A stretch of 64,000 bases of DNA from an uncultured Caulobacteraceae bacterium (GTDB lineage Bacteria > Pseudomonadota > Alphaproteobacteria > Caulobacterales > Caulobacteraceae): the NCBI GenBank assembly GCA_964451265.1, contig CAYVHP010000077.1:3237-67236 (forward strand). Reading direction: 5' to 3'. Numbering within the stretch: the first letter of the stretch is position 1; the number at the start of each line of letters is the position of its first letter. Shown one piece after another: positions 1 to 64,000 of this stretch. Made by a program: the position numbers and the translations under genes. The notes below the pieces were generated by a model, which ran no database searches, was not told the DNA's origin, and saw only the letters and a list, made by a program, of their open reading frames with translations.

Positions 1-31
1 GACGGTGGGGATTCAGGCTTAAAGCGCGCCC

Positions 32-481
32 TCATTTTTCCATTGCGCGCTCCGCGTCGAGGCTACGTAGCTCCAGTAGCGCGTCGGCGAGAGTCCGCTT
101 TTCCAGCGCTTGCAGCACCGACTCATTGACCTCAGCCGCCAAGTTCCCGAAGAACCGTTCGACGTTGGAGCTGACTAAGCACTGGTGGGGGATATCGTTC
201 CTTCCCGTCCACAGAGTCTTGTTGCCCAATACAGCCCTATAGATTTCGCCCAGCGTGATCGCTCCAGCGTCAACGCCTAGGCTTGCGCCCCCGTCTCGCC
301 CCATGACCGAACGCACGAGGCCAGCCTGGACCAGCGGCGCCAGCAGTCGCCGGACGAAGGTCGGATTGGAATTAACGCCCTCCGCCAGCCTTGAGGAACT
401 CAGCCGTTCGACGCCTTCAGCCTCGGCGAGCGCGAGGCTTAGCATCATCTGCAAGGCCGTTGGAAAACGGACGTCGATCAT
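32..481 (-). CDS. Rrf2 family transcriptional regulator
   Basis: 149-aa ORF with ATG at 479-481. The N-terminal winged-helix pattern is typical of Rrf2/BadM regulators (ALQMMLSLA...SSRLAEGVNSNPTFVRRLLAPLVQAGLV). It is divergent from the next gene across an AT-rich gap. Confidence 0.85.
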   Translation of the reverse strand: MIDVRFPTALQMMLSLALAEAEGVERLSSSRLAEGVNSNPTFVRRLLAPLVQAGLVRSVMGRDGGASLGVDAGAITLGEIYRAVLGNKTLWTGRNDIPHQCLVSSNVERFFGNLAAEVNESVLQALEKRTLADALLELRSLDAERAMEK

Positions 482-576
482 GGTCTCTTCCCCCGCTCAA
501 TATGTATCTAAAACACTTGCATATCAAGCGGCATATATGTACCTATGATAAGATCTTTTATTGCAGGAGTCTGACA

Positions 577-1050
577 GTGTCTGAGGAACGTGAAATCCAG
601 GAGGTTCTGGCGCGGTACGTCCGAGCAGCCGATAGCCGCGACGGCAACGCGATGGCTGCCCTTTTCTTGCCCGATGGCAAAGTTTCGATGTTCTACAACC
701 ATGCTGAGAAGCCCGAACTCCTCGGGGAGTTGGTTGGGGCGGACGCCATCGGCGCCGCGGTGACCACGATGATGAAACCGCATGCGCCACATGGGTGGAG
801 TCATCACACCACCCACGACCCGATCATCGACCTGAACGGCGATACCGGGATGCTCGACGCCCAGTTTGTTGTGTTCAATGTTGTCGGCGCCGAAAGACCG
901 GCGGTTGGCTGGCCTGAAGGCGCCCATGGCGCTCAAGGGCGCATAACCCCGATCGAGACCGGGTACTACAGGCCTATACTGAAGAAGGTCGATGGGCGCT
1001 GGAGGATCGCCCACCAGCGCATCTATCACGACCTTCCAATGGCTTTCTAG
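577..1050 (+). CDS. SnoaL-like / NTF2-fold protein
   Basis: GTG at 577 is in frame with track ORF 391..1050. The sequence from VSEEREIQEVLARYVRAADSRDGNAMAALF looks like a SnoaL_4-type N-terminus. The upstream part of the track ORF overlaps the Rrf2 gene and the promoter gap. Confidence 0.7.
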   Translation: MSEEREIQEVLARYVRAADSRDGNAMAALFLPDGKVSMFYNHAEKPELLGELVGADAIGAAVTTMMKPHAPHGWSHHTTHDPIIDLNGDTGMLDAQFVVFNVVGAERPAVGWPEGAHGAQGRITPIETGYYRPILKKVDGRWRIAHQRIYHDLPMAF

Positions 1051-1060
1051 GAGCGGGGCT

Positions 1061-1993
1061 ATGAAGGGAGTGTCCTATAGCCGCTTTGGCGGATCCGAAG
1101 TCCTCGAATATGGCGAGCTGCCGGAGCCAAAGCTCTCGCAGAACGCGGTGATCGTTCGTGTGAAAGCGGCGGCGATCAACCCAGCCGATATCGCCCTGCA
1201 GGCCGGTCTCGGCGACAGCCTGATGGAGACCTGGTTTCCAGTGATACCCGGTTGGGACCTCGCTGGCGTCGTCGAAAAGGTCGGGGCTGGCGTAACCGAA
1301 TTCCAGCCTGGCGACGAAGTCGTCGCCTATGTCCATCAGGAGATCCTGCATAGCGGCGCCTATGCAGAACTTGTGAGCGTCCCCGTGGACCGGCTGTGTC
1401 GAAAGCCGCGCAATAGTTCCTGGGCCGAGGCTGCTGGGCTCCCCCTTGCCGGCCTAACGGCCTATCGCGCAGTGGTCGAGACCCTGAGGGTGACCGCTTC
1501 GGACACTGTTCTCGTGCTGGGGGCTTCGGGCGGGGTCGGCTCGCTGGCGGCCCAGCTAGCGCTGGCGGCTAGCGCGACCGTGATCGGGTCCGCCTCTCCG
1601 AGACACAAGGCCTACGTGTGGTCGATCGGCGTTCAAACTGTCGCTCAGAGCGACAACATTGCTGATGAGGTCAGAAAACTTGTGCCCGCCGGGGTGACGG
1701 TGATCGTGGATTGCGCTGGCCATGGCGCGCTGGCGCAGGCGATGCCAGCTGGGGCCCCCGGAGCAAGGGTGTGCTCAATCGCCGATGGCAGCCCAGGCTT
1801 TACAACGGTGTTCGCTCGCCCAAACACCGGAGCCCTTTCGGAGCTGGTTGACCTGGTTGAGGCCGGAAGTCTTCGGGTGAGGGTTGCGGCCACCTTCGCC
1901 TTGGCCGATGCGGCGAGCGCTCAAGACGCTCTGATGGCCAGGTCCCACGGGCCGGGCAAGATCGTTCTCGTCGGCGAGGCTGCCGATGCATAA
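1061..1993 (+). CDS. NADPH:quinone oxidoreductase-like medium-chain dehydrogenase/reductase
   Basis: ATG at 1061 (MKGVSYSRFGG...). Shows the MDR pattern: VRVKAAAINPAD, GWDLAGVV, and the Rossmann-type LVLGASGGVGSLAAQLA. Confidence 0.85.
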   Translation: MKGVSYSRFGGSEVLEYGELPEPKLSQNAVIVRVKAAAINPADIALQAGLGDSLMETWFPVIPGWDLAGVVEKVGAGVTEFQPGDEVVAYVHQEILHSGAYAELVSVPVDRLCRKPRNSSWAEAAGLPLAGLTAYRAVVETLRVTASDTVLVLGASGGVGSLAAQLALAASATVIGSASPRHKAYVWSIGVQTVAQSDNIADEVRKLVPAGVTVIVDCAGHGALAQAMPAGAPGARVCSIADGSPGFTTVFARPNTGALSELVDLVEAGSLRVRVAATFALADAASAQDALMARSHGPGKIVLVGEAADA

Positions 1994-2077
1994 AGAGGCG
2001 ACTTATCGATAACCGCGCAGAGGCGAACCGGAATACGGAGCGCGGGTCAAGTCGCCGCAGGCACGACAGTGACTAAC

Positions 2078-3016
2078 CTATGCGGTCCCTACGCCGCGCA
2101 ACATCCGGCTGTCCTGCCCGGGCGGGCGACCGAATTGGCGGCGATATTCACGGCTGAACTGTGATGGACTTTCATACCCTACAGCGAAGCCGACTTCGGC
2201 CGCGTCGTCGGTTGTGGACAGAAGCCGCGCTCTGGCAGTCGTAAGACGAAGATGCTTTTGAAACTGGATCGGGCTCATCCCAGTCGCGGCCCGAAAATTT
2301 CGGTGGAACGCGGTAAGGCTCATCCCGGCCAGCGCAGTCAGGTCCCGGAGTCGGACGGTCTCGTGATAGTGAGTTCGAAGCCAACGAATGGCTCGACCAA
2401 TCCTGGTCATTCGGCTGTCTGCGAGGCCCAGTTGCCGCACCATGGAACCGTGCTCGCCGTTGACGAGTCTCCAAAGGATCTCTCGTTCGAGGACGGGGGC
2501 CAAGATCGGGATATCCGTTGGACGTTCAAGTAGGCGAACAAGCCGAACGATTGGTTCCAGGAGGTCGGCTGTTACGTCGCCGACCGCAATGCCGCGCTGT
2601 TCGCCGCTCCTTCTCGTTGGAACGCCAGTCTCGAGTAAGAGCGAGGCGATCGCTTCAGGTTTCAGCGTTAGCCCCAGCCCCAGGAGCGGACCGTCCTGGC
2701 TGGCTTTGCTGACATAAGCACTGAGCGGCAGATCGACCGAATAGACGAGATATTGGCCGGCCGAATAGTCGAAGATCTGATCGCCCAGCATGACGCGCTT
2801 GCCGCCTTGCGCGACGACCGCGAACCCCGGTTCAGCCACATAGTCCGCAGGCTCAGTGGGCAGGGAAAAGGCTGACAGGACGAGACCGGGCACAGCGGTG
2901 TGCACTTCACCCTGTCCGCCAAGGAGGGCAATCAGCCTAGCTAGCTCCACAAGGAGATCGTTCCGTGTTGGGGCCAGATTGGGGAGCTCTCGAAAGGTTC
3001 CGCAGACGACGTCCAT
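2078..3016 (-). CDS. AraC family transcriptional regulator
   Basis: 312 aa with a C-terminal double HTH (LTALAGMSLTAFHRNFRAATGMSPIQFQKHLRLTTARARLL ... GYESPSQFSREYRRQFG) and an N-terminal AraC_N-like effector domain. Confidence 0.85.
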   Translation of the reverse strand: MDVVCGTFRELPNLAPTRNDLLVELARLIALLGGQGEVHTAVPGLVLSAFSLPTEPADYVAEPGFAVVAQGGKRVMLGDQIFDYSAGQYLVYSVDLPLSAYVSKASQDGPLLGLGLTLKPEAIASLLLETGVPTRRSGEQRGIAVGDVTADLLEPIVRLVRLLERPTDIPILAPVLEREILWRLVNGEHGSMVRQLGLADSRMTRIGRAIRWLRTHYHETVRLRDLTALAGMSLTAFHRNFRAATGMSPIQFQKHLRLTTARARLLSTTDDAAEVGFAVGYESPSQFSREYRRQFGRPPGQDSRMLRGVGTA

Positions 3017-3144
3017 GCTGGATTATCCTGGAAATGGCACGATTATGCAATCAAGAGAGATTTTCGGTCTACCGTTGGCGGCCGCTCGGGTCTCAAAAAG
3101 CAAGGCCAATTTTGCTTGCTCCGCAGCTTTCAAGGACGCGCCAG

Positions 3145-4059
3145 ATGAAACAGCAGCACGTCACCTTTCTCGGCGCCGGCCTAAAGCTGGCCGGAATCCT
3201 TTACGTACCCGAAGCCGCCTCCGCATTCATGCCGGCCATCGTTGTTGGCCATCCTGCCAGCGGGGTGAAGGAGCAGAGCGCCGGCCTCTATGCGCGGTAT
3301 CTGGCGGAGCAGGGTTTTATTGCCCTGACCTTCGATACCGGCACACAGGGCGAAAGCGAGGGCTTGCCGCGCGGCCTTGAGGACCCTGCCCGGCGCAGCG
3401 AGGAGTTCAAGGACGCTGTTTCCTTCCTAAGCACGTGCCGCGAGGTCGATCAGGACCGGATCGGCGCCCTGGGGATCTGCGCGTCGGGCGGTTATGTGAT
3501 TCCCGCAGCGGCCGTCGATCATCGGATCAAGGCGGTCGCGACGGTTAGCGCCACCGACGTCGGAGCGCAGTTCCGGTGTGGCGCGGACGGCAAACAGGAC
3601 CCGGCGATCATCTTAGGCATGCTCGAAGCCGCCGCCGCCGCCCGCACCAGCGAGGCGCGAGGCGGGGGCGTCGCAAGCTTCCCACTCTTTCCCGCCACCG
3701 AGGCGGAGGCGCGCGCTGGGGGTGACGCTCATTTCTTCGAAGGCTGGGAATACTATTGCACCGACCGGGCGCAACATCCTCGCTCGGCCAAGACCTTCAC
3801 CTGGAACAGCGTTGATCGCCTGGCCGCTTTCGACCCGTTTCGCTTCATCGGCCTAGTCGCGCCACGCCCTCTCTTGATGGTGGTTGGGACCGATGCCGTG
3901 ACGAAGTGGATGACTGAGGCCGCACTGGCCTCCGCTCAAGGTTCGAAGGAACTTTTCTGGGTCGAAGGCGCGACCCATGTCGGCCTCTACGACCGTCCAG
4001 AACACGTCGGACCCGCGGCGGCCAGGCTCGGTGCGTTTTTCCGAGGCGCATTGAGCTGA
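3145..4059 (+). CDS. alpha/beta hydrolase (dienelactone-hydrolase-like)
   Basis: ATG at 3145 (MKQQHVTFLGAGLKLAGILYVPE). Nucleophile elbow GICASGGY. The track ORF start at 2965 overlaps the AraC gene. Confidence 0.75.
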   Translation: MKQQHVTFLGAGLKLAGILYVPEAASAFMPAIVVGHPASGVKEQSAGLYARYLAEQGFIALTFDTGTQGESEGLPRGLEDPARRSEEFKDAVSFLSTCREVDQDRIGALGICASGGYVIPAAAVDHRIKAVATVSATDVGAQFRCGADGKQDPAIILGMLEAAAAARTSEARGGGVASFPLFPATEAEARAGGDAHFFEGWEYYCTDRAQHPRSAKTFTWNSVDRLAAFDPFRFIGLVAPRPLLMVVGTDAVTKWMTEAALASAQGSKELFWVEGATHVGLYDRPEHVGPAAARLGAFFRGALS

Positions 4060-4142
4060 CACGACCATTGCACCGGAATGGTCCCCATCTCTACGAAGGC
4101 GGCCAGCTTCATCAACGGCCAGAGGCCGCCGGATCGAGCGTC

Positions 4143-4386
4143 GAGCTTGCCTATGTCGATCAGGGCTACACCGACCGCCGCCAAGGCCGCCGCCGAACAC
4201 GGCATCCGGCTTGAGGTGGTCAAGCTGTAGCGCTGGGTCGTAGAGCGAGCCTTCGCCTGGGCCACACGCTTCCGCAGGAACGTACGCGACTACGAACGGC
4301 TGCCTCAGACCGTCAAAGGTCTCCACTTAGCGGTATTCGCAAGCCTAATGCTCAACAAGGCCGTCGCAGCTACGCTCAGTTCCTGA
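4143..4386 (+). pseudogene. IS5-family (DDE_Tnp_1) transposase C-terminal remnant
   Basis: Translating by hand across two frames gives ELAYVDQGYT, then AAKAAAEHGIRLEVVKL-TAG(4228-4230), then RWVVERAFAWATRFRRNVRDYERLPQTVKGLHLAVFASLMLNKA, with a stop at 4384-4386. This matches the conserved C-terminus of IS5-family transposases. The segment between VVKL and RWVVER is missing, and no N-terminal part or inverted repeats were seen. Confidence 0.7.
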
Positions 4387-4392
4387 AAGCCC

Positions 4393-5076
4393 CTAAGCAT
4401 CCATTCGCCGATAGGTCAGCACCGAGCCATCCTTCATCCTGCCGCGCAAGGCGGCCCAAACGCCCTCATGGTCGTACCAGTCGTCGATCTGAGTTTCTCC
4501 GGCGAGGGAATAGCGCGTAGCGGGCAGGGCGCGACCATTGGCCGTTTGCACGGTGTCCGCACCCCGGGCGACGGCGCGTTCGCGTAGCAGCTTGCCATCC
4601 TGGGGATTAAACAGAGCGCCGTCCATGATCGTCCGGTTCCAGTGGGTCAGGGGGAGGACGCCGCCGTCGGCCAGGTATGGCGCTCCCTCGGCGGGCTCGA
4701 TCAAAACCCCGCTGTCGGTGCGGTGGGCGCGCACCGCTTGCTTGCGGCCGTTGGTGATGCTGGTGGTCTCCAGCCGTTCGAACCTGTCCGCCCTCCAGAT
4801 TTCCAAGGCGTGATGGCTATATTGGACCAGGGGAACAGGACCAAATTTGAAGGTGATCTCGACCTGGGTTTGCACGCTCAGGTCCGAGCCTTCCCGACTG
4901 AAGGTTACACGGTGGCGGCCGAGTCTGGTTCCCTTGCCGTGGATTTCGAAGCTGATGAGGCCGCCCGGAGGCAAGCCGGCGGAAGCCGCCCAGGATTGCC
5001 GCGACAGAGCCGCGCCGCCAAGGGCGCAAGCGCCTGCCAAAAGGCCTCTACGAGTCCATGCCGTCGGAGCATCCAT
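4393..5076 (-). CDS. secreted protein of unknown function (DUF6134-like)
   Basis: Internal ATG at 5076 (MDAPTAWTRRGLLAGACALGGAAL) gives a Tat-like signal peptide. The body resembles DUF6134 proteins from memory. Confidence 0.6.
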   Translation of the reverse strand: MDAPTAWTRRGLLAGACALGGAALSRQSWAASAGLPPGGLISFEIHGKGTRLGRHRVTFSREGSDLSVQTQVEITFKFGPVPLVQYSHHALEIWRADRFERLETTSITNGRKQAVRAHRTDSGVLIEPAEGAPYLADGGVLPLTHWNRTIMDGALFNPQDGKLLRERAVARGADTVQTANGRALPATRYSLAGETQIDDWYDHEGVWAALRGRMKDGSVLTYRRMDA

Positions 5077-5210
5077 AATCGCCTCACACACGCCGCCCGA
5101 CTTGAAAATCAATACGCGCGAAGCCGGTGCTTGGATCAGCGCGGCGGCGAACCTGATCGGAACAAGGCGTGCTAATCTGTATGGAGACGCGATGGGAGAA
5201 GACCGCCGCA

Positions 5211-5564
5211 ATGAAATCAGAACATCGATATGTGGTGGCCTTCATCGCCGCCTCACTGGGCTCGAAGACGGCGTTCACCCATGTGCACGATCACGATGCG
5301 GGGGTTGAAATCCCCTTTGGCGGCTTGGTGCGCAGCGACAAGGTGGATGTGGTTGAAGGCGGGGCGCGAGCGCGGATCAGCGGCGCGCCGGCGCAGCTTT
5401 TCCATGATGGATCGCAGGCCTACATAAACTTAGCAGTGGAGGGCGACAGCCTGTCTGGCTACGACTATGCGTCAGAGCATCACTTTGCCGGCCGGGTGAC
5501 GGGCTCGGCGGTTCAGATTTTTGACCATGAAACCGGCCGCTATCACGATTTTCACGTGAGTTGA
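5211..5564 (+). CDS. hypothetical protein
   Basis: ATG at 5211 (MKSEHRYVVAFIAAS...). G/C-ending codon bias is consistent with coding. No recognisable domain. Confidence 0.5.
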   Translation: MKSEHRYVVAFIAASLGSKTAFTHVHDHDAGVEIPFGGLVRSDKVDVVEGGARARISGAPAQLFHDGSQAYINLAVEGDSLSGYDYASEHHFAGRVTGSAVQIFDHETGRYHDFHVS

Positions 5565-5591
5565 GTTGCGGCCAAGCAGGGGAACGGGCCG

Positions 5592-5933
5592 ATGATGGGG
5601 TTCATCGTACGCTTTCTGATGGTGGCCTTGTCCTTGTGGCTGGCCGCACAGATCGTACCGGGCATTGAGGTGCGCAGCACGTCCAGCGTTTTGCTTGCCG
5701 CGCTAATCCTGGGCCTGCTCAACGCCATCGTGCGACCAGTGATCATTCTGCTGACCCTGCCCCTGACCATCGTCACCCTGGGGCTGTTTCTGTTTGTGAT
5801 CAACGCCGCCATGCTGTGGGCGACGTCACTGTTTCTGCACGGATTTATGGTGCGCGGCTTCTTTCCGGCGCTCCTGGGCTCCATCGTGGTCAGCGCGATC
5901 AGCTGGGTTGGAGACCGGCTCACTGAGCGCTGA
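5592..5933 (+). CDS. phage holin family IV-like membrane protein (DUF360)
   Basis: 113 aa with four hydrophobic segments. Contains the LNAIVRPVIILLTLPLTIVTLGLF pattern typical of DUF360. Confidence 0.75.
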   Translation: MMGFIVRFLMVALSLWLAAQIVPGIEVRSTSSVLLAALILGLLNAIVRPVIILLTLPLTIVTLGLFLFVINAAMLWATSLFLHGFMVRGFFPALLGSIVVSAISWVGDRLTER

Positions 5934-5960
5934 TCAGGCGCTTCAAAAGCCCTATTCAGC

Positions 5961-6848
5961 TCAGACTGTTTCGGTTTCGCCTTGGAGTTCAACCAGGCGT
6001 TTGCGGGTGACAGCCAAGTCCTCGGCATAAAGACCGTTGCCCGGGTCGGACTGGGCCAGACCTTCGGCGATGCCCAGGCTTTCCAGATACAGATCCACAG
6101 CGCGCGACCGGTGGCCCCGGGACTCGCGGCAATCGCCCAAGCGTTCCAGCACCAAAGACAGCGCCCGGCGGTCGCTGGGCGAACCACTCGCGGCTAGAGT
6201 CCGGTTCAGCTTGAGGGCTTCTTCGTAGAGCTCGATGGCGGTGTCCAGCCGCCCTTCCTCGTCATAGACATCCGCATTGCTCTTAAGCACGTTGGCAAGA
6301 GTCCGGGTGGCCTGAGTATCGCTGGGGTGCTTGCCGTGGGCGGCGCGCGCCAGCGTGAGGGCTTCTGAGTAGGGGTCGAGCGCTTCATCCAGCCGGCCTT
6401 CGGCAAACAGCTTGTCGCCCTTGGCCATGAGGGCGTCCAGCCCCTCGCCCGTTTCGGCGGACTGCGCGGGGTCTTCGGCGACCGCAGCCAACACGGGCGC
6501 AAGCATCACCGGCGAGACCTCTGCAAGCGGCTCGAGCGCCGGGGCGTGGTGAGCCTCCGGTTCCGCCGCCGGTTCGGCCACTTGGGGTTCTGGGGCGGCC
6601 GAAAGAGAAAACGGGTCAGCGTGAGGGCGCACCACAGGCTTGACCGTGCTGCGGGCCTTGGGCGCGGGTTTGAATGCCGTCCAGATCAGAGCCAGACCCA
6701 ATACGAACACCAAGCCGCCTAATACCGTCCGCTCGATGACCATGCTCTGGAAGGGTTCGGGCCAGCCTTCGGCCGCCATCAGGAAATAGCCGGCGAATCC
6801 GACGGCCAAGCCGCTTACCAACGCCAGAACGCGAACAAGAATACCCAT
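5961..6848 (-). CDS. membrane-anchored tetratricopeptide-repeat protein
   Basis: ATG at 6848 (MGILVRVLALVSG...). Two N-terminal TM segments, an Ala/Pro-rich linker and C-terminal TPR-like repeats (EALTLARAAHG, AIELYEEALKL, AVDLYLESLGI). Confidence 0.7.
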   Translation of the reverse strand: MGILVRVLALVSGLAVGFAGYFLMAAEGWPEPFQSMVIERTVLGGLVFVLGLALIWTAFKPAPKARSTVKPVVRPHADPFSLSAAPEPQVAEPAAEPEAHHAPALEPLAEVSPVMLAPVLAAVAEDPAQSAETGEGLDALMAKGDKLFAEGRLDEALDPYSEALTLARAAHGKHPSDTQATRTLANVLKSNADVYDEEGRLDTAIELYEEALKLNRTLAASGSPSDRRALSLVLERLGDCRESRGHRSRAVDLYLESLGIAEGLAQSDPGNGLYAEDLAVTRKRLVELQGETETV

Positions 6849-6989
6849 ATCACGCCCCCATCGGCTTTTCGCCGCTCTGCTTGTTTCCACTCATCATTTC
6901 CGGCGTGTATGTCGAGGCGCCGGGCGGTCTTTACTTCCTCCACCCTAATGGATTTTCTACGGCGCCGCCAGTTCGGGCGATCGGCGCCT

Positions 6990-7403
6990 TCAAAATAGCC
7001 ATGAGCGGGGGCGGGGATAGGCTTCGTCTCGGGCCAGATAGACCAGCCCGGCCAAACACCGGATGCCGAACCATAGGTGGCCTACCGAGAAGATCAAGCC
7101 GCCCAGCATGACCATGGGCACGCCGACCAGCACGAAGGACAGCGGCACGCCGAACACAATCAGCGCCCCGCCGATGATCCACCAGCCTATGGCGGTCCAG
7201 AAGGTGCGGATCTGGAAAATATAGTGGGACCTCATTCGGGGTCCTGCGCCGTTCTGGTTGGCGTAGGCCACTACAAGCCCCACGAGAATGGTCAGGCCAT
7301 TGGCCATGCCGACCAAATAGAGGCCATAAATAATGAAGGGCAGACTGCGGTCTTCGCTGAGCGCGCCGAAGGCCGGGGCGATGGGGGATGGCTTGTTGGG
7401 CAT
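6990..7403 (-). CDS. integral membrane protein (DUF4870-like)
   Basis: ATG at 7403 (MPNKPSPIAP...). Four hydrophobic helices. Function unknown. Confidence 0.6.
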   Translation of the reverse strand: MPNKPSPIAPAFGALSEDRSLPFIIYGLYLVGMANGLTILVGLVVAYANQNGAGPRMRSHYIFQIRTFWTAIGWWIIGGALIVFGVPLSFVLVGVPMVMLGGLIFSVGHLWFGIRCLAGLVYLARDEAYPRPRSWLF

Positions 7404-7464
7404 GGGGCGTTTTCCTGATCGCCTATTAACATGGTCCAAGCTTGGCCGCGCCGAAAAATGACGG

Positions 7465-8010
7465 TTATGCGCCGTCCACAAGGCTTGACGGCAGAGCATC
7501 AGGGTCGATCACGCGGGGGGCCGCCTGGCCAATCCAAGGGGTGACGGCAAACACCAGAATGAGCAAAAATCCGAGGCGGGCGGCGAGGTCCAGAGCCAGA
7601 GGCTCCAGACCGGCCATGACCGCCGCCAGAGCCATGGCGGCGGCGCCGGCGGCCAGCAGACACGAACTCATCACCAAGACGCCGGCCAACCGACCGCCTT
7701 CTGCTTCGAGACGGGCCTGCGGCGCGGCGTGGGCAAGGGCGCAGACGAAAGCGGCGTAGTTCTGAACCTGCGGCCCGCAGACAATGGTGTGGACCTGACG
7801 ACCGAAATGCAGGCGCATAAAACGCAGCGGACCTGTGTAGGGGCTGCGCCTGACGCCCAGAGTGACTTTTTGCAGGCGCGCTAGGGGCCAGCGGGACTGT
7901 CGGCGCCCCACTGAGCGAATGAGGAACCCCGAGTCCATATGAAGGGACTCAGGGGCGCCCCACCCGCGCGGCGGCAGGGTCAGGACCGGCCCCGGAACGG
8001 GCGCGATCAA
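7465..8010 (-). CDS. hypothetical membrane protein
   Basis: The TTG at 8010 overlaps the folB stop (TTGA). An alternative ATG lies at 7938. Two C-terminal hydrophobic segments and no recognisable domain. Confidence 0.4.
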   Translation of the reverse strand: MIAPVPGPVLTLPPRGWGAPESLHMDSGFLIRSVGRRQSRWPLARLQKVTLGVRRSPYTGPLRFMRLHFGRQVHTIVCGPQVQNYAAFVCALAHAAPQARLEAEGGRLAGVLVMSSCLLAAGAAAMALAAVMAGLEPLALDLAARLGFLLILVFAVTPWIGQAAPRVIDPDALPSSLVDGA

Positions 8011-8354
8011 TCGCGTGTCAGCTTGATTTCGACGCCCGCCAGCGCCGGGGACAGGGCCTCGGGTTTGTCGACGCGCACGCGCACGGCCAGGATGCGCGGG
8101 TCGCGCATTAAGGCGCGGGCCAAGGCCTCGGCGAAACTTTCCACCAGTTTCATGTGGCCGGCCTTGGCGATTTCGCGCGCCTGTTCAACCACGGCTTCAT
8201 AGCTGACGGTGTCTGCGATGTGCTCGAAGGGGGCGGGGCTGAGGTCAAGCTCGACCTCGATCACCAAGGGCTGGCGGCGACCGTGCTCGTGTTCATAGAC
8301 GCCGATCTCAGCCTCGACCACCAAGCCGCGCACGAACACCTTGGCGCTGCTCAT
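8007..8354 (-). CDS. folB: dihydroneopterin aldolase
   Basis: FolB pattern VFVRGLVVEAEIGVYEHEHGRRQPL...DTVSYEAV. ATG at 8354; a GTG at 8390 is an alternative start. Confidence 0.8.
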   Translation of the reverse strand: MSSAKVFVRGLVVEAEIGVYEHEHGRRQPLVIEVELDLSPAPFEHIADTVSYEAVVEQAREIAKAGHMKLVESFAEALARALMRDPRILAVRVRVDKPEALSPALAGVEIKLTRD

Positions 8355-8403
8355 TCGCACGGCAGAGGGTGAAAAGGGCGATGGGTTCACGGCATGACGC
8401 TTT

Positions 8404-9159
8404 TCACGGCCCGCTCACGTCCGGTGTTCGCCAGGCCAAATGCTGGCCGCCATCAACAGCGATCATCTGGCCGGTGACGCAAGACGCGTCAATCAGATAG
8501 AGCGCTGCATTGGCGATCTGCTCTGGGTCAACCGCGCGCGATAGGGGCGTGGCTTGGGCTTCGGCCAAGAATTGGGCGGCGCTTTGGTGGATCGACGGCA
8601 AGGTGGGACCTGGGCCGATCCCATTGACCCGAATGCGTGGCGCCAGGGCCTGGGCCATGGTCTGGGTGGCGGACCAAAGGGCGGCCTTGCTCAGGCCATA
8701 ACTGAAAAACTGTGGATTGGGCCGCAGGACCCTTTGATCGAGCAGATTGATAATCACGCCCGCCAAAGGGGCAGGAAGCGCGGCGGCGAACGCCTGGCTC
8801 AGCAGGATAGGCGCGTGGAGGTTTATGGCCATGTGTCGGCGCCATAGATCTGTGCTCAAGGTCTCGATCCGGTCGTCCTCGAACAAGGCCGCGTTGTTGA
8901 TCAAAACCGTCAACGGCCCCAACGCCTGGGCCCGCTCAATCAAACCCGACGCCTGGGCCTCCTGTGAAAGATCCGCCTCCAGGGCCACGGCCTGACGTCC
9001 CAGCGCGTTCAGAGATGCGCATAGGGATTGAACTTCGTCATGCGATTGGTGGTGGTGAGCGACGATGTCGAAACCCGCGCCGGCCAGGGCCGTGGCCAGG
9101 ACGCGGCCAATGCGCCGGGCCGAACCCGTCACCAAGGCGACGCCCCGCAGAGGGCTCAT
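8404..9159 (-). CDS. SDR family oxidoreductase (pteridine/dihydromonapterin reductase-like)
   Basis: 251 aa. TGSARRIG cofactor motif, a YxxxK-type active site (YGLSKAAL), and an operon position directly upstream of folB. Confidence 0.85.
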   Translation of the reverse strand: MSPLRGVALVTGSARRIGRVLATALAGAGFDIVAHHHQSHDEVQSLCASLNALGRQAVALEADLSQEAQASGLIERAQALGPLTVLINNAALFEDDRIETLSTDLWRRHMAINLHAPILLSQAFAAALPAPLAGVIINLLDQRVLRPNPQFFSYGLSKAALWSATQTMAQALAPRIRVNGIGPGPTLPSIHQSAAQFLAEAQATPLSRAVDPEQIANAALYLIDASCVTGQMIAVDGGQHLAWRTPDVSGP

Positions 9160-9181
9160 TGTGCGCGCGCCGGGGCCCGGA

Positions 9182-9262
9182 TCAGTCGAGCCTGCCGAAC
9201 TCCAGAATATTCAGCGCGCCGATCACGGCGATGAAGACGGCAATGGCTAGGATCGCGGTCAT
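9182..9262 (-). CDS. small hydrophobic protein, 26 aa (not in the ORF track)
   Basis: Hand translation gives MTAILAIAVFIAVIGALNILEFGRLD, then TGA. GGAGAG lies 4 nt upstream of the ATG. The stop is 22 nt upstream of the SDR start, so it looks co-transcribed. Confidence 0.45.
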   Translation of the reverse strand: MTAILAIAVFIAVIGALNILEFGRLD

Positions 9263-9371
9263 GGGACTCTCCGGCTTTGATACCGGCTCTAACCGTCTCG
9301 CTCCGCCTTCGCAAGCCGTCTGTCTTGCTCTAATTCAAGTCGTCGGGCCGCAGCGCAGGATTAGGGCCACC

Positions 9372-9833
9372 ATGGGTTGGCGACGTCGAATTGAACCCTG
9401 GGCTCGGCCCTTCATTCGGACGGGGTTTCGATGGCGACGGGGTATGACCCTGGGCGTGCGCGGCTTGATCCTGGATGCCGACGGACGGGTGCTGCTGGTG
9501 GAGCACACCTACGTTCATGGTTGGCATTTGCCGGGCGGCGGCGTTGAGCGGCGGGAAAGCGCCGAGCAGGCGCTGGTGCGCGAATTGGGCGAGGAGGCCG
9601 GCGTCAAGCCTATCGGACCCGTCCGGCTGGTCCAGATTGACAACGACGAAGCCCGTTTTCGCGGCGACCACGTTTTGCTTTACCGGGTTGACCAATGGAC
9701 GCCATGTCCGGCGGGCGGCGCCGGGGAAATTCTGCGCATAGGTTGGTTCTCGCCCGACGACCTGCCAACGAGTGTTACCGGCGACACGCGCAGGCGTATC
9801 TGCGCAGGTCTCGCCTTGCCTTCGGCTAGTTGA
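9372..9833 (+). CDS. NUDIX hydrolase
   Basis: ATG at 9372. Nudix box GGGVERRESAEQALVRELGEEAG. Confidence 0.8.
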   Translation: MGWRRRIEPWARPFIRTGFRWRRGMTLGVRGLILDADGRVLLVEHTYVHGWHLPGGGVERRESAEQALVRELGEEAGVKPIGPVRLVQIDNDEARFRGDHVLLYRVDQWTPCPAGGAGEILRIGWFSPDDLPTSVTGDTRRRICAGLALPSAS

Positions 9834-11745
9834 CAGCCGCCATGCGACGCGGCTTGGGCGGGGGGGCGTCCATATGGGCCACCGGCAGATAGACGTGCAC
9901 GCGCGAGCCTTGCCCCGGGTGAGACTCGATGCGCACGCCGCCGCCCAGCTGTTGAACCACGCCCAACACCTGAGGCAGGCCCAGGCCGGATCCTCGCCCG
10001 GGGGGCTTTGTGGTGAAGAACGGTTCGAAGGCGCGCTCCAAGACATCGTGCGCCATCCCGACGCCGTTGTCCGAAACCGTGATTCTGACGAAATCGCCGA
10101 CCGGCGGATGCTCCGGCATGTCTGACGGCGCAGCGACGTGTTCGCTGCCGCTGATCACTTCGACGACCCCGCCGTCCGGCATGGCGTCCCGCGCATTGAT
10201 GACCAAGTTCAGCAGCACCATTTCAAGCTGGGTTCGGTCAGCCATCGCCAAGAGCGAGCAGGGATCCAGCAAGGTCTCCAGGCGACGGTCTCGCCCGAGG
10301 CTGGACGCCAACAGTTCGCCCATGCCCCTGATCAGTTCGTTGACGTCGACGGGCTCAGGCGTGAGCGATTGCTTGCGGGCGAAGGCGAGCAGTTGAGCCG
10401 TCAGCTTGGCCCCCCGGTCGGCCGCCGATCTGGCGTTGTGCACGAACTGAAGCTGTCTTTCATCGGTGACCTTACGGCGCAGAAGCTCCAGGTTGCCGAT
10501 GACCGCCGTGAGCAGGTTGTTGAAGTCATGCGCCACGCCCCCGGTTAGCCGCCCGATGACCTCAATCTTCTGCGACTGAACGAGTTGGGCTGACGCTTCG
10601 CGCACCCGCACCTCGAGATTCTGGTTGATCTTTTCCAGCTCCAGCTCGCGGGCCTGCAGCCGCTCGGCGGCCGCTCCGAGCGCCGAACCGATGAAATCAG
10701 TCTCTCTCAGTCCCGTGGGCGGCGGATAGCCCACCTCGCCGCGCCCGATGCTGTCAGCGTAGTGTTCCAACTGCGACACCGCGCGCGCGACGCTGCGCAT
10801 GAACCATAGGGTCAGACCGCCGCCCAGCAGGACCAGCCCGGCGCCGACAATGGACAGCCACTGCAGCGAACGCACCAGGTCTACATTCGCCAGGTAGCGC
10901 GGCACGGTCATGACCACGGTCCAGCCGGTGACCGGCGATCGGTTGTAGGCCGTGAAACTCCAATACCCCAGGCGGTTAAGCTGCTCGTACACCCCTGACG
11001 ATGAGGTCTTCAGGTGGGCGATGAGATTGTTCGACACCTGCTGGCCAACCGCTTTTACGAAGGCGCTGTTCTCGGCGATCACCATGCCCGTCGGGCTAAT
11101 GATCCCGCTATGCCACGCCTTGGGCAGATCTTGGCGCGTGAAAAGGGATTGCAGACTGGAAGAAGGCGTCGCCAGGACGAGGTGATAGTTGGCCACGCCC
11201 TTCACTTTGACCAAATGGTCCAGGTGAAAGATGAAGTGGCCGTTGCCTGTATAGACCCCGTTCAAAGCCTCGCCCTTTTTGGCCAGATTGGGCCAGTGGC
11301 CTACGACGCTGTCGCGGACGGCCTTGTCGGACGGAATTTGGTTCGGCCTCGCATTGTCGATGAGGACCTTTCCCTGGGGGTCAAGCAGAATAACCCAGGA
11401 CCCCAATCCCGTCGGGCTGATATTGGCTTGACCCTCGAAACTTTTCAGGTCGCCCGTCGCCAGCGACGGCGCGGCCGCCAGGGTGCGCATGACGGCGCGG
11501 CGCTCCAGGTAGGCTCCGTCGGCGGCCAAGGATAGCGCCCGGGCGGTCTCGCCCAGCTGTTCCTCAACGGTCGCTTTCTGCCGCTGAGCGGACTCGTCCA
11601 GCAAGCCCACCGCCATCAAGGAAGCCGTCGCCACAATCATGGTGGTGACCAGGATCAGCCGTCCCCTGAGTGAGGCCAGAGGGTTGGTTGAGGCCGCAGA
11701 AGCCCGAGCGGCGTTAATGGCTCCGGCGATGGGGGATGACATCAT
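9826..11745 (-). CDS. sensor histidine kinase with periplasmic Cache-like domain
   Basis: 639 aa. Two TM segments flank a roughly 250-aa extracytoplasmic domain, followed by a coiled coil. H-box [15 protein letters not shown] box [10 protein letters not shown] boxes DNGVGM and GSGLGL. No receiver domain and no adjacent response regulator. Confidence 0.85.
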
Positions 11746-11784
11746 GGCCTCCTCACCCCATGGAACGCCGTGGGCTGCGGCCGG

Positions 11785-12981
11785 TCAAGTCCCGTCCCCT
11801 TGCGCGGGATCGGGCCGCAGGGTTCCGGCCCAAGCCAGCACGGACATCCCCAGCGCCCCAGACAGCAGCGACGCCAAAACCACGCCTATGCGTACGTCTG
11901 CCTGGCCGGCCGCATCGTCCTGTGCAAACGCCAAACTGCCGATGAATAGGCTCATGGTGAAGCCGACGCCGCATAACAGCGACACGCCGTAGATCTCCAG
12001 CCAAGTGGCGCCTGTCGGTTTACGCCCGAACTTGAGGGTGGTGGCAAGTAGGGCGGCGCCGAACACGCCGATCTGCTTGCCCAGGAACAAGCCGGCAAAA
12101 ATGCCCAATAGGGCCGGCCGTTCAAGCACGGACAGGGAAAGGCCTTTGAATGAAAATCCCACGGAAACGAAGGCAAATAGGGGCAGCACAAAATAGGCCA
12201 CATAGGGATGCAGGCTCTGCATGGTCTGCTGCAGCATTCCGTCCTTAGCTCGTTTGTGGGGCCCGATCGGCACGGTCATGGCCGCCAGCACGGCTGTGAG
12301 CGAGGTCGCCGCGCCCGAGCGAATGCTGAATAGCCAGACCAGGGCGATGCCGATTCCATAGGCCAGGAAGGGGGCGGAGCGCCAACGGCCGATGCCGGCC
12401 AGGGCAGCCAGGGTCAAGCCGACCCCCGCCAGGGGCCAGACTTGCAGATTATGGCTGAATAGAATTCCGATCAGGCCGACAGCGCCCATGTCGTCCACCA
12501 CCGCCAAGGTCAGGAGAAACACCCGTAGCGAACTCGGCAGCCGGCGGGAGGAGGCGGCCAAGGCCGCCATGGCGAAGGCGATGTCCGTGGCGGTGGGCGT
12601 TGCCCAGGCTCCGGGAATATGCGGATGGCCTGCATTGATCGCCAGATAGATCAGCGCGGGGACGATCATGCCGGCAATGGCTGCAATGATAGGCACCGCT
12701 AGACGGCGGGGATTGGCCAGTTCACCCTTCAAAACCTCGTATTTGAGCTCCAGGCCCACCACGAGGAAGAATACCGCCATCAGGCCTTCCTTGACCCAGT
12801 CAAGCACCGAGGCGGTCTGTCGTAGGGGGCCGAACTGGATGGTGAAGGGGGCGTGGATGAAGCCGAAATAGGCCCAGGCTAGGCTGGAATTTGCCGCGAC
12901 AATGCCGGCGAGCGCCGCCAAACCCAGGACAAGGCCCGAGCCCGCTTCAGTCTGCAGGAACTCCAAGGTCGGACGGCGCAT
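11785..12981 (-). CDS. nhaA: Na+/H+ antiporter NhaA
   Basis: ATG at 12981 (MRRPTLEFLQTEAGSGLVL...). NhaA pattern across the whole length, including the AVVDDMGAV motif. Confidence 0.9.
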   Translation of the reverse strand: MRRPTLEFLQTEAGSGLVLGLAALAGIVAANSSLAWAYFGFIHAPFTIQFGPLRQTASVLDWVKEGLMAVFFLVVGLELKYEVLKGELANPRRLAVPIIAAIAGMIVPALIYLAINAGHPHIPGAWATPTATDIAFAMAALAASSRRLPSSLRVFLLTLAVVDDMGAVGLIGILFSHNLQVWPLAGVGLTLAALAGIGRWRSAPFLAYGIGIALVWLFSIRSGAATSLTAVLAAMTVPIGPHKRAKDGMLQQTMQSLHPYVAYFVLPLFAFVSVGFSFKGLSLSVLERPALLGIFAGLFLGKQIGVFGAALLATTLKFGRKPTGATWLEIYGVSLLCGVGFTMSLFIGSLAFAQDDAAGQADVRIGVVLASLLSGALGMSVLAWAGTLRPDPAQGDGT

Positions 12982-13068
12982 GCGTGTTTTTCGACAGTAA
13001 ACTTCAGCGTTCCTATGCCCTAACATGGCTTATGCGCGCCGGTCACGGTCGCCGCCGCCAGGAGTACG

Positions 13069-14505
13069 ATGCCGACATCCTTTCGATATAGACCGGACCC
13101 ACAGTTCCAAGCCTTGGGCCCCGAATTCGCCGACCCGGTGGAGCCGGCGCGCTTTCCGGCCGAAATCCTTCGTTTTCGCAATCAGAGGGCCGCGGCCGCC
13201 GTCGGTCTGGAGGAATTGACCTCTGAGGAATGGGCCGCAGCCTTCGCTCGCTTTGAGCCCTTGCCCGATAACCAGTCGCAGCCTTTGGCCATGCGCTATC
13301 ACGGCCATCAATTTCGCACCTATAACCCACAGCTGGGCGATGGCCGGGGGTTCCTATTCGCCCAGTTGCGTGAAGCCAACAGTGATCGACTACTGGATCT
13401 GGGGACCAAGGGCTCGGGCCGCACGCCCTATTCGCGGTTCGGCGATGGACGCCTGACCCTCAAAGGCGGCGTGCGTGAGGTGCTGGCCACCGAAATGCTC
13501 GAAGCGCTAGGCGTGCCGACCTCCCGCAGTTTTGCCTTGTACGAAACCGGCGAGGCTTTAGAGCGGTCCGATGAGCCCAGTCCGACCCGCTCTTCGGTGC
13601 TCACCCGGCTGTCGCATAGCCACATCCGCTTTGGGACCTTCCAACGTCACGCCCATGCCCAACGCCCGGACCTGCTGCTCCGCCTGATCGATCACGTGGT
13701 CCAGAATTATTACCCCGCTCTGACGCCCCTGGAGGGCGAGGACCGCACCGTTGCCCTATTCGGCGCGGTGGCTGAGCGCGCTGCGGAGCTCACAGCCCGG
13801 TGGATGGCGGCCGGGTTCGTTCACGGGGTGCTCAACACGGACAATATGAACATCACCGGGGAAAGCTTCGACTACGGTCCCTACCGTTTTCTACCCTATA
13901 GCGATCCGAATTTTACGGCGGCCTATTTCGACCAGACCGGCCTTTACAGTTTCGGTCGGCAGCCCGAGGCGGTGTTTTGGAACCTGCAGCAACTGGCCTT
14001 GGCCCTGATCCAGTCCGGTTGCGAGCCGGAGCCCCTGGCCGAAACACTGCAAGGATTCGGAGCGGCCTATCGCCGAGCCCTGGCCGCAGCTGTCGTGGCG
14101 CGCCTGGGATTGAAGCCCCGGGACCCTGCTCAGGACGAAGCGTTATCGGCGGCCGCGTTCAAAACCCTGAGCGAAGGCGGTGAAGCCCTGCGATGGGAGC
14201 CGTTCTTCTTTGACTGGTTCGGCGGCCTAGGGTCTGAACGACGCGCTCTTGGGGGGCGGCGGGCCGGCCTCTACCAGGGGCAGGCCGCCAGGGCGTTCCG
14301 AGAGGCCTTGGCCGATTACGAGCCGCAAACGCCGGGGCGGCTGACCCATCCCTATTTCGCGCGGCCCGAGCCGGAAGAACTGCTCTACGATGAGATCGAG
14401 GCCATTTGGGCGCCGATTATGGCCCAGGACGACTGGGGTCCGTTCCAGGCCAAGCTGGCGCGGATCGACGAGGCCAGGTCCGGCTGGGGGCTGGCGTCGG
14501 TTTAG
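13069..14505 (+). CDS. selO: protein adenylyltransferase SelO (YdiU family)
   Basis: AGGAG lies upstream of the ATG at 13069. Contains YHGHQF, LGDGRG, KGSGRTPYSR, DGR and GVLNTDNM motifs of SelO pseudokinases. Confidence 0.9.
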   Translation: MPTSFRYRPDPQFQALGPEFADPVEPARFPAEILRFRNQRAAAAVGLEELTSEEWAAAFARFEPLPDNQSQPLAMRYHGHQFRTYNPQLGDGRGFLFAQLREANSDRLLDLGTKGSGRTPYSRFGDGRLTLKGGVREVLATEMLEALGVPTSRSFALYETGEALERSDEPSPTRSSVLTRLSHSHIRFGTFQRHAHAQRPDLLLRLIDHVVQNYYPALTPLEGEDRTVALFGAVAERAAELTARWMAAGFVHGVLNTDNMNITGESFDYGPYRFLPYSDPNFTAAYFDQTGLYSFGRQPEAVFWNLQQLALALIQSGCEPEPLAETLQGFGAAYRRALAAAVVARLGLKPRDPAQDEALSAAAFKTLSEGGEALRWEPFFFDWFGGLGSERRALGGRRAGLYQGQAARAFREALADYEPQTPGRLTHPYFARPEPEELLYDEIEAIWAPIMAQDDWGPFQAKLARIDEARSGWGLASV

Positions 14506-14573
14506 CCCTCGATACAGGGGGTGAGAACCCAGTATTGTGTGCAGCGCAACATAAGGCTGCGTCCTGGGCGCCT

Positions 14574-15191
14574 CTAGCCCGGTCTATAGGCTTTCATGAA
14601 CAGGGCCACCGCAGCGTCGACGTTGGCGTCCATCTCCGCTTCGGTGGGGCGAGGCTCAATATTCCAAAGTCGGCGGCGATAAAGATCGGACAACGTCAGG
14701 TCGAAAATCTGGTCGGCAGCCCGGTCAGGGTTTGGCATCTGCAGTTGGCCCTCCGCCTGGGCCTTTGCCAACAGGGACAGCACCAAGGCCTTGCCGCGGC
14801 AGGGACCGGCCTGGAAATGCGCTTGTCCGACTTCCGGAAACCGTCCCGATTCAGCGACCACCATCCGGTGAAAGGCAATGACGTCGTCGGACAAAATGAG
14901 GCGAAGGAAGGCGCGGCCTAAAGTGGTCAGCACCCCGTCGATGTCGCCCTGATCGGTCACGAGGCCTAACAAGGCCGCTTGATTGCGTTCGCAATCTGCA
15001 TGGACGACGGCGCCGAACAACTCTGACTTGGACCGAAAATAGTTATATAGAGTTCCTTTGGATCCACCGACTCGCGCGGCGATCAACGACATGGAGGCGG
15101 CGGCGTAGCCTTCTTCCATGAACACCTCGCGCGCGATGCCCAGGATGGCTTCACGTCGGTTGTCCCGGCAGGGTTTGGAAACAGCGTTCAT
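14574..15191 (-). CDS. TetR/AcrR family transcriptional regulator
   Basis: ATG at 15191. HTH YAAASMSLIAARVGGSKGTLYNYFRSK. Divergent from the efflux operon. Confidence 0.85.
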   Translation of the reverse strand: MNAVSKPCRDNRREAILGIAREVFMEEGYAAASMSLIAARVGGSKGTLYNYFRSKSELFGAVVHADCERNQAALLGLVTDQGDIDGVLTTLGRAFLRLILSDDVIAFHRMVVAESGRFPEVGQAHFQAGPCRGKALVLSLLAKAQAEGQLQMPNPDRAADQIFDLTLSDLYRRRLWNIEPRPTEAEMDANVDAAVALFMKAYRPG

Positions 15192-15264
15192 GCCTTCATT
15201 TCGCCTTGCGAGCGTGGGTTGCGCCTTGACATGGATCACGCCGCGGCGCACACAAATCTCGGCC

Positions 15265-15283
15265 TGACCGTACGGTACGGTCA
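15265..15283. promoter_or_regulatory. perfect 19-bp palindrome, candidate TetR operator
   Basis: TGACCGTAC-G-GTACGGTCA read directly from the sequence. It lies 26 nt upstream of the efflux OMF start, and a CATAAT -10-like hexamer is at 15288-15293. Confidence 0.5.
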
Positions 15284-15308
15284 ATAGCATAATTTGACTA
15301 GGCTCGTC

Positions 15309-16784
15309 ATGTCTTTCCGATCCGTTTCCCGGCGTCTGCCCGCGACGGCGCTCTGCGCGGCCCTGGTCCTTGGGGTGGCGGGGCTGGACGCATGCGCTCC
15401 GGATTTAGGGCCGGCCCCGAAGATCCGGTCCGCCGAGGACTATGCAGCGGCCAAGACCTTTTCTAGGGCGGTCACGGAATGGCCCGCCGAGGATTGGTGG
15501 GCAGCGTACAATGATCCTCAGTTGAGCAGCCTGATCGAGCGCGCTCTGAAAGGCTCGCCTGACCTGAAAATGGTCCAGGCCCGGCTGGATCAGGCCCAGG
15601 CCCAGGCCCAACAGGCAGGGGCGGGACTGCTGCCCAGTCTTTCCGCCAAGGGTTCGATTGAGGAAACCGGGGTCAAACTGAATTTTCCAGGCACGCCGGC
15701 CCAGTTTCATCAATTCTTGCCCTCCAGCGCTCAGCCGTTCACTCAGTTAAGCGCTAACCTTTCGTATCAGTTGGACTTTTTCGGCCGTAACCGCGCCGCC
15801 GTCTCCGCAGCAAGTTCCTCCGCGCGGGCGGCCCAGTTCGAGCTGGCCGCAGCGCGGCTGCAATTGTCGACGGCGGTAGCCACCGCCTACGCCAACCTTA
15901 TCCTGGCTGAAGCCAATAAAGCGGCCGCGCAAGACGCTGCGCGCCTGCGCAACAATAGCAGCGCGCTGGTCGCTGATCGGCTCAAAAACGGTTTGGAGAC
16001 GCGGGCGGAGTATAGTCAGTCGAGCGCTGCTGACCAAGCCAGTCAGGTGGATCTGATCGCCACCACCGGCGCCGTTCTGGAAGCCCGATACGCTCTGGCG
16101 GCGTTGTTGGGTGAAGGGCCCGATGCGGTGCTCGACCTCCAGCCTGCGGCCGGGTTGAAGACCACGCCGGTCGGCTTGCCCGCCAATCTGGCGGCCAATC
16201 TGATCGGCCGACGCCCCGATGTCGCTGCGGCGCGCCTACGCGTTGAAGCTGCGGCCCAGCGCGAAAAGGTTGCGCGCGCCGACTTCTATCCCAACGTCAA
16301 TCTGGTGGGTTCGGCGATGGTGCTGTCCATGACGCCCAAGGACATTTTCACTCATAACCTGGAGCTGCTCCAAGCCGGCCCTGCGGTCAGCTTGCCGATC
16401 TTCGAGGGCGGGCGGCTGACGGGTGCGGCGCGCAACGCGCGCGGCGAATACGAGGCCGCGGTCGCCAACTATGACAAGACCCTCATCCAGGCGCTGCACG
16501 AGGTCGCTGACGCGATCACTGTGCGGCAAGGCGCTCAGGAAAGCATCGATCACGCCGAGCGGGCGATGGCCGCTAGTGAAGACGCCTATAAGCTGGTCAA
16601 TCTACGCTACAAGGCCGGGCTGACGCCTTATCTGGCCGTGATCAGCGTTGAAAGCGCCCGGGTCGCCAGTCGGCGTCAATTGGACGGTCTGCGCGCCCAG
16701 GCCTTGGGCGCAGACGTCGCTCTGATCCGTGCACTCGGCGGCGGTTTTGACGCCCCGTCCGCTGCTCCCAAATCAAACCCGTAA
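15309..16784 (+). CDS. efflux transporter outer membrane factor lipoprotein (NodT family)
   Basis: ATG at 15309. Lipobox GLDAC. OMF repeats run through the whole length. Confidence 0.85.
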   Translation: MSFRSVSRRLPATALCAALVLGVAGLDACAPDLGPAPKIRSAEDYAAAKTFSRAVTEWPAEDWWAAYNDPQLSSLIERALKGSPDLKMVQARLDQAQAQAQQAGAGLLPSLSAKGSIEETGVKLNFPGTPAQFHQFLPSSAQPFTQLSANLSYQLDFFGRNRAAVSAASSSARAAQFELAAARLQLSTAVATAYANLILAEANKAAAQDAARLRNNSSALVADRLKNGLETRAEYSQSSAADQASQVDLIATTGAVLEARYALAALLGEGPDAVLDLQPAAGLKTTPVGLPANLAANLIGRRPDVAAARLRVEAAAQREKVARADFYPNVNLVGSAMVLSMTPKDIFTHNLELLQAGPAVSLPIFEGGRLTGAARNARGEYEAAVANYDKTLIQALHEVADAITVRQGAQESIDHAERAMAASEDAYKLVNLRYKAGLTPYLAVISVESARVASRRQLDGLRAQALGADVALIRALGGGFDAPSAAPKSNP

Positions 16785-16794
16785 GGACACCGCC

Positions 16795-17958
16795 ATGGCT
16801 GATGATCAAGCCGGTCCCTCTCCCGCGCACGCCCAGGTCAACGCTGGGCGGATGGAGCAGCGCAAGCGGCTGTTTACCATGGTGGGCGCTGCGTGCGCGG
16901 CGGGTTTGGTGATCCTGGCCCTGTGGTGGCTGCTCGTCGCGTCGCATTACATTGAGACTGACGACGCCTATGTCGGGGCGGAAGTGGCTCAGGTCACGCC
17001 CTTGGTGGGCGGGGCCGTGCAGGCGGTCCACGTGTCCGAGACCCAGACGGTCAAGGCCGGAGACGTGCTGGTGGAGCTTGATCGCGCCGAGGCGACCTTG
17101 GCCTATCAAAAAGCCCAGGCGGACTACGAGGCGATGGTTCGCAAAACCCACGCCGACGCAGCCACGGCAGGGGCCCTGTCGGCGCAGGTGGCCGCGCGCA
17201 CGGCCGATATGACGCGCGCCCAGGCCCAGGTGGAGGCGAGCACCGCCGACGTCGCTAAAGCTAAGCTCGACTATGACCGGAGAAACGGATTGGCGAACAC
17301 GGGCGCAGTGTCCGCCGAGGAGCTGACCGCGGCCAAAACGAACTACGAAAACGCCAAGTCCGGCCTGGCGGGCGCCCAAGCCGCCGCCGCCCAGACCCTG
17401 GCGGCCCGGCAGGCGGCCAAGGCCCAGCTAGAGGCCCAGCAGGCGATGGTTGAAGGGTCGGTGGAGGCCAATCCTCAGGTGGCGGCCGCGCGGGCGGCCC
17501 GTGACGCCGCCAAACTCGACTTGGACCGCACGGCGATACGCGCGCCGGTGGACGGGGTGGTGTCGAAGAAGCAGGTTGAGCTGGGCCAGCGCGTGGCTGT
17601 GGGCGCTCCGCTCATGAGCATCGTGCCAGTCAGCAAGGTGTTTGTGGACGCCAACTTCAAGGAAGTACAGTTGCGCAAGGTGCGTCCCGGTCAACCGGTC
17701 ACGCTCAAGTCCGACCTGTACGGCGGCGGCGTCACCTATCACGGCGAAGTGGTCGGCGTGGCCGGTGGAACCGGCTCGGCCTTCTCCCTGATCCCGGCCC
17801 AGAACGCGACCGGCAACTGGATCAAGGTGGTGCAGCGCCTGCCCGTGCGCATACGCTTGGAACCCGACGAACTGGCCCAGCACCCACTGCGCCTGGGCCT
17901 GTCGATGAAGGTCAAGATCGACGTGTCTAAGTCGGGGCAACCGGCTTCCGGAGGCTGA
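16795..17958 (+). CDS. HlyD/EmrA-type periplasmic adaptor
   Basis: ATG at 16795. Single TM, then YIETDDAYVGAEVAQVTP, a long Ala/Gln coiled coil and a C-terminal beta-barrel region. Confidence 0.85.
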   Translation: MADDQAGPSPAHAQVNAGRMEQRKRLFTMVGAACAAGLVILALWWLLVASHYIETDDAYVGAEVAQVTPLVGGAVQAVHVSETQTVKAGDVLVELDRAEATLAYQKAQADYEAMVRKTHADAATAGALSAQVAARTADMTRAQAQVEASTADVAKAKLDYDRRNGLANTGAVSAEELTAAKTNYENAKSGLAGAQAAAAQTLAARQAAKAQLEAQQAMVEGSVEANPQVAAARAARDAAKLDLDRTAIRAPVDGVVSKKQVELGQRVAVGAPLMSIVPVSKVFVDANFKEVQLRKVRPGQPVTLKSDLYGGGVTYHGEVVGVAGGTGSAFSLIPAQNATGNWIKVVQRLPVRIRLEPDELAQHPLRLGLSMKVKIDVSKSGQPASGG

Positions 17959-17959
17959 T

Positions 17960-19507
17960 ATGGCCGACGCACCGATGGCCGCATCATCTGAGGCCGACGT
18001 CCAACTGAGAGGCATCGCCCTGGTCATGGCGGTGGCCACCTTGGCGCTGGCCAATTTCATGGCGGTGCTGGACATGACCATCGCCAACGTCTCGGTGCCC
18101 AATATCGCCGGCGGACTGGCGGTCTCGCCTCAGGAAGGCACATGGGTCATCACGTCCTATGCGGTGGCCGAGGCCATTACCGTGCCCTTGACGGGCTGGT
18201 TGGCTAGCCGTTTCGGCGCGGTCCGGGTGTTCATCGTCGCCATGGGCGCCTTCGGCTTCTTCTCCATGATGTGCGGCCTATCGCCGTCCTTAGGCGCCCT
18301 GGTGTTTTTCAGGGTGATGCAGGGCCTTTCGGGCGGACCGCTGTTGCCTATGTCCCAGACCTTGCTCCAGCGGTTTTCTCCGCCGCATTTGCGTGGCCAG
18401 ACTATGGGCATTTGGGCCATGACGACGGTGGTGGCTCCCATCGCCGGGCCGGTCCTGGGCGGCACGATTTCCGACAATCTCGGCTGGTCATGGGTGTTTT
18501 TCATCAATGTGCCGGTGTCGATCCTGCTGGTTCTGCTGGCCATGCGGACCTTGCCGCGTAAGGAAGTCACCCAACGGACGCCGGTGGATTTCGTGGGTCT
18601 CTGTCTGCTGATCTTATGGGTCGGCGCTCTGCAGATCATGCTCGACAAGGGCAAGGAGTTGGACTGGTTCTCCTCGGGCTTCATCGTCGGCTTGCTCGCC
18701 GTTGCCGTGATCGGGTTCATTTCATTCGTCATCTGGGAATTGACCGCAGAGCACCCGGTCGTGGATCTGCGAATCTTCCGCTATCGCGGTTTCAGCGCCG
18801 CCTGTTTCGCCATGACGCTCGGCTTTGCCGGTATGTACGCTTCCCTGGTTCTGATCCCGCTCTGGCTGCAGCTAAACATGGGCTATACGGCCACTTGGGC
18901 CGGTTATCTCACCGGGTTCAACGGGGTGCTTGCCGTGGTGTTCGCCCCGATCGTGGCGGCCCTGGTGACCAAGATAGACCCCCGCCGCCTGGTCACGTTC
19001 GGCATTCTTTGGCTGGCCGCCGACATGTTCTGGCGAACCACCTTCACCCCGGGGATGGCTTTTGGCCAGTTGGTCGGACCCCAATTGGCCCAAGGATTGG
19101 CCATGCCATTTTTCTTCATCCCCCTGATGTCGGTGGCCATGGCCGAACTGAACGTGAGCGAGATCGCTTCGGGCGCCGGGCTGCTCAACTTCGTACGGAC
19201 CACGGCGGGGGCGTTCGCAACATCCATCACCACCACGGCCTGGGATGACCGGGCCACCACGGTGAGAACCACCTTGGTTGAGCGCATGAACGGCGCCGAC
19301 GGCTTCATCCATCAGGTGATGCAATCGGGCGTGGGACAGGGGCAGGCGGCCGCGCTGTTGGAAAATATGGTTCAGGGCCAAGCGATCATGATTTCAACCA
19401 ACCACGTGTTCATGGTGGTGGCCGCGTTGATGGTGATCTCGGCTAGCGCGATCTGGCTTGCGCCCAAGCCCAAGATGGGCGCCGGGCCGCCCCCGGGCGC
19501 GCATTAG
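17960..19507 (+). CDS. DHA2 (EmrB/QacA) family MFS efflux permease
   Basis: 515 aa with a 14-TMS pattern. Contains LDMTIANVSVPNIAGGL and WLASRFG motifs. The start is 2 nt after the adaptor stop. Confidence 0.9.
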   Translation: MADAPMAASSEADVQLRGIALVMAVATLALANFMAVLDMTIANVSVPNIAGGLAVSPQEGTWVITSYAVAEAITVPLTGWLASRFGAVRVFIVAMGAFGFFSMMCGLSPSLGALVFFRVMQGLSGGPLLPMSQTLLQRFSPPHLRGQTMGIWAMTTVVAPIAGPVLGGTISDNLGWSWVFFINVPVSILLVLLAMRTLPRKEVTQRTPVDFVGLCLLILWVGALQIMLDKGKELDWFSSGFIVGLLAVAVIGFISFVIWELTAEHPVVDLRIFRYRGFSAACFAMTLGFAGMYASLVLIPLWLQLNMGYTATWAGYLTGFNGVLAVVFAPIVAALVTKIDPRRLVTFGILWLAADMFWRTTFTPGMAFGQLVGPQLAQGLAMPFFFIPLMSVAMAELNVSEIASGAGLLNFVRTTAGAFATSITTTAWDDRATTVRTTLVERMNGADGFIHQVMQSGVGQGQAAALLENMVQGQAIMISTNHVFMVVAALMVISASAIWLAPKPKMGAGPPPGAH

Positions 19508-19513
19508 GCAAAG

Positions 19514-19541
19514 AAAAAGGGGCGGCGCTGCGCGCCGCCCC
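19514..19541 (-). terminator. intrinsic terminator downstream of hsp20
   Basis: A 10-bp GC stem, GGGGCGGCGC (19519-19528) paired with GCGCCGCCCC (19532-19541). It is followed on the minus strand by TTTTT (plus-strand A5 at 19514-19518). It sits in the convergent gap with the MFS gene. Confidence 0.6.
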
Positions 19542-19564
19542 CGCCTCGGTTGACCCCGCGTGAT

Positions 19565-20020
19565 TTAGGCGGCCTTGCCTTGAATCAGCGCGGTGTTGTC
19601 GCCGGACTTGATCTGAATCGTACGCGGCTTCAGCGCTTCGGGAATTTCGCGCTTGAGGGATACGGAGAGCAAGCCGTCTGCGAGTTTGGCCTCGGTCACT
19701 TCCACGTGGTCGGCCAGTTGGAAACGGCGCTCGAAATTACGCTCGGCCAAGCCCCGATGCAGGTAGTGTTTGCTGTCGTCCGAAGCGGCTTTGCGGCCCT
19801 GTACGGTCAGCAGGTTCTCGCGCACTTCCAGGCTGAGTTCATCGGGCCGAAAGCCGGCGACCGCGATCTCGATGCGGTAGGCGTTTTCGCCGGTCGCCTC
19901 GATATTATAGGGCGGGTAGCCCGACGCGCTGTCGGCGCCGGCGGCCGTTTCGAGCAGGGCCGCAAGCCGGTCGAAGCCGACGGCGGAACGATACAGAGGG
20001 GAAAAATCGATGGTTCGCAT
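19565..20020 (-). CDS. Hsp20/alpha-crystallin small heat shock protein
   Basis: 151 aa. IbpA-like pattern: PPYNIE, YRIEIAVAGF, LTVQG, LHRGLAERNFERRFQLAD. Confidence 0.9.
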   Translation of the reverse strand: MRTIDFSPLYRSAVGFDRLAALLETAAGADSASGYPPYNIEATGENAYRIEIAVAGFRPDELSLEVRENLLTVQGRKAASDDSKHYLHRGLAERNFERRFQLADHVEVTEAKLADGLLSVSLKREIPEALKPRTIQIKSGDNTALIQGKAA

Positions 20021-20055
20021 GACAACATCCTTCTGTGCGTAAGCAAGGTTGCGTG
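20021..20055 (-). promoter_or_regulatory. candidate ROSE-like RNA thermometer hairpin masking the hsp20 SD/AUG
   Basis: The minus-strand RNA reads ...CAACCUUGCUUACGCACAGAAGGAUGUUGUC-AUG. CAAC pairs with GUUG next to the AUG, and CUU pairs with the AAGG of the SD, leaving an unpaired G. The UUGCU motif is present. Confidence 0.35.
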
Positions 20056-20222
20056 TGACGATCCGGGCGCGCCTTTTGGCCCTCGCCCGCCTCGAAAGAC
20101 CCCGATACCGGGCGTCTTCGCGCAGAATTTGGGATGGGCTGGACAGTCTTGCAAGGGGCGCCCTGTCGCTGTGTAGGCGCGGCCGCTTTGACCCCAGGCC
20201 GTTCCCGCGCTAAGCGACCGCG

Positions 20223-21116
20223 ATGAGCGTGCGAACGTCTGAGCTTCCCCGCCGCGGCTTTTGCGCCGCCGCCTTGGTCCTGCTCGTGGCGGCGTGCAAA
20301 CGCAAGGCCGCTACAGCGCCGACCGCCGCTGCGGGTCCTGCCCCGGCCAGTCTGAGCTGGGCCGTGGGCGGAGATTGGCGTTCAACGGCTGATCGGGCGC
20401 GCGACGCGTGGCGCCATCCGGCTGAAACCCTGGCGTTCTGGGGATTGAAACCCGGCCAGACGGTGGTGGAGTTCTGGCCCGGCGCGGGTTGGTACACCGA
20501 CATTGTGGCTCCGTTTCTGGCGGCGACGGGCGGCAAGTTCTATGCCGCGCAGTTCCAGATTGACGTCGCGGCCAGACCGGCCGAGGCGCAGCTGGCGGAT
20601 GTTTACGCCAAGAAACTCGCCGCCATGCCCCTTGTGTACGGGCAGCCGACTGTGACCGCCTTTGGTCTGACCAGCGGACCGGTCGCTCCGGCCGGCAGCG
20701 CCGACCTCGTGGTTTTCGCCCGGGTGGTGTCCTGTTGGATGGCTGCGGGGATTGCCGAAAAGGCGTTTCATGACGCCTTTGCCGCACTCAAGCCCGGGGG
20801 CGTGTTGGGCGTTGAGGAGAACCGGGCGGCGCCCGGCGGGGTGCAGGACGTCCTGGCCGCTCAAGGGTATGTGCAAGAGGCCTACGTTAAGCGAATGGCC
20901 CAAGAGGCCGGTTTTGTGTTGGACGGCGCCAGTGAACTGAACGCCAATCCCAAGGACACGAAATCCTATCCGTTCGGCGTGTGGACCTTGCCGCCCTGGC
21001 GCATGTCCGCGCCCAAGGGCAAGCCGGACGATCCGAAATTCGACCATGCTAAGTATGACGCCATCGGCGAAAGCGATCGCATGACCCTACGCTTTCGCAA
21101 GCCGGCCGGCGCGTGA
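20223..21116 (+). CDS. class I SAM-dependent methyltransferase-like protein with lipoprotein-type signal
   Basis: 297 aa. N-terminal LVLLVAAC, then the VVEFWPGAGWYT and LKPGGVLGV motifs seen in a predicted methyltransferase family. Confidence 0.65.
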   Translation: MSVRTSELPRRGFCAAALVLLVAACKRKAATAPTAAAGPAPASLSWAVGGDWRSTADRARDAWRHPAETLAFWGLKPGQTVVEFWPGAGWYTDIVAPFLAATGGKFYAAQFQIDVAARPAEAQLADVYAKKLAAMPLVYGQPTVTAFGLTSGPVAPAGSADLVVFARVVSCWMAAGIAEKAFHDAFAALKPGGVLGVEENRAAPGGVQDVLAAQGYVQEAYVKRMAQEAGFVLDGASELNANPKDTKSYPFGVWTLPPWRMSAPKGKPDDPKFDHAKYDAIGESDRMTLRFRKPAGA

Positions 21117-21415
21117 CCAGCCTGCAAGACATTACCGGGCGCCTGCGCCGGGCGCTGCAGGGGCAGTCCGGCCTGGACAAGACGTTGAAACTCGATCTGC
21201 GCGGCGATGGGGTGGTGTTCATCGAGGGGGCGGAGGTCTGTAACGAGGACCGGCCGGCCGACTGCACCGTGTCGGTGTCCACGGATGACTTGGTGGCTTT
21301 GGCCCAGGGGCGATTGGACCCTATGAGCGCCCTGATGCGGGGGCGTATGCGGGTGACCGGCGACATGAGCGTGGCCCTGCGCCTGCAACCTATTCTGTCC
21401 AGCGCCAAGGACTGA
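21113..21415 (+). CDS. SCP2 sterol-binding domain protein
   Basis: The GTG at 21113 overlaps the previous stop (GTGA). SCP2 C-terminal pattern LMRGRMRVTGDMSVALRL. Confidence 0.75.
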   Translation: MTSLQDITGRLRRALQGQSGLDKTLKLDLRGDGVVFIEGAEVCNEDRPADCTVSVSTDDLVALAQGRLDPMSALMRGRMRVTGDMSVALRLQPILSSAKD

Positions 21416-21418
21416 CCG

Positions 21419-22369
21419 GTGCAAGCGGCGCCCCTCATTGGGATCGCCCAGGCGCCGATCCCTGACGGCGCCCGCGCCTTTTGGCTGGAGGCAGACGACG
21501 GCGCGCGGCTGCGCGCGGCGCTGTTTGAGGCCCAGGCTCCCGCGCGCGGCTCGGTGGTGCTCAGTCCGGGACGCGCGGAGCCGATCGAGAAATACTTTGA
21601 GGTTATCGAAGACCTTCGCGCGCGGGGCTTTCACGTGCTGGCCCACGATTGGCGCGGCCAGGGCCTGTCCGCCCGCGCCTTGCCTGATCGCCTTAAGGGC
21701 CACGCCGAAGGCTTCGAGCCATTCCTGGCGGACTATGCGGTGATGCTGGATCGCGTGGGCGACCGGCTGCCCAAGCCGTGGATCGGCTTGGCCCATTCCA
21801 TGGGCGGCGCCCTGGTTTTGCTGGCCTTGGCGCGCGGGGAGGGGCGGCTGGCCGGGCTGCTGGCGAGCGCGCCGATGATCGGACTGCACGCGGTTCGCGT
21901 TGCACCGCGTCTGGCGGGGGTGATCGCTCGCGCCGTGGTCGGGTGCGGCCTGGGAAGCCTGTATGTCCAGGCGTCCGAGCCTTTTGATCAGCCATTTGCA
22001 GGCAATATTCTGACCCATGACCGGGCTCGCTATGAGCGGTTCCTGGCCCAACTTAAGGCTTGTCCCGATCTGGCTTTGGGCGGTCCCACCTGGGGTTGGC
22101 TGGACTTTGCCTTGGCCGCCGGCGCCGCGCTGGATCGCCCGGATACCCCCGCCGGCTTGCGCTTGCCGCTCAGCATTGTGGCGGCGGGTGATGATCGGTT
22201 GGTGCTGAGTGCTTGCGCCAAACGGTTCGCCGCGCGGGCGCCGGAGGGCCGATTTGTGCAGGTCCCCAATGCCTACCACGAGATCATGATGGAAACCGAT
22301 CCGGTGCGAGCGACGTTCTGGCGTGAATTCGACGCCCTGGCCTCAAGGATCAGCGCGCGGAGCGTTTGA
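21419..22369 (+). CDS. alpha/beta hydrolase (lysophospholipase-like)
   Basis: GTG at 21419. HDWRGQGLS and the nucleophile elbow AHSMGG. Confidence 0.8.
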   Translation: MQAAPLIGIAQAPIPDGARAFWLEADDGARLRAALFEAQAPARGSVVLSPGRAEPIEKYFEVIEDLRARGFHVLAHDWRGQGLSARALPDRLKGHAEGFEPFLADYAVMLDRVGDRLPKPWIGLAHSMGGALVLLALARGEGRLAGLLASAPMIGLHAVRVAPRLAGVIARAVVGCGLGSLYVQASEPFDQPFAGNILTHDRARYERFLAQLKACPDLALGGPTWGWLDFALAAGAALDRPDTPAGLRLPLSIVAAGDDRLVLSACAKRFAARAPEGRFVQVPNAYHEIMMETDPVRATFWREFDALASRISARSV

Positions 22370-23192
22370 GTGCGACCAGAGCCTCGTCCAGGCAGGCTTG
22401 ATCGCCCGCCGCGACCACCTGTCCGCCGTGGCGTCCTAGCCTTTGGCCGCGCCAGTCAGTCACAAGCCCGCCGGCGTTTTCGATCACCGGCACAATGGGG
22501 TCGATGTCCCAAAGCTTCAGCCCGGACTCGATGACAAGGTCGATCCTGCCGGCAGCCAGCAGGGCGAAGATATAGGAATCGCCGCCCAGCCGAACGATCC
22601 TGGCGGCCGCCCGCACTTGATTCCAGGCGCCCAGTTCCGCGCCGTCGAAGTAGCCATACGGGTCGGTGGAGGCGAGGGTCATCTGGGTCAGACGCGGGCA
22701 GGGGCGCACCTTCAACGCCCGTTCGCCCTGGCGGTCGATCAGGCGCGAGCCGGTGGGCGACCCCACATAGACCTCATCCAAATAGGGCTGGCCGATCAAG
22801 CCCAAAAGGGGTTCGCCCCGGAATCGCAGGCCGATCAGATGGGCCCACAGCGGCAGGCCTGCGACAAAAGCGCGAGTGCCGTCGACGGGGTCGAGAATCC
22901 AGACGAATTCCGCCTCCGGCCGATCCTCTCCGTATTCCTCGCCGATCACGCCATGGTCGGGAAATCGGGCTTTGATCAATCGGCGGATCTCGGCCTCCGC
23001 ACCCTTGTCGGCGGCAGTCACCGGGTCGAAGGCTTTTCCGGTCTCGGCCTTGTTTTCAACGCCCAGTTCGGCGCGAAACAAAGGCAGGGTGATGCGCGCG
23101 GCCGCTGCGTTCAACTCGAGGGCAAAGCTCTCGAGCTCGGCAAGGCGGGCGGCTGAGTGCGGGTCGTCGGGCCAGGCGGTCTTCGCGGACAT
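22350..23192 (-). CDS. inositol monophosphatase family protein, possibly HisN-type histidinol-phosphatase
   Basis: 280 aa. VTAADKGAE, GEE, and the WILDPVDGT metal-binding motif. Confidence 0.8.
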   Translation of the reverse strand: MSAKTAWPDDPHSAARLAELESFALELNAAAARITLPLFRAELGVENKAETGKAFDPVTAADKGAEAEIRRLIKARFPDHGVIGEEYGEDRPEAEFVWILDPVDGTRAFVAGLPLWAHLIGLRFRGEPLLGLIGQPYLDEVYVGSPTGSRLIDRQGERALKVRPCPRLTQMTLASTDPYGYFDGAELGAWNQVRAAARIVRLGGDSYIFALLAAGRIDLVIESGLKLWDIDPIVPVIENAGGLVTDWRGQRLGRHGGQVVAAGDQACLDEALVALKRSAR

Positions 23193-23245
23193 GGCGAAGG
23201 CTTAGAGGGTTTTGCCCCTCGGCGCCAACCGCCTGGCTGACGTGA

Positions 23246-23629
23246 TCATGCTGCGTCTGTCTCGCCGTTCAGCGAACGGGCGAGGTCGAGCAGGCGACGA
23301 CGGGGACGCTCGCCCAGTTGATAGTAGGCGCGCACGAGGTCGAGGGTCTCCTTGCGGGCGAACATTTCACCGCCGCCTTCGGACGGATCGTCCGCAGCCC
23401 GCTCTTGAGCTTCGGCCAGACCGTCGAAGAAGTAGGACACCGGCACCTCCAGCGCCTCGGCCAGCTGCCAGAGGCGGGCGGCGGAGATGCGGTTTGCGCC
23501 GCACTCATACTTTTGGATTTGCTGGAAGCGCACGCCCACGGCGACGGCCAGTTGTTGTTGGGTGAGGCCAAGCAGGCGACGGCGGCGACGCAGGCGCTTG
23601 CCAAGGTGAAGGTCGATATCGTTCGCCAT
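23246..23629 (-). CDS. XRE-family HTH transcriptional regulator (PraR-like)
   Basis: ATG at 23629. HLGKRLRRRRRLLGLTQQQLAVAVGVRFQQIQKYECGANRISAARLWQLAEALEVPVSYFF is a conserved alphaproteobacterial regulator pattern. Confidence 0.8.
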   Translation of the reverse strand: MANDIDLHLGKRLRRRRRLLGLTQQQLAVAVGVRFQQIQKYECGANRISAARLWQLAEALEVPVSYFFDGLAEAQERAADDPSEGGGEMFARKETLDLVRAYYQLGERPRRRLLDLARSLNGETDAA

Positions 23630-23776
23630 GTGGCGTCTCCTCGGTCCAGGTGTCCCAGAGCGGGACAGGTGACCCAACTCGCCGCAAAGGCGGCGCCAAG
23701 CTCGCCTGTCTGGGGTTCATCCTGCAGGCGAGGCCTCGCCATTGCGTAGGCGAGTAAGCGGCGCCAATTAGGGGAC

Positions 23777-24694
23777 ATGAGCAACCGACGTCCCCCTTGG
23801 GCCCAGGATTTAATCTGGCGGCTGGAGGCCCTGGGCTTTGACTTGATCGGCGCCGCGTTCGCCCTCATGCCCATTGACTTGGCCTCCGCGGTCGGCGGCG
23901 CGGCCTTGCGGTTGATCGGACCCCTGACCGGCGCGCACAGGACCGCGCGGCGCAATCTGATGATCGCATTTCCGGATTGGGACGAGGGGCAAAGGCGAAA
24001 GGTGCTCGACCAGCAATGGGACAATGTTGGTCGGCTGGCGGCCGAATTTCAGATGATGGGTCGCCTGACGGAAGAGAGCGGGCGCGTGGAAGTGATCGGC
24101 GCAGATCGTCTGGAGGCCATCCGCAAGGGCGATGAGGCCGTCGTATTCGTGTCGGGCCATCTGTCCAACTGGGAAGTCATGCCCATGACGATCGTCCGGT
24201 CTGGCGTGCGTTGCCAGATGACCTACCGCGCGGCCAACAACCCCTATATCGACCGCCGCATCATTCGAAGCCGCGCGCGTTATGGCGTCGAGCTGTTCGC
24301 GCCCAAGGGCGAGTCGGGCTCACGCGAGATTCTGGAGGCCTTAAGGCGTGGGGAATCGGTGGCCTTGATGAACGATCAGAAATTCAATGGCGGCGTGGCC
24401 GCGCCCGTGTTTGGCGTGATGGCCCACACAGCCCCAGGGCCGACGCGCCTGGCTTTGCGGTCTTCCGGGGTGTTGCAGCCCATGTCGGTGCAGAGGACCA
24501 GAGGGGCGCGTTTCCGGGTAGTGGTGCACGACCCGATTATTCTGGAACGATCAGGGGATCGTGCGGCGGATATCGAGGAAGGCGTGCGGCGCATCAACGC
24601 CTTTATTGAAGACCGGGTGCGTGAGCGGCCCGGCGAATGGTTCTGGGTGCACAAGCGATGGCCGGCGCAAGCCTATGGGCCTCACACGGTGTAG
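23777..24694 (+). CDS. lipid A biosynthesis lauroyl/acyl transferase family protein (LpxL/HtrB-like)
   Basis: 305 aa. Catalytic-region pattern HLSNWE. Ends WFWVHKRW, typical of this family. Confidence 0.8.
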   Translation: MSNRRPPWAQDLIWRLEALGFDLIGAAFALMPIDLASAVGGAALRLIGPLTGAHRTARRNLMIAFPDWDEGQRRKVLDQQWDNVGRLAAEFQMMGRLTEESGRVEVIGADRLEAIRKGDEAVVFVSGHLSNWEVMPMTIVRSGVRCQMTYRAANNPYIDRRIIRSRARYGVELFAPKGESGSREILEALRRGESVALMNDQKFNGGVAAPVFGVMAHTAPGPTRLALRSSGVLQPMSVQRTRGARFRVVVHDPIILERSGDRAADIEEGVRRINAFIEDRVRERPGEWFWVHKRWPAQAYGPHTV

Positions 24695-25203
24695 GATTTT
24701 TGGCCCTTGAATTCGGGGTCGGTGTGGCGAAGGAACGGACCGTGGAATTTCGGGTCCTGCCGCCGGCGACGGCAGGGACCATAATAGTCGCTCGACCGAA
24801 TAAACGGGCGAGGCTTGAAGATCACCGCATTGACCCGATCAAACACCGCGCGCGCGGTGACCGGTTTGACGATGAATTCGGTGACCCCGGCGTCGCGCGC
24901 TTCGCACACGCGGGTCTTGTCCGCATAGCCCGTCAGCATGATGATCGGTAATTCGGGATTGGTGCTTTCAGCGGAATTGCGCACCAGCTGGGTGAATTCC
25001 ACCCCGTCGATCGGACTCATGTGAAAGTCAACAATGGCTATGTCGGGCGTCCAATTACGCAGACACTTAATGGCCTCCGCGCCGTTGCTGCATTCGCGCA
25101 CTTCGGTGATGCCCACGCCGCCTAAAATCGACACGACAATAGCGCGCAGATGCACGTTGTCGTCCGCAACCAGGACCTTCAACCCTGAGAGCGGGCCGCT
25201 CAT
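24682..25203 (-). CDS. single-domain response regulator with Arg-rich C-terminal extension
   Basis: CheY-like receiver (VADDN, IAIVDFHM, FIVKP) followed by a roughly 45-aa tail containing GPCRRRRQDP. Confidence 0.85.
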   Translation of the reverse strand: MSGPLSGLKVLVADDNVHLRAIVVSILGGVGITEVRECSNGAEAIKCLRNWTPDIAIVDFHMSPIDGVEFTQLVRNSAESTNPELPIIMLTGYADKTRVCEARDAGVTEFIVKPVTARAVFDRVNAVIFKPRPFIRSSDYYGPCRRRRQDPKFHGPFLRHTDPEFKGQKSYTV

Positions 25204-25382
25204 GTTTAGCCTCCCTCAGATAGGCTGGCCAAGGACATCCAAACCCAAAGCTTGCACTTAAAACCCTGAAAAAGGGTTATCGCACAAGGATCGGTTGATT
25301 TTAGAAAAACGCTGTTATTCGCATTGCGCTCGCGACACAAGTCGGTCGAGCTTGTACCGTCCAAAAATCCCAGGTTGCAAGT

Positions 25383-25613
25383 TCAAGCCTTCGGATTCAG
25401 CGCTTGCCATCGCTCTAGAGCTTCCTTCGGCCCCGCGTAAGCTTCCTGCAGCTCTGGATTCCAATACCGCAGGGCCTCAAGCGGGATCGCCGCCCCGGAG
25501 ACAGCGCACAGAACATAGCGTCCGGCCTTGAGGACGGCGTACTCGCCGTCGCCGTAGTGGAGTTTGGCCTCGTCGGATCGTGGGCCGGGTATGGACCGGT
25601 CATGAGCGTTCAT
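25383..25613 (-). CDS. DUF2093 domain protein
   Basis: ATG at 25613. The pattern AKLHYGDGEYAVLKAGRYVLCAVSG..IPLEALRYWN is recalled for DUF2093. Confidence 0.7.
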   Translation of the reverse strand: MNAHDRSIPGPRSDEAKLHYGDGEYAVLKAGRYVLCAVSGAAIPLEALRYWNPELQEAYAGPKEALERWQALNPKA

Positions 25614-25639
25614 GAGACGTATAATAGCGCCCAATTGCT

Positions 25640-27166
25640 CTAAAACAAATTGCCTTGCCCGCCGGTGGGCGGCTTTGCCGGCGGACGCGCACGCGGTGAC
25701 GCTGTTGCGGGCGCCGCGCCTTCAATAACGGCGCTTCGAGAGGCGTCTGCAAATTGAAGATTTACCGTTTCACCGGCCTGAAGCGACGTCCCCTGACGGA
25801 TGATCGTACCGTCTGGGCGGTGAACCAAGGCGAAGCCCAGGGTCAAGGGCCGATTGGGATCAAGCGACAGACGCAGCTTGTCCAGTTGAGTCAGCCGTTC
25901 GCCCGCGCTCGCCAGGCTGCGGCCCAAGGCGCTCGACAGCCGCCGTCCCAAAAGGGGAAGACGAGCGTTCTGTGCGGCCCGTTCGGGGCCGCGCCGGGCC
26001 GCCAGCGAAAATCGCCGGGACAACTCCGCCAACCTTTCCGCCTTAAGGCGGCTGGGCCGCTCCAACAGGCCCCGATTGAAGCGCGCGGATGTGCGGGTCA
26101 GGGCTTGGGCGTGGACCTCGGTATTGCGGGCCAGGGCGGCCGACAGGCGGCCGGCGACGATATCAAAACGTTGGGAAGCCAAGGCCAAAATGTCCGCCGG
26201 GCGCGGCAGGCCGCGCGCGGTCGCGTTCAAGCGGCTACGGCGATCTTCCAGCATGCGTCCGCCGCCTTGGGCGAGGCGGCGCGCGTAGTCGGCCAAGGCG
26301 GCTTTCAGTTCTGCCAGGACGGGCGTGGCCATTTCCGCCGCCGCCGTGGGCGTGGGCGCGCGTCGGTCGGACGCGAAGTCGATCAAGGTGGTGTCGGTTT
26401 CGTGCCCCACGGCGGAAATCAAGGGGATGACGCTCGCCGCCGCCGCGCGCGCCAAAACTTCATCGTTGAAGGGCCAAAGGTCCTCCACCGAGCCGCCGCC
26501 CCGCGCGACGATGATGACGTCCGGCCGGGTGATCGGTCCATCCGGCGTCAGGGCGTTGAACCCTTCAATGGCGCGCGTAACTTGCGCGGCGGCCCCCTCG
26601 CCCTGCACCACCACCGGCCATACCAATACCTGACAAGGCCAGCGGTCCCGGATGCGATGCAGGATGTCGCGGATCACTGCGCCGGTGGGGCTGGTGATAA
26701 CGCCGATGACCGCAGGCATGGCGGGCAGGGGACGCTTGCGCGCCGGATCAAACAGGCCCTCGGCGGTCAAACGCGCCTTCAGGCGTTCGAGCTGGGCCAG
26801 CAAGGCCCCGATGCCCGCCGGCTCCATGCTGTCCACGACGATCTGGTATTTGGACGAGGCTGGATAGGTGGTGATGCGTCCGGTGACGATCACCTCTAGC
26901 CCCTGCTCGGGGCGGCATTGCAGGGCGCGGACCTGACCTTTCCACACCACGCCGTCGATGGCCGCCTTGTCATCCTTCAGGGTCAGGTAGACATGACCGG
27001 AGGCGTGGTGGGTGACTTTGCTGAGCTCCCCGCGCAGGCGCACGAAGCCATAGGTTGCCTCCAAGGTGCGCTTGAGGGCGAAGGCGAGCTCGGAAACGGA
27101 ATAGGGCTCGGCGTTGCCCCCGGGCGCAGAGGGCGGTGGATCGGCAGCTATATCGACATCGCTCAT
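25640..27166 (-). CDS. xseA: exodeoxyribonuclease VII large subunit
   Basis: ATG at 27166. N-terminal OB fold (VRLRGELS...[12 protein letters not shown]), then the catalytic region [11 protein letters not shown] and [10 protein letters not shown]. Confidence 0.9.
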
Positions 27167-27243
27167 CAAGCGAACATAGGCGTTCGCGGCGAGTCGCGGC
27201 AGGGGCGCTTGACGTTGACCGTCGCGCGCGTCACAGCCGGGTC

Positions 27244-28515
27244 ATGAACATCCTTCTCGTCGGTTCGGGCGGGCGCGAGCACGCCCTGGCCTGGAAGATC
27301 GCTCAAAGCCCGCGTCTGACTAAGCTGGTGGCCGCGCCGGGCAATCCCGGCATTGCGGCCTTGTGCGAAACGCGGCCGATCAAGGTCACAGACGTGCAGG
27401 GTCTGGTCGATTTGGCGCAGGAGATGGCCGCCGACTTGGTGGTGGTGGGGCCGGAAAGCGCTCTTGAGCTGGGTCTGGCTGACCGGCTGGCCGACCTGGC
27501 CATCCCCTGTTTCGGACCGAGTGAACGGGCCGCCAAGCTGGAGACCTCCAAGGCCTTCTCCAAGAGCTTCGCCGAGCGTTACGGCCTGCCCACGGCGGCG
27601 TTCGAGGCCTTCCATGACGCCACCAAGGCCAGGGCCGCGCTGGACCGCTTTTCGCCCCCTTACGTGATCAAGGCCGACGGCCTGGCGGCGGGCAAGGGCG
27701 TGGTCATCGCTCAGACCCGGGCCGAGGCCGAGGAGGCCATCGACGACATGCTGCGCGGGCGCCGCTTCGGCGCGGCCGGGGGACGGGTGGTCATCGAGGA
27801 CTTCATGGTCGGCGAGGAAGCCTCGCTGTTCGCCATTAGCGATGGACGCACGGCCATGCTGTTTGGCGCGGCCCAGGACCATAAGCGCGCCTATGACGGG
27901 GATCTGGGTCCCAACACCGGCGGGATGGGGACCTATTCGCCCCCGCCCGTGTTGACGGCTGAGCTAACCCAGACCTCGCGCGCGACCTTGATCGATCCGG
28001 CCGTTGCCGGGATGACGGCGGAGGGCCGGCCCTATCGCGGCGTGCTTTATGCGGGCCTGATGCTGACGGACGATGGACCCAAGCTGGTGGAGTTCAACGC
28101 GCGCTTTGGCGACCCGGAGTGCCAGGTGTTGATGCTTCGCCTCAAGAGCGATCTGGTGCCCTATCTGGCGGCGGCGGCGACCGGGGGATTGTCGGAGCTG
28201 CCCGAACCGGAATGGTCCGACGATGTCGCCATCTGCGTAGTCTTGGCGGCCAAGGGCTATCCGGACGCCCCTGAAGCCGGCACGACGATCAAGGGGGCGG
28301 AGGCCGATTTCGGCGAGGGCGTGCAGGTGTTTCATGCCGGCACGGCGCGCGGCGAGGACGGAAGCCTGCTGGCATCAGGCGGGCGGGTGCTGAACGTCTG
28401 CGCCAGGGGCGCGACCTTGCAGGAAGCGCGCGAGCGAGCCTATGCGGCGGTGGACGCCATCGACTGGCCCGGCGGCTTCTGCCGGCGCGACATCGGTTGG
28501 CGCGCCCTGAGCTGA
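27244..28515 (+). CDS. purD: phosphoribosylamine--glycine ligase
   Basis: ATG at 27244 (MNILLVGSGGREHALAWK). PurD motifs throughout. Confidence 0.95.
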   Translation: MNILLVGSGGREHALAWKIAQSPRLTKLVAAPGNPGIAALCETRPIKVTDVQGLVDLAQEMAADLVVVGPESALELGLADRLADLAIPCFGPSERAAKLETSKAFSKSFAERYGLPTAAFEAFHDATKARAALDRFSPPYVIKADGLAAGKGVVIAQTRAEAEEAIDDMLRGRRFGAAGGRVVIEDFMVGEEASLFAISDGRTAMLFGAAQDHKRAYDGDLGPNTGGMGTYSPPPVLTAELTQTSRATLIDPAVAGMTAEGRPYRGVLYAGLMLTDDGPKLVEFNARFGDPECQVLMLRLKSDLVPYLAAAATGGLSELPEPEWSDDVAICVVLAAKGYPDAPEAGTTIKGAEADFGEGVQVFHAGTARGEDGSLLASGGRVLNVCARGATLQEARERAYAAVDAIDWPGGFCRRDIGWRALS

Positions 28516-28581
28516 CTTCTCTCGACGCGTGGGTCCGTCTCCGCGCATAGTGGGGCAAAGGTTCAAGCCGGGAGGATTTTA

Positions 28582-29076
28582 ATGATCAAGTTCGCGCCTG
28601 CGGCGCTCGCTGCGTTCGTGCTCATGTCCGGCTCGGCTCGGGCGCAAGAGGTGCGCGATCTGGCCCCAGGGAGCCAGCCCGCCCCCGCCACGCTCGCGGA
28701 TCTCAAAGGCCTGCTAGGCAATTGGGTCGGCGACACCGCTGCGGCCGGCTTCACGGCAACCCCGGACCATCAGGTCGTCGGCCATTTGGTGCTGAGCAGC
28801 GGCGGCGCACCGCGTCTGGACGAGATGTGGGTTTTCCGCGCAGACGGCGCCTCGGTCCTGCTGAGCCAGAAGCACTTCGGCGCCGATCTGTCCGAGAAGG
28901 AAGACAAGGGCGTATGGTCTCATCGCAAGCTGGTGGCGATCGATCCGGGGCACATCTACTTGGAGGGCCTCACCTGGGTGACCGATGGCGATAACCTGTC
29001 CATGATCTTGGGAACCCCGCCCAGAGACGGCGCGCCCGCCCACAGCGTCACGGTCAAGCTGCACCGAGTGCAATAA
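28582..29076 (+). CDS. secreted protein of unknown function (DUF6265-like)
   Basis: GGGAGGA lies upstream of the ATG at 28582. Signal peptide ends SARA-QE. Confidence 0.6.
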   Translation: MIKFAPAALAAFVLMSGSARAQEVRDLAPGSQPAPATLADLKGLLGNWVGDTAAAGFTATPDHQVVGHLVLSSGGAPRLDEMWVFRADGASVLLSQKHFGADLSEKEDKGVWSHRKLVAIDPGHIYLEGLTWVTDGDNLSMILGTPPRDGAPAHSVTVKLHRVQ

Positions 29077-29082
29077 GGCGGC

Positions 29083-30093
29083 TCAGGACGAGACGGCCAG
29101 GTCCAGCAAGCGCTCCAGCGCCGCCTCATCCTCAAACACCGCCCGAACCGGCCAGGCCTTAACCTTGGCGCGCCATGGGGGCGGCAGGCGCACCCAGTCC
29201 TTCTCTGTGGTCAATAGTCCGGCGCCATAAGCCCGAGCGCGCTCCTCGAGCGCCGCAAGCGTGTCTTGGCTCAGGAAGGCGTGATCGGGAAAGCCGGCGA
29301 AATCCACCAGTTCGCAGCCTGCCGCCTTGAGGCTGCGGGCGACCTTCCAAGGCTTGCCGACCCCGGCGAAGGCCAGCTGGGGGCCGGGCGGCGGGGGCGC
29401 GCAGGGGGCCAGGCGGGCGATCAGCACCGGCTTGCCGGCGAACAGGGCCAGGAGTTCAGGATCGGCCTCAGCGACATCGGTCGCCAGCATGAGGACGACG
29501 GCGTCGGCGCGCGTCAATCCTCGGGCGAGGGGCTCGCGCATCGGGCCGGATGGGAACACCGCGCCATCGCCGAAGGGCCATTCGCCGCTTCGAGTTTCGC
29601 CGTCGACCACCACTAAGGATAGGGTCTTTTTCAAGCTGGGGTTCTGATGGCCGTCGTCCATCACGATGGCCTGAGCGCCGGCCTGGACGGCCGCCTTGGC
29701 GCCTGCGGGCCGGTTGCGGCTAATCCAGATCGACTGGGCGCCGGCCAGCATGAGCGGTTCATCGCCGACCTCGGTCGCCGTGTGGCGCGCCGGGTCGACA
29801 CGCAGCGGACCCTTCAGACGTCCGCCGTAGCCACGCGTCAGTCCGTGGGCGGCTACGCCGCGTTCGGTCAGTCGGGTGATCAATTCACGCACGATGGGGG
29901 TCTTGCCGGTTCCGCCGAGGGTCAGATTGCCCACGCAGATCACCGGCGCCCCTGGATCGAACGGCTTGGCCTGGGCGATTTTGCGGGCCGTGACGTAGGC
30001 CCAGAGCCAGGAAACTGGGCGCAGAAGGGCGCGCATCACCGGCGCCGGCGCACCGTTTCGCACATACCACCAGCGCGGCGTGTTCAGTTTCAT
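29083..30093 (-). CDS. lpxK: tetraacyldisaccharide 4'-kinase
   Basis: 336 aa. P-loop GNLTLGGTGKTP. The start overlaps the waaA stop (ATGA). Confidence 0.9.
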   Translation of the reverse strand: MKLNTPRWWYVRNGAPAPVMRALLRPVSWLWAYVTARKIAQAKPFDPGAPVICVGNLTLGGTGKTPIVRELITRLTERGVAAHGLTRGYGGRLKGPLRVDPARHTATEVGDEPLMLAGAQSIWISRNRPAGAKAAVQAGAQAIVMDDGHQNPSLKKTLSLVVVDGETRSGEWPFGDGAVFPSGPMREPLARGLTRADAVVLMLATDVAEADPELLALFAGKPVLIARLAPCAPPPPGPQLAFAGVGKPWKVARSLKAAGCELVDFAGFPDHAFLSQDTLAALEERARAYGAGLLTTEKDWVRLPPPWRAKVKAWPVRAVFEDEAALERLLDLAVSS

Positions 30094-31352
30094 TCGGGCG
30101 CCTTGGGCAGAAGCGGACGTAGGGCCGTCAGGGCCGAGGTGATGGCATGTTGGCCCGCCTCGCCATAGGCCTTGGCCCGGCGGCCCATTTGGGCGGGCAA
30201 GGCAGGTTCGGACAGCAACTCCCCGACCACGCGGGTCAGGGCGGCCTGATCGGGCGCCTGGATCGCGGCGCCGGCGGATATCAGTCCGGCGTAAGCCTCA
30301 CGGAAATTCGCCACGTCCGGGCCGGTGACAATGGGCAGACCCAGCCGCGCCGGCTCCAGCGGATTGTGTCCGCCCACTGCGCCCGTCAGGCTTCCGCCCA
30401 TGATGACCAGATCAGCCAGACGATAGATCAGACCCAGTTCGCCCAAGGTGTCGGCGAGATAGACCTGGATTTGATCGGTGATCGGTTCGCTGAGACTGCG
30501 CCTCGCGACCGTCATGCCGCGCTGGGTCAAGCCGGCCGCTACGGCCGCGCCCCGCTCGGGATGGCGCGGCGCGAGGATGAGCAGGGGTCGCGGTTCGGGC
30601 GTGGAGGCCACGACTGAGGCAATAATGTCGTCCTCTCCGGGATGGGTGCTGGCGCCCACCAGAACCCGGCGCGCGCCCACGGCGCTTTTCAGACGGGCCA
30701 GTTCCGCTTCGTCATAGTCCAGCGGCGCGCCGGCGGATTTCAGATCCAGTTCGCCCGCCACCTTGCCGCCGAGGGCTTCGATTCGGCTGCGGCTCAGCGC
30801 GTCCTGCGCGAGGATCAGGTCGAAGGCGCCCAGTAAGGCGCGCGCCGAACGGGGGGCCTTGGCCCATCCCTTGACGCTGCGCGCCGACAGCCGGGCGCCG
30901 AGCAAGGCCAGGCGGGTTCCCGCGGCCTTGGCGTTCATCAGCAGGCCCGGCCACAGTTCGCTTTCCACCAGGATCGCCAGGCTGGGCCGCCAATGGCCCA
31001 GAAAACGCCTGGCGCTCGCGGGGGTGTCGAGCGGCGCATATTGATGGAACACTCCGCTGGGCAGGCGACGGCCGAGGATGTTGGCCGAGGTGACGGTGCC
31101 GGATGTGACCAGCAAGGTCAGATCGGGCCGTTCGTCCTTCAAGGCCTGCACCAGCGGCAGCAGGGAGATGGTCTCGCCCACGCTGGCCCCATGCAGCCAG
31201 ATCAGATCGCCGGGCGGGCGGGGCAGGGAGGCGTGGCCCAGCCTTTCGGCGAAGCGTTCGGGATCTTCCTTCCCGGCCCGAGCGCGTGCGCGCAGGATCA
31301 CTGGCGCCAGGGGCTCCAACGCCCCCATGGCCAAGCGGTAGGCCCCAAGCAT
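30090..31352 (-). CDS. waaA: 3-deoxy-D-manno-octulosonic acid transferase
   Basis: ATG at 31352 (MLGAYRLAMG...). Contains WLHGASVGE and ESELWP motifs. Confidence 0.9.
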   Translation of the reverse strand: MLGAYRLAMGALEPLAPVILRARARAGKEDPERFAERLGHASLPRPPGDLIWLHGASVGETISLLPLVQALKDERPDLTLLVTSGTVTSANILGRRLPSGVFHQYAPLDTPASARRFLGHWRPSLAILVESELWPGLLMNAKAAGTRLALLGARLSARSVKGWAKAPRSARALLGAFDLILAQDALSRSRIEALGGKVAGELDLKSAGAPLDYDEAELARLKSAVGARRVLVGASTHPGEDDIIASVVASTPEPRPLLILAPRHPERGAAVAAGLTQRGMTVARRSLSEPITDQIQVYLADTLGELGLIYRLADLVIMGGSLTGAVGGHNPLEPARLGLPIVTGPDVANFREAYAGLISAGAAIQAPDQAALTRVVGELLSEPALPAQMGRRAKAYGEAGQHAITSALTALRPLLPKAPE

Positions 31353-31360
31353 CACGCCGC

Positions 31361-32047
31361 TCACCTGAGCACCGCCTCGGCTTGATCGCAGGCGGCGGAC
31401 AGGGCGCCGGCCCAGTCCAGGCAAGCCTGGGCCATGTCGTCGTCGGAGGCGTCGGCAGGTAATCTGTAGGGACCTTGCCACACGACCGCGCCGCGCCCGA
31501 ACGGACGGGGCAGGCGGGTTCTGTCCCAGCTGTTCATCACTGCCGCCGGTCGGGCGGCCAGACCGATCATATAGACCGGCGCCTGGGACAGCTTAGCCAT
31601 ACGGGCGACGCCTATGGCCATGACCTGAGCGGGGCCGCGCGGACCGTCCGGCGTCAGCAGCAGCAGGCCGCCGCCCGCAAGCCAGTCCAGGCATTCGCGA
31701 AAGGCCGCCGCCCCCCCCTTGGACTTGGCGCCGGGCTTGGCCTTGGACCCCCGGATCGCCTGTATGCCCAGGCGAGCGGCTGCACGCGTTATGAACTCAC
31801 CGTCTGCAGACAGGGAGATCAGGATCTTGGCTTCCCGCTGCCCCATCATCGGTTTGGCGGCGACGACGAGGGGAATAGTGCCGTGCCAGATGCAGCCGAT
31901 GGCCCCGCGCCCCAGCGCCAGTTCGGCCTCTGCAACGTTGCGGCCCAGATGTGTCCAGCGCACCGTCTTGAGCACGAGCCACAGATAGGCCCATGTCGCG
32001 AAGGCCAGCATGCCTTGCACGAACCTGGATCGGAGGACGGCTTTCAC
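31361..32047 (-). CDS. DUF374 lysophospholipid-acyltransferase-like protein
   Basis: The GTG at 32047 overlaps the msbA stop (GTGA). The pattern WHG...ISLSADGEFI...GIQAIRGS matches DUF374, commonly found next to waaA. Confidence 0.8.
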   Translation of the reverse strand: MKAVLRSRFVQGMLAFATWAYLWLVLKTVRWTHLGRNVAEAELALGRGAIGCIWHGTIPLVVAAKPMMGQREAKILISLSADGEFITRAAARLGIQAIRGSKAKPGAKSKGGAAAFRECLDWLAGGGLLLLTPDGPRGPAQVMAIGVARMAKLSQAPVYMIGLAARPAAVMNSWDRTRLPRPFGRGAVVWQGPYRLPADASDDDMAQACLDWAGALSAACDQAEAVLR

Positions 32048-33840
32048 GTCGCCTGATCCGGGTCCGCCACCGCCTCGTCCAACTGCTGGCTGCGCGCAAG
32101 CCGGGCGTAGAGGCCGTGGCGCGCCATGAGGCTCTCGTGATGGCCGGTCTCCACCACCCGGCCGCGATCAATGACATAGATGCGGTCGGCGCCGCGTACC
32201 GTCGATAGGCGGTGCGCGATGAGGATGGCGGTGCGGCCGGCCATCAACCGTTCAAGCGCCTCCTGCACCTTGGCTTCGCTTTCGGTGTCCAGGGCGCTGG
32301 TGGCCTCGTCCAGCAACAGCAGCGGCGCATCTTTGAGGAACGCGCGGGCGATGGCGATCCTCTGGCGTTGGCCGCCCGACAGGCGCGAGCCGAGTTCGCC
32401 CACCGGCGTGTCATAGCCCTGGGGCAGGGCCATGATGAACTCATGGGCCGCCGCAGCCTTTGCGGCCTGTTCGATCTCGCCAGGCGAGGCCTGAGGCCGG
32501 GCATAGGCGATGTTGCCGCGAATGGTGTCGTCGAACAGGAAGGGCTCTTGGGTGACCAGGGCGATCTGATTGCGCAAGGACGCCAAGGTGACGTTGCGCA
32601 CATCGTGGCCGTCGATGCTGACCGAGCCGGACTGCACATCGAAGAACCGCGGGATCAGGTTGAGGATGGTGCTCTTGCCGCCGCCGGACGGCCCGACCAA
32701 GGCGATGGTCTCGCCGCGCCGGGCCTCCAGGGTCACGCCGCTGAGGGCGGGAACATCCGGGCTATAGACGAAGGTCACATCGGTCAGGGCGATATGGCCC
32801 TCGCTGCGCGGCAAGGTTACGGCGCCGGGTGCGTCCTTGATTTCGGGCGTGGTGTCCAGGGCGGCGAACAACTGTTCGGCGGCGGCCAGGCCCTCGCCCA
32901 TCACCGTCTGCAGATTGGCCACCTGTCGCAGGGACTGGGACGCCATGCCGATGGCGGCGAGGAAGGCGGTGAGGTTGCCCACGGTGAAGGCGCCGTTTAA
33001 GGCCCGCCAGCCGGCGAAGGCGATGACCGCCGCCGTGATCAGGGTCATGACCGCTTCGGTGGCCGGGGCGGCGGTGGCGCGGGCATTGGCGCCCTTGATC
33101 AGGTGAGCTTCGCGCCGGGCCACCACTTCGGCGACCCGCTGTTCCTCATAGCCCTCGCGGTTCTCGATCTTAACGATCTTCACCCCGTCCAGGCTTTCCA
33201 TCACGGCTGTGGACAGGGCTGAGGTCTCGGTCATGGCGCCCTGGGCCGCCTTGCGCGTGCGCCGTGAATAGCGGGTCATGACGCCCGACGCGATCGGACC
33301 GCCCACCAGCACCACGAGGGTCAGGCCGACATCCTGCTGCAGCATGACCACCACGGTGGCGACGATGGTCAGGGCGTTTTGCACATAGTTGACCAGGCCG
33401 TTGGTCGCGGCTTCGCGAACCAGGCCCGCCTCATAGAGGATGCTGGAGAGGTGAGCGCCCGAATGGGCTTCGCGCAGCTGAGCCAGGTCGGCGCGGACTA
33501 GGCGAGCGAACAGCTGGACCTGGATCTGGCCGACCATTTGATTGCCGACCTTGTTGACGAGGGAAGCCTGCCCCACCTGAGCCATGCCCCGGGCCAGGGC
33601 CAGGACGCCGATCAGGGCCGGATATATCCACAAGGAGGAGATGGCTTTGTCGACAAACAGCGCCTGCACCGTCTTGCCCAGCACCTGAGCCAGACTGGCG
33701 GTCAGACCCGCGACAAAGGCGGCGCAGACCATGGAGACCGCCAGTTCCCTCCAGCGCGGCGCCAGATAGACGCGGAAGATGCGCCGGGCGGCGGCGGCCC
33801 CCGAGGCGGGCGTCTTGGCGGCGGGCGGGGCGGAACTCAT
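32044..33840 (-). CDS. msbA: ABC transporter permease/ATPase, lipid A exporter MsbA-like
   Basis: ATG at 33840. Six-TM domain plus NBD with Walker A GPSGGGKST, signature LSGGQRQR and Walker B LLLLDEATSALD. Confidence 0.85.
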   Translation of the reverse strand: MSSAPPAAKTPASGAAAARRIFRVYLAPRWRELAVSMVCAAFVAGLTASLAQVLGKTVQALFVDKAISSLWIYPALIGVLALARGMAQVGQASLVNKVGNQMVGQIQVQLFARLVRADLAQLREAHSGAHLSSILYEAGLVREAATNGLVNYVQNALTIVATVVVMLQQDVGLTLVVLVGGPIASGVMTRYSRRTRKAAQGAMTETSALSTAVMESLDGVKIVKIENREGYEEQRVAEVVARREAHLIKGANARATAAPATEAVMTLITAAVIAFAGWRALNGAFTVGNLTAFLAAIGMASQSLRQVANLQTVMGEGLAAAEQLFAALDTTPEIKDAPGAVTLPRSEGHIALTDVTFVYSPDVPALSGVTLEARRGETIALVGPSGGGKSTILNLIPRFFDVQSGSVSIDGHDVRNVTLASLRNQIALVTQEPFLFDDTIRGNIAYARPQASPGEIEQAAKAAAAHEFIMALPQGYDTPVGELGSRLSGGQRQRIAIARAFLKDAPLLLLDEATSALDTESEAKVQEALERLMAGRTAILIAHRLSTVRGADRIYVIDRGRVVETGHHESLMARHGLYARLARSQQLDEAVADPDQAT

Positions 33841-33970
33841 GCGGTTCGGTCGCTTGTTTTTCAATTCGGTGTCAAGTGCGAGCGGGCTTGGGGCCTTGGC
33901 CGCAGCGGCGTCTTCTTTTTGCCGGCGGCTCAGGGTATCAGGACCCGCTCACCTGGATGGGACTATTTTA

Positions 33971-34636
33971 TTGGCCGAGTTCGACCTTTCCACGCCCAAG
34001 GGGCGCCGTTCGACTTATCTGAACTATTTGTGGAACGACCACGCCTATCTGCGCCTGCGGTTCCGCAACGCCCACTGGGTCAGCGATGAGCTGGTGCGGA
34101 CCAACCAGCCTTGGCCGTTTCAGCTGAAGGCGTGGCGCGACGCCGGCATCAAGACCATCATCAATCTGCGCGGCGGGTTCGACGCCAGCTTCTACGCCCT
34201 GGAAAAGGACGCCTGTGCGGCGCTGGGCCTCAAGCTGGTGGATTTCACGGTGACCTCGCGCGAAGTGCCGTCGCGCGCCCAGGTCTTGGGCGCTAAGGCC
34301 CTGTTCGAGTCCATCGAATACCCGGCCCTGATGCACTGCAAGTCCGGCGCAGACCGGGCCGGGATCATGAGCGTGCTGTACGCCCACTTCCGCCTCGGCA
34401 AGCCGATCCGCGAGGCGATCGACCATCTGTCCCTGCGCTATCTGCACATGAGGGCGGGTAAGACAGGGGTGCTCGACTACACCTTTGACCGCTACCTAGC
34501 GGACGCCGAACCGCAAGGCATCAGCTTCATCGACTGGGTCAACAGCGACGCCTACGACCCCGCAAAAATGAAGGCCGACTTCCGCGCCAAGTGGTGGGGA
34601 ACCTTGCTGACGGAACAGCTGATCCGGCGGGAGTAG
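33971..34636 (+). CDS. tyrosine/dual-specificity phosphatase-like protein
   Basis: CX5R active site HCKSGADRAG. The start is uncertain. A TTG at 33971 gives a typical-length protein beginning (M)AEFDLSTPKG. The alternative ATG at 33839 would overlap the divergent msbA start. Confidence 0.7.
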   Translation: MAEFDLSTPKGRRSTYLNYLWNDHAYLRLRFRNAHWVSDELVRTNQPWPFQLKAWRDAGIKTIINLRGGFDASFYALEKDACAALGLKLVDFTVTSREVPSRAQVLGAKALFESIEYPALMHCKSGADRAGIMSVLYAHFRLGKPIREAIDHLSLRYLHMRAGKTGVLDYTFDRYLADAEPQGISFIDWVNSDAYDPAKMKADFRAKWWGTLLTEQLIRRE

Positions 34637-34827
34637 GGGCAAAATCGACGGCGGAGCCTCTTGGGCTCGCGCGAATTTATTTTGAAACTTCGCTTATTTA
34701 GGCGCGAAAGATCAGCTTCTGCTGTAGGCTGCGCGTGGCCTTTCTAACACCACGCCGGTTGCCGTCCGCCGATCGTCTCGCGCGGGCGTGGAGCTTTTTC
34801 CGGCGAATTCCAGGAGACCTTCGCCCC

Positions 34828-35094
34828 ATGGGCATGGACCACCAGTTCGGACAGCCCGGCCTGATCAATTGGCAAAACCGCAAACTGCGGCGGCCGACAG
34901 GCAAGTTCAGCCTCTGGACCACCTTCATCGTTTTGTGCGCCGTCGGCGGCCTGACGGCTCTGGGGTGCCAGATGGCGGGCTGGGTCCATTGGACGGGCCT
35001 GCTTTCGGTCCTCCCGGCGGGCCTGCTGCTGCTGGCCATCAATGCCCAACTGATCGCCGGGGTCCGCGCGGCCTTGGCCTGGCTGGCAGGCTAG
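34828..35094 (+). CDS. small membrane protein, 88 aa
   Basis: AGGAGA lies about 11 nt upstream of the ATG at 34828. Two hydrophobic helices. First of three abutting ORFs. Confidence 0.5.
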   Translation: MGMDHQFGQPGLINWQNRKLRRPTGKFSLWTTFIVLCAVGGLTALGCQMAGWVHWTGLLSVLPAGLLLLAINAQLIAGVRAALAWLAG

Positions 35095-35095
35095 G

Positions 35096-35362
35096 TTGGC
35101 CGCTCTGTTCGACGGCGCCCGAGACCAAGCCCTGCGCGGCCTGCGCGCTGTGGTGGGCCAGGCCCTGTCCTATCGTGTCCGGTATCAGGAAATTCGCCGC
35201 GAGGCCTTCGCCCTTGGCGGTCGGCACATGGGCCAGGTGCTGGTCGGCGCGCGCCTGGAATCGGAGGCGCCATCCTTGTCGTTCCGCCGTGCGGTGTTGC
35301 TGAAGGCGGTGATCCGCAGCGAGTCGGCCAAGGCGAAGGTCCCCGGCGGCGGCCGTCGATGA
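35096..35362 (+). CDS. hypothetical protein, 88 aa
   Basis: A TTG lies 1 nt after the previous stop. Hand inspection shows a strong G/C-ending codon bias. No homology recognised. Confidence 0.35.
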   Translation: MAALFDGARDQALRGLRAVVGQALSYRVRYQEIRREAFALGGRHMGQVLVGARLESEAPSLSFRRAVLLKAVIRSESAKAKVPGGGRR

Positions 35363-35586
35363 CTCTTTCACCCGCGGAGCGGCGAGCCCTGCACAATCTG
35401 GCCGCCAAACAGGCGGGCGAGGATGTGGCGTGGATCAACATCGCCGACGCCCGCGCCTTGACTGAGCTGGGCCTTGCCCGGCGCACGCGTGAGGGGTGGG
35501 AAATCACGACGGAAGGCTTGGCCGTGGTCAAGAGCACGCCCGCCCCGGACACCCCCGAAGCCAGCGTCACGCCGCTGCGGCCTTAA
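35359..35586 (+). CDS. hypothetical small protein, 75 aa
   Basis: The ATG overlaps the previous stop (ATGA). A possible winged-helix-like core (AWINIADARALTELGLARRTREGWEITTEGL). Confidence 0.5.
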   Translation: MTLSPAERRALHNLAAKQAGEDVAWINIADARALTELGLARRTREGWEITTEGLAVVKSTPAPDTPEASVTPLRP

Positions 35587-35597
35587 ACCAAATTGGA

Positions 35598-35720
35598 TTG
35601 AACAAGTTGAACCACGAAGAGCACGAAGATCACCAAGAGCTTGGTGTTCCTTCGTGTCCTTCGTGAGCTTGGTGGTTCAATAATCTTGCCCCCGGCTTGC
35701 GCCGGGAGGCGGTGATGAAC
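35598..35720. repeat. composite palindromic intergenic repeat, copy A
   Basis: Left arm TTGAACCAC-GAAGAGCAC-GAAGATCAC-CAAGAG. Right arm AGCTTGGTG-T-TCCTTCGTG-TCCTTCGTG-AGCTTGGTG-GTTCAATAAT. This is followed by CTTGCC and the small hairpin CCCGGC-TTGC-GCCGGG (35691-35706). Near-identical to copy C. Confidence 0.75.
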
Positions 35721-35727
35721 GCGCGAC

Positions 35728-35964
35728 CTAGTCCATATCCGGGTCGAGCAGCTTGTCTGCGTCGATGATGAAGTAGCGGGCGTGGGCGTTGTCGACGGTG
35801 GCCTGGGCGCGGGCTTTCCAGGCCTTGTAGGCCTCATCGTAATTGCGGAAGGCGCCGACAAATTCGACGGTGGAGGGATCGCGAAAATGCGGATGACCTT
35901 CCAGCGACTTGAGTTCCCCGCCCAGCACGATGTGCAGATGATGTTTGGCGTCTGGGTCGGTCAT
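35728..35964 (-). CDS. DUF4170 domain protein
   Basis: ATG at 35964 (MTDPDAKHHLHIVLGGELKSLEG...). Pattern recalled for DUF4170. Confidence 0.75.
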   Translation of the reverse strand: MTDPDAKHHLHIVLGGELKSLEGHPHFRDPSTVEFVGAFRNYDEAYKAWKARAQATVDNAHARYFIIDADKLLDPDMD

Positions 35965-36095
35965 GGACTGGCGGCTCCTGGAGCGACTCAAAAAGCGGGT
36001 CGCGCGGCTTTGGGGCTCGATAAAGGCGTGGTTTAGCAAAATCAATCAGCCCTGCACCGCAATCGGCCCCTTCGAGCCTTGAGTGCGCCGATTGG

Positions 36096-37427
36096 TCACC
36101 GCCCCGCTATGGCCATGTCCTCGACCAACAAGGACGGGGCATTGTTCGCGCCCCTGATTTCCAGGTCCGAACCGGCGATCACCCGCGCGTAGATGTCGAT
36201 CAGGTTGCCGGCCACCGTGATCTCATTGACCGGATAGGCGACCTGTCCGTTCTCGAACCAAAAGCCCGACACGCCGGTGGACCAGTCCCCGGTGTTGCCG
36301 TTCAGCGACGGGCCGAACATGGAGGTGACCAGCAGCCCTTGTTTGACCCCCGCCATCAGACCCGCGAGGTCCTCGCTTCCCGGCTTGACGGTGATGTTGT
36401 TCACGCCCACGCCGGGCGGACCCGCCAGGCCGCGCGAGGCGTGGCCGGTGGTTTGCAATCCCAGTTGCCGGGCCGAGGCGCTGTTGAGCAGCCAGGTTGT
36501 CAATACGCCCTTGTCGATCAGGGTGGTCGCCCTGTTAGCCACGCCCTCATCGTCAAAGGGGCTGGACCCCAGGCCGCGCACCCGGTGGGGTTCGTCGATG
36601 ATGTCTATGCCCGGCGAAAACACCGCCTCGCCCAGCTTGGTTTTCAAGAAGGAGGCGCCGCGGGCGATGGAGGGGCCTGAAATGGCGCCCAGCATCGGCG
36701 AGATCAGCGACATGGCGATGCGGTTCTCGAAGATCACCGCGGCGGTCTGGCTGTCGATCTTGCGCGCGCCCAGGCGGCCCACCGCGCGGCGGCCGGCCTC
36801 CTCGCCGATGGCTTCCGGCGCAGGCAGGTCCGATTGCCAGCGGGTGGAACGGCCGTCGCCGCCGCGTTCCATGCCGCTGTCATCCCCGGCGATGGCAGAG
36901 GCGTAGAGCGAAAAGCTCGAGGTCTTGTGCTCGCCAACAAAGCCGCCGCTGGTGACCATCAGGTAGCGTCCCGACGACCACGAGCCTGAACCGCCGTCCG
37001 AGTTGGTCACGCCAGGCACGGCGCGGGCAGCGTTCTCGGCGGTCAGGGCGCGGGCCTCGAGGTCCTCGGGCGAGGGCTCGGCGGTGTCGAACAGCTGAAG
37101 GTCAGGAAAGGGGCCCTTGGCCAGGCGGTCCTGGGGGGCCAGACCCGCGTAGGGGTCTTCGGGCGCCAGGCGGGCCATGTTGAGCACGCGCTCCACCAGT
37201 TTGGCGCGTCCGGAGGCGGAGACGTCCGAGCCCGACACGCTGGCCTGTTTTTGGCCAATGAACACCCGGATGCCGAGATCGCGCGCTTCCTCGCGCTCAA
37301 CCTCCTCCAGGTCTCCCAGTCGCACATTCACGGAGAGGGATTGACGCTCGGCCGAAACGGCCTCGGCGGCGTCGGCGCCCGCTTTCAGAGCCGCGCCGAC
37401 CAGATCATGCAACAGGTTTTTATCCAT
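36096..37427 (-). CDS. pmbA: metalloprotease PmbA (TldE)
   Basis: ATG at 37427 (MDKNLLHDLVGAALKAGADAAEA). TldD/PmbA family throughout. The upstream 125 codons of the track ORF look non-coding. Confidence 0.9.
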   Translation of the reverse strand: MDKNLLHDLVGAALKAGADAAEAVSAERQSLSVNVRLGDLEEVEREEARDLGIRVFIGQKQASVSGSDVSASGRAKLVERVLNMARLAPEDPYAGLAPQDRLAKGPFPDLQLFDTAEPSPEDLEARALTAENAARAVPGVTNSDGGSGSWSSGRYLMVTSGGFVGEHKTSSFSLYASAIAGDDSGMERGGDGRSTRWQSDLPAPEAIGEEAGRRAVGRLGARKIDSQTAAVIFENRIAMSLISPMLGAISGPSIARGASFLKTKLGEAVFSPGIDIIDEPHRVRGLGSSPFDDEGVANRATTLIDKGVLTTWLLNSASARQLGLQTTGHASRGLAGPPGVGVNNITVKPGSEDLAGLMAGVKQGLLVTSMFGPSLNGNTGDWSTGVSGFWFENGQVAYPVNEITVAGNLIDIYARVIAGSDLEIRGANNAPSLLVEDMAIAGR

Positions 37428-37568
37428 GCCGCCATATGGGGCAGGGCGGGGCCGCGCCGCAAGGGGGGAGCTGGCAGGGCAGTTCGACGGCGCAATATGT
37501 TCTCTTTGTGTTCTGGACTGACCCTGACTCGGGCGCCAAACTTGCGGCCGCACATGTGGAGCCAGAGG

Positions 37569-38510
37569 ATGACCGACGCCGCCTACGATCCGTCCGGCCA
37601 TTTCGCGACCATGGGCCCTAATTCCCTTAGAGACGATCCCCCTTGGAGCGCGCGGCCGCTGAAGGTCCCAGCATTGTGGGCGTTCGCTAAGGGAGCGCAG
37701 GGCGGCTTTCGACCCACCGGCGATCCCTTGAAGGACAGCATCACCCAGGCGCTGCGATACCATATCGGCTTGGACGACGCGCGGAGCGCCGGCGACCGTC
37801 AACGGTCTATGATGCTTAGCCTGGGGCTGGCGTCGATAGCACCGGACGGAGGCCTGCTGGCGCCGATTTCGGACGACAACGATGCGCGATCACATTTGTC
37901 CGATGGCCCGCCGCGAGGCGGCCAACTGTACAAAGTCGTTGGCTCCAAGCCGGCGAGGGATCTCCACAAATCGGGGGATGACACCGGATACTATCAGCTA
38001 GGCGAAGAATGGCTTACCGGACAAGGACCCCGCGTCCATAACTTCGGCCCCAACGATCCCGCCACTCAGATTCTCATGCAGCACAAGCATATTCAGGACG
38101 TGCGAGCGAAGATTGCGGCGTCACCGCCAAAAATTGGAAATTGGGCTCCCGACAACTATAGCCTGAGCGGCATTAAAGGCATTCCCGACTTTATCGGTGA
38201 CTACTCTGCAATTGCGGATAATGGGGCTACTGGAAACTTAGCGGCGGCTTTTTTGGGCTCATATACGCTGCGACATAGAGTTACGAATGTTAGCCCCGAC
38301 GGGGTGGCTACGGTGCAATTTCATGTTGGGAATGTCTCCGATCTACGCTCAGCGACCCACCCTCCTGTATTGGGCTATCTGCCCGGTTGGGACCAGACTG
38401 TCGGAGCAGCGATCAACGCACCATTCCAGAAGGGTCCGTTTTCGCCCACGGGGCAGAATTTCGATTGGACTGAGCAGGTCCAGTTGAACAGGACAAAGGC
38501 GTCTCATTGA
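37569..38510 (+). CDS. hypothetical protein, 313 aa, compositionally atypical
   Basis: GGAG lies 7 nt upstream of the ATG at 37569. No Cys, no signal peptide, no TM segment. Many A/T-ending and locally rare codons. No domain recognised. Confidence 0.6.
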   Translation: MTDAAYDPSGHFATMGPNSLRDDPPWSARPLKVPALWAFAKGAQGGFRPTGDPLKDSITQALRYHIGLDDARSAGDRQRSMMLSLGLASIAPDGGLLAPISDDNDARSHLSDGPPRGGQLYKVVGSKPARDLHKSGDDTGYYQLGEEWLTGQGPRVHNFGPNDPATQILMQHKHIQDVRAKIAASPPKIGNWAPDNYSLSGIKGIPDFIGDYSAIADNGATGNLAAAFLGSYTLRHRVTNVSPDGVATVQFHVGNVSDLRSATHPPVLGYLPGWDQTVGAAINAPFQKGPFSPTGQNFDWTEQVQLNRTKASH

Positions 38511-38971
38511 TGAGGACTCTCCTTCTCATAGCCTGCGCTTCGTTGCTGGGGGGATGCCGCCTGAGCGCTGGCCCGTCGCCGTCTAAGTCCGATCTCGTCG
38601 GGGAATGGGATAGTTCAGACGGCGCGAAGCTCGTCATCGACTCGGATGGTTCGGCGTCGATTTCCAAAGCCTCGTTACGGCGCCTAATGTTCGATGACCA
38701 ACCTTCGGTCTCCTACAGTGGCAAGGGGACTTGGGGCCTGACTGTTCCGCCGGGCGAGCCGTCATGGCCCACCATGAAGCCTTTCTGGGCGGTGGACATA
38801 TCGTTTTCAACTCCGACCCAAGGTGCTCCGGGCGGCTTCGGCGCGGAGGCCAATTTCACCCGCATGATGTGCCGTGCAACCTGCTTGTTTTTCTTCGTGG
38901 GCGATCCGGACGAGAACGAGCGGTATGAGTTCTTCAAGGCTTCCCAAGTTGCTGGGCCAATTGGGCGTTAG
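38510..38971 (+). CDS. lipoprotein, 153 aa
   Basis: The ATG at 38510 overlaps the upstream stop (TGATG). Lipobox [12 protein letters not shown]. Atypical codon usage. The 3' end overlaps the ubiD 3' end by 38 nt. Confidence 0.65.
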
Positions 38972-40499
38972 GCTTCCAGATCGGCTTGCCATCCCCCGGC
39001 AGGCCCAGGCTCGCCCACATGTCGCTGACCCGGGCGACCACCTCCGCGTCCATAGCGATCTGCTCACCCCATTCCCTGTGCGTTTCCGGGGGCCATTTGT
39101 TGGTGGCGTCCAGGCCGATCTTGGAGCCAAGGCCGGATTGCGGCGAGGCGAAGTCCAGATAATCGATCGGGGTGTTCTCGATCACGGTGATGTCGCGGGC
39201 GGGGTCCATGCGAGTGGAGACGGCCCACATGACTTCTTTCCAGTCGCGCGCGTCGATGTCCTCGTCCACCACGATGACCCACTTGGTGTACATGAACTGG
39301 CGCAGATAGGACCACACGCCCAGCATCACCCGCTTGGCGTGGCCGGGGTAGGCCTTCTTCATCGACACCACGGCGATACGGTAGCTGCAGCCCTCCGGCG
39401 GCAGCCAGAAGTCGACGATCTCGGGGAACTGCTGTTGCAGCAGCGGGATGAACACCTCATTGAGCGCTTCGCCCAGGATCGAGGGCTCGTCGGGCGGACG
39501 GCCGGTGAAGGTGGTCAGGTAGATCGGATCGCGCCGCATGGTGATGGCGGTGATCTCGAACACGGGGAAGCGTTCGACCGAATTATAGTAGCCCGTGTGG
39601 TCGCCGTAGGGGCCCTCGTCGGCGTAGTCGTCCAGGTGGACGAGGCCCTCCAGGACGATCTCGGCCTGGGCGGGCACCAGCAGGGGCTGGGTCTTGGCGC
39701 GGACCAGCTCGACCTTGGCCCCGCGCAACAGCCCCGCGAATTGATATTCCGACAATGTGTCCGGCACGGGCGTGACCGCCGCCAGGATGGTCCCGGGATC
39801 GGCGCCGAGCACCGCACAGGCGGGCAGGGGCTCGCGCTTGCCTGCCGCCTTCCAGCGCCGATGATGCTGGGCCCCGCCGCGGTGGGCCAGCCAGCGCATG
39901 ACGGTCTTGTTGGGCCCAAGCACCTGCATGCGGTAGATGCCGAGGTTGTAGTCGTCCTGCGCGCTGTCGCCCGGCCCTTTGGTCACGACGAGGGGCCAGG
40001 TGATCAGAGGCGCAGGCTCGCCCGGCCAGCAGGTCTGGATCGGCAGTTTGTTCAGGTCGATGTCTTGGCCGGTGAGCACCACCTCCTGCACCGGGGCGGA
40101 CTTCACTGTCTTGGGCCGCATGGACATGACGGTCTTGGCCAGGGGCAGCAGCTCAAGCGCGTCGCCCAGGCCGCGCGGCGGGGCGGGCTGACGCAGGAAG
40201 GCCAGCAGCTCGCCCACTTCGCGCAGGTCCTTGGCGGTGGTGCGCGGCTTGTCGGCCAGGGTGACGCCCATGGCGACCCGCGCCACCGTGCCGAACAGAT
40301 TGGCCAGGCATGGGATGGACGAGGGCTGACCATCGGCGCGGATCGGGTTCTCGAACAGAACGGCGGGGCCGCCCGTGGCTAGTAGACGCGTCTGGATTTC
40401 CGTCATCTCCAGCACAGTGGAGACGGGCGCATTCACCCGCACCAGCTCGCCGGCCGCTTCCAGCATCGCCATGAAGTCGCGCAAAGATCGGTAGGCCAT
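38934..40499 (-). CDS. ubiD: 4-hydroxy-3-polyprenylbenzoate decarboxylase
   Basis: 521 aa. UbiD pattern from [22 protein letters not shown] through [10 protein letters not shown]. Confidence 0.9.
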
Positions 40500-40603
40500 G
40501 TCGCCCCTCGCTTCCCTCCGGCGTACCTACGACGTTCGCGCCCGGATCGCCACGGCCAAGCGCGGGCTCGCCGGATGCCTCGGCGATCAGTATAGGACGT
40601 GCC

Positions 40604-41485
40604 GTGACCACGCACGCCCCAACCCTTGCCGCCCCGGTCCTGGTGCTGGGCGCCACCAGCCTGATCGGCCGGTTCATGCTCCCTTTGCTGGAGGGGCTGG
40701 GCGTGCAGACATTCGCCCTGAGCCGAAAGGCGCCGGTCGCGCCGGCCGGGGCGGTTCACTGGGTGCAGGGATCGCTGGACGACCCGCAACTGGAGGCGAG
40801 GCTGCCTGAGGCCGCTACGGTGTTCAGCCTCTCGCCCATCTGGATTTTGCCTGCCGCCCTGCCGGCGCTCAAGGCCAGGGGCATGGTGCGGCTGGTGGCC
40901 TTTTCATCCACCAGCCTGTTCACCAAGGCCGAGTCGGACGATGAGGGCGAGCGCCGCACGGCCCGGAAATTGGCCGACGGCGAGGCGGCAATCATCGCCT
41001 TCTGCCAGGCGCATGGCGTGGCCTGGACTATTCTGCGGCCCACCATGATCTATGCCGAGGGGCAGGATCAGAATGTCTCGCGGTTGGCCCGTTTGATTGG
41101 GCGGTTTGGCTTTCTGCCCCTGGCGGGTCAGGGCGAGGGGCTGCGCCAGCCGGTGCACGCCCAGGATCTGGCGGCGGGGGCTTTAGAGGCGGCGGTCCGG
41201 CCGGCGGCGCGGGACAAGGCCTACGACCTGTCCGGCGGAGAGACTCTGACGTACCGTCAGATGGCGGAGCGAATCTTTCAGGCTCTGGGCCGGCCGGTGC
41301 GTATCGTCTCGCCGCCCCTATGGCTGTGGCGGCTGGGCTTCGCACTTGCGAGATCATTTCTGCCGGGCGCCACAGCGCAAATGGGGCGCCGAATGAACGT
41401 GGACCTCGTGTTCAAGTCCACTGAGGCTGAGAATGACTTAGAATGGCGACCACGGCCATTTCAGCCAAATTTTTCAAGGTCTTGA
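40604..41485 (+). CDS. NAD(P)-binding (atypical SDR/epimerase-like) protein
   Basis: GTG at 40604 with AGGA upstream. Rossmann motif VLVLGATSLIGRF. Confidence 0.75.
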   Translation: MTTHAPTLAAPVLVLGATSLIGRFMLPLLEGLGVQTFALSRKAPVAPAGAVHWVQGSLDDPQLEARLPEAATVFSLSPIWILPAALPALKARGMVRLVAFSSTSLFTKAESDDEGERRTARKLADGEAAIIAFCQAHGVAWTILRPTMIYAEGQDQNVSRLARLIGRFGFLPLAGQGEGLRQPVHAQDLAAGALEAAVRPAARDKAYDLSGGETLTYRQMAERIFQALGRPVRIVSPPLWLWRLGFALARSFLPGATAQMGRRMNVDLVFKSTEAENDLEWRPRPFQPNFSRS

Positions 41486-41746
41486 AGCTTGACGCACCTT
41501 CCAGCTCAAACGCTATTCTTAGGTGGCTGAAGGATCAGTCATCGGAGTTTTTGAAATAAAGTATTCATGGAACCGTCAAGGACAGTTCATTTGAAATTCT
41601 CGCCCCGCCGCATGATTGAGGCCCCGTGGGGTGCGAAACAGACTCGAAGCGTCGGGCTTCGATCTGTTCGCATGTGCGCCTAGCCGCCGGACGGCGTGCT
41701 GAGCCTGATCCGTGGCCGGACCCCGCTGTCAAAAGAGGGGAATACC

Positions 41747-44194
41747 ATGACGTTCGCAAAATCAACCTACACGCGACTATTTGCGGGCGCAAGCTTCGCC
41801 GTGATGATGGCGGCTGCGGGATACGCCTCGGCTCAGCCCGCCGATAAAACGGCCGGCACGGAAGTCAACGCGATTATCATTACCGCGCCCAAAGGGCAGG
41901 CCGCAGATGTGGCGCCGGTGAAGTCTTCGCTGATGGCGACCGAACCCCAGGCGCTCATCAGCCGCAAGGAAATCGAGGAAGTGGCGCCTCGTATCGGCGA
42001 TTACACCACCACCGCGACCCTCGCCCCGTCCATGTCGTCCACCCCAAACCCCAACGGCTCGGGCTCGACTGACGGCGCTAAGCTGACCCTGCGCGGCTTT
42101 AAGGACGGGACGTTCAATGTCACCTACGACGGCATCGCTTGGGGCGACGCTAACGGACCGACGCACCACGCCAATTCCTTCTTCCCTTCATCCGCAATCG
42201 GCGCCGTGATCATTGATCGCGGGCCGGGCGGGGCGACGGAATTGGGGCAGGCGAACTTCGGCGGTCAGGTCAATCTGTTCTCTCTGCCGTTCGAAGATAA
42301 GCTCGGCCTGCGCCAAACCCTGACGACGGCGAGCTATGGGACTTGGCTGAGCGCCACCACAGTGACGACCGGGCCTCTCAAGCAGCTGCACGACCTCAAT
42401 CTGGTCGTCAATTATATGTCCTACGCCACCAACGGATACCTGACGAACAGCCCCAGCAACGGCCAGAATATCTTCATCAAGGCGACGGCGCCGATCACCA
42501 GCACCCTGGGTTTCACGGTGCTCTACACCTGGAATAAGGACTTTTATAATCAGGGCGACAGCAACTCGACCGCGAGCGTCGCTCAGACGTCCGTTTACGG
42601 AAAGCGCTTCGCGCTCAGCAATGATCCGAGCCTGCAGACCTATAAGGGCTACAACTATACCAACAAGACGACCGATTTTTCCTATTTCAAGTTAGACAAT
42701 GATTTCGGCCATGGGCTGAAGGCGGCTAACACCACCTACACCTACGCCTACGTCAACAACACCTACGCGGCCAACGACGCGACGGCGGACAACTCGCTGA
42801 CTTTGGTGACAGGGGACGGCGGCGCGGCTTTGAAAAAAGCCAACCTGGTGACGATCTCCCCGCCGGCCGCTTATCCCGCCGCGGGCAGCGCCTATCCGTC
42901 ATCGGCGCAGGTTGCCGGCCTTCCCGGCTATCTGAAGCGGAACCAGTACCGGGTGATCGGCGACGTTCTGAGGTTTGATCAGGAGTTTTCCGTCGGCACG
43001 GCGACGCTCGGCGGCATGTATGAGTACACCAACACGGAGCGCAGCAAGACCGACATCGATATGCTGACCAACAGGTTGGACTATCGCGAGACGTCCACCA
43101 AGAACCAGCCGGTCGGCACGTCCTGCGCCGCCCAAGGGTACGGCGCGCAGTCCAACGGATCATGCCAGGTTCCGCTGTATTACAACAATTTGGAATATTC
43201 AGGCTGGCATCAGTATCAGATCTTCGCCCAGTTCGAGTGGCGTCCGATGGAGGCCCTTCGCATCACCCCCGGCGTCAAATATGTGAACTTCAATCTGTTC
43301 GTGCACGCGCCGGACGACGCGAAGATTCTGCAGCCGGTGTTCCTGTCGCCGACCTTCACCAAGACCCTGCCGTTCCTGACGGCCAACTATCACATCGCCA
43401 ACAACTGGGCGGTCTATGCGCAGTATGCACAGGGGTTCCTGGTGCCGGACGTCAGCGTGTTCAATGTGGCCAACCCGGGCAATAATTCGCTGATCCCGCA
43501 GGAATCGACCAACTACCAGTTCGGCATGGTCTACAGCGCCGGGAAGCTCAGCGTCGATGCGGACGTCTACTACATCGACTTCAAGCACAAGATCCAAAGC
43601 CAGACGATCTCCGATCCGACGAGCCCGCTCAATGGGCAGACCATCTCGACCAACAACGGCAACGCCGTGTTCTCGGGCTTCGAAGTTCAGGGCACCTATG
43701 TTCTGCCTTACGGCTTCAGCGCGTTCGCCAACTATGGCCGCATCAACGCCGTGGCCAAGGACGACAAGGTCCTGCCGCTGAACAATGGCCAGCAAATCCC
43801 CGGCGCGCCGCGCTGGACCGCTGCGGCGGGGCTGCGTTCGGAGTGGCATGATGTCGGGGTTCCCGCCGGCCGCCTGGTTTTGAACGTGACCGGCAAATGG
43901 ACTGGCCCCTACACGGTCAACCCCGCGACCGCCACGCTCGGACCGGGCGGCACGATCGACGGCTACGCCGACTTCAACTTCAGCGGAACCTACAGCTGGA
44001 AGAACTATAGCCTTCAAGGACAGGTGCTCAACCTGGCCAACAGCACCGGCATCACCGGCGTGTCCGGCAAGACCTATAACCCCGGCACGACCATCCTGGC
44101 CCGCACGCCGACCGTGGCGGGCAAGGCGAACCTGAACCAGTTCGTCTATGACACCGGCACGTCCTATCAAGTCACCCTGAAGGTGGCGTTCTAA
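41747..44194 (+). CDS. TonB-dependent receptor
   Basis: ATG at 41747 with GAGGGGA upstream. Signal peptide ends YASA-Q. Plug domain (LTLRGF, IDRGPGG), a long beta-barrel and a C-terminal aromatic residue (VAF). Confidence 0.9.
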   Translation: MTFAKSTYTRLFAGASFAVMMAAAGYASAQPADKTAGTEVNAIIITAPKGQAADVAPVKSSLMATEPQALISRKEIEEVAPRIGDYTTTATLAPSMSSTPNPNGSGSTDGAKLTLRGFKDGTFNVTYDGIAWGDANGPTHHANSFFPSSAIGAVIIDRGPGGATELGQANFGGQVNLFSLPFEDKLGLRQTLTTASYGTWLSATTVTTGPLKQLHDLNLVVNYMSYATNGYLTNSPSNGQNIFIKATAPITSTLGFTVLYTWNKDFYNQGDSNSTASVAQTSVYGKRFALSNDPSLQTYKGYNYTNKTTDFSYFKLDNDFGHGLKAANTTYTYAYVNNTYAANDATADNSLTLVTGDGGAALKKANLVTISPPAAYPAAGSAYPSSAQVAGLPGYLKRNQYRVIGDVLRFDQEFSVGTATLGGMYEYTNTERSKTDIDMLTNRLDYRETSTKNQPVGTSCAAQGYGAQSNGSCQVPLYYNNLEYSGWHQYQIFAQFEWRPMEALRITPGVKYVNFNLFVHAPDDAKILQPVFLSPTFTKTLPFLTANYHIANNWAVYAQYAQGFLVPDVSVFNVANPGNNSLIPQESTNYQFGMVYSAGKLSVDADVYYIDFKHKIQSQTISDPTSPLNGQTISTNNGNAVFSGFEVQGTYVLPYGFSAFANYGRINAVAKDDKVLPLNNGQQIPGAPRWTAAAGLRSEWHDVGVPAGRLVLNVTGKWTGPYTVNPATATLGPGGTIDGYADFNFSGTYSWKNYSLQGQVLNLANSTGITGVSGKTYNPGTTILARTPTVAGKANLNQFVYDTGTSYQVTLKVAF

Positions 44195-44202
44195 TCGCTA
44201 TG

Positions 44203-44316
44203 GTCGTCATCCCACGGGCGGCCGAAGGCCGAACCGGGGGACCCAAGCCACGCTTGAAATTGCCAAACTCGCTTGGGTCCCCCGGTCCGCCTTGCAGGCG
44301 GCCGGAGGATGACGGC
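44203..44316. repeat. long imperfect hairpin of the GTCATCC...GGATGAC type
   Basis: Perfect 16-bp inner arms ACCGGGGGACCCAAGC (44233-44248) and GCTTGGGTCCCCCGGT (44271-44286) around a 22-nt loop. They are flanked by roughly 30-bp imperfect outer arms starting GTCGTCATCC and ending GGATGACGGC. Confidence 0.55.
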
Positions 44317-44320
44317 CTTT

Positions 44321-44386
44321 GGTCGGCTTCGTGGTCTTCGTGAGCTTCGTGGTTTAATAAACTTGCCGCCGTGAGGTCTGCGGGCC
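44321..44386. repeat. half copy (right arm only) of the 9-bp-module repeat, copy B
   Basis: GGCTTCGTG-GTCTTCGTG-AGCTTCGTG-GTTTAATAAACTTGCCGCC matches the right arm and tail of copies A and C. No left arm is present. It abuts the VOC gene stop. Confidence 0.6.
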
Positions 44387-44727
44387 TACTCCTCGGACCA
44401 CACCGCCAGCTCGTTGCCCGCAGGGTCGCGGAAGTGAAACCGGCGGCCGCCCGGGAAGGCGAAGATCGGCTTGAGAATGACGCCGCCGGCCGCCGACACC
44501 TTGGCCAGCATGGCGTCCAGGTCGTGGGCGTAGAGCACCGGCAGGGGCCGCGCCTGGGCCTCGTCCGGGTCGGCTTGAAATCCGCCCTCCAGGCCTTCGT
44601 CGAAAGCGGCGTAGCTGGGCCCATAATCGATGAAGCGCCAGCCGAAGGCCTGGGCGTAAAAGGCCTTGACCGCGCCGAGCTCCAGGCCGGGCATTTCAAG
44701 GTAATCAAGTTTTCCGTCCTGGCGCAT
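44386..44727 (-). CDS. VOC (glyoxalase/bleomycin-resistance) family protein
   Basis: ATG at 44727 (MRQDGKLDYLEMPG...). Ends GGRRFHFRDPAGNELAVW, a typical VOC pattern. Confidence 0.8.
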   Translation of the reverse strand: MRQDGKLDYLEMPGLELGAVKAFYAQAFGWRFIDYGPSYAAFDEGLEGGFQADPDEAQARPLPVLYAHDLDAMLAKVSAAGGVILKPIFAFPGGRRFHFRDPAGNELAVWSEE

Positions 44728-44816
44728 GATCGCCCCTTTATGTTCTTTTTTTGTTCCTATCGCGTCAACCGGGGATTGTCCAGGCCCGGTGAAGGCCGCG
44801 GGATCGTCGATGGCCG

Positions 44817-45761
44817 TCAACCGTGCAGGCCACCCATGCCGCCGCCGGATCGCCAAACCCCGGCGACCAGGCCGACGAACAGGATCAACGCCGCCTCGCG
44901 GTTGGAATTGAACAGGCGCAGGGCCAAGGCGCCATCCTGGGTGTTGGCCTTGGCCGCCTGGCGCGACAGGTGCACGGCGTAGAGGGCGGCGAAGGGCAAG
45001 AACAGCGGCCCCAGCCGGGCGACGGCGGCGGCGCCCAGCGCCAGCACGACGCTGAGCGCGAAAAACGCCAGCACCACCCGAGGCGCGCGATCGCCCAGTT
45101 TCAGGGCCGAGGACTTGACCCCGACCAGGGCGTCATCCTCCAGATCCTGCAAGGCGTAGAGGGTGTCATAGCCGAAGGTCCAGCAGGCGGCGCCCAGATA
45201 AAGCAGCACCGGCGGCCAGCCGAGCTTGCCGGACACCGCCGTATAGCCGAGCAGGGCGCCCCAGTTGAAGGTCAGGCCGAGCCAGGCCTGGGGCCACCAA
45301 GTGATGCGCTTCATCAAGGGATAGAGCGCCACGAGCAACAGGGCGCTCAGCCCCAGAGCGATGGCGGACAGGTTCATGGTCAGAAGGATGATCAGTCCGA
45401 ACAGCGAGCAGACGCCCATGAAGCCTAAAGCCTGTTTGACGCTAATCTGGCCGCTCGCCACGGGCCTCTGGGCGGTGCGGGCCACCTTGGCGTCGATCTC
45501 TCGGTCCAGGATGTCGTTCCAGGCGCAGCCGGCCGCGCGCATGAGCACCGCGCCGACGAAGATCTTGGCCAGCAGAACCAGGTCGGGGCCGCGTCCCTGC
45601 TGCGAACAAGCCAGGGCCACGCCTTGCCAGCCGGGCAGGAGCAGCAGCCAGGCGCCGACGGGCCGGTCCAGCCGGGCCAGCTTGAGCCAGGGGCGCAACA
45701 CGGGCGGAACATGGCGGTCCACCCAATTGGCGGGGGCGGCGTCGGGCAGGGCGGTGGACAT
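44817..45761 (-). CDS. ubiA: 4-hydroxybenzoate polyprenyltransferase
   Basis: ATG at 45761. LARLDRPVGAWLLL, and NDILDREIDAKVARTAQRP Asp-rich motifs. Confidence 0.9.
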   Translation of the reverse strand: MSTALPDAAPANWVDRHVPPVLRPWLKLARLDRPVGAWLLLLPGWQGVALACSQQGRGPDLVLLAKIFVGAVLMRAAGCAWNDILDREIDAKVARTAQRPVASGQISVKQALGFMGVCSLFGLIILLTMNLSAIALGLSALLLVALYPLMKRITWWPQAWLGLTFNWGALLGYTAVSGKLGWPPVLLYLGAACWTFGYDTLYALQDLEDDALVGVKSSALKLGDRAPRVVLAFFALSVVLALGAAAVARLGPLFLPFAALYAVHLSRQAAKANTQDGALALRLFNSNREAALILFVGLVAGVWRSGGGMGGLHG

Positions 45762-45911
45762 GGATGAGCTTTGTGCGATGGATGGCGCGGCCCCGCCACA
45801 AGGAAATATCAAACCTGGAACATCGCCGCAGGGCGACAAGTTCCGCTATGAATGGACTTGCGGCGGCCTTGAGCCGATGTCTGGGTGTTAGGATTGAGAG
45901 CGAGATCGTCG

Positions 45912-46157
45912 ATGAGACCTTATCCCGCCCTGATTGGGCTCGCGCTGTTGGCCCTCACCGGATGCCTTGGCCACCGCCCAGCCAAGCCCAACCCCAATCT
46001 CGACCCGCTGACCACCTGCCCCAAGACCGACCCCTGCGACAAGGTCGCCAACCGGCGCCAGTACTATGACCCGCGCGTGGCGCGTTACTACTACTTCGAC
46101 ACCAAGACGGGGCGGTACTACTGGGAAAATGGAGCGCCCAGGTTTCCGGGGCCGTAA
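45912..46157 (+). CDS. small lipoprotein with Tyr-rich C-terminus
   Basis: ATG at 45912. Lipobox LALLALTG-C. The C-terminal half contains RRQYYDPRVARYYYFDTKTGRYYWENG. Confidence 0.6.
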   Translation: MRPYPALIGLALLALTGCLGHRPAKPNPNLDPLTTCPKTDPCDKVANRRQYYDPRVARYYYFDTKTGRYYWENGAPRFPGP

Positions 46158-46210
46158 GAGGCGTCCAGCGCGCCAGCTACACCATTAACTTAGCCCGGTT
46201 GGGCTGGTGG

Positions 46211-46946
46211 CTATTTCCAGTCTAGACCCTGGACGTCGAAATGCATTTGATGCCGACCTTCCTGAAAGAATTCGGCCTCAACAATTAGTTTTTTCGCTCT
46301 CCTGAGTTCGCCAATGAACTTTGATTCGGAGTTAATGAAGAGCACGCCCGTTGTACCGTCTGACGGCTCCGAACAACCGAAGTGTTCAATTGGCTTGTCG
46401 TCAAATTTTACGGAAACAGTGGTGTGGTTGTAGCTATCACATAAAAACTGACCGCTTAACTTTTAACAAGACGTTAGTTCCGCTGTGATCTTTTCGTAAC
46501 TCAAGAGTTGTCGTGCCGCCATGATATGGGAAACCAAAGCTTTGCTCGTCTTGACTATCGAGTATGGCGAATTTTGATGAAGTCCCTCGCATTTCATCTT
46601 TTGTCTCGGAATAGGTCCAGCCGCCACTGTCTGCTACCGCCGCGCCAGACGCTGCAGCTCCCGTACCCGAATTTGTACTCTCAGCGCCGGCCTGTTGCGT
46701 AGTTTGGGTTGAACTGACTTTGGTGGTGCCGTTTGCCTGAGGCGTCGTGTGTGTTGAGTGCCCCCCCAAATAAACCAGCAAGAAGAGTCCAGCCCAAGCT
46801 CCGGAAATTGCTCGGGCGCGCGTGCTGTAGCCCTTGCGGAGCGTGAACCACCAGAAAATTAATGGGATCAGGAAGATTCCAATCCCAAGGATCAGAGAGA
46901 CGCCGCGCTTCTTAGGCACCGCCGGTTCGTTGTCCGTTACCGTCAT
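46211..46946 (-). pseudogene. membrane-anchored protein gene interrupted by a frameshift
   Basis: Track ORF 46437..46946 (two TM segments, Thr/Ser/Ala-rich linker, globular start) stops at 46437-46439. Hand translation of an adjacent frame continues without a start codon: (SGQ)FLCDSYNHTTVSVKFDDKPIEHFGCSEPSDGTTGVLFINSESKFIGELRRAKKLIVEAEFFQEGRHQMHFDVQGLDWK, with a stop at 46211-46213. Confidence 0.55.
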
Positions 46947-47107
46947 GTGCTTCCTCCCCCGAATTGCTCAGCTTGCCACCTTTATAGTGGCGGCGTCCAT
47001 TGGCGTGGCACCGTCGATCACCCAACCATAACGAGAGTTCCGGGTTAATTGAAGCCTTAGAAATATCGGGGGACATTAGGGGCACGATATCCCACACGCC
47101 TCTGAAG

Positions 47108-47506
47108 TCAGGCCAACAATACCGCCGACCCGCCCTGTTGAGCTATCAGGGAGACAGCTTTCTTGTCGAAGGAGACGAAGGTTTCGCCGCCCAGCCAGGC
47201 GCCTTCGTACGCTATGAGTCCATCAGCGAAGTCGCCGCCCGCTCTAAGTACCGCCAATCCGGCATCCACGGCGGGCCGATTGACGGCGACATTGGCGGTT
47301 TCCAGTAGGGCTTCAAGGGCGGCGCAAATGTCAGCCGGGCTCGTGTTGTAAACCCGGCGCAGCACCCAAACGAACTCGCACAGGCAAGGCAGGGAAACCG
47401 CGATAACCTCTGCCTCCTTGAGAAGCGTAGCGGCAGCCTGGGCCTGTTTTGCGTCATCTCTGACCGCGGCGCGGACAAGGATGTTGGTGTCGACTGTGAC
47501 CTTCAC
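47108..47506 (-). CDS. vapC: PIN-domain toxin VapC
   Basis: The GTG at 47506 overlaps the antitoxin stop (GTGA). VTVDTNILVRA (first acidic residue), the later EFVWVL and DGLIA motifs fit the PIN fold. Confidence 0.85.
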   Translation of the reverse strand: MKVTVDTNILVRAAVRDDAKQAQAAATLLKEAEVIAVSLPCLCEFVWVLRRVYNTSPADICAALEALLETANVAVNRPAVDAGLAVLRAGGDFADGLIAYEGAWLGGETFVSFDKKAVSLIAQQGGSAVLLA

Positions 47507-47754
47507 TCCCGCCCGGCCCAGCCGGCCGCTGCCGCCTCGTTGATTTCGTCGATTGTTGCCACTTTCGTGGTTTTGTCGGCAAGCAAGCCCAAGAAGCCAT
47601 CTATCGCGCCCGTCGGTCTGGCCGCCTTGAGCGCCACTCGGCCATCCGGCAATTTGTTCAATTCGATCTTTTCGCCCGGCCGAATTCCGAGGTGCTGCAG
47701 AACGTCCCTGCGGAATGTGACCTGGCCCCGGGCGGTGACCGTCAACGTTGTCAT
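47503..47754 (-). CDS. vapB: AbrB/MazE/SpoVT-type antitoxin VapB
   Basis: 83 aa. MTTLTVTARGQVTFRRDVLQHLGIRPGEKIEL is a SpoVT/AbrB swapped-hairpin motif. Confidence 0.85.
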   Translation of the reverse strand: MTTLTVTARGQVTFRRDVLQHLGIRPGEKIELNKLPDGRVALKAARPTGAIDGFLGLLADKTTKVATIDEINEAAAAGWAGRE

Positions 47755-47822
47755 GGCTTGAGAGCTCCAGCCGCAAAGTCAGAAGATAATGTAAAAATGC
47801 ATTACCTGCAAGTTCAGGCCGC

Positions 47823-48584
47823 TCATCGCTTCAATCGTCCGTCGCTAAACGCCTCGGCCTCGAAGGGGAACAGCACATCAGCGTCCGGCATTTTCACGCC
47901 CTTGGCCTTCTTGGGCGCCGACAGGGTGTGCAGAAGATGGCGCATAACGTTGATGTGGGCGCGCTTCTTGTGGTCTGATTGAACACAGGTCCAAGGCGCG
48001 GCCGGGGTGTGGGTGCGCACCAGCATCTCGTTGCGGGCATGAGTGTAGTCGTCCCAGCGGATCTGGGCCTGCTTGTCCATCGGCCCCGTCTTGAGCCGTT
48101 TGAGCGGGTCGGTCAGCCGCTCTTGCAGGCGTTTGTGCTGCTCCTTCTTGGACACATCCAGCCAGTACTTGATCAGGCGGATGCCCGAGTCCGTCAGCAT
48201 CCGTTCAAAGGCGGGCGCGTCGACCAGGAATTGCTCCTGCTGCTCAGGGGTGGAGAAACCCATGACCTTGTCCACGCCGACACGATTGTACCAAGAGCGG
48301 TTGAACAGGACCCATTCGCCCGCCGCCGGCAGGTGGCGCACATAGCGCTGAAACCACCACAGGCTTTGTTCGCGATCCGACGGTTTGGGCAGGGCGATGA
48401 CGCGGGTGGCGCGCTGAGACAGGTGCTCAGTCAGATGACGGATGGTCCCATCCTTGCCGGCCGCATCGCGCCCCTCGAACACGATCACCGCCTTGTGTCC
48501 GCTGTCCATGGCGCGGATCTGGGCCTTGACCAGTTCGATGGACAGGTGGCGGAACTCGTCGTCGTCTTCCTCGGCTCGGCTCAT
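47823..48584 (-). CDS. ppk2: polyphosphate kinase 2
   Basis: 253 aa. Walker A-like FEGRDAAGKDG, and WWFQRY, FNRSWYNR motifs. Confidence 0.9.
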   Translation of the reverse strand: MSRAEEDDDEFRHLSIELVKAQIRAMDSGHKAVIVFEGRDAAGKDGTIRHLTEHLSQRATRVIALPKPSDREQSLWWFQRYVRHLPAAGEWVLFNRSWYNRVGVDKVMGFSTPEQQEQFLVDAPAFERMLTDSGIRLIKYWLDVSKKEQHKRLQERLTDPLKRLKTGPMDKQAQIRWDDYTHARNEMLVRTHTPAAPWTCVQSDHKKRAHINVMRHLLHTLSAPKKAKGVKMPDADVLFPFEAEAFSDGRLKR

Positions 48585-48658
48585 CGCGTCCTTTCTTTTG
48601 GTCAGCGTGGCTGTGAGAAATCATCGCAGTTTGAACGCCGCAGCCTTAAGAAGGCGCC

Positions 48659-49414
48659 ATGATCCGACTGTTTGTCGACGGCAATCTGGAAGCGGGCGCG
48701 CCGTTTGAGCCCCGGCCCGAACAGGCGCGTTACCTGACTCAGGTCATGCGCCTGGGCGTGGGCGCTGAGATTCTCGCATTCAACGGACGGGAGGGCGAAT
48801 GGCGCGCGCGTATCGCGCAGATGTCTAAGCGGGGCTGTCTGTTGGAGCCCACGGTTCAGACCCGGCCCCAGGCTGTCGGCCCTGACCTCGATCTGATCCT
48901 GGCCCTGGTCAAGCGCGGGCCGCTGGAGACCATCGTGGAGAAGGCGACCGAACTGGGCGCGCGCCGCATCCGCCTGGCGGTCACCCGCCGGACCAACGCC
49001 GACCGCGCCAACCTGAACCGGCTAAGAGCCATTGCTGCGGAGGCTGCGGAGCAGACCGGTCGGCTGGATGTTCCAGACATTCTGGAGCCCCAGAAGCTGG
49101 AGACCTTGCTGGAGGGCTGGGAAGAGGGGCGCAGGCTGATGTTCTGCGACGAGGCCGGCGATGATCCAACCGCCGAATGGGGCGGGCAAAGCGGCCGGGC
49201 GGGGCCGGCGCTACAGGGTCTGGCGGGCCGGACGGGCGGGCCTTGGGCGGTGTTGATCGGGCCTGAGGGCGGGTTTGATCCTTTGGAACGCGACCGCCTG
49301 CGCGCCTTGCCCTTTGTCGCGCCGGTGTCGCTTGGGCCGCGCATATTGCGCGCCGATACGGCCGCGATCAGCGCCCTGACGCTGTGGCAGGCGATGCTGG
49401 GCGACTGGCGTTGA
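48659..49414 (+). CDS. rsmE: 16S rRNA (uracil1498-N3)-methyltransferase
   Basis: 251 aa. MIRLFVDG... N-terminal PUA-like region. C-terminal SPOUT knot IGPEGGF ... LGPRILRADTA. Confidence 0.9.
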   Translation: MIRLFVDGNLEAGAPFEPRPEQARYLTQVMRLGVGAEILAFNGREGEWRARIAQMSKRGCLLEPTVQTRPQAVGPDLDLILALVKRGPLETIVEKATELGARRIRLAVTRRTNADRANLNRLRAIAAEAAEQTGRLDVPDILEPQKLETLLEGWEEGRRLMFCDEAGDDPTAEWGGQSGRAGPALQGLAGRTGGPWAVLIGPEGGFDPLERDRLRALPFVAPVSLGPRILRADTAAISALTLWQAMLGDWR

Positions 49415-49522
49415 TCGGCGCAGCCTCTTGAGCTTGGGCCGCAAGGCTCTTAACTGCGCTGTGTCGGGCGCAACGTAGTGGCCCTCGCGTCATTTCCGAT
49501 GGCGGGGATTTGGGAGTAGGGC

Positions 49523-50878
49523 ATGGCTGCAGCCTCGATAGACGACAGGCCGCTGACCACCGAAGGGCTGGCCGAGCATTTGGCCGCTGGGTGCAAGCCC
49601 GATGGTCCGTTCCTGATCGGCGCGGAACACGAGAAATTTGTCTTCCACACCGGCTCTCATTCGCCCGTGCCCTATGCGCCGGACGGCATTCTGGCTTTGT
49701 TGGAGGGGCTCCAGCAGTTCGGCTGGAAAGGCGTCTACGAGGGCGAGACCCTGATCGCCCTGCAAAGGGGCAAGGCCAGCGTTAGCCTGGAGCCGGCCGG
49801 GCAGTTTGAGCTGTCGGGCGCGCCGCTGGAGTCGATCCACGAGATCTGTGCTGAAACCCGTCAGCATCTGAGCGAGGTCAAGGCCGTGGCCGATCCCCTC
49901 GGCATCGGCTTTCTGGGCCTGGGCTTCACGCCCACATGGCGGCGCGAGGACTGCCCCATCATGCCTAAGCAGCGCTACGGCATCATGCGCGCCTACATGC
50001 CCAAGGTCGGCGGCCAGGGCCTGGACATGATGCTGCGCACCTGCACGGTGCAGGCCAATCTCGACTTCGCTTCCGAAGCCGACATGGTCAAGAAATTCCG
50101 CGTCAGCCTGGCGCTGCAACCGATCGCCACGGCTCTTTTCGCCAATTCGCCTTTCGTGGAAGGCAAGCCTTCGGGGCTTTTGTCCAGCCGCGCCAATGTG
50201 TGGACCGACACCGATCCGGACCGGACGGGCATGCTGGATTTCGTGTTCCAGCCGGGGTTCGGCTTTGAGACCTACGCGCGTTATGCGCTCGACGTGCCCA
50301 TGTATTTCGTCAAACGCGGCGAGCGGTACATCGACACCGCCGGCCGTTCCTTCCGCGCCTTCATGCAGGGCGAACTTCCCGAGCTGCCGGGCGAGCGCGC
50401 CACACTGGGCGACTGGGCCGACCATTTGACCACTATCTTCCCTGAGGTGCGGCTCAAGCAGTACCTGGAGATGCGCGGCGCGGATTCAGGCCCGGCCAAC
50501 CGCATCTGCGCCCTGCCGGCGCTGTGGGCGGGCCTGCTGTACGACAGCGTGGCCTTGGAGTCCGCGTGGAGCCTTTGCAAGGACTGGACGCCCGAGCAAA
50601 GGGCTCAGTTGCGACAGGACGCGGCGCGCACCGGCTTGAAGGGCGAGATCGGATCGCGCACGGTGCAGGGCGTGGCGCGCGACATGGTGGCCATCGCCAA
50701 GAGCGGCCTGCGTCGCCGGGCCAAGCTGAACGCCAACGGCAACGACGAGACCGGTTTCCTCAGCGAACTGGAAGAGATCGCCGACAGCGGGATCACGCCG
50801 GCCGAACGGCTGCTCGAGCTGTATAACGGCCCCTGGCAGGGGGATGCGGGCCGCGCCTACGAGGACCTCGCCTATTAG
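49523..50878 (+). CDS. gshA: glutamate--cysteine ligase (plant/alphaproteobacterial GCS2 type)
   Basis: GGGAG lies upstream of the ATG at 49523. IGAEHEKF, LEPAGQFELSGAP, and FPEVRLKQYLEMRGAD motifs. Confidence 0.9.
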   Translation: MAAASIDDRPLTTEGLAEHLAAGCKPDGPFLIGAEHEKFVFHTGSHSPVPYAPDGILALLEGLQQFGWKGVYEGETLIALQRGKASVSLEPAGQFELSGAPLESIHEICAETRQHLSEVKAVADPLGIGFLGLGFTPTWRREDCPIMPKQRYGIMRAYMPKVGGQGLDMMLRTCTVQANLDFASEADMVKKFRVSLALQPIATALFANSPFVEGKPSGLLSSRANVWTDTDPDRTGMLDFVFQPGFGFETYARYALDVPMYFVKRGERYIDTAGRSFRAFMQGELPELPGERATLGDWADHLTTIFPEVRLKQYLEMRGADSGPANRICALPALWAGLLYDSVALESAWSLCKDWTPEQRAQLRQDAARTGLKGEIGSRTVQGVARDMVAIAKSGLRRRAKLNANGNDETGFLSELEEIADSGITPAERLLELYNGPWQGDAGRAYEDLAY

Positions 50879-50890
50879 GGCGAGGTGAAC

Positions 50891-51012
50891 AGATTATTGA
50901 ACCACCAAGCTCACGAAGATCACCAAGAGCGCGTTGTTTCCTTGGTGTCCTTGGTGAGCTTGGTGGTTCAATAATCTTGCTCCCGGCTTGCGCCGGGTGA
51001 GACCTGATGAAG
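50891..51012. repeat. composite palindromic intergenic repeat, copy C (best preserved)
   Basis: Perfect 22-bp inverted repeat ATTATTGAACCACCAAGCTCAC (50893-50914) with GTGAGCTTGGTGGTTCAATAAT (50954-50975). The inner modules are imperfect. This is followed by CTTGCT and the hairpin CCCGGC-TTGC-GCCGGG (50982-50997). Confidence 0.8.
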
Positions 51013-51026
51013 CGGATCGATAAGGC

Positions 51027-51419
51027 CTAAGGATGGACCGCGTGGGGCTCCATGGCTTCTTCGCCGGGCGCTCGCTGGTAGATTTCGACCTTGTCTGGGT
51101 AGAAGGCCAGATAGCCCTTTAGGGCCAGGACGGCGGGGATCGGGTCCTCGTAGCTCCACACCGCGTTTTCAGCGATTTGATCGTCCTTGGTCAGGGTGAA
51201 GTAGCTGGCCTTGCCCTTGTAGGGGCAGCGCGTGCGGTGGTCGGTTTTGCTCAACAGGTCCATCACCACGTCCTCGCGCGGGAAGTACTGCACCGGCTCA
51301 AGTCCCGTCTCCAGCACTGTCAAGGCGTGATTGGTGTCGGCGATGACATGCCCGGCGAACATGGCTCTGACGCTGTGTAGGTTGGCCTTGATGCGCACGG
51401 TGTGGGGGGCGGGTGTCAT
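51027..51419 (-). CDS. DUF427 domain protein
   Basis: 130 aa. The pattern recalled for DUF427 (...QYFPREDV..., CPYKGKASYF). Confidence 0.8.
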   Translation of the reverse strand: MTPAPHTVRIKANLHSVRAMFAGHVIADTNHALTVLETGLEPVQYFPREDVVMDLLSKTDHRTRCPYKGKASYFTLTKDDQIAENAVWSYEDPIPAVLALKGYLAFYPDKVEIYQRAPGEEAMEPHAVHP

Positions 51420-51430
51420 TATTTAGCTCC

Positions 51431-53449
51431 TCAGGGTGTTTGAACGTCCGGCCGGGCGGTTCGCTCCGCGCCCTTTTCCGCCAGCCGTCCGGTCCAATAA
51501 TAGAGCGCCGCCAGGGCGATCACACAGCCCGCCGCGCCCAAGGCCTGACCATGCCCTCCGGTCGGGTCCTTGCCGAAAACGGCGAGGGGATCGCCTTTGT
51601 GGGTGGCGATAGCCAATCCTGCCAGAGCCACCGCCATCAAGCTTTCGCCGACCACCAGGCCCGAGGCCAGCAATACGCCGAGGTTTCGGGCGGCCGCGCC
51701 CCAGGGCTTGGTCCGCACCCAGCGGTCATAGATCCAGCCGATGACGGCGCCCAGCACCACCGGAGTGACGACATCGGGCGGCAAATAGATGGCGAGGGCC
51801 GCGGCCAGGGGCGGCAGGCTGAGCTTGGGCGTGGTTCGGCGCAGGGTCTCGTCCACGAGAACCAGACCCAGGCCGATGGCCAGGCCAATACCGATCAGGC
51901 TCCAGTTCAGACCGCCTTCGATCACGCCGCGCGCCAGGGTCGAGATTAGCGTGGCCTGAGGCGCTTGGAGCGGCGTGTCGGAAATCGCATGGCCGGCTAC
52001 GCCGACGAAGCCATTGGATTTCAGCAGCAGGTTGCAGGTCCAGGGAATGACGAGGGAGCCGGCGAACACGCCGACAATCAGGGCGACCTGTTGTCGCCAG
52101 GGGGTGGCGCCGACCAGCTGTCCGGTCTTCAGGTCCTGCAGATTGTCGTTGGCGGCTGTGGCCACGGTCACCAGCAAGGCAGTGACCAGCAGGGAGAAGG
52201 CCACCAGGGCGTGAGTTCCGGACGGACCGACTGTGGCCTTGACCAGCAAGACCAGCAGTAGCGCCGCGCCCAGGACCCCGAGGATGGCCAGGCCCGAGAC
52301 GGGGCTGTTGGAGGAGCCGATGAGCCCGGCCATGTAACCGCAGACTGCAGCCGTCAGAAAGCCGACCACGGCCACATAGGCCAGGGCGCCGATCATCAGC
52401 GGGACGATCATGGATTGCAGTTGCGCGCCGGCGGGAACGGCCAGGAAGGCGTGCATCAGCCAGGCCATGGGCGCTAGGCACCCCAGGCATACCAGCCCGA
52501 CGATCCAGATCGGTATATCGTGCTCGGCCAAGTCATAGGGCGTTTCGGGGGACCTGCGGACGGCGGCGAGGGCCGATAACAGGCCGGTCCAGACCGGGAC
52601 CGCCAGCTTGGCCAGGGTCCACAGGGCGGCTGCGGCGATGGTTCCGGCGCCGATCAGCTTGACCTGGCTCTTCCAGACCGCCCGGGCCATAGCTTCGGCC
52701 TCTCCGGCCATGGGGTGCGCGGCGGTCAGCAACGGAACGGCCACGCCCCAGGCAATGATCAGGCCCACCGCCATGGCCGCGCCCACCGCTATGCCCATCA
52801 ATTGGCCGACGCCGATCAGCAGGAAGGAATAGCCGCCGCCGATACCTGTAGCTGAGGTGGCGGTCGGGCGAAAAAAGCGGGAAAAGCCGTCGGCGAACAG
52901 CTTCATGGAGACCAGCAGGATCAAGCCGGCGGAGGCTGCCGCCCCCACGACCAAGGCCTTGAAACCGTCCTGACCCTCACCGGCCGCCTCACGCCTGGCC
53001 ATGCCGACCTTGAGCACCTCGGCGGCGGCGACGCCTTCGGGGTAGGGCAGGTCCGATTGGGTCACCAGGGCCCGGCGCAGGGGAATGGTGTACATCACGC
53101 CTAGCACCCCGCCGATGGCGCAGATGCCGAAGGAGGTCCAGAACGGGAAGCCGGTCCACCAACCGACCATGAGCAGGCCCGGCAGGACAAAGATCACCGC
53201 CGACAGGGCCCCGGCGACGGAGGCTGTCGTTTGGACGATGTTGTTCTCCCATACGGTCGAACTGCGAAAGACGCGCAGGGCAGCCATGGAAATGACCGCT
53301 GCGGGAATGGTGGTTGAGAAGGTGAGGGCGACCTTCAGACCGGCGTAGACGTTGGCGGCGGTGAAGAAGACCGTGATCACGCAGCCCAGCAGCAGGCCGC
53401 GTATGGTCAATTCAACGCGGGCCTTGTCCGCGGCGGCGGGGTCAGTCAT
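51431..53449 (-). CDS. OPT family oligopeptide transporter
   Basis: ATG at 53449 (MTDPAAADKARVELTIRGLLLG...). Polytopic throughout, about 16 hydrophobic segments, with OPT-like motifs. Confidence 0.85.
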   Translation of the reverse strand: MTDPAAADKARVELTIRGLLLGCVITVFFTAANVYAGLKVALTFSTTIPAAVISMAALRVFRSSTVWENNIVQTTASVAGALSAVIFVLPGLLMVGWWTGFPFWTSFGICAIGGVLGVMYTIPLRRALVTQSDLPYPEGVAAAEVLKVGMARREAAGEGQDGFKALVVGAAASAGLILLVSMKLFADGFSRFFRPTATSATGIGGGYSFLLIGVGQLMGIAVGAAMAVGLIIAWGVAVPLLTAAHPMAGEAEAMARAVWKSQVKLIGAGTIAAAALWTLAKLAVPVWTGLLSALAAVRRSPETPYDLAEHDIPIWIVGLVCLGCLAPMAWLMHAFLAVPAGAQLQSMIVPLMIGALAYVAVVGFLTAAVCGYMAGLIGSSNSPVSGLAILGVLGAALLLVLLVKATVGPSGTHALVAFSLLVTALLVTVATAANDNLQDLKTGQLVGATPWRQQVALIVGVFAGSLVIPWTCNLLLKSNGFVGVAGHAISDTPLQAPQATLISTLARGVIEGGLNWSLIGIGLAIGLGLVLVDETLRRTTPKLSLPPLAAALAIYLPPDVVTPVVLGAVIGWIYDRWVRTKPWGAAARNLGVLLASGLVVGESLMAVALAGLAIATHKGDPLAVFGKDPTGGHGQALGAAGCVIALAALYYWTGRLAEKGAERTARPDVQTP

Positions 53450-53604
53450 GCGCGGCGGTGCTCCAGCGATGCCCAGCAGTGCCAGACTTGGGCGTTGCTG
53501 GAAACCTCGCGCAAAGCAGGGTGTCAAGCCAACGACTACGAAATGACTTGCACACGGCCCGCCATGTCCGACCATGGCCTCCAGACTGCGAAGAGGGTGA
53601 CCCG

Positions 53605-53973
53605 ATGCGACTGCTGCTGAACATCCTGTGGTTCATTCTGGGCGGATGGATTTCCGGCACGCTTTGGCTGCTGGCGGGGGCGATCCTGGCCTGCACCATA
53701 ATCGGCCTGCCCTGGACGCCGGCGGCGTTCCGCATGGGCTTTTTCAGCTATGCGCCCTTCGGCAAGACGATCGAGGAGGGTCACAGCGGCCCGACCAGCC
53801 TGGTCCTCAACGTGGTGTGGTTTGTCCTGGCCGGTTGGTGGCTGGCCCTGCACCACCTCGTCCTCGCCGTGGCGCTAGCGGCGACGATCATCGGCATTCC
53901 CTTCGCCTGGCAGCACTTGAAGCTAGCGGCGATCTCCTTCGCTCCGGTCGGCCGGACGGTGGTGGAGGCCTAG
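53605..53973 (+). CDS. YccF domain inner membrane protein
   Basis: GAGGGTGA lies upstream of the ATG at 53605. Duplicated motif NILWFILGGW / NVVWFVLAGWW with IGLPW / IGIPF. Confidence 0.8.
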   Translation: MRLLLNILWFILGGWISGTLWLLAGAILACTIIGLPWTPAAFRMGFFSYAPFGKTIEEGHSGPTSLVLNVVWFVLAGWWLALHHLVLAVALAATIIGIPFAWQHLKLAAISFAPVGRTVVEA

Positions 53974-55028
53974 CCGGCCGTCACGGGCGGACTGGGCGCG
54001 GTCGTCGGGGCGGGCGCCGGCGCGGGTCTTGAGGCCAGATAAGCGCAGACGTTGGTCATGTCGTCCGCCGACAGCTTAGCCACAATCGGCTTCATCAAGA
54101 CGGCCAATTCGCCGTTTCGCGTGCCTTGTTTGATGTCATTGAGCTGACGGCAGATGTAGCTGGGCGAACGCGCGGCAATGCCGGGGAACGAACCGTTGCC
54201 GTTGAGATCCGCGCCGTGGCAGGTGCCGCAAGGGGCGAACTGGCCGCCCTTGCCGGTCATGACGATGTCCTTGCCCTTGGCCACCGAGCCCGGCGGAACA
54301 TAGGCGATGAAGGGCGAGCGGGAGTCGCGCAGAACATCGGTGCCCATGGGATCGACCGGCACCTCCACAATCCGGTTGCCCAGGGGCTCGGTTCCGGCGT
54401 CGGGTCCGGTCAGGGGCAGGTAGAGCCCGCCGTTGCTGCGCACCTTGGGCGCGGTGTCGGTCTCGACCACCTTGATCCAAGGCGTCCAGGGGATCGACGA
54501 GAAATAATCAGCGGCGGCGTTGATTTCGTCCTCAGTGAGAGCCTTGGCGTAGCCGTACATGACCTTGGCGTTGGTCTTGAGCGGCTCGGCGGACACGCGC
54601 CGACCGGCCGCCATGTCGTGCAACTGCCTGACGATATAGTCCTTGGGCAGGCCGGAGACCCCGGCGTTTTCCGAACGGCCCTTGCCGTTGGGATAGTGGC
54701 ACAACGAACAGGGTCCGATCTTGCGCGAGCCCCCTGCGCCTTCTGCGACGATCTTGGGCATGGGCGGGTGATCGCCGGGATACCAATCGGCGGGCGCCCG
54801 ATGTCCCGGGCGGGGATCGCGCCCTCGAATTTCGGTCAGGGTAAAGGCGCCGGCCGAGCCCGGCCGGGTGTAGACCTTGCCATCGTCGGGCGTCTGTTTG
54901 TTTTTGACGGTGGAGACGCCATAGGCCCATTCGGGCTGTTGAAGTTTGGGGCCTCGATGCCAAAGCAGAGCAGCGGCGACTCCCGCGGCGACGATGACAA
55001 CGATGATGCCAATGGCGCGCTTTTTCAT
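53970..55028 (-). CDS. dihaem c-type cytochrome, membrane anchored
   Basis: 352 aa with an N-terminal TM. Two CXXCH motifs (CSLCH, CGTCH). Confidence 0.8.
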   Translation of the reverse strand: MKKRAIGIIVVIVAAGVAAALLWHRGPKLQQPEWAYGVSTVKNKQTPDDGKVYTRPGSAGAFTLTEIRGRDPRPGHRAPADWYPGDHPPMPKIVAEGAGGSRKIGPCSLCHYPNGKGRSENAGVSGLPKDYIVRQLHDMAAGRRVSAEPLKTNAKVMYGYAKALTEDEINAAADYFSSIPWTPWIKVVETDTAPKVRSNGGLYLPLTGPDAGTEPLGNRIVEVPVDPMGTDVLRDSRSPFIAYVPPGSVAKGKDIVMTGKGGQFAPCGTCHGADLNGNGSFPGIAARSPSYICRQLNDIKQGTRNGELAVLMKPIVAKLSADDMTNVCAYLASRPAPAPAPTTAPSPPVTAG

Positions 55029-55299
55029 TCGCCGTTCCCCCCAATATTATTCGACCGGCCAGATCATTCCATTGATGGAGACGGCCGGTTGTTCTCGACG
55101 AGCTTAGCATCGGCTTGGTGGCGGGCAAGAGCAGCCCAACGGCGGGCTGCCTTTCCACGTCTTTTCCCCCTATTTTCGCTCTGCCGATGGTTGTGTCTTC
55201 CAACCCATGCGGGTCTGTGGAAAGCTTGGCTTTGACCCCAGATGCACAGCTGCGCGGGAAGGGTCCAGGCAACATGGAATTTCGTAGAAGGGGCAAAAA

Positions 55300-56106
55300 A
55301 TGGCTAATATTGTCAATAAATTACGCCACAAGAAAGAGAAGGCCTATCACTACTTGGCGATTGTATCCGGCGCGGTTCTCTGGGTGTTGATCGGTTGGGG
55401 CATTCGAGCGGGGCTCACGAGCGGCAACCCGCAGATCGCCATAATGGTGGGGACCTACACAGCCTACGCGGTCTTGATCGGTGTCTTTGTGCTGGTTTCC
55501 AGCGCGGCCTATAGGGCCAGCGCCTTTGGCAATATGATCTTGTTGGGTCCGAAACAATTTCCCGAGCTCCATGCCATGGTGCAGGCTGGGGCAAAGGACC
55601 TGGGGCTAAGCGAACCGCCTAAGGCCTTTCTCTATAATTCCAATGGCCTGTTCAACGCCTTCGCGCGCCGTTTGCTGGGCGGCCGATATATCTTCCTGAC
55701 GTCCGCCTTGGTGGAGGCCAATAGCGATGAGCAGGTCCGCTTCGTCATTGGTCACGAGATCGGCCACCACGCGGCGGGCCACCTCAATCCGTGGCTGAAT
55801 TTCGTGAAACTGCCGGCCCACTTCGTACCGTTTCTGATGAGGGCCTATTCGCGATCGCGCGAGTACAGCTGCGACAGCATCGGCGCCTATATTTCGAAGG
55901 ATGTGGCGGCCTCACGCAGCGCCTTGCAGATGCTGGGCTGCGGTTGCCGGCGGCTTAACGGCGCTATGAACTGTGAGGCCTTCATGGCCCAGGAGGACAT
56001 GGTCCCTCCGATCTTCGGTTTCCTCACAGAAATCTTCCGCAGCCATCCGCGCCTGACCCGCCGAGTCGCGGCGATCAAGAGCGGTAAGGCGGTAGCGGAT
56101 GGGTGA
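55300..56106 (+). CDS. M48 family metallopeptidase
   Basis: GAAGGGG lies upstream of the ATG at 55300. Two N-terminal TM segments and the zinc motif HEIGHH. Confidence 0.8.
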   Translation: MANIVNKLRHKKEKAYHYLAIVSGAVLWVLIGWGIRAGLTSGNPQIAIMVGTYTAYAVLIGVFVLVSSAAYRASAFGNMILLGPKQFPELHAMVQAGAKDLGLSEPPKAFLYNSNGLFNAFARRLLGGRYIFLTSALVEANSDEQVRFVIGHEIGHHAAGHLNPWLNFVKLPAHFVPFLMRAYSRSREYSCDSIGAYISKDVAASRSALQMLGCGCRRLNGAMNCEAFMAQEDMVPPIFGFLTEIFRSHPRLTRRVAAIKSGKAVADG

Positions 56107-56136
56107 TCCGCCAGGGACGACGGCGGGGGCCTTGGC

Positions 56137-57567
56137 CTAGAGACTCGTCCCGCCCACCGTCAGGCCTTTGATCTTCATGCTGGGCTGGCCGACGCCTACC
56201 GGGACGCCCTGGCCGGCCTTGCCGCAGACGCCGATGCCGGGGTCGAAGCAGAAGTCGTCGCCGATCATCTCAACGCGGGTCAAGGCGCTGGGCCCGTCGC
56301 CGATCAAGGTGGCGCCCTTGACCGGAGTGGTGATCTTGCCGTCCTCGATCAGGTAGGCCTCGGTGCACTGGAACACGAACTTGCCGTTGGTGATGTCCAC
56401 CTGGCCGCCGCCGAAGCTGGCGGCATAGAGGCCGCGTTTGACCGATTTGATCATCTCGTCTCGAGGCGTTTCGCCCGCAAGCATCCCGGTGTTGGTCATG
56501 CGCGGCAGGGGCATGTGAGCGTAGGATTCGCGCCGACCGTTGCCGGTGGCCTTCATGCCCATCAGCCGCGCGCTCATGCGGTCGTGCATGTAACCGACCA
56601 GGATGCCGTCCTCGATCAGAATGGTGCGTTCGGTGGGGGTGCCTTCGTCATCGATGGTGAGCGAGCCGCGGCGGCCCAGCTCTGTGCCGTCGTCAAATAC
56701 GGTCACGCCCGGCGCAGCCACCCGTTCGCCGATGCGGCCTGAGAAGGCCGAAACGCCCTTGCGGTTGAAGTCGCCTTCTAGGCCATGGCCGACCGCCTCG
56801 TGCAGCAGCACGCCGTTCCATCCGGGGCCGAGCACCACATCCATCTCGCCTGCCGGCGCGGGAACGGCGTCCAGGTTCACCAGGGCATGGCGCAGGGCTT
56901 CATCGACCTCTTGCTTCCACTTCTCGGGGGTGATCCAGGCCTCGAATCCGGCCCGGCCGCCGGAGCCCGAATTTCCCGACTCGCGTCGGCCGTCGCGCTC
57001 GACGGTGACCTGGACCCCGATGCGCACCAAGGGTCGCACGTCGCGCAGGAGCCGTCCGTCGCCGCGCAGAATTTCGATTTGCCGCCGTTCGCCCGCCAGG
57101 GACGCCATCACCTGAACCACGCGGGGATCGCGGGCGCGGGCATAGGCGTCGATTTCCTGCAGAAGCGCGACCTTGTCGGAGAAGCCGGGCGAGGCCAGGG
57201 GATCGTCCTCGCCGTACAGCTTGGCGTTGGTGTGGCGCGGACCTTCGGCGGCGACGCCGCTGTAGCCGCGCTTGGCCAGGGCGGCCGATTGGGCGGCGCG
57301 GCCTATTGCCGCCTCGGAGATCTCGCTGGCGTGGGCGTAACCGCTGCGCTCTCCGGCCACCACCCGCAGGCCGAAGCCTTCGGCGGCGTCATAGGCGGCC
57401 GACTTCAATCGACCGTCGTCAAACACAAATGATTCGCTTTCTGACCGCTCTACGAACAGTTCCCCGTCGTCCGCCCCGTCCAGGGCCTCGCCCAGCAGGT
57501 TCCCGGCGCGGACGGGATCGACGTCGCAGGCCTCAAGGATGGAAACGGCGGACGCGGGAGCGGTCAT
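56137..57567 (-). CDS. tldD: metalloprotease TldD
   Basis: ATG at 57567 (MTAPASAVSILEA...). TldD pattern including HEAVGHGLEGD. Confidence 0.9.
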   Translation of the reverse strand: MTAPASAVSILEACDVDPVRAGNLLGEALDGADDGELFVERSESESFVFDDGRLKSAAYDAAEGFGLRVVAGERSGYAHASEISEAAIGRAAQSAALAKRGYSGVAAEGPRHTNAKLYGEDDPLASPGFSDKVALLQEIDAYARARDPRVVQVMASLAGERRQIEILRGDGRLLRDVRPLVRIGVQVTVERDGRRESGNSGSGGRAGFEAWITPEKWKQEVDEALRHALVNLDAVPAPAGEMDVVLGPGWNGVLLHEAVGHGLEGDFNRKGVSAFSGRIGERVAAPGVTVFDDGTELGRRGSLTIDDEGTPTERTILIEDGILVGYMHDRMSARLMGMKATGNGRRESYAHMPLPRMTNTGMLAGETPRDEMIKSVKRGLYAASFGGGQVDITNGKFVFQCTEAYLIEDGKITTPVKGATLIGDGPSALTRVEMIGDDFCFDPGIGVCGKAGQGVPVGVGQPSMKIKGLTVGGTSL

Positions 57568-57835
57568 GGCTGAAAATCCGGTCAAATGCGGTACGAGATT
57601 GCGATCATATCTAGATAGGGCGCCGCCAACCTTTCGGAAACCGTCACTGTGGGCGGCTAGCGCCTTGGCAAGCGCAAATTGAACGCGTATGCACGCCCCC
57701 AAGCCAAAAGGGGACCAAGCTTCGGCTCAGGTGCGACATTCCGCTCCGAAGCCAGGGCTTAGCGCCTTTGACCTTTGCGTTAGTGTCAGAGGCGGACTTG
57801 CTCCGACCGACGACGACAGCCGAACTGTGGGGACT

Positions 57836-58807
57836 ATGAAGGCTTCGAGAATGGGGATGCGAAAGCTAGCGGCTGGAGCCGGTTCAGCGCTTTTGATGGC
57901 CGCAATCGGGGCTCAGGCCCGGGCCGCCGAATTGCTGGGCCAGCCGACGCCAGGGGCGATCGACTTACAGCGCTCAGCTTCGGCCATGCGCGACGACGTG
58001 ATTTTCTTCCACAACAGCATCCTGATGCCGATCATCACCGGGATCGTGCTGTTCGTCCTGGTGCTTTTGCTCATCTGCATCGTGCGCTTCAACAAGCGCG
58101 CCAATCCGACCCCGGCGCGTTGGAGCCACAATACGGTGATCGAGGTGATCTGGACCGGGGTCCCCGTCCTGATCCTGATGTTCGTTGCGATCTTCTCGTT
58201 CAAGCTGCTGTTCAAATATCACGACATGCCGCAGCCCTATATGACGGTGAAGGCGACCGGCTATCAGTGGTACTGGGGCTATGCCTATCCGGATCAAAAG
58301 ATCGATGAGATCGCCTCGACGGTGACTCCCGAGGACAAGACCACCCCGCAACTTTATCGCTTGGCCGCCGACAATCCGATGGTGGTGCCGGTCAATAAGG
58401 TGGTGCGGGTCCTGGTGACCGGCGCCGATGTGATCCACTCCTTTTCGGTGCCGGCGTTCGGCGTGAAGATCGACGCCATTCCTGGCCGCGTGAACGAGAC
58501 TTGGTTCAAGGCCAATCAAACCGGCACGTTCTATGGCCAGTGCTCGCAGCTGTGCGGCATCAACCACGCCTACATGCCGATCCAGGTCAACGTTCTGTCG
58601 CAGGCGGATTTCGACTCCTGGGTCGCGGGCAAGGCGCCGAAGCCTGCCCCGACCCCGGTCGCCGCCCCAGCCCCGACGGCTGCGCCGGCGCCGGCGGCCA
58701 CGCCCGCGCCTGCTGCGCCGGCGGCCGTTAAGACATCCATCCAGACCCACGCGGCCAAGCCCAGCCTTACGCTCGCCGCGCTGAACCGACCGATTGGGAA
58801 AGAGTAA
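57836..58807 (+). CDS. ctaC: cytochrome c oxidase subunit II
   Basis: ATG at 57836; the start is somewhat uncertain. CuA site [18 protein letters not shown]...[12 protein letters not shown]. Long Ala/Pro-rich C-terminal tail. Confidence 0.9.
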
Positions 58808-58811
58808 GACG

Positions 58812-60473
58812 ATGGCTACGCATGCCGCAGACTCCCACGCTCACGACGACCACGACCACAAGCCCGGCTTCTTCACGCGTTGGTTCTTTTCGACCAACCA
58901 CAAGGATATCGGCACGCTCTACATTCTATTCGCCATCATGGCGGGTTTGGTGGGCGGCGCCTTTTCCGGCCTGATCCGCTGGGAATTGGCCGAGCCGGGC
59001 ATTCAAATCTTCCAGCCCCACTCGTGGCTGGCCCAGGCGGGCCTGATCGAGGGCTCCAAGCACGGCTATAATGTGATCGTGACGGCCCACGCCTTGGTCA
59101 TGATCTTTTTCATGGTCATGCCGGCCATGATCGGCGGATTCGGCAACTGGTTCGTGCCCCTGATGATCGGCGCGCCGGACATGGCCTTCCCGCGCATGAA
59201 CAACATCTCGTTCTGGCTGCTGGTGTCGTCATTCGTACTGCTGTTCACATCGCTGTTCGTCGATGGCGGACCGGGCCGCGGTTTTGGCGGCGGCTGGACG
59301 CTCTATCCGCCCCTGTCGACCATTGGCCATACCGGCCCGGCGATGGATTTCGCTATCCTGTCGGTCCACTTGGCCGGGGCCAGCTCGATCCTCGGCGCCA
59401 TCAATTTCATCACCACCATCTTCAACATGCGGGCGCCGGGCATGACCCTGCACCGTATGCCGCTGTTCGTGTGGTCGGTGCTGGTCACCGCCTTCCTGCT
59501 GCTGCTGTCGCTGCCGGTTCTGGCGGGCGCTATCACCATGCTGCTGACCGACCGCAACTTCGGCACGCACTTCTTCGACCCGTCAGCGGGCGGCGATCCG
59601 GTGATGTTCCAGCATCTGTTCTGGTTCTTCGGCCACCCGGAAGTTTACATCCTGATCCTGCCGGGCTTCGGCATCATCAGCCAGATCGTCTCGACCTTCT
59701 CCAAGAAGCCCGTGTTCGGCTATCTGGCCATGGCCTACGCCATGGTGGCGATCGGGTTCGTCGGCTTCGTGGTGTGGGCGCACCATATGTACACCACCGG
59801 CATGACCGTGAACCTGCAGGCCTATTTTGTGGCCGCGACCATGATTATCGCCGTGCCGACCGGGGTGAAGGTGTTCTCCTGGATCGCCACCATGTGGGGC
59901 GGGTCTATCGATTTCAAAACCCCGATGCTTTGGGCGATCGGCTTCATCTTCCTGTTCACGGTCGGTGGGGTGACGGGCGTGGTTCTGGCCAACGCGGGCC
60001 TCGATTATTCGCTGCACGACTCCTACTACGTGGTGGCCCACTTCCACTACGTGCTGTCGTTGGGCGCGGTGTTCTCGGTGTTTGCCGGGTTCTACTACTG
60101 GTTCGAAAAGATGTGGGGCGTGAAGTACAACGAGTTCCTCGGCGCGACCCACTTCTGGATCACCTTCGTCGGCGTGAACCTGATCTTCTTCCCGCAGCAT
60201 TTCCTGGGTCTGCAGGGCATGCCGCGTCGGTACGTCGACTACCCGACCGCCTTCGCAGGCTGGAACAAGCTGTCGTCGGAAGGCTACGCTGTGACCCTGG
60301 TCGGGGTGGGCGTGTTCCTCCTGGTCCTGGTCGAGGCGGCCGTGCGCCGTCGCAAGGCCGAGGCCAATCCTTGGGGCGAAGGCGCCACGACCCTGGAGTG
60401 GACCCTGCCGTCTCCGCCTCCGTTCCACCAGTTCAATGAACTGCCGGTGATCCGGGCCGACGCGCACCACTAA
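58812..60473 (+). CDS. ctaD: cytochrome c oxidase subunit I
   Basis: ATG at 58812. [14 protein letters not shown] and the canonical haem/CuB histidine regions ([23 protein letters not shown]). Confidence 0.95.
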
Positions 60474-60550
60474 GGGCTCGATCTGCTTTGAATTCGGCGC
60501 GGCCGTCGGAATTGGCTTCCGGCGGCCGCGCCATCGGCCTATTGAACCCC

Positions 60551-61537
60551 ATGCCCGTGAACACGATGACCGACACCACAGCCGCCCCCGTTTCCGGCGC
60601 CGCTCCGGCGCGATCAGGCGACTATATGGCGCTGCTCAAACCCAGGGTCATGTCGCTGGTGGTGTTCACGGCCTTCACCGGCCTCATCTGCGCTAGAACG
60701 CCGATGAGCCCGACCCTGGCCTTCGTGGCGGTGCTGTGCATCGCGGTAGGCGCCGGCGCAGCCGGGGCGCTGAACATGTGGTACGACGCGGACATCGACG
60801 CCCTGATGCGCCGCACGCGCTCGCGGCCCATTCCCATGGGCAAGGTCCAGTCCGCCGACGCCTTAGCCCTGGGCGTGGTGCTTTCCCTGCTGTCGGTGAT
60901 GATGATGGGCATGGCCGCCAACTGGCTGGCCGCCGGCCTGCTGGCCTTCACCATTCTGTTCTACGCCTTGATCTACACCATGTGGCTCAAGCGAATTACG
61001 CCGCAGAACATTGTTATCGGCGGCGCTGCCGGGGCGCTTCCGCCTGTGATCGGTTGGGCGGCTGCGTCCGGCCATGCGCCCCTCAACGCCTGGCTGTTGT
61101 TTATGATCATCTTCCTGTGGACCCCGCCCCATTCCTGGGCGCTGGCGCTCTACACGGCGGGGGACTATGCCAAGGCCGGGGTGCCGATGATGCCTGTGGC
61201 CAAGGGCGCCGCTTCGACCCGCAAACAGATCATGATCTACAGTCTGCTGTTCGTGCCGGCTGCTGTGGCGCCGTCCTTCACCGGCTTGGGTGGTCAGCTG
61301 TACCTGGCGGTCTCGGGCCTGGGCGGCGCCCTGTTCCTGTTGCTGGCGCTCCGTCTGGCGCGCACCGCTTCGGGCGAGGCGGACGGGGCCAAGAACGGTC
61401 TTTATGAGGTGAAAGCCGGATCGCGCGACGCGCGCAACCTGTTCGCCTTCTCCATTCTCTATCTGACGCTGTTGTTCGCCTCGCTGCTGGCGGAGCGGGC
61501 GTTTGGGGTGGAGCCCCTGTTTAAGGCCGTCTTGTGA
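60551..61537 (+). CDS. ctaB: protohaem IX farnesyltransferase (haem O synthase)
   Basis: ATG at 60551; 60566 is an alternative. YMALLKPRVMSLVVFT, and NMWYDADID motifs. Confidence 0.9.
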   Translation: MPVNTMTDTTAAPVSGAAPARSGDYMALLKPRVMSLVVFTAFTGLICARTPMSPTLAFVAVLCIAVGAGAAGALNMWYDADIDALMRRTRSRPIPMGKVQSADALALGVVLSLLSVMMMGMAANWLAAGLLAFTILFYALIYTMWLKRITPQNIVIGGAAGALPPVIGWAAASGHAPLNAWLLFMIIFLWTPPHSWALALYTAGDYAKAGVPMMPVAKGAASTRKQIMIYSLLFVPAAVAPSFTGLGGQLYLAVSGLGGALFLLLALRLARTASGEADGAKNGLYEVKAGSRDARNLFAFSILYLTLLFASLLAERAFGVEPLFKAVL

Positions 61538-61686
61538 GCGACCCAAAGGACGACGACGTAGAGGAAGCCAAGGCGCGCCGCCGCCGCAACCTGATGATCG
61601 GGGCGATCCTAGCGGCTTTTGTCGTGCTCACCTTTATCGTCACCATTGCCAAACTGAGCGCCCATGTCGCCCCGCGGACCTTCTAA
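61534..61686 (+). CDS. small membrane protein, 50 aa, CoxF-position ORF (not in the ORF track)
   Basis: The GTG at 61534 overlaps the ctaB stop (GTGA). Hand translation gives VSDPKDDDVEEAKARRRRNLMIGAILAAFVVLTFIVTIAKLSAHVAPRTF, then a stop. The 3' end overlaps the ctaG start by 23 nt. Confidence 0.5.
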   Translation: MSDPKDDDVEEAKARRRRNLMIGAILAAFVVLTFIVTIAKLSAHVAPRTF

Positions 61687-62305
61687 GGCCCGCAGCCGGG
61701 CCGTCGGTCGGACAGCCGCTTTATGCACGCTGGTCTTGGTGACGATGGTCGGAGCGGCCTTCGCCGCTGTGCCCCTTTACCGTCTGTTCTGCCAGCAGAC
61801 CGGCTATGACGGCGCCGGCCGCCGGGCCAAGGCCGCTCCCGGCGCGATTCTGGACAAGCGGGTGACGATTCGATTCGACGCCAATGTGCGCGATCTGCCG
61901 TGGGATTTTGCGCCCGATCAGCTAAGCCAAAATGTTCGTATCGGCGACACCGGCTTGGCTTTCTATCATGTGACCAATCGAAGCGACCAGCCGATCACGG
62001 CGCACGCCTCGTACAATGTCGTGCCGCTCGGGGCGGGGCTGTATTTCGAAAAACTTCAGTGCTTCTGCTTCACCGACCAGACGCTAAAGCCCGGTCAGAG
62101 CGTGGATTTCCCCGTGGTCTATTTTGTCGATCCGCGTTTTGCGAGCGACCCGGACACCAAGAACGCCAAGGAGATCACCCTGTCCTACACCTTCTATCGG
62201 GTGAACAAACCCGCCCCCCCGGCGCGCGCCCAAGCGGCGCCGGGCGCGTCGAATGCGAATAAGGCGTCACAGCCTATTGGCGGATCGCCCAGGGCGGCGC
62301 TATAG
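61664..62305 (+). CDS. ctaG: cytochrome c oxidase assembly protein CtaG/Cox11
   Basis: 213 aa. N-terminal TM, then the LYRLFCQQTGYDG and CFCF copper-binding motifs. Confidence 0.9.
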   Translation: MSPRGPSKARSRAVGRTAALCTLVLVTMVGAAFAAVPLYRLFCQQTGYDGAGRRAKAAPGAILDKRVTIRFDANVRDLPWDFAPDQLSQNVRIGDTGLAFYHVTNRSDQPITAHASYNVVPLGAGLYFEKLQCFCFTDQTLKPGQSVDFPVVYFVDPRFASDPDTKNAKEITLSYTFYRVNKPAPPARAQAAPGASNANKASQPIGGSPRAAL

Positions 62306-62362
62306 GCTGTCGCGAGGCGAAGCGGCGCAGGCCGTGCGAGACATTGAGGGGTTGGCGCAAAG

Positions 62363-63226
62363 ATGGCCCAAGCAGGCGTTAAACACGATTACCACCTAGT
62401 CAACCCGAGCCCATGGCCTTTGGTCGGCTCCATCGCTGCGGCCCTGCTGGCCTTCGGCGCGGTGACCTACATGAAGGGTCTGTTCGGCCTGCCCAAGGGC
62501 TATCCCTGGATGGCTGTCGCGGGCTTCGTGGGCGTGATCTACACCATGATCGGCTGGTGGATCGAGGTGGTGAAGGAAGCCAACGGCGGCGACCACACGC
62601 CGGTGGTCTCCATCGGTCTGCGCTACGGCATGATTATGTTCATCGCTTCGGAAGTGATGTTCTTTGTGGCGTGGTTCTGGATTTTCTTCGAGATGGCCCT
62701 GTTCCACAACGTGCGCACCGCCTCGGCCATAGACGAGGTTCGCACCGCTTGGCAAACGTGGCCGCCCAAGGGCGTGGAGACTGTTTCCCCCTGGCACCTT
62801 CCGCTGGTGAACACGCTGACCCTGCTGCTGTCTGGCACAACGGTCACGTGGGCGCACCATGCCTTGATCGAAGGCGACCGCAAGGGCGCCAAGATCGGCC
62901 TGCTTCTGACCATCGTGTTGGGCGTGCTGTTCACCTCGATCCAGGCTTATGAATATCACCACATCCTGACCGAGCAGCTGTTCTACTCGCCTGACGCCGC
63001 CAATGCGGGCCTGTACGGGTCGGCCTTCTTCATGGCCACGGGCTTCCACGGCTTCCACGTTCTAATCGGCACCATATTCCTGACCGTGTGTCTGTTGCGC
63101 CTGATCGGGGGCGGGTTCACGCCGCAAAAGCATTTCGGCTTCGAAGCGGCGGCTTGGTACTGGCACTTCGTGGACGTGGTCTGGCTGTTCCTGTTCGCCT
63201 TTATCTACGTGATATTCGGCCGATGA
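62363..63226 (+). CDS. ctaE: cytochrome c oxidase subunit III
   Basis: 287 aa. [12 protein letters not shown] start, and [23 protein letters not shown] motifs. Confidence 0.95.
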
Positions 63227-63227
63227 C

Positions 63228-63596
63228 ATGAACGGCGGCGTCAATCCGGTCCTGGCCGGCCTGACCTGCCGATGTCCCAATTGTGGCGAGGGGCCGCTGT
63301 TCAGCGGCTTCCTTAAGGTGTCCGAGCGCTGCGAGGCGTGCGGGCTGGACCTTAGGGCTGCTGACTCTGGGGACGGTCCAGCCGTCTTCATCATCCTGAT
63401 TGTCGGAACCCTTGTGGGGTTCGGGGCCTTGATTACCGAAATCCAGCTGCATCCGCCGGTGTGGGTGCACATGGTCATCTGGCTGCCGCTGACGGCGATT
63501 CTTTGTCTCGCTCTTCTGCGTCCGCTCAAGGGCGTCATGCTGGCCATGCAATTCCACCATCGCGCGTCCGAAGCGGGTGGGAAGGATATCGAGTGA
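63228..63596 (+). CDS. DUF983 domain protein
   Basis: 122 aa. Zinc-ribbon-like CPNCGEGPLF...CEACGLDL followed by two TM segments. This is the usual position after ctaE. Confidence 0.8.
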   Translation: MNGGVNPVLAGLTCRCPNCGEGPLFSGFLKVSERCEACGLDLRAADSGDGPAVFIILIVGTLVGFGALITEIQLHPPVWVHMVIWLPLTAILCLALLRPLKGVMLAMQFHHRASEAGGKDIE

Positions 63597-64000
63597 GCCT
63601 TGGACCCATGTTCAATGATCGCGTACGCCCAGGTGGGCCGACTGTTTTAGGCGCTCTGTTTTCGCTAGCCGGGCTGATCATCCTGGTCTGGCTCGGCGTC
63701 TGGCAACTTCAGCGCATGGCTTGGAAGGAAGACCTGCTCAAGCACATCGCGGCGCTCAAGTCCCAGGCGGCCAGGCCCTTGGCCGAGGTTCTCGCCGGCC
63801 ACGAAACGGAGTTCGTTCGCGTAAGCCTGGATTGCCCGGACCTGATGAGCCGTCCCCGCGTGAGGCTCTACGGCGTTCAAGACGGCGAGGCGGGCTATCG
63901 TTTCATGACGGCCTGTCCCATCGCGGGAGGCGCGGCCAGTGTGTTGGTCGATCTGGGGTTTGAGGCCCAAGGACCGCAGTCCGCGACTCGCCCGGCCTGT
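63593..64000 (+). CDS. SURF1 family cytochrome oxidase assembly protein (partial, runs off the window)
   Basis: The GTG at 63593 overlaps the previous stop (GTGA). Hand translation gives ...LIILVWLGVWQLQRMAWKEDLL...GYRFMT, a SURF1 N-terminal pattern. No stop before position 64000. Confidence 0.8.
   Translation, partial: MSLGPMFNDRVRPGGPTVLGALFSLAGLIILVWLGVWQLQRMAWKEDLLKHIAALKSQAARPLAEVLAGHETEFVRVSLDCPDLMSRPRVRLYGVQDGEAGYRFMTACPIAGGAASVLVDLGFEAQGPQSATRPAC

Follow-up and report, generated by a model that had tools for sequence, protein, structure and literature searches.

The closest described counterparts of the repeats analysed here are the REP/REPIN elements and their partner RAYT genes, in which tens to hundreds of intergenic palindromes accompany a single-copy, repeat-flanked gene for a Y1 HUH transposase (PMC3733652; bioRxiv 10.1101/2021.07.10.451892). 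These elements are inherited vertically over long periods, occupy orthologous sites, vary in copy number among sister species and lie 3' of genes. In a second system, Ssn, a small nuclease gene is located between its own hairpin repeats, which are dispersed through the genome in tens to hundreds of copies; the nuclease is of the GIY-YIG fold, its activity has been demonstrated, and the association is found across phyla (PMC11893778). The SRM/NTS repeats of Ssn (PMC11893778) appear to be the CGTC-tagged REPs of PMC3733652. MITEs, SPRITE, Correia, ERIC and BIME/RIME elements (reviewed in PMC10969869) are likewise intergenic, with terminal inverted repeats, a length of 75-250 bp, a mosaic structure with variable interiors and terminator-like properties.

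The elements described below resemble each of these systems in general layout, but differ from all of them in the design of their arms and in the protein associated with them. Each arm carries three to four phased heptamers, rather than a single 20-40 bp REP with a GTAG tag or a single short CGTC-tagged hairpin as in Ssn/SRM, and the arms form inverted arrays that differ, to our knowledge, from the known ends of IS elements. Their partner, rather than a Y1 HUH transposase or a GIY-YIG nuclease, is a protein of the uncharacterised GxxExxY family with a predicted PD-(D/E)XK fold. Long intergenic inverted repeats have also been reported from the same bacterial family, where possession of the CcrM site GANTC is said to define the Caulobacter CIR elements of Chen and Shapiro (2003; cited in PMC10969869). 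In the elements described here this site is much rarer than expected (2 occurrences in 7,736 nt, compared to ~25), and an identity with CIR was rejected. The literature found on GxxExxY, PDDEXK_3 and PF13366 did not describe such arms, REP/RAYT and Ssn/SRM being the nearest published systems; we found no published description of the family.

All three elements that a sequence-only reading had picked out in the window (the whole 64,000-nt stretch of DNA that was analysed) are present, at 35598-35720 (copy A), 44321-44386 (copy B) and 50891-51012 (copy C). The modules described in that reading, the termini TTGAACCAC and GTGGTTCAA, the hairpin tip CACCAAG-AG-CTTGGTG, and the tail AATAATCTTGCxCCCGGCTTGCGCCGGG with a distal TGATGAA, were also found again as described. 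Their components are as follows.

35607-35680, no strand assigned: core hairpin of copy A, followed by a tail up to 35719
35607-35639, no strand assigned: left arm of copy A, 33 nt, comprising TTGAAC and the modules CACGAAG-AG, CACGAAG-AT and CACCAAG-AG
35640-35680, no strand assigned: right arm of copy A, four inverted heptamers (CTTGGTG, CTTCGTG, CTTCGTG, CTTGGTG) ending in GTTCAA (GTGGTTCAA at 35680)
35681-35719, plus strand: T1 tail of copy A, with the T-rich tract TAATCTTG, the hairpin CCCGGC-TTGC-GCCGGG at 35691-35706 and TGATGAA at 35713-35719
44202-44317, no strand assigned: inner module of copy B, a 116-nt GTCATCC...GGATGAC foldback adjoining the arm, in place of the missing left arm
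44325-44357, no strand assigned: right and sole arm of copy B, three CTTCGTG heptamers and GTTTAA
44358-44383, plus strand: diverged T1-like tail of copy B (TAAACTTGCCGCCGTGAGGTCTGCGG), 70% match
50897-50971, no strand assigned: core hairpin of copy C, with a left arm of three heptamers, a loop and a right arm of CTTGGTG heptamers
50972-51011, plus strand: T1 tail of copy C, with TAATCTTG, the hairpin CCCGGC-TTGC-GCCGGG at 50982-50997 and TGATGAA at 51005-51011

The tip of copy A is formed by the innermost heptamer of the right arm paired with the third heptamer of the left arm, and in copy C the palindrome extends outward to 50891-50977 (AGATTA/TAATCT). Copies A and C have the tail TAATCTTGCxCCCGGCTTGCGCCGGG...TGATGAA in common, and RNA folding of both predicted one long interrupted hairpin followed by the small tail hairpin; the z-scores lie between -6 and -11 whichever strand is folded. 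Comparison of the window with Rfam returned no match at the gathering score, and the sub-threshold matches were to a generic hairpin (miRNA precursor) only. All three copies are located in convergent gaps. Five of the six flanking genes have Pfam matches (DUF4170, TonB-dependent receptor, glyoxalase, GCS2 and DUF427); the sixth, a 75-aa ORF upstream of copy A, has none, yet is conserved in relatives.

Across the family, an arm of 33-42 nt consists of TTGAAC followed by three to four CACSAAG heptamers at a 9-bp phase, with free 2-nt spacers between them. In the arm matrix, the letters of TTGAAC and CAC-AAG are 94-100% conserved, and the fourth letter of the heptamer is either G or C. The two arms of an element pair at their heptamers in 94-100% of cases, while the spacers of paired arms match at chance level (e.g., 21 observed compared to 20.1 expected), indicating that the "stem" is a row of 7-bp helices split by 2x2 mismatches, and thus a series of separate sites, not one uninterrupted helix. 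The 9-bp periodicity reported from the sequence-only reading is upheld, but its unit is better described as a conserved 7-mer plus two free bases. The S position co-varies between the two arms across phyla (p = 2e-5 and 6e-8).

Outside the arms, two kinds of tail were found, mostly one per side. T1, a CCGGC-NNNN-GCCGG hairpin, follows 34-50 arms genome-wide, and T2 corresponds to TTTTCTATTCGCTGCGCGGGC. Both occur in either orientation relative to neighbouring genes, and in tandem gaps no orientation bias was detected for T1 (8 compared to 5). Tails have been gained and lost between species at one and the same site, indicating that they are accessory modules.

The whole assembly of this genome (G000; 3.37 Mb in 197 contigs, 64.6% GC) was scanned for further copies, as the sequence-only reading had suggested, using an arm profile built from 108 seed arms. 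The scan identified 135 arms belonging to ~82 elements, a count that is a lower bound since 13 elements touch contig ends. A control with the reversed pattern gave no matches in this genome, and across 300 others it gave between 0 and 4 per genome. Of the elements, 28 are short hairpins (<=95 nt), while 11 have an interior of 65 nt and 14 one of the GTCATCC type. The other 29 consist of a single arm, which in 20 cases adjoins a GTCATCC module. Regional clustering is weak, with 13 gaps of <5 kb between neighbours compared to 8.0 +/- 2.6 expected.

Gene context was determined with a crude, home-made codon-bias caller, which called 2,769 genes (80% coding) and missed some. By these calls, 30 elements (43%) lie in convergent gaps, 33 (48%) in tandem gaps and 6 (9%) in divergent gaps, compared to a genome-wide baseline of 16%, 68% and 16%, respectively. 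The elements in tandem gaps are mostly 5-50 nt from the upstream stop codon. The restriction to convergent gaps that had been claimed thus holds for the three window copies but not for the genome as a whole; the strong bias toward the 3' side of genes is real. The broader proposal of a dispersed palindrome family of REP/MITE-like character is supported.

A position 3' of genes would be expected of transcription terminators, and the elements have further features that suggest this role. On both strands GTTCAA is followed by a T-rich tract with the consensus T-W-W-T-Y-T; the 8 nt after GTTCAA contain 4.1 T on average compared to 1.4 in the genome background, and at 72% of arms they contain at least four. 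A scan of copy A with a strict terminator consensus found no canonical terminator. The terminator or protein-binding role raised in the sequence-only reading is plausible and, given the positional bias, the long hairpin and the T-rich tract on both strands, the hairpins probably also act as bidirectional terminators. It is possible to go further and to regard the elements as nothing but bidirectional terminators or 3'-UTR hairpins selected by the host. The family would then be spread and kept uniform by recombination or gene conversion with no enzyme of its own, and the GxxExxY gene would be a passenger that came to lie in the loop of one hairpin, like the Ssn-type foldbacks. The location 3' of genes and the T-rich tails on both strands are consistent with this view, which we return to below with the evidence on the gene.

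The genome has a single PF13366 gene, at positions 519-887 of contig C116 (PF13366, 137 bits; TIGR04256 "GxxExxY", 141 bits), and this gene is flanked exactly by arms of the family, at 479-516 and 888-917. On the sense strand the arrangement reads ..AACCACCAAGCTCACGAAGATCACGAAG-ORF-TGA-aCTTCGTGATCTTCGTGCCCTTCGTGGTTCAA, and the arms of the gene have the same heptamer and the same terminus as the dispersed hairpins. A cognate gene, which the sequence-only reading had suspected, therefore exists, but rather than the RAYT or IS element proposed as a candidate partner, the arms bracket a GxxExxY gene with a predicted PD-(D/E)XK fold. The only candidate start codons of this gene are TTG, rather than ATG or GTG, and they are without a clear ribosome-binding site.

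PF13366 genes were also collected from relatives. Among 40 related genomes they were found in 13, representing seven Caulobacteraceae genera, and inverted arms were present at ~18 of 20 loci; a control genome, Caulobacter vibrioides, has no PF13366 gene. The heptamer differs from one PF13366 copy to another (CACSAAG, CACAAAG, CGCCAAG, CGCAGAG, CACAGAT, CACGAAC and CACGAAA), and the 3' arm always matches. Matched inverted heptamer arrays were also found at further PF13366 loci from the class and from other phyla, and one genome (G016) carries several such heptamer "dialects". Exact alphaproteobacterial SOS-box-like motifs were observed upstream of the PF13366 genes of two relatives (L123 and L134).

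In 15 of the 20 cassettes with recognisable arms, the 5' arm is in frame with the ORF and, with CAC encoding His, reads (His-Glu/Gln-X)n, giving N-termini such as LNHEDHKEHEG or M-ENHEPHEPHER; in out-of-phase cassettes the ATG comes after the arm. The in-phase position of the 5' heptamers in most cassettes suggests that the 9-bp period may in part be a codon effect. The absence of coding context noted for the arms is accordingly confirmed for the window copies and contradicted by the gene-bearing cassettes.

An alignment of 29 homologues of the GxxExxY protein revealed four invariant residues (Y30, D67, K79 and F109) and two that are near-invariant (E27 and E77). The conserved residues make up the GxxExxY motif and a D...ExK motif, and the copy in this genome retains all of them. 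Structure prediction from the single sequence was of low confidence (pLDDT 43) and was repeated with the 29-homologue alignment, yielding an AlphaFold model with a pLDDT of 96.4. With E >0.01 throughout, the best Foldseek matches to this model were Cas4 SSO0001, alkaline and lambda exonucleases and Hjc. A search of PDB sequences with the protein returned no relative, and a 2012 survey of the superfamily entered PDDEXK_3 as "unknown". The protein has the appearance of an active nuclease, judging by the conserved D67, E77 and K79, the AlphaFold model and a fold resembling Cas4, lambda exonuclease and Hjc. At the level of sequence, the elements in the window are shown to be foldbacks that reproduce, without the gene, the two terminal arms of a GxxExxY cassette encoding a predicted minimal PD-(D/E)XK nuclease fold. 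In ~80 copies the arms have been kept, but what lies between them is a 65-nt module, a nested foldback of the Ssn type or just a short loop.

The identity of the gene between the arms also bears on two more conventional explanations. Many small intergenic copies with terminal inverted repeats are what would be expected of a classical MITE moved in trans by the DDE transposase of an IS whose terminal inverted repeats match TTGAACCAC (IS ends TTGAACCACSAAG...). However, the only ORFs found between such arms, here and at all related loci examined, are those of PF13366, with no transposase and no parent IS, no target-site duplications were seen at the sites compared, and the ends are heptamer repeats conserved across phyla, so that we consider this explanation very improbable. 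Similarly, palindromic intergenic repeats with a single-copy partner might be REP/REPIN elements served by a RAYT, and the genome does contain two RAYT-like (PF01797) genes. Both of these carry their own, unrelated REPs (GGGGACACACACCACCC... and GGTGACAGTGCATTTAATTG), whereas the arms described here end in TTGAAC, have neither a GTAG nor a CGTC tag and flank PF13366, which leaves service by a RAYT the least probable of the explanations considered.

A second repeat system is represented in copy B. The genome contains six small Ssn-like GIY-YIG genes, each with flanking hairpin repeats, and at two or more of the six loci these repeats belong to the CGTCATCC type. The arrangement agrees with that published for Ssn/SRM (CGTCATTCCC...; PMC11893778) and with REPs of the CGTC-tagged class (PMC3733652). 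In copy B, the GTCATCC foldback matches repeats that flank small GIY-YIG genes (CGTCATCCCACGG...GGGGGACCCAAGC), and the inner module of copy B is, by this match, a gene-less copy of such flanking repeats. It has a GIY-YIG partner and a CGTCAT-type hairpin, as in Ssn/SRM, in contrast with the heptamer arms, for which the partner is PF13366. The two systems are frequently found together: 21 of the 45 two-ended GTCATCC-type foldbacks touch a heptamer arm, although such nearness covers just 0.46% of the genome, and many loops of heptamer hairpins hold nested Ssn-type (CGTC/SRM) foldbacks.

The resemblance between the two systems, each with a small nuclease gene and its own dispersed hairpins (PMC11893778), together with the presence of the six Ssn-like genes and their CGTCATCC repeats in the same genome and the SOS-box-like motifs upstream of the genes in L123 and L134, would be compatible with an Ssn-like role for the GxxExxY protein. 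It would then be a site-specific, perhaps single-strand, nuclease, and the hairpins would mark or modulate transformation, recombination or repair, with passive spread and no transposition. Both the fold and the repeat design differ from those of Ssn, and the hairpins outlast a dead or absent gene (see below), and we regard this explanation as distinctly unlikely.

The distribution of the arms was investigated at three levels. Within the genus, the number of hairpin BLAST matches ranges from 46, 33 and 14 down to 0-4 per genome. Of nine genomes, seven have one PF13366 gene each, and the two gene-free genomes have 0 and 2 hairpin matches; in the low-copy genomes G001 and G008 the matches include the arms of the gene itself. 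In an even sample of 301 Alphaproteobacteria, multiple copies of the array CACSAAGNNCACSAAGNNCAC were found in three genomes only, with 107 occurrences here and 11 and 9 in two genomes of one other genus, and it occurs singly in seven genomes. All three multi-copy genomes carry PF13366 genes, one of which adjoins a CACGAAG hairpin.

Finally, a cross-phylum scan of one genome per species was performed with a 23-base arm pattern (TTGAACCACSAAGNNCACSAAGNNCAC). Exact matches were found on >115 contigs among the matches listed, compared to a chance expectation that we estimate at <1. These listed matches represent Planctomycetota, Verrucomicrobiota, Acidobacteriota, Chloroflexota, Bacteroidota, Thermodesulfobacteriota and Alpha-, Beta- and Gammaproteobacteria, on contigs with a GC content of 39% to 73%, and in most of them a mirror arm lies 1-175 nt away. 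The largest arm-to-arm interiors (371-393 nt, at a few of the listed loci) are GxxExxY ORFs reading ...HRxLGPGLLESxYExCL. On a tree of 29 proteins the heptamer type is clustered, requiring 6 changes compared to 9.8 in shuffled data, and those CACGAAG-armed proteins that come from Pirellulales and from Gammaproteobacteria group as sisters (support 100/97), which suggests transfer of the cassette between phyla. As for the route of such spread, no obvious vehicle was apparent in plasmid or phage records: the family was found in only 6 of 72,556 plasmid records, all of them non-mobilisable large replicons, and in none of the phage records.

The age and turnover of individual copies were assessed by comparison with G002, a MAG whose flanking sequences are 85-95% identical to those of this genome. 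Approximately 17 of the 22 elements in G002 occupy sites that are also filled in G000, indicating that the copies are old, and some sites are filled also in G003, G005 and G006 (flanks 74-88% identical). The copy-A site itself is filled in G000 and G002, but there is no family element at this site in G006 or a metagenome relative, which have short gaps, or in G003, which has unrelated hairpins; a metagenome scan for the site recovered three contigs, none with an element there. Neither a target-site duplication nor a clean pair of filled and empty sites was seen among the sites compared, which come from fragmented assemblies of one genome per species at a divergence of at least ~10%. Combined with the distribution, these comparisons show the family to be, as far as the sequences attest, an old, vertically persisting and genus-restricted expansion of a design found across phyla.

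In 17 cleanly aligned orthologous arms, the fixed letters of the heptamers differ between G000 and G002 at only 2 of 306 positions (0.7%), compared to 4.9% for TTGAAC, 37% for the spacers, 49% for the S position and ~10% for the flanks. Changes at S are concerted, with whole arms reading CAAG in G002 and GAAG in G000. The contrast between heptamer and spacer divergence, the concerted changes and the co-variation of S between arms point to six letters that are constrained in sequence, a seventh that would be kept for pairing, and turnover resembling gene conversion. Larger changes between species were found at several sites. Precisely one arm has been lost in one case (C127), a GTCATCC module has come or gone within the loop in another (C107), and in two cases such a module has replaced an arm (C162 and C39). 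Elsewhere the entire gap has been replaced, either by a different palindrome (C65) or by a GIY-YIG cassette (C152).

These comparisons also separate the fate of the hairpins from that of the gene. The PF13366 gene of G002 has a TAG codon at the invariant Tyr of GxxExxY, and G005, which is without a PF13366 gene, nevertheless has an intact hairpin at an orthologous site. That hairpins are retained in genomes with a dead gene or none implies that the upkeep of individual copies needs no nuclease and favours selection at the level of the host, which argues that a host-level function may bear much of the load in the persistence of the hairpins. For the same reason, the view of the elements as terminators with a passenger gene is the main rival and is given appreciable weight. 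It would account for the long persistence at orthologous sites, including in genomes where the gene is missing or broken, for loops that demonstrably take other inserts, and for arms that change in concert in the manner of gene conversion. However, the arms travel with the gene, in genomes that have the gene alone they are located mainly on either side of it, and the PF13366 copies of other genera each have their own matched heptamer arms. Moreover, a purely structural role would let the stem compensate anywhere, whereas six letters are fixed, one position co-varies and the spacers are unpaired, and identical arms occur across phyla at GC contents from 39% to 73%. On balance, we consider it unlikely that termination is the whole explanation.

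Based on the data presented above, we consider it probable, though well short of certain, that the elements are REPIN-like, gene-less derivatives of a nuclease cassette that were seeded by the protein and have been kept as bidirectional terminators. In such a scheme, the phased heptamer array would be the recognition site of the GxxExxY protein, which would seed the family and keep its copies uniform, by analogy with RAYT for REPINs and Ssn with SRM. The host would tolerate or keep the copies, the 3'-UTR hairpin and its U-tract serving as a bidirectional terminator and as a protector of 3' ends. A more far-reaching proposal, which we put forward tentatively, is that GxxExxY and its phased-heptamer arms constitute a distinct and widespread nuclease-repeat partnership, in which 7-bp sites would be read at a 9-bp spacing forced by (His-Glu/Gln-X)n coding, cutting of the arms would copy foldbacks into terminator positions, and the outcome would be vertical persistence, orthogonal dialects and occasional transfer between phyla.

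For annotation, the ~80 intergenic hairpins account for spurious His/Glu-rich ORFs and many contig breaks in this genome, and they probably mark the 3' ends of transcripts. The nesting and mutual replacement of two repeat systems in one intergenic niche provide a natural system in which to study competition between elements. For PF13366/GxxExxY, a large cross-phylum family without a known function or a solved or characterised member, the arms supply a precise candidate motif, CACSAAG at 9-bp intervals with a terminal TTGAAC. If the protein does read this array, programmable DNA binders or cutters that recognise arrays might be derived from it, and the family would represent a third independent case of a small nuclease with its own dispersed hairpins, after RAYT/REP and Ssn/SRM.

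Of 20 gene-bearing cassettes (a GxxExxY gene between two inverted heptamer arms; loci L122, L127, L063, L106, L115, L117, L138-L140 and others), 15 have a 5' arm in the reading frame of the GxxExxY ORF, with the predicted translation (His-Glu/Gln-X)n. In canonical cassettes the TTG of the arm terminus TTGAAC shares the frame of the ORF, so it could be the start codon; cassettes with an out-of-frame 5' arm have an ATG after the arm. At three sites in the genome that holds the window, G000 (C47:3652, C99:654 and C108:14016), the upstream gene, as delimited by crude gene calls, terminates at the TGA inside TTGAAC, and in a few places the heptamer repeat may thus provide the stop codon.

Upstream of the ORFs at L123 and L134, in the relatives G008 and G014, exact matches to GAAC-N7-GAAC and GTTC-N7-GTTC, the alpha-proteobacterial form of the LexA box, lie at a distance of ~60-90 nt from the GxxExxY gene (2 in ~30 upstream regions, compared to roughly 0.1 expected). 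These motifs hint that some cassettes may be under SOS control; none was present at the GxxExxY gene of G000. In the orthologous gene of the sister species G002, the invariant tyrosine codon of the GxxExxY motif is changed from TAT to TAG (L133, C1:141961-142305), and despite this at least 25 hairpin loci are kept.

The loops of 11 heptamer hairpins in G000 are filled by a 65-nt interior module, ..GGCGGCGCTATC..GGATCGCGAAGCGAGAAT..GATCGCGCATTTGCGCGATCC, lying either way round relative to the outer tails, and in another genus a related module containing GCGAAGCG separates the arm from the gene in cassettes L193 and L195.

Hairpins with the 65-nt module (G000)
C73:1033-1162
C26:9474-9603
C112:1913-2042
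C131:39152-39281
C134
C140
C173:3371-3500
C176:13793-13923

G000 also carries six small GIY-YIG genes (~98 aa) flanked by hairpin repeats, including a CGTCATCC...GGGGGACCCAAGC type, the same design as the Ssn/SRM system published in 2025 (PMC11893778). Gene-less foldbacks of the GIY-YIG-flanking repeat lie inside or abutting heptamer hairpins in 21 of 45 cases, far above chance, given that 0.46% of G000 is within this distance of a heptamer arm.

GIY-YIG genes and a gene-less foldback (G000)
C60:3792-4013, gene
C185:15184-15405, gene
C142:24628-24852, gene
C16:1774-1995, gene
C14:182-400, gene
C152:829-1050, gene
Window 44202-44317, gene-less foldback of the GIY-YIG-type repeat

Two RAYT-like (PF01797) genes are each bordered by a separate REP family of their own, GGGGACACACACCACCC... 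and GGTGACAGTGCATTTAATTG, and G000 therefore holds at least three kinds of nuclease- or transposase-plus-repeat systems.

RAYT-like genes (G000)
C168:36054-36371
C100:14611-14934

Gaps also differ between the two species. At G000 C65:13380-13587, an unrelated terminator-like palindrome, TCCACCGCTTGCGGGGGA...TCCCCCGCAAAAGCGGTGGA, stands where G002 has a heptamer hairpin of similar length (L190). In an orthologous convergent gap, a 69-nt heptamer hairpin in G002 (C25, L182:1501-1569) corresponds in G000 to a GIY-YIG cassette that is complete and includes its repeats (C152:628-1308), the entire gap having been swapped. This whole-gap swap suggests that heptamer hairpins and GIY-YIG cassettes are rivals for one shared niche.

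Follow-up and report, generated by a model that had tools for sequence, protein, structure and literature searches.

The cassette between pmbA and ubiD

The 64-kb stretch of DNA analysed here (hereafter "the window"), from an uncultured alphaproteobacterium of Caulobacteraceae type, carries two plus-strand genes between pmbA (36096-37427, minus strand; Pfam PmbA_TldD domains 1-3) and ubiD (38934-40499, minus strand; Pfam UbiD_N, UbiD and UbiD_C). Gene 1 (37569-38510) encodes a predicted polymorphic toxin of 313 residues that has neither a cysteine nor a signal peptide; its Shine-Dalgarno sequence GGAG (37558-37561, plus strand) lies 7 nt 5' of the ATG and is kept as GGAGCC in all alleles described below. 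Gene 2 (38510-38971), the predicted cognate immunity gene, begins at an ATG that overlaps the gene-1 stop (TGATG, 38508-38512) and encodes a 153-residue lipoprotein, whose signal peptide and lipobox (38510-38557, plus strand) read LLGG-C16, with Cys16 encoded at 38555-38557. The coordinates, the cysteine-free 313-residue product, the GGAG spacing, the overlap and the lipobox had all been reported in an earlier, sequence-only reading of this DNA, and each was confirmed. The exact gene-1 protein also occurs in NCBI assembly GCA_035548695.1, and carriers are further represented by the ERZ12293633 and ERZ12298641 bins.

Leader, gene 1 and gene 2 together form an inserted segment of ~1.49 kb (37484-38972, plus strand) that parts pmbA from ubiD. 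When the window is aligned with loci L011 and L013, homology ends near 37483 and restarts at 38973; the left edge of the insert is approximate (~±10 nt), and the right edge lies just past the conserved last ubiD codon (K, 38973-38975). The nearest species representative (PmbA 96% identical) lacks the cassette and has ubiD and pmbA on the same strand ~45 bp apart, the spacing seen in L011. Synteny thus confirms that the cassette is an insertion relative to the closest relative, as the earlier reading had proposed. The antisense strand of the insert supplies ubiD with a C-terminal extension of 12 extra codons (38937-38972, minus strand), which overlaps the gene-2 3' end; ubiD ends at the conserved IWK in L011 (its stop was read from the sequence in the window/L011/L013 alignment), at ...PIWKT in L002 and at ...PIWR in L172. 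There are no direct or inverted repeats above chance flanking the insert and no tRNA within 30-48 kb of the locus. Rfam gave no match over 35000-41800, and a scan of the region for sigma-70 promoters and terminators, with a tool not tuned for Caulobacter promoters, returned nothing.

Alleles, toxin domain and lipoprotein partner

Two further proteins, P0033 and P0042, are also encoded between pmbA and ubiD and have residues 1-~100 in common with gene 1 (46-60% identity); the three alleles at this one site, 280-336 aa in length, carry three different C-terminal domains. P0033 has an unassigned C-terminal domain and is followed by a 130-aa hydrophobic ORF that is multi-spanning as judged by eye, without a topology predictor. 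P0042 bears a Pfam Phage_lysozyme domain (E 4.8e-9) that matches T4 lysozyme residues 10-147; the ORF that comes next encodes 206 aa and has a signal-like N-terminus (likewise judged by eye without a topology predictor). The downstream ORF differs in each allele, and each is a candidate envelope-located immunity protein. By its architecture, the locus is a polymorphic toxin system: a shared N-terminus precedes a variable C-terminal toxin, and the adjacent immunity gene co-varies with it.

Base composition divides gene 1 in the same manner. Taking the 33 Pfam-supported genes of the window as the host reference (mean GC3 0.793, sd 0.053, minimum 0.652), the C-terminal domain of gene 1 stands far below the mean (GC 0.542, GC3 0.568; z = -4.3) and gene 2 less so (GC3 0.693; z = -1.9), and gene-1 residues 1-110 are host-like (GC 0.642, GC3 0.736); in all three alleles, the GC and GC3 of the toxin domain and immunity gene are lower than those of the N-terminus and the flanks. 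The foreign composition attributed earlier to the whole cassette is therefore borne out for the toxin domain and, less strongly, for gene 2, but not for the N-terminal part of gene 1, and the accompanying statement that neighbouring genes use almost only G/C-ending codons was too strong in view of the reference values. We conclude that gene 1 is a resident, host-like N-terminal module joined to a swapped-in C-terminal toxin with its immunity gene, and not one foreign unit. Locus L173 is 99.5% identical to the window over the two coding regions, 94% over the ubiD flank and 89% over the leader; the coding identity, the lower GC and GC3 of toxin and immunity gene, and the cassette-free nearest relative together point to recent exchange. 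All seven substitutions relative to L173 are nonsynonymous, a pattern compatible with either diversifying selection or relaxed constraint; it does not reach significance (p of about 0.13 under neutrality).

The N-terminal module (residues 1-~110; 37569-37898, plus strand) is the presumed delivery or translocation part of the protein. It opens with the invariant MTDAAYD at the extreme N-terminus (37569-37589, plus strand), and this motif, PxLWxF and FxPTGDPLxDxxxQALRYxIGxDD are set in Gly/Pro/Ser/Asp-rich sequence that is predicted to be disordered; G, P, S, D, A, N, T and Q make up 61% of residues 1-137. Among 1.84 billion cluster representatives, the module was found only in P0001, P0033 (60% identity) and P0042 (46%); 14 extra phmmer matches came from WD40 proteins whose "AISPDGTWLAT" repeats hit residues 84-120 repeatedly, and were discarded as spurious. 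The AF2 model of residues 1-137 has pLDDT <50, two short helices and no confident fold, which is weak evidence because the alignment there holds only 3-4 sequences. Retention of the module with its invariant motifs across alleles that differ in their killing domains is the signature expected of a functional delivery scaffold.

Several known motifs were considered for this module and set aside. Enterobacterial TonB boxes are of the DTMVV/ETLTV type, MTDAAYD does not resemble them, and the window's own TonB-dependent receptor has NAIIITAP. The prePAAR motif is AARxxDxxxH, and DAAYDPSGH does not fit its register, nor is H11 conserved. A reading of "AAYDPSG" as an Rhs/YD remnant finds no RHS Pfam support, and Pfam detects no YD repeats, Rhs core or DPxGL cleavage motif in gene 1. 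The one Pfam match to gene 1 at E<=1 is DUF7243 (E 0.053), which matches 1 of 36 family members and was treated as chance; as no Pfam family matches gene 1 above threshold, the protein has no PAAR or other known delivery domain.

The C-terminal toxin domain (residues 138-313; 37980-38507, plus strand) belongs to an unannotated family that is also found at Rhs C-termini. We found 35 protein clusters homologous to gene 1, all covering residues ~138-313 only; the C-terminal 176 residues match the tips of Rhs/YD-repeat proteins and small stand-alone toxin genes at 40-57% identity (E 1e-26 to 1e-53), and several of these clusters are Rhs-core proteins (PF05593, PF25023, PF03527). The domain has at least 216 metagenomic relatives; some belong to Rhs proteins, others lie on phage contigs or are small stand-alone genes, and the long carriers have RHS repeats. 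The Rhs contexts that the sequence-only reading had suggested looking for among homologues are thus present, and the protein pair that it had called unrecognisable belongs instead to a sizeable toxin/immunity family, for which Pfam, NCBIfam and PHROGs hold no entry matching either gene.

Conserved motifs of the domain are EWLTGxGPR, DPxTxxLxxH, DYS, TGNLAxxYLGSY, NxSxxxSATHPPVLGY and GPxSxTxQxF, and the near-invariant R155, D163, H172, D211, Y212, S231, N255, S257, S261, Q296 and E302 are candidate catalytic residues. An ADP-ribosyltransferase R-S-E reading of R155/S231/E302 was rejected: the spacing is wrong, and periplasm-side immunity would make an NAD-dependent activity in the cytoplasm unlikely. 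Most of the domain is modelled by AF2 at pLDDT 87-96; Foldseek searches of PDB and BFVD gave no credible match, and since the top matches (levivirus coat proteins and exosome subunits; best E 0.4 in PDB and 0.27 in BFVD) were judged meaningless, the fold was not assigned. A sequence search of PDB likewise gave no match to the toxin domain, the profile meeting only Rhs-core ends that came from the N-termini of homologues.

The lipoprotein partner is conserved together with the toxin. An immunity family was gathered from ORFs located 3' of toxin homologues (a word-indexed profile search gave 6 clusters only), and in 86 of 90 loci the ORF directly 3' of the toxin domain is ~130-170 aa long and matches the resulting HMM; one toxin-immunity locus looks actinobacterial. 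Gene 2 aligns with these downstream ORFs and has a tblastn match in L010, and 85 of the 86 partner proteins have a hydrophobic leader that ends in Cys. Conserved gene order and sequence similarity together show gene 2 to be the cognate lipoprotein partner of the C-terminal toxin domain, and the homologous clusters and the recurrent partner ORF establish that gene 1 and gene 2 are both real genes. Because nearly all partner proteins carry the leader and Cys, the target of the toxin is probably extracytoplasmic. The AF2 model of the immunity protein, built from 7 sequences, has pLDDT 40.

A putative LexA-controlled bacteriocin

The leader contains a perfect Caulobacter-type LexA (SOS) box (GTTCTCTTTGTGTTC, 37499-37513, plus strand) that ends 55 nt 5' of the gene-1 ATG and is followed by a -35-like TGGAC; the Caulobacter LexA consensus is GTTCN7GTTC (PMC4211646, PMC9578287). 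This consensus has 3 matches in the window vs. 1.48 expected, so the match by itself is not significant and the case rests on conservation: both half-sites are conserved at 8/8 positions, 55-57 nt from the ATG, in L002/L003, L172 and L173, within leaders whose box spacer varies and which otherwise share only 42-60% identity from allele to allele. Five cassette-free relatives have no LexA box between ubiD and pmbA. Among toxin-domain relatives whose 5' region is complete, the nearest (55% identity) lies, together with its lipoprotein, on a GC-rich P22-like viral contig; its gene also sits behind GTTCN7GTTC, the sole such box among 46 other complete toxin genes, and this boxed pair ties the module to SOS or lysis-timed release. 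We infer that the gene 1-gene 2 operon is repressed by LexA and induced by DNA damage.

We regard the locus as a polymorphic toxin/immunity locus that is most likely, at about even confidence, an SOS-induced, lysis-released bacteriocin in the style of colicin M and pesticin. In such a mechanism, DNA damage would relieve LexA repression of the operon; the toxin, which has no export signal and is therefore presumed to be released by lysis, would leave the producer, for example, by riding on prophage-driven or other SOS-triggered lysis; its largely disordered N-terminal module with short conserved linear motifs would carry it across the outer membrane of related cells, an import step modelled on colicin M and pesticin; the C-terminal domain would damage an extracytoplasmic target (the cell wall, its precursors, or the membrane); and the outward-facing lipoprotein encoded by gene 2 would protect cassette-bearing cells by neutralising the toxin that reaches them.

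Pesticin of Yersinia pestis offers a close parallel in layout: it is a 357-aa protein with an unfolded Gly/Pro/Ser-rich N-terminus, a functional motif in the first ~8 residues and an exchangeable, periplasm-acting C-terminal killing domain, and it has a periplasmic immunity protein (Pim) and no lysis gene (PMC3390615). The proteins described here are likewise small, soluble toxins (280-336 aa) with a disordered N-terminus and a periplasm-exposed immunity partner, and allele P0042 bears the same T4-lysozyme-type domain. The two systems also differ: gene 1 has no recognisable TonB box, and residues 1-137, where the alignment is shallow (3-4 sequences), showed no recognisable folded receptor-binding domain; the killing domain of the window allele is unrelated to lysozyme and has no match in PDB by sequence or by structure; the immunity protein is a lipoprotein whose gene runs in the direction of the toxin gene, its start overlapping the toxin stop; and the host is an alphaproteobacterium with the locus on the chromosome. 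The first of these differences weighs against a bacteriocin reading, as does the direction of gene 2, the same as that of gene 1, which it overlaps.

Members of the colicin M family attack the envelope from the periplasm, are often chromosomal and found at recombination-prone spots without a lysis gene, undergo domain shuffling and have varied periplasmic or multi-TM immunity proteins, and their release has been proposed to occur via prophage or tailocin lysis (PMC5821083). The present locus resembles these systems (with their Cmi, PmiA and BmiA immunity proteins) in predicted envelope attack, chromosomal location, lack of a lysis gene, variety of immunity partners and domain shuffling, but gene 1 has no ColM domain, its N-terminal module is different, and its LexA box is a direct repeat of the kind found in alphaproteobacteria. 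Most cmi-like immunity genes of the family run opposite to the bacteriocin gene (PMC5821083), and some members of the family have a downstream immunity gene on the same strand. The layout found here, with its disordered Gly/Pro/Ser-rich N-terminus, invariant extreme N-terminus and periplasm-side immunity, parallels both colicin M and pesticin.

Rhs/YD-repeat toxins are related through the warhead, as the toxin-immunity family occurs mostly at the C-terminal tips of Rhs proteins, past the DPxG that closes the core, and also in orphan arrays; gene 1 differs in that its N-terminal module is unrelated, that it has a start and a leader of its own (the leader with putative regulation), and that it does not lie downstream of an rhs gene. 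Within the same bacterial family, the Cdz proteins are small and exported by a type I system, and to our knowledge they are not SOS-regulated. Caulobacter crescentus CdzC/D-CdzI is described as a two-protein contact-dependent bacteriocin of cell-surface-associated glycine-zipper proteins that kills related cells (PMC5380434). It has no apparent relation in sequence or architecture to the system described here. A literature search surfaced no described Caulobacteraceae bacteriocin system other than Cdz, and we know of no further one.

Competing explanations and implications

The principal competitor, which we rate as rather improbable, holds that gene 1 encodes a cargo effector of a type VI secretion system (T6SS) or another contact-dependent system: its N-terminal module would dock onto a VgrG, PAAR, Hcp or adaptor protein encoded elsewhere in the genome, and neighbouring cells would receive the toxin by injection into their periplasm. 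Many Rhs proteins are T6SS cargo, and the C-terminal domain is typical of Rhs proteins; envelope-located immunity is the rule for periplasm-acting T6SS effectors; like the Tae/Tai, Tge/Tgi and Tle/Tli pairs and Vibrio TssI2/TsiI2, the locus combines a signal-less toxin with an adjacent envelope-located immunity protein, and stand-alone effector/immunity pairs far from T6SS clusters are known. Rhs-type C-terminal domains and pesticin-type lysozymes are delivered by T6SS elsewhere, including a pesticin-type lysozyme toxin of Vibrio (PMC9620997). Against this, no secretion-system gene, T6SS or other, is present among the 30 large ORFs of the window, all of which are housekeeping, and no vgrG, hcp, paar, adaptor or tss gene lies there or beside any of the three alleles; the allele loci contain only pmbA, ubiD, DUF4170, an epimerase and a TonB-dependent receptor, with no lysis or secretion gene nearby. 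The absence of known delivery domains from gene 1 also speaks against T6SS delivery, as does the conserved SOS-box leader, a feature that would mark colicins and prophages and not T6SS effectors; moreover, a close relative rides on a P22-like phage contig, and a phage cannot depend on a host T6SS.

The sequence-only reading had found no secretion apparatus in the window, as we did, and had called the pair an orphan module on that account. The observation stands, but the frame may be wrong, in that the conserved LexA box, together with a layout like that of colicin M and pesticin, is suggestive of a bacteriocin, which would need no dedicated export machine. A stricter form of the orphan idea, that the toxin gene is a stranded, non-delivered remnant and that the locus is kept mainly for gene 2, as protection against same-family Rhs- or phage-borne toxins of neighbours, appears unlikely. 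Short genes that extend little beyond the toxin domain, each with an immunity gene, are common in the metagenomic set, orphan arrays come after full-length Rhs genes, delivery machinery is not visible among the large ORFs of the window or at the three allele loci, and the all-nonsynonymous substitutions relative to L173 (7/7) are compatible with relaxed constraint. Such a remnant is hard to reconcile with an intact 313-codon ORF that has its own Shine-Dalgarno sequence, a conserved leader (with putative LexA control) and an overlap with the gene-2 start, with an N-terminal module that keeps its invariant motifs through three different killing domains, or with the lack of any Rhs-core remnant in gene 1.

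It is very improbable that the cassette is a phage-derived, SOS-timed module for lysis biology, an auxiliary lysis or superinfection/exclusion factor left by a P22-like prophage: the nearest relatives of the toxin-lipoprotein pair do adjoin P22-type portal genes, one allele has a phage-lysozyme domain and a LexA box is present, but no phage genes, integrase or att-like repeats occur at the locus, toxin domain and lipoprotein partner end Rhs proteins in most loci, which speaks for an antibacterial toxin/immunity pair, and a signal-less cytoplasmic toxin with a periplasm-facing protector is sensible only if the toxin comes from outside.

The broader assignment made earlier, to an effector/immunity, bacteriocin or polymorphic-toxin module, is upheld by the occurrence of the toxin domain at Rhs tips, the conservation of its lipoprotein partner and the absence of the insert from the nearest relative. 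Beyond the SOS-induced bacteriocin reading that we favour for this locus, we raise more tentatively the possibility that it represents an undescribed group of LexA-controlled modular bacteriocins of alphaproteobacteria, in which a new and mainly disordered import module is combined with interchangeable periplasm-acting warheads; the warhead of the window allele would then be a new envelope-targeting fold that is shared by Rhs proteins, P22-like phages and bacteriocins and is always neutralised by one lipoprotein family.

In conclusion, we define an unannotated toxin domain and lipoprotein immunity family with at least 216 environmental relatives; as the toxin fold matches nothing solved, it may conceal a novel mode of envelope attack. 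With three alleles at one chromosomal site and a cassette-free relative for comparison, the locus offers a clean setting in which to study how recombination between conserved flanks exchanges toxin and immunity genes. SOS-induced protein bacteriocins of the colicin-like kind have been described chiefly in Gammaproteobacteria; if our reading is correct, their occurrence in Caulobacteraceae, with a new import module, would widen the colicin-like paradigm, and would offer a natural scaffold for protein transport across the alphaproteobacterial outer membrane.

Insertion between pmbA and ubiD

The ORF listing and direct reading bear out the two-gene anatomy proposed in the sequence-only reading: gene 1 (37569–38510, plus strand) encodes 313 residues with zero cysteine and has GGAG at the Shine-Dalgarno position, 7 nt upstream of its ATG on the same strand; gene 2 (38510–38971, plus strand), whose ATG overlaps the gene-1 stop (TGATG), encodes 153 residues with a lipobox-bearing signal peptide at the N-terminus; and the flanking pmbA (36096–37427) and ubiD (38934–40499), both on the minus strand, each carry a full Pfam domain set. 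The start at 37569 is supported by ATGACCGACGCCGCCTACGAT, which is identical in all related loci aligned. A longer ORF from a TTG at 37251 was rejected: upstream of 37569, related loci show only a diverged non-coding alignment with indels.

A PmbA scan of one genome per species places the window among uncultured Caulobacteraceae-type Alphaproteobacteria; a ‘Pseudomonadota’ MAG ranks first (96%) and an alphaproteobacterial MAG second (91%), followed by Caulobacteraceae MAGs (78–83%), Caulobacter and Phenylobacterium (~71%) and Brevundimonas (~65%). Synteny confirms the cassette as an insertion, since it is absent from the 96%, 91% and 83% relatives: in the first (L011), the co-oriented ubiD and pmbA genes are separated by ~45 bp, and the gap is 157 bp and 226 bp in the other two. 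Alignment with cassette-free relatives delimits an insert of roughly 1.49 kb (about 37484–38972). On the right, the boundary of the insert coincides with the end of the last conserved ubiD codon; the insertion thereby replaced the stop codon, and UbiD of the window carries 12 extra C-terminal residues, encoded at 38937–38972 on the minus strand, opposite the final part of gene 2. At the locus of the allele P0042 (L172), the last 59 nt of ubiD are shared with the immunity ORF. Neither repeats at its edges nor an integrase or tRNA were found to mark the insert. More distant members of the family have other small genes in the ubiD–pmbA spacer; the spot is therefore generally variable, and the junction is a general hot spot at which small genes are acquired.

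Among the loci with such spacer genes (L014, L015, L017; L019, L020, L026, L033, L039, L040), one distant Caulobacteraceae group has a ~155-aa secreted Gly/Ala-rich protein and the other a ~133-aa membrane protein that resembles MAPEG proteins by eye. A second PmbA/TldD-family gene (tldD-like; 56137–57702, minus strand) lies about 19 kb from pmbA, beside coxBA.

A shared N-terminal module and different killing domains

A search of 5.8 billion clustered proteins returned 35 matches to gene 1: P0001 is 98% identical over the full length; 33 cover only residues ~138–313, at 40–57% identity; and P0033, whose C-terminus differs, matches residues 1–~125 alone. Several of the 33 are C-terminal ends of Rhs/YD-repeat proteins (PF05593, PF25023, PF03527), in which the motif that ends the Rhs core precedes the toxin domain. 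In a related genome (L002), P0033 is encoded in the pmbA–ubiD spacer; DNA identity to the window is high there over pmbA, the leader and the first ~105 codons and is then lost until the ubiD end. An exhaustive phmmer search with residues 1–137 against 1.84 billion cluster representatives gave genuine matches only to P0001, P0033 and P0042; 14 others were rejected as WD40 repeat artefacts. P0042 (280 aa), also located between pmbA and ubiD, shares residues 1–98 with gene 1 at 46% identity, and ends in a Phage_lysozyme domain (Pfam, E 4.8e-9, passing the curated cut-off) that aligns to T4 lysozyme residues 10–147. A single chromosomal site therefore carries at least three alleles with a common N-terminal module and different predicted killing domains.

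The N-terminal module consists to 61% of G/P/S/D/A/N/T/Q, with the first seven residues invariant and two further short conserved motifs. MTDAAYD was considered as a TonB box and is not recognisable as one; no folded receptor-binding domain is evident in gene 1.

The AlphaFold2 model is confident for residues ~138–310 (pLDDT 87–96 over most of the domain) and shows an alpha/beta fold with a four-stranded sheet core. Foldseek with this model found no match in the PDB (best E 0.4) or BFVD (best E 0.27), a PDB sequence profile search found only Rhs cores, brought in by the N-termini of homologues, and Pfam, NCBIfam and PHROGs hold no family for the domain. Across 73 unique toxin-domain sequences, R155, D163, T166, H172, Y197, D211, Y212, S213, T221, N223, S231, Y232, N255, S257, S261, Y270, S292, Q296 and E302 are the near-invariant polar residues, with no cysteine among them; the domain looks like an enzyme.

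Compared with the GC3 of 33 Pfam-supported window genes (mean 0.793, sd 0.053, minimum 0.652), residues 138–313 of gene 1 deviate strongly (GC 0.542, GC3 0.568, z −4.3), gene 2 less so (0.599, 0.693, z −1.9) and residues 1–110 of gene 1 least (0.642, 0.736, z −1.1). The foreign composition ascribed earlier to the entire cassette is thus confined to the C-terminal half of gene 1 and, in weaker form, gene 2; in all three alleles, GC and GC3 of the killing domain and of the gene behind it lie below those of the N-terminus and flanks. A second compositionally odd patch comprises a 169-aa ORF (46437–46946, minus strand; no Pfam family, GC3 0.55) adjoining a PIN-domain (VapC-like) gene (47108–47754, minus strand), which has a small upstream partner ORF and likely forms a toxin–antitoxin pair with it.

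Between the window and L173, a locus with a near-identical cassette, 7 of the 1,403 positions in the two coding regions are substituted (99.5% identity), against 8 of 134 in the neighbouring end of ubiD, and leader identity is 89%; it follows that the cassette either is younger than the DNA on its sides or has passed between strains. Each of the seven coding substitutions is nonsynonymous (gene 1 M15T, R77G, S89P, S111A and T233K; gene 2 D44N and G71S), a pattern suggestive of diversifying selection or relaxed constraint that is not significant.

The lipoprotein family and the LexA box

Direct protein searches with gene 2 matched only a 99% twin. The ORFs directly downstream of toxin-domain homologues are all ~140–165-aa lipoproteins that align with gene 2 and share its lipobox Cys, P..(D/E)hVGxW, DGTF, GxGTW and GDPD motifs. 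Toxin-domain and lipoprotein HMMs were run on 80 of the 216 metagenomic loci detected, on a viral locus and on the loci described above: an immunity-HMM ORF lay within a few dozen nt downstream of 86 of 90 toxin-domain ORFs (73 of the 90 unique), and 85 of these 86 have a hydrophobic leader ending in Cys. Many of the carriers are long Rhs proteins with N-terminal extensions of >1,600 aa and RHS_repeat matches, and the lipoprotein partner is retained even in an actinobacterial-looking locus (L008). Adjacency of this kind, together with the occurrence of the toxin domain at Rhs C-termini, upholds the effector/immunity-like pairing first suggested, and we consider it very probable that the two genes form an envelope-acting toxin/immunity module. 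Gene 2 is the predicted cognate immunity protein and points to the envelope. Read by eye, the partner of P0033 is a 130-aa ORF hydrophobic over most of its length and that of P0042 a 206-aa ORF with a signal-like N-terminus; if these readings hold, all three alleles have their protector at the outer side of the cytoplasmic membrane, and the toxins would therefore act outside the cytoplasm, which for the lysozyme allele is self-evident.

At L008 (9735–11358), amid thyX, dapB, dapA, RNase J and ftsK, a 303-aa protein carries the toxin domain, with an overlapping 89-aa ORF before it and the lipoprotein after it; the pair, without a Pfam match, may belong to a Gram-positive delivery context, e.g. 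a WXG/LXG-like system. L004 (2175–19975) is an Rhs orphan array in which a 1,867-aa teneurin-like Rhs protein precedes three YD-shell C-terminal fragments, one bearing the toxin domain, with unannotated ~330-aa genes and IS elements interleaved.

The leader of gene 1 contains a LexA-box motif, GTTCTCTTTGTGTTC (37499–37513), that matches the Caulobacter consensus GTTCN7GTTC perfectly. Because a single match is not significant by itself (3 in the window versus 1.48 expected), the case rests on conservation: all 8 half-site bases are kept in the other two alleles and L173, at 55–57 nt from the ATG, while 2–4 of 7 spacer bases change and the remaining leader is 42–60% identical across the three alleles. 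The box lies within the inserted DNA and is absent from the ubiD–pmbA spacer of five cassette-free relatives. Among the other toxin-domain genes whose 5′ end is complete (46), a box precedes just one, the nearest of these relatives (55% identity; L171); there the box abuts a −35-like TTGACG, and the gene and its lipoprotein immediately precede a P22-type portal gene on a viral contig rich in GC. Further close relatives (P0005) adjoin P22-type portal and coat genes.

The toxin–lipoprotein pairs most closely related to that of the window (L171, 1632–3020; L005/L006/L007) are in P22-like phage contigs, directly upstream of the portal gene, and thus inside a phage morphogenesis region. The second perfect consensus match in the window, GTTCTTTTTTTGTTC (44742–44756, plus strand), occupies a short spacer between UbiA prenyltransferase and glyoxalase/VOC-family genes, both on the minus strand, and may mark another LexA-regulated gene; the third (5149–5163, minus strand) is inside an ORF.

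Delivery, release and known systems

We give an even chance to a bacteriocin-type reading, by which DNA damage would relieve LexA repression of the cassette; the signal-less toxin would be released on cell lysis; its largely disordered N-terminal module would bring it into the periplasm of related cells; there the wall or membrane would be damaged by the C-terminal domain; and the lipoprotein would protect carriers. As the sequence-only reading had stated for the window, no secretion gene occurs among its 30 large ORFs, nor does one in any allele locus. Against the bacteriocin-type reading stand MTDAAYD, in which no TonB box is recognisable, the want of an evident folded receptor-binding domain, and the ability of T6SSs to deliver Rhs-type as well as pesticin-type toxins (PMC9620997). 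Cargo of a T6SS or another contact-dependent system is an unlikely alternative. In the window and the allele loci, the cassette has no genetic feature typical of T6SS cargo. That the module is a non-delivered orphan kept for its immunity gene is quite improbable, and a phage-lysis-related role is very improbable.

For the bacteriocin-type reading, pesticin and colicin M provide a matching layout: they are small proteins whose N-terminal translocation segment is unfolded, rich in Gly/Pro/Ser and tipped by a critical motif at its extreme end; their killing domain acts in the periplasm, to which the immunity protein is exposed, and a lysis gene is lacking. Release via prophage or tailocin lysis has been proposed, and domain shuffling is frequent (PMC3390615, PMC5821083). 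The cassette matches this layout but lacks the sequence features that define the ColM and pesticin families. Nor is gene 1 an Rhs protein, because it has neither repeats nor core.

We know of no prior description of this setting—LexA-boxed, chromosomal, alphaproteobacterial, with three alleles at one housekeeping spacer—and, to our knowledge, CdzCD of Caulobacter crescentus is the sole bacteriocin system known in the same bacterial family. In our literature search for bacteriocins of the family only CdzCD surfaced, and it appears unrelated in architecture to the cassette (PMC5380434). The cassette qualifies as a polymorphic toxin system, and its N-terminal module, toxin fold and immunity family are all unannotated.
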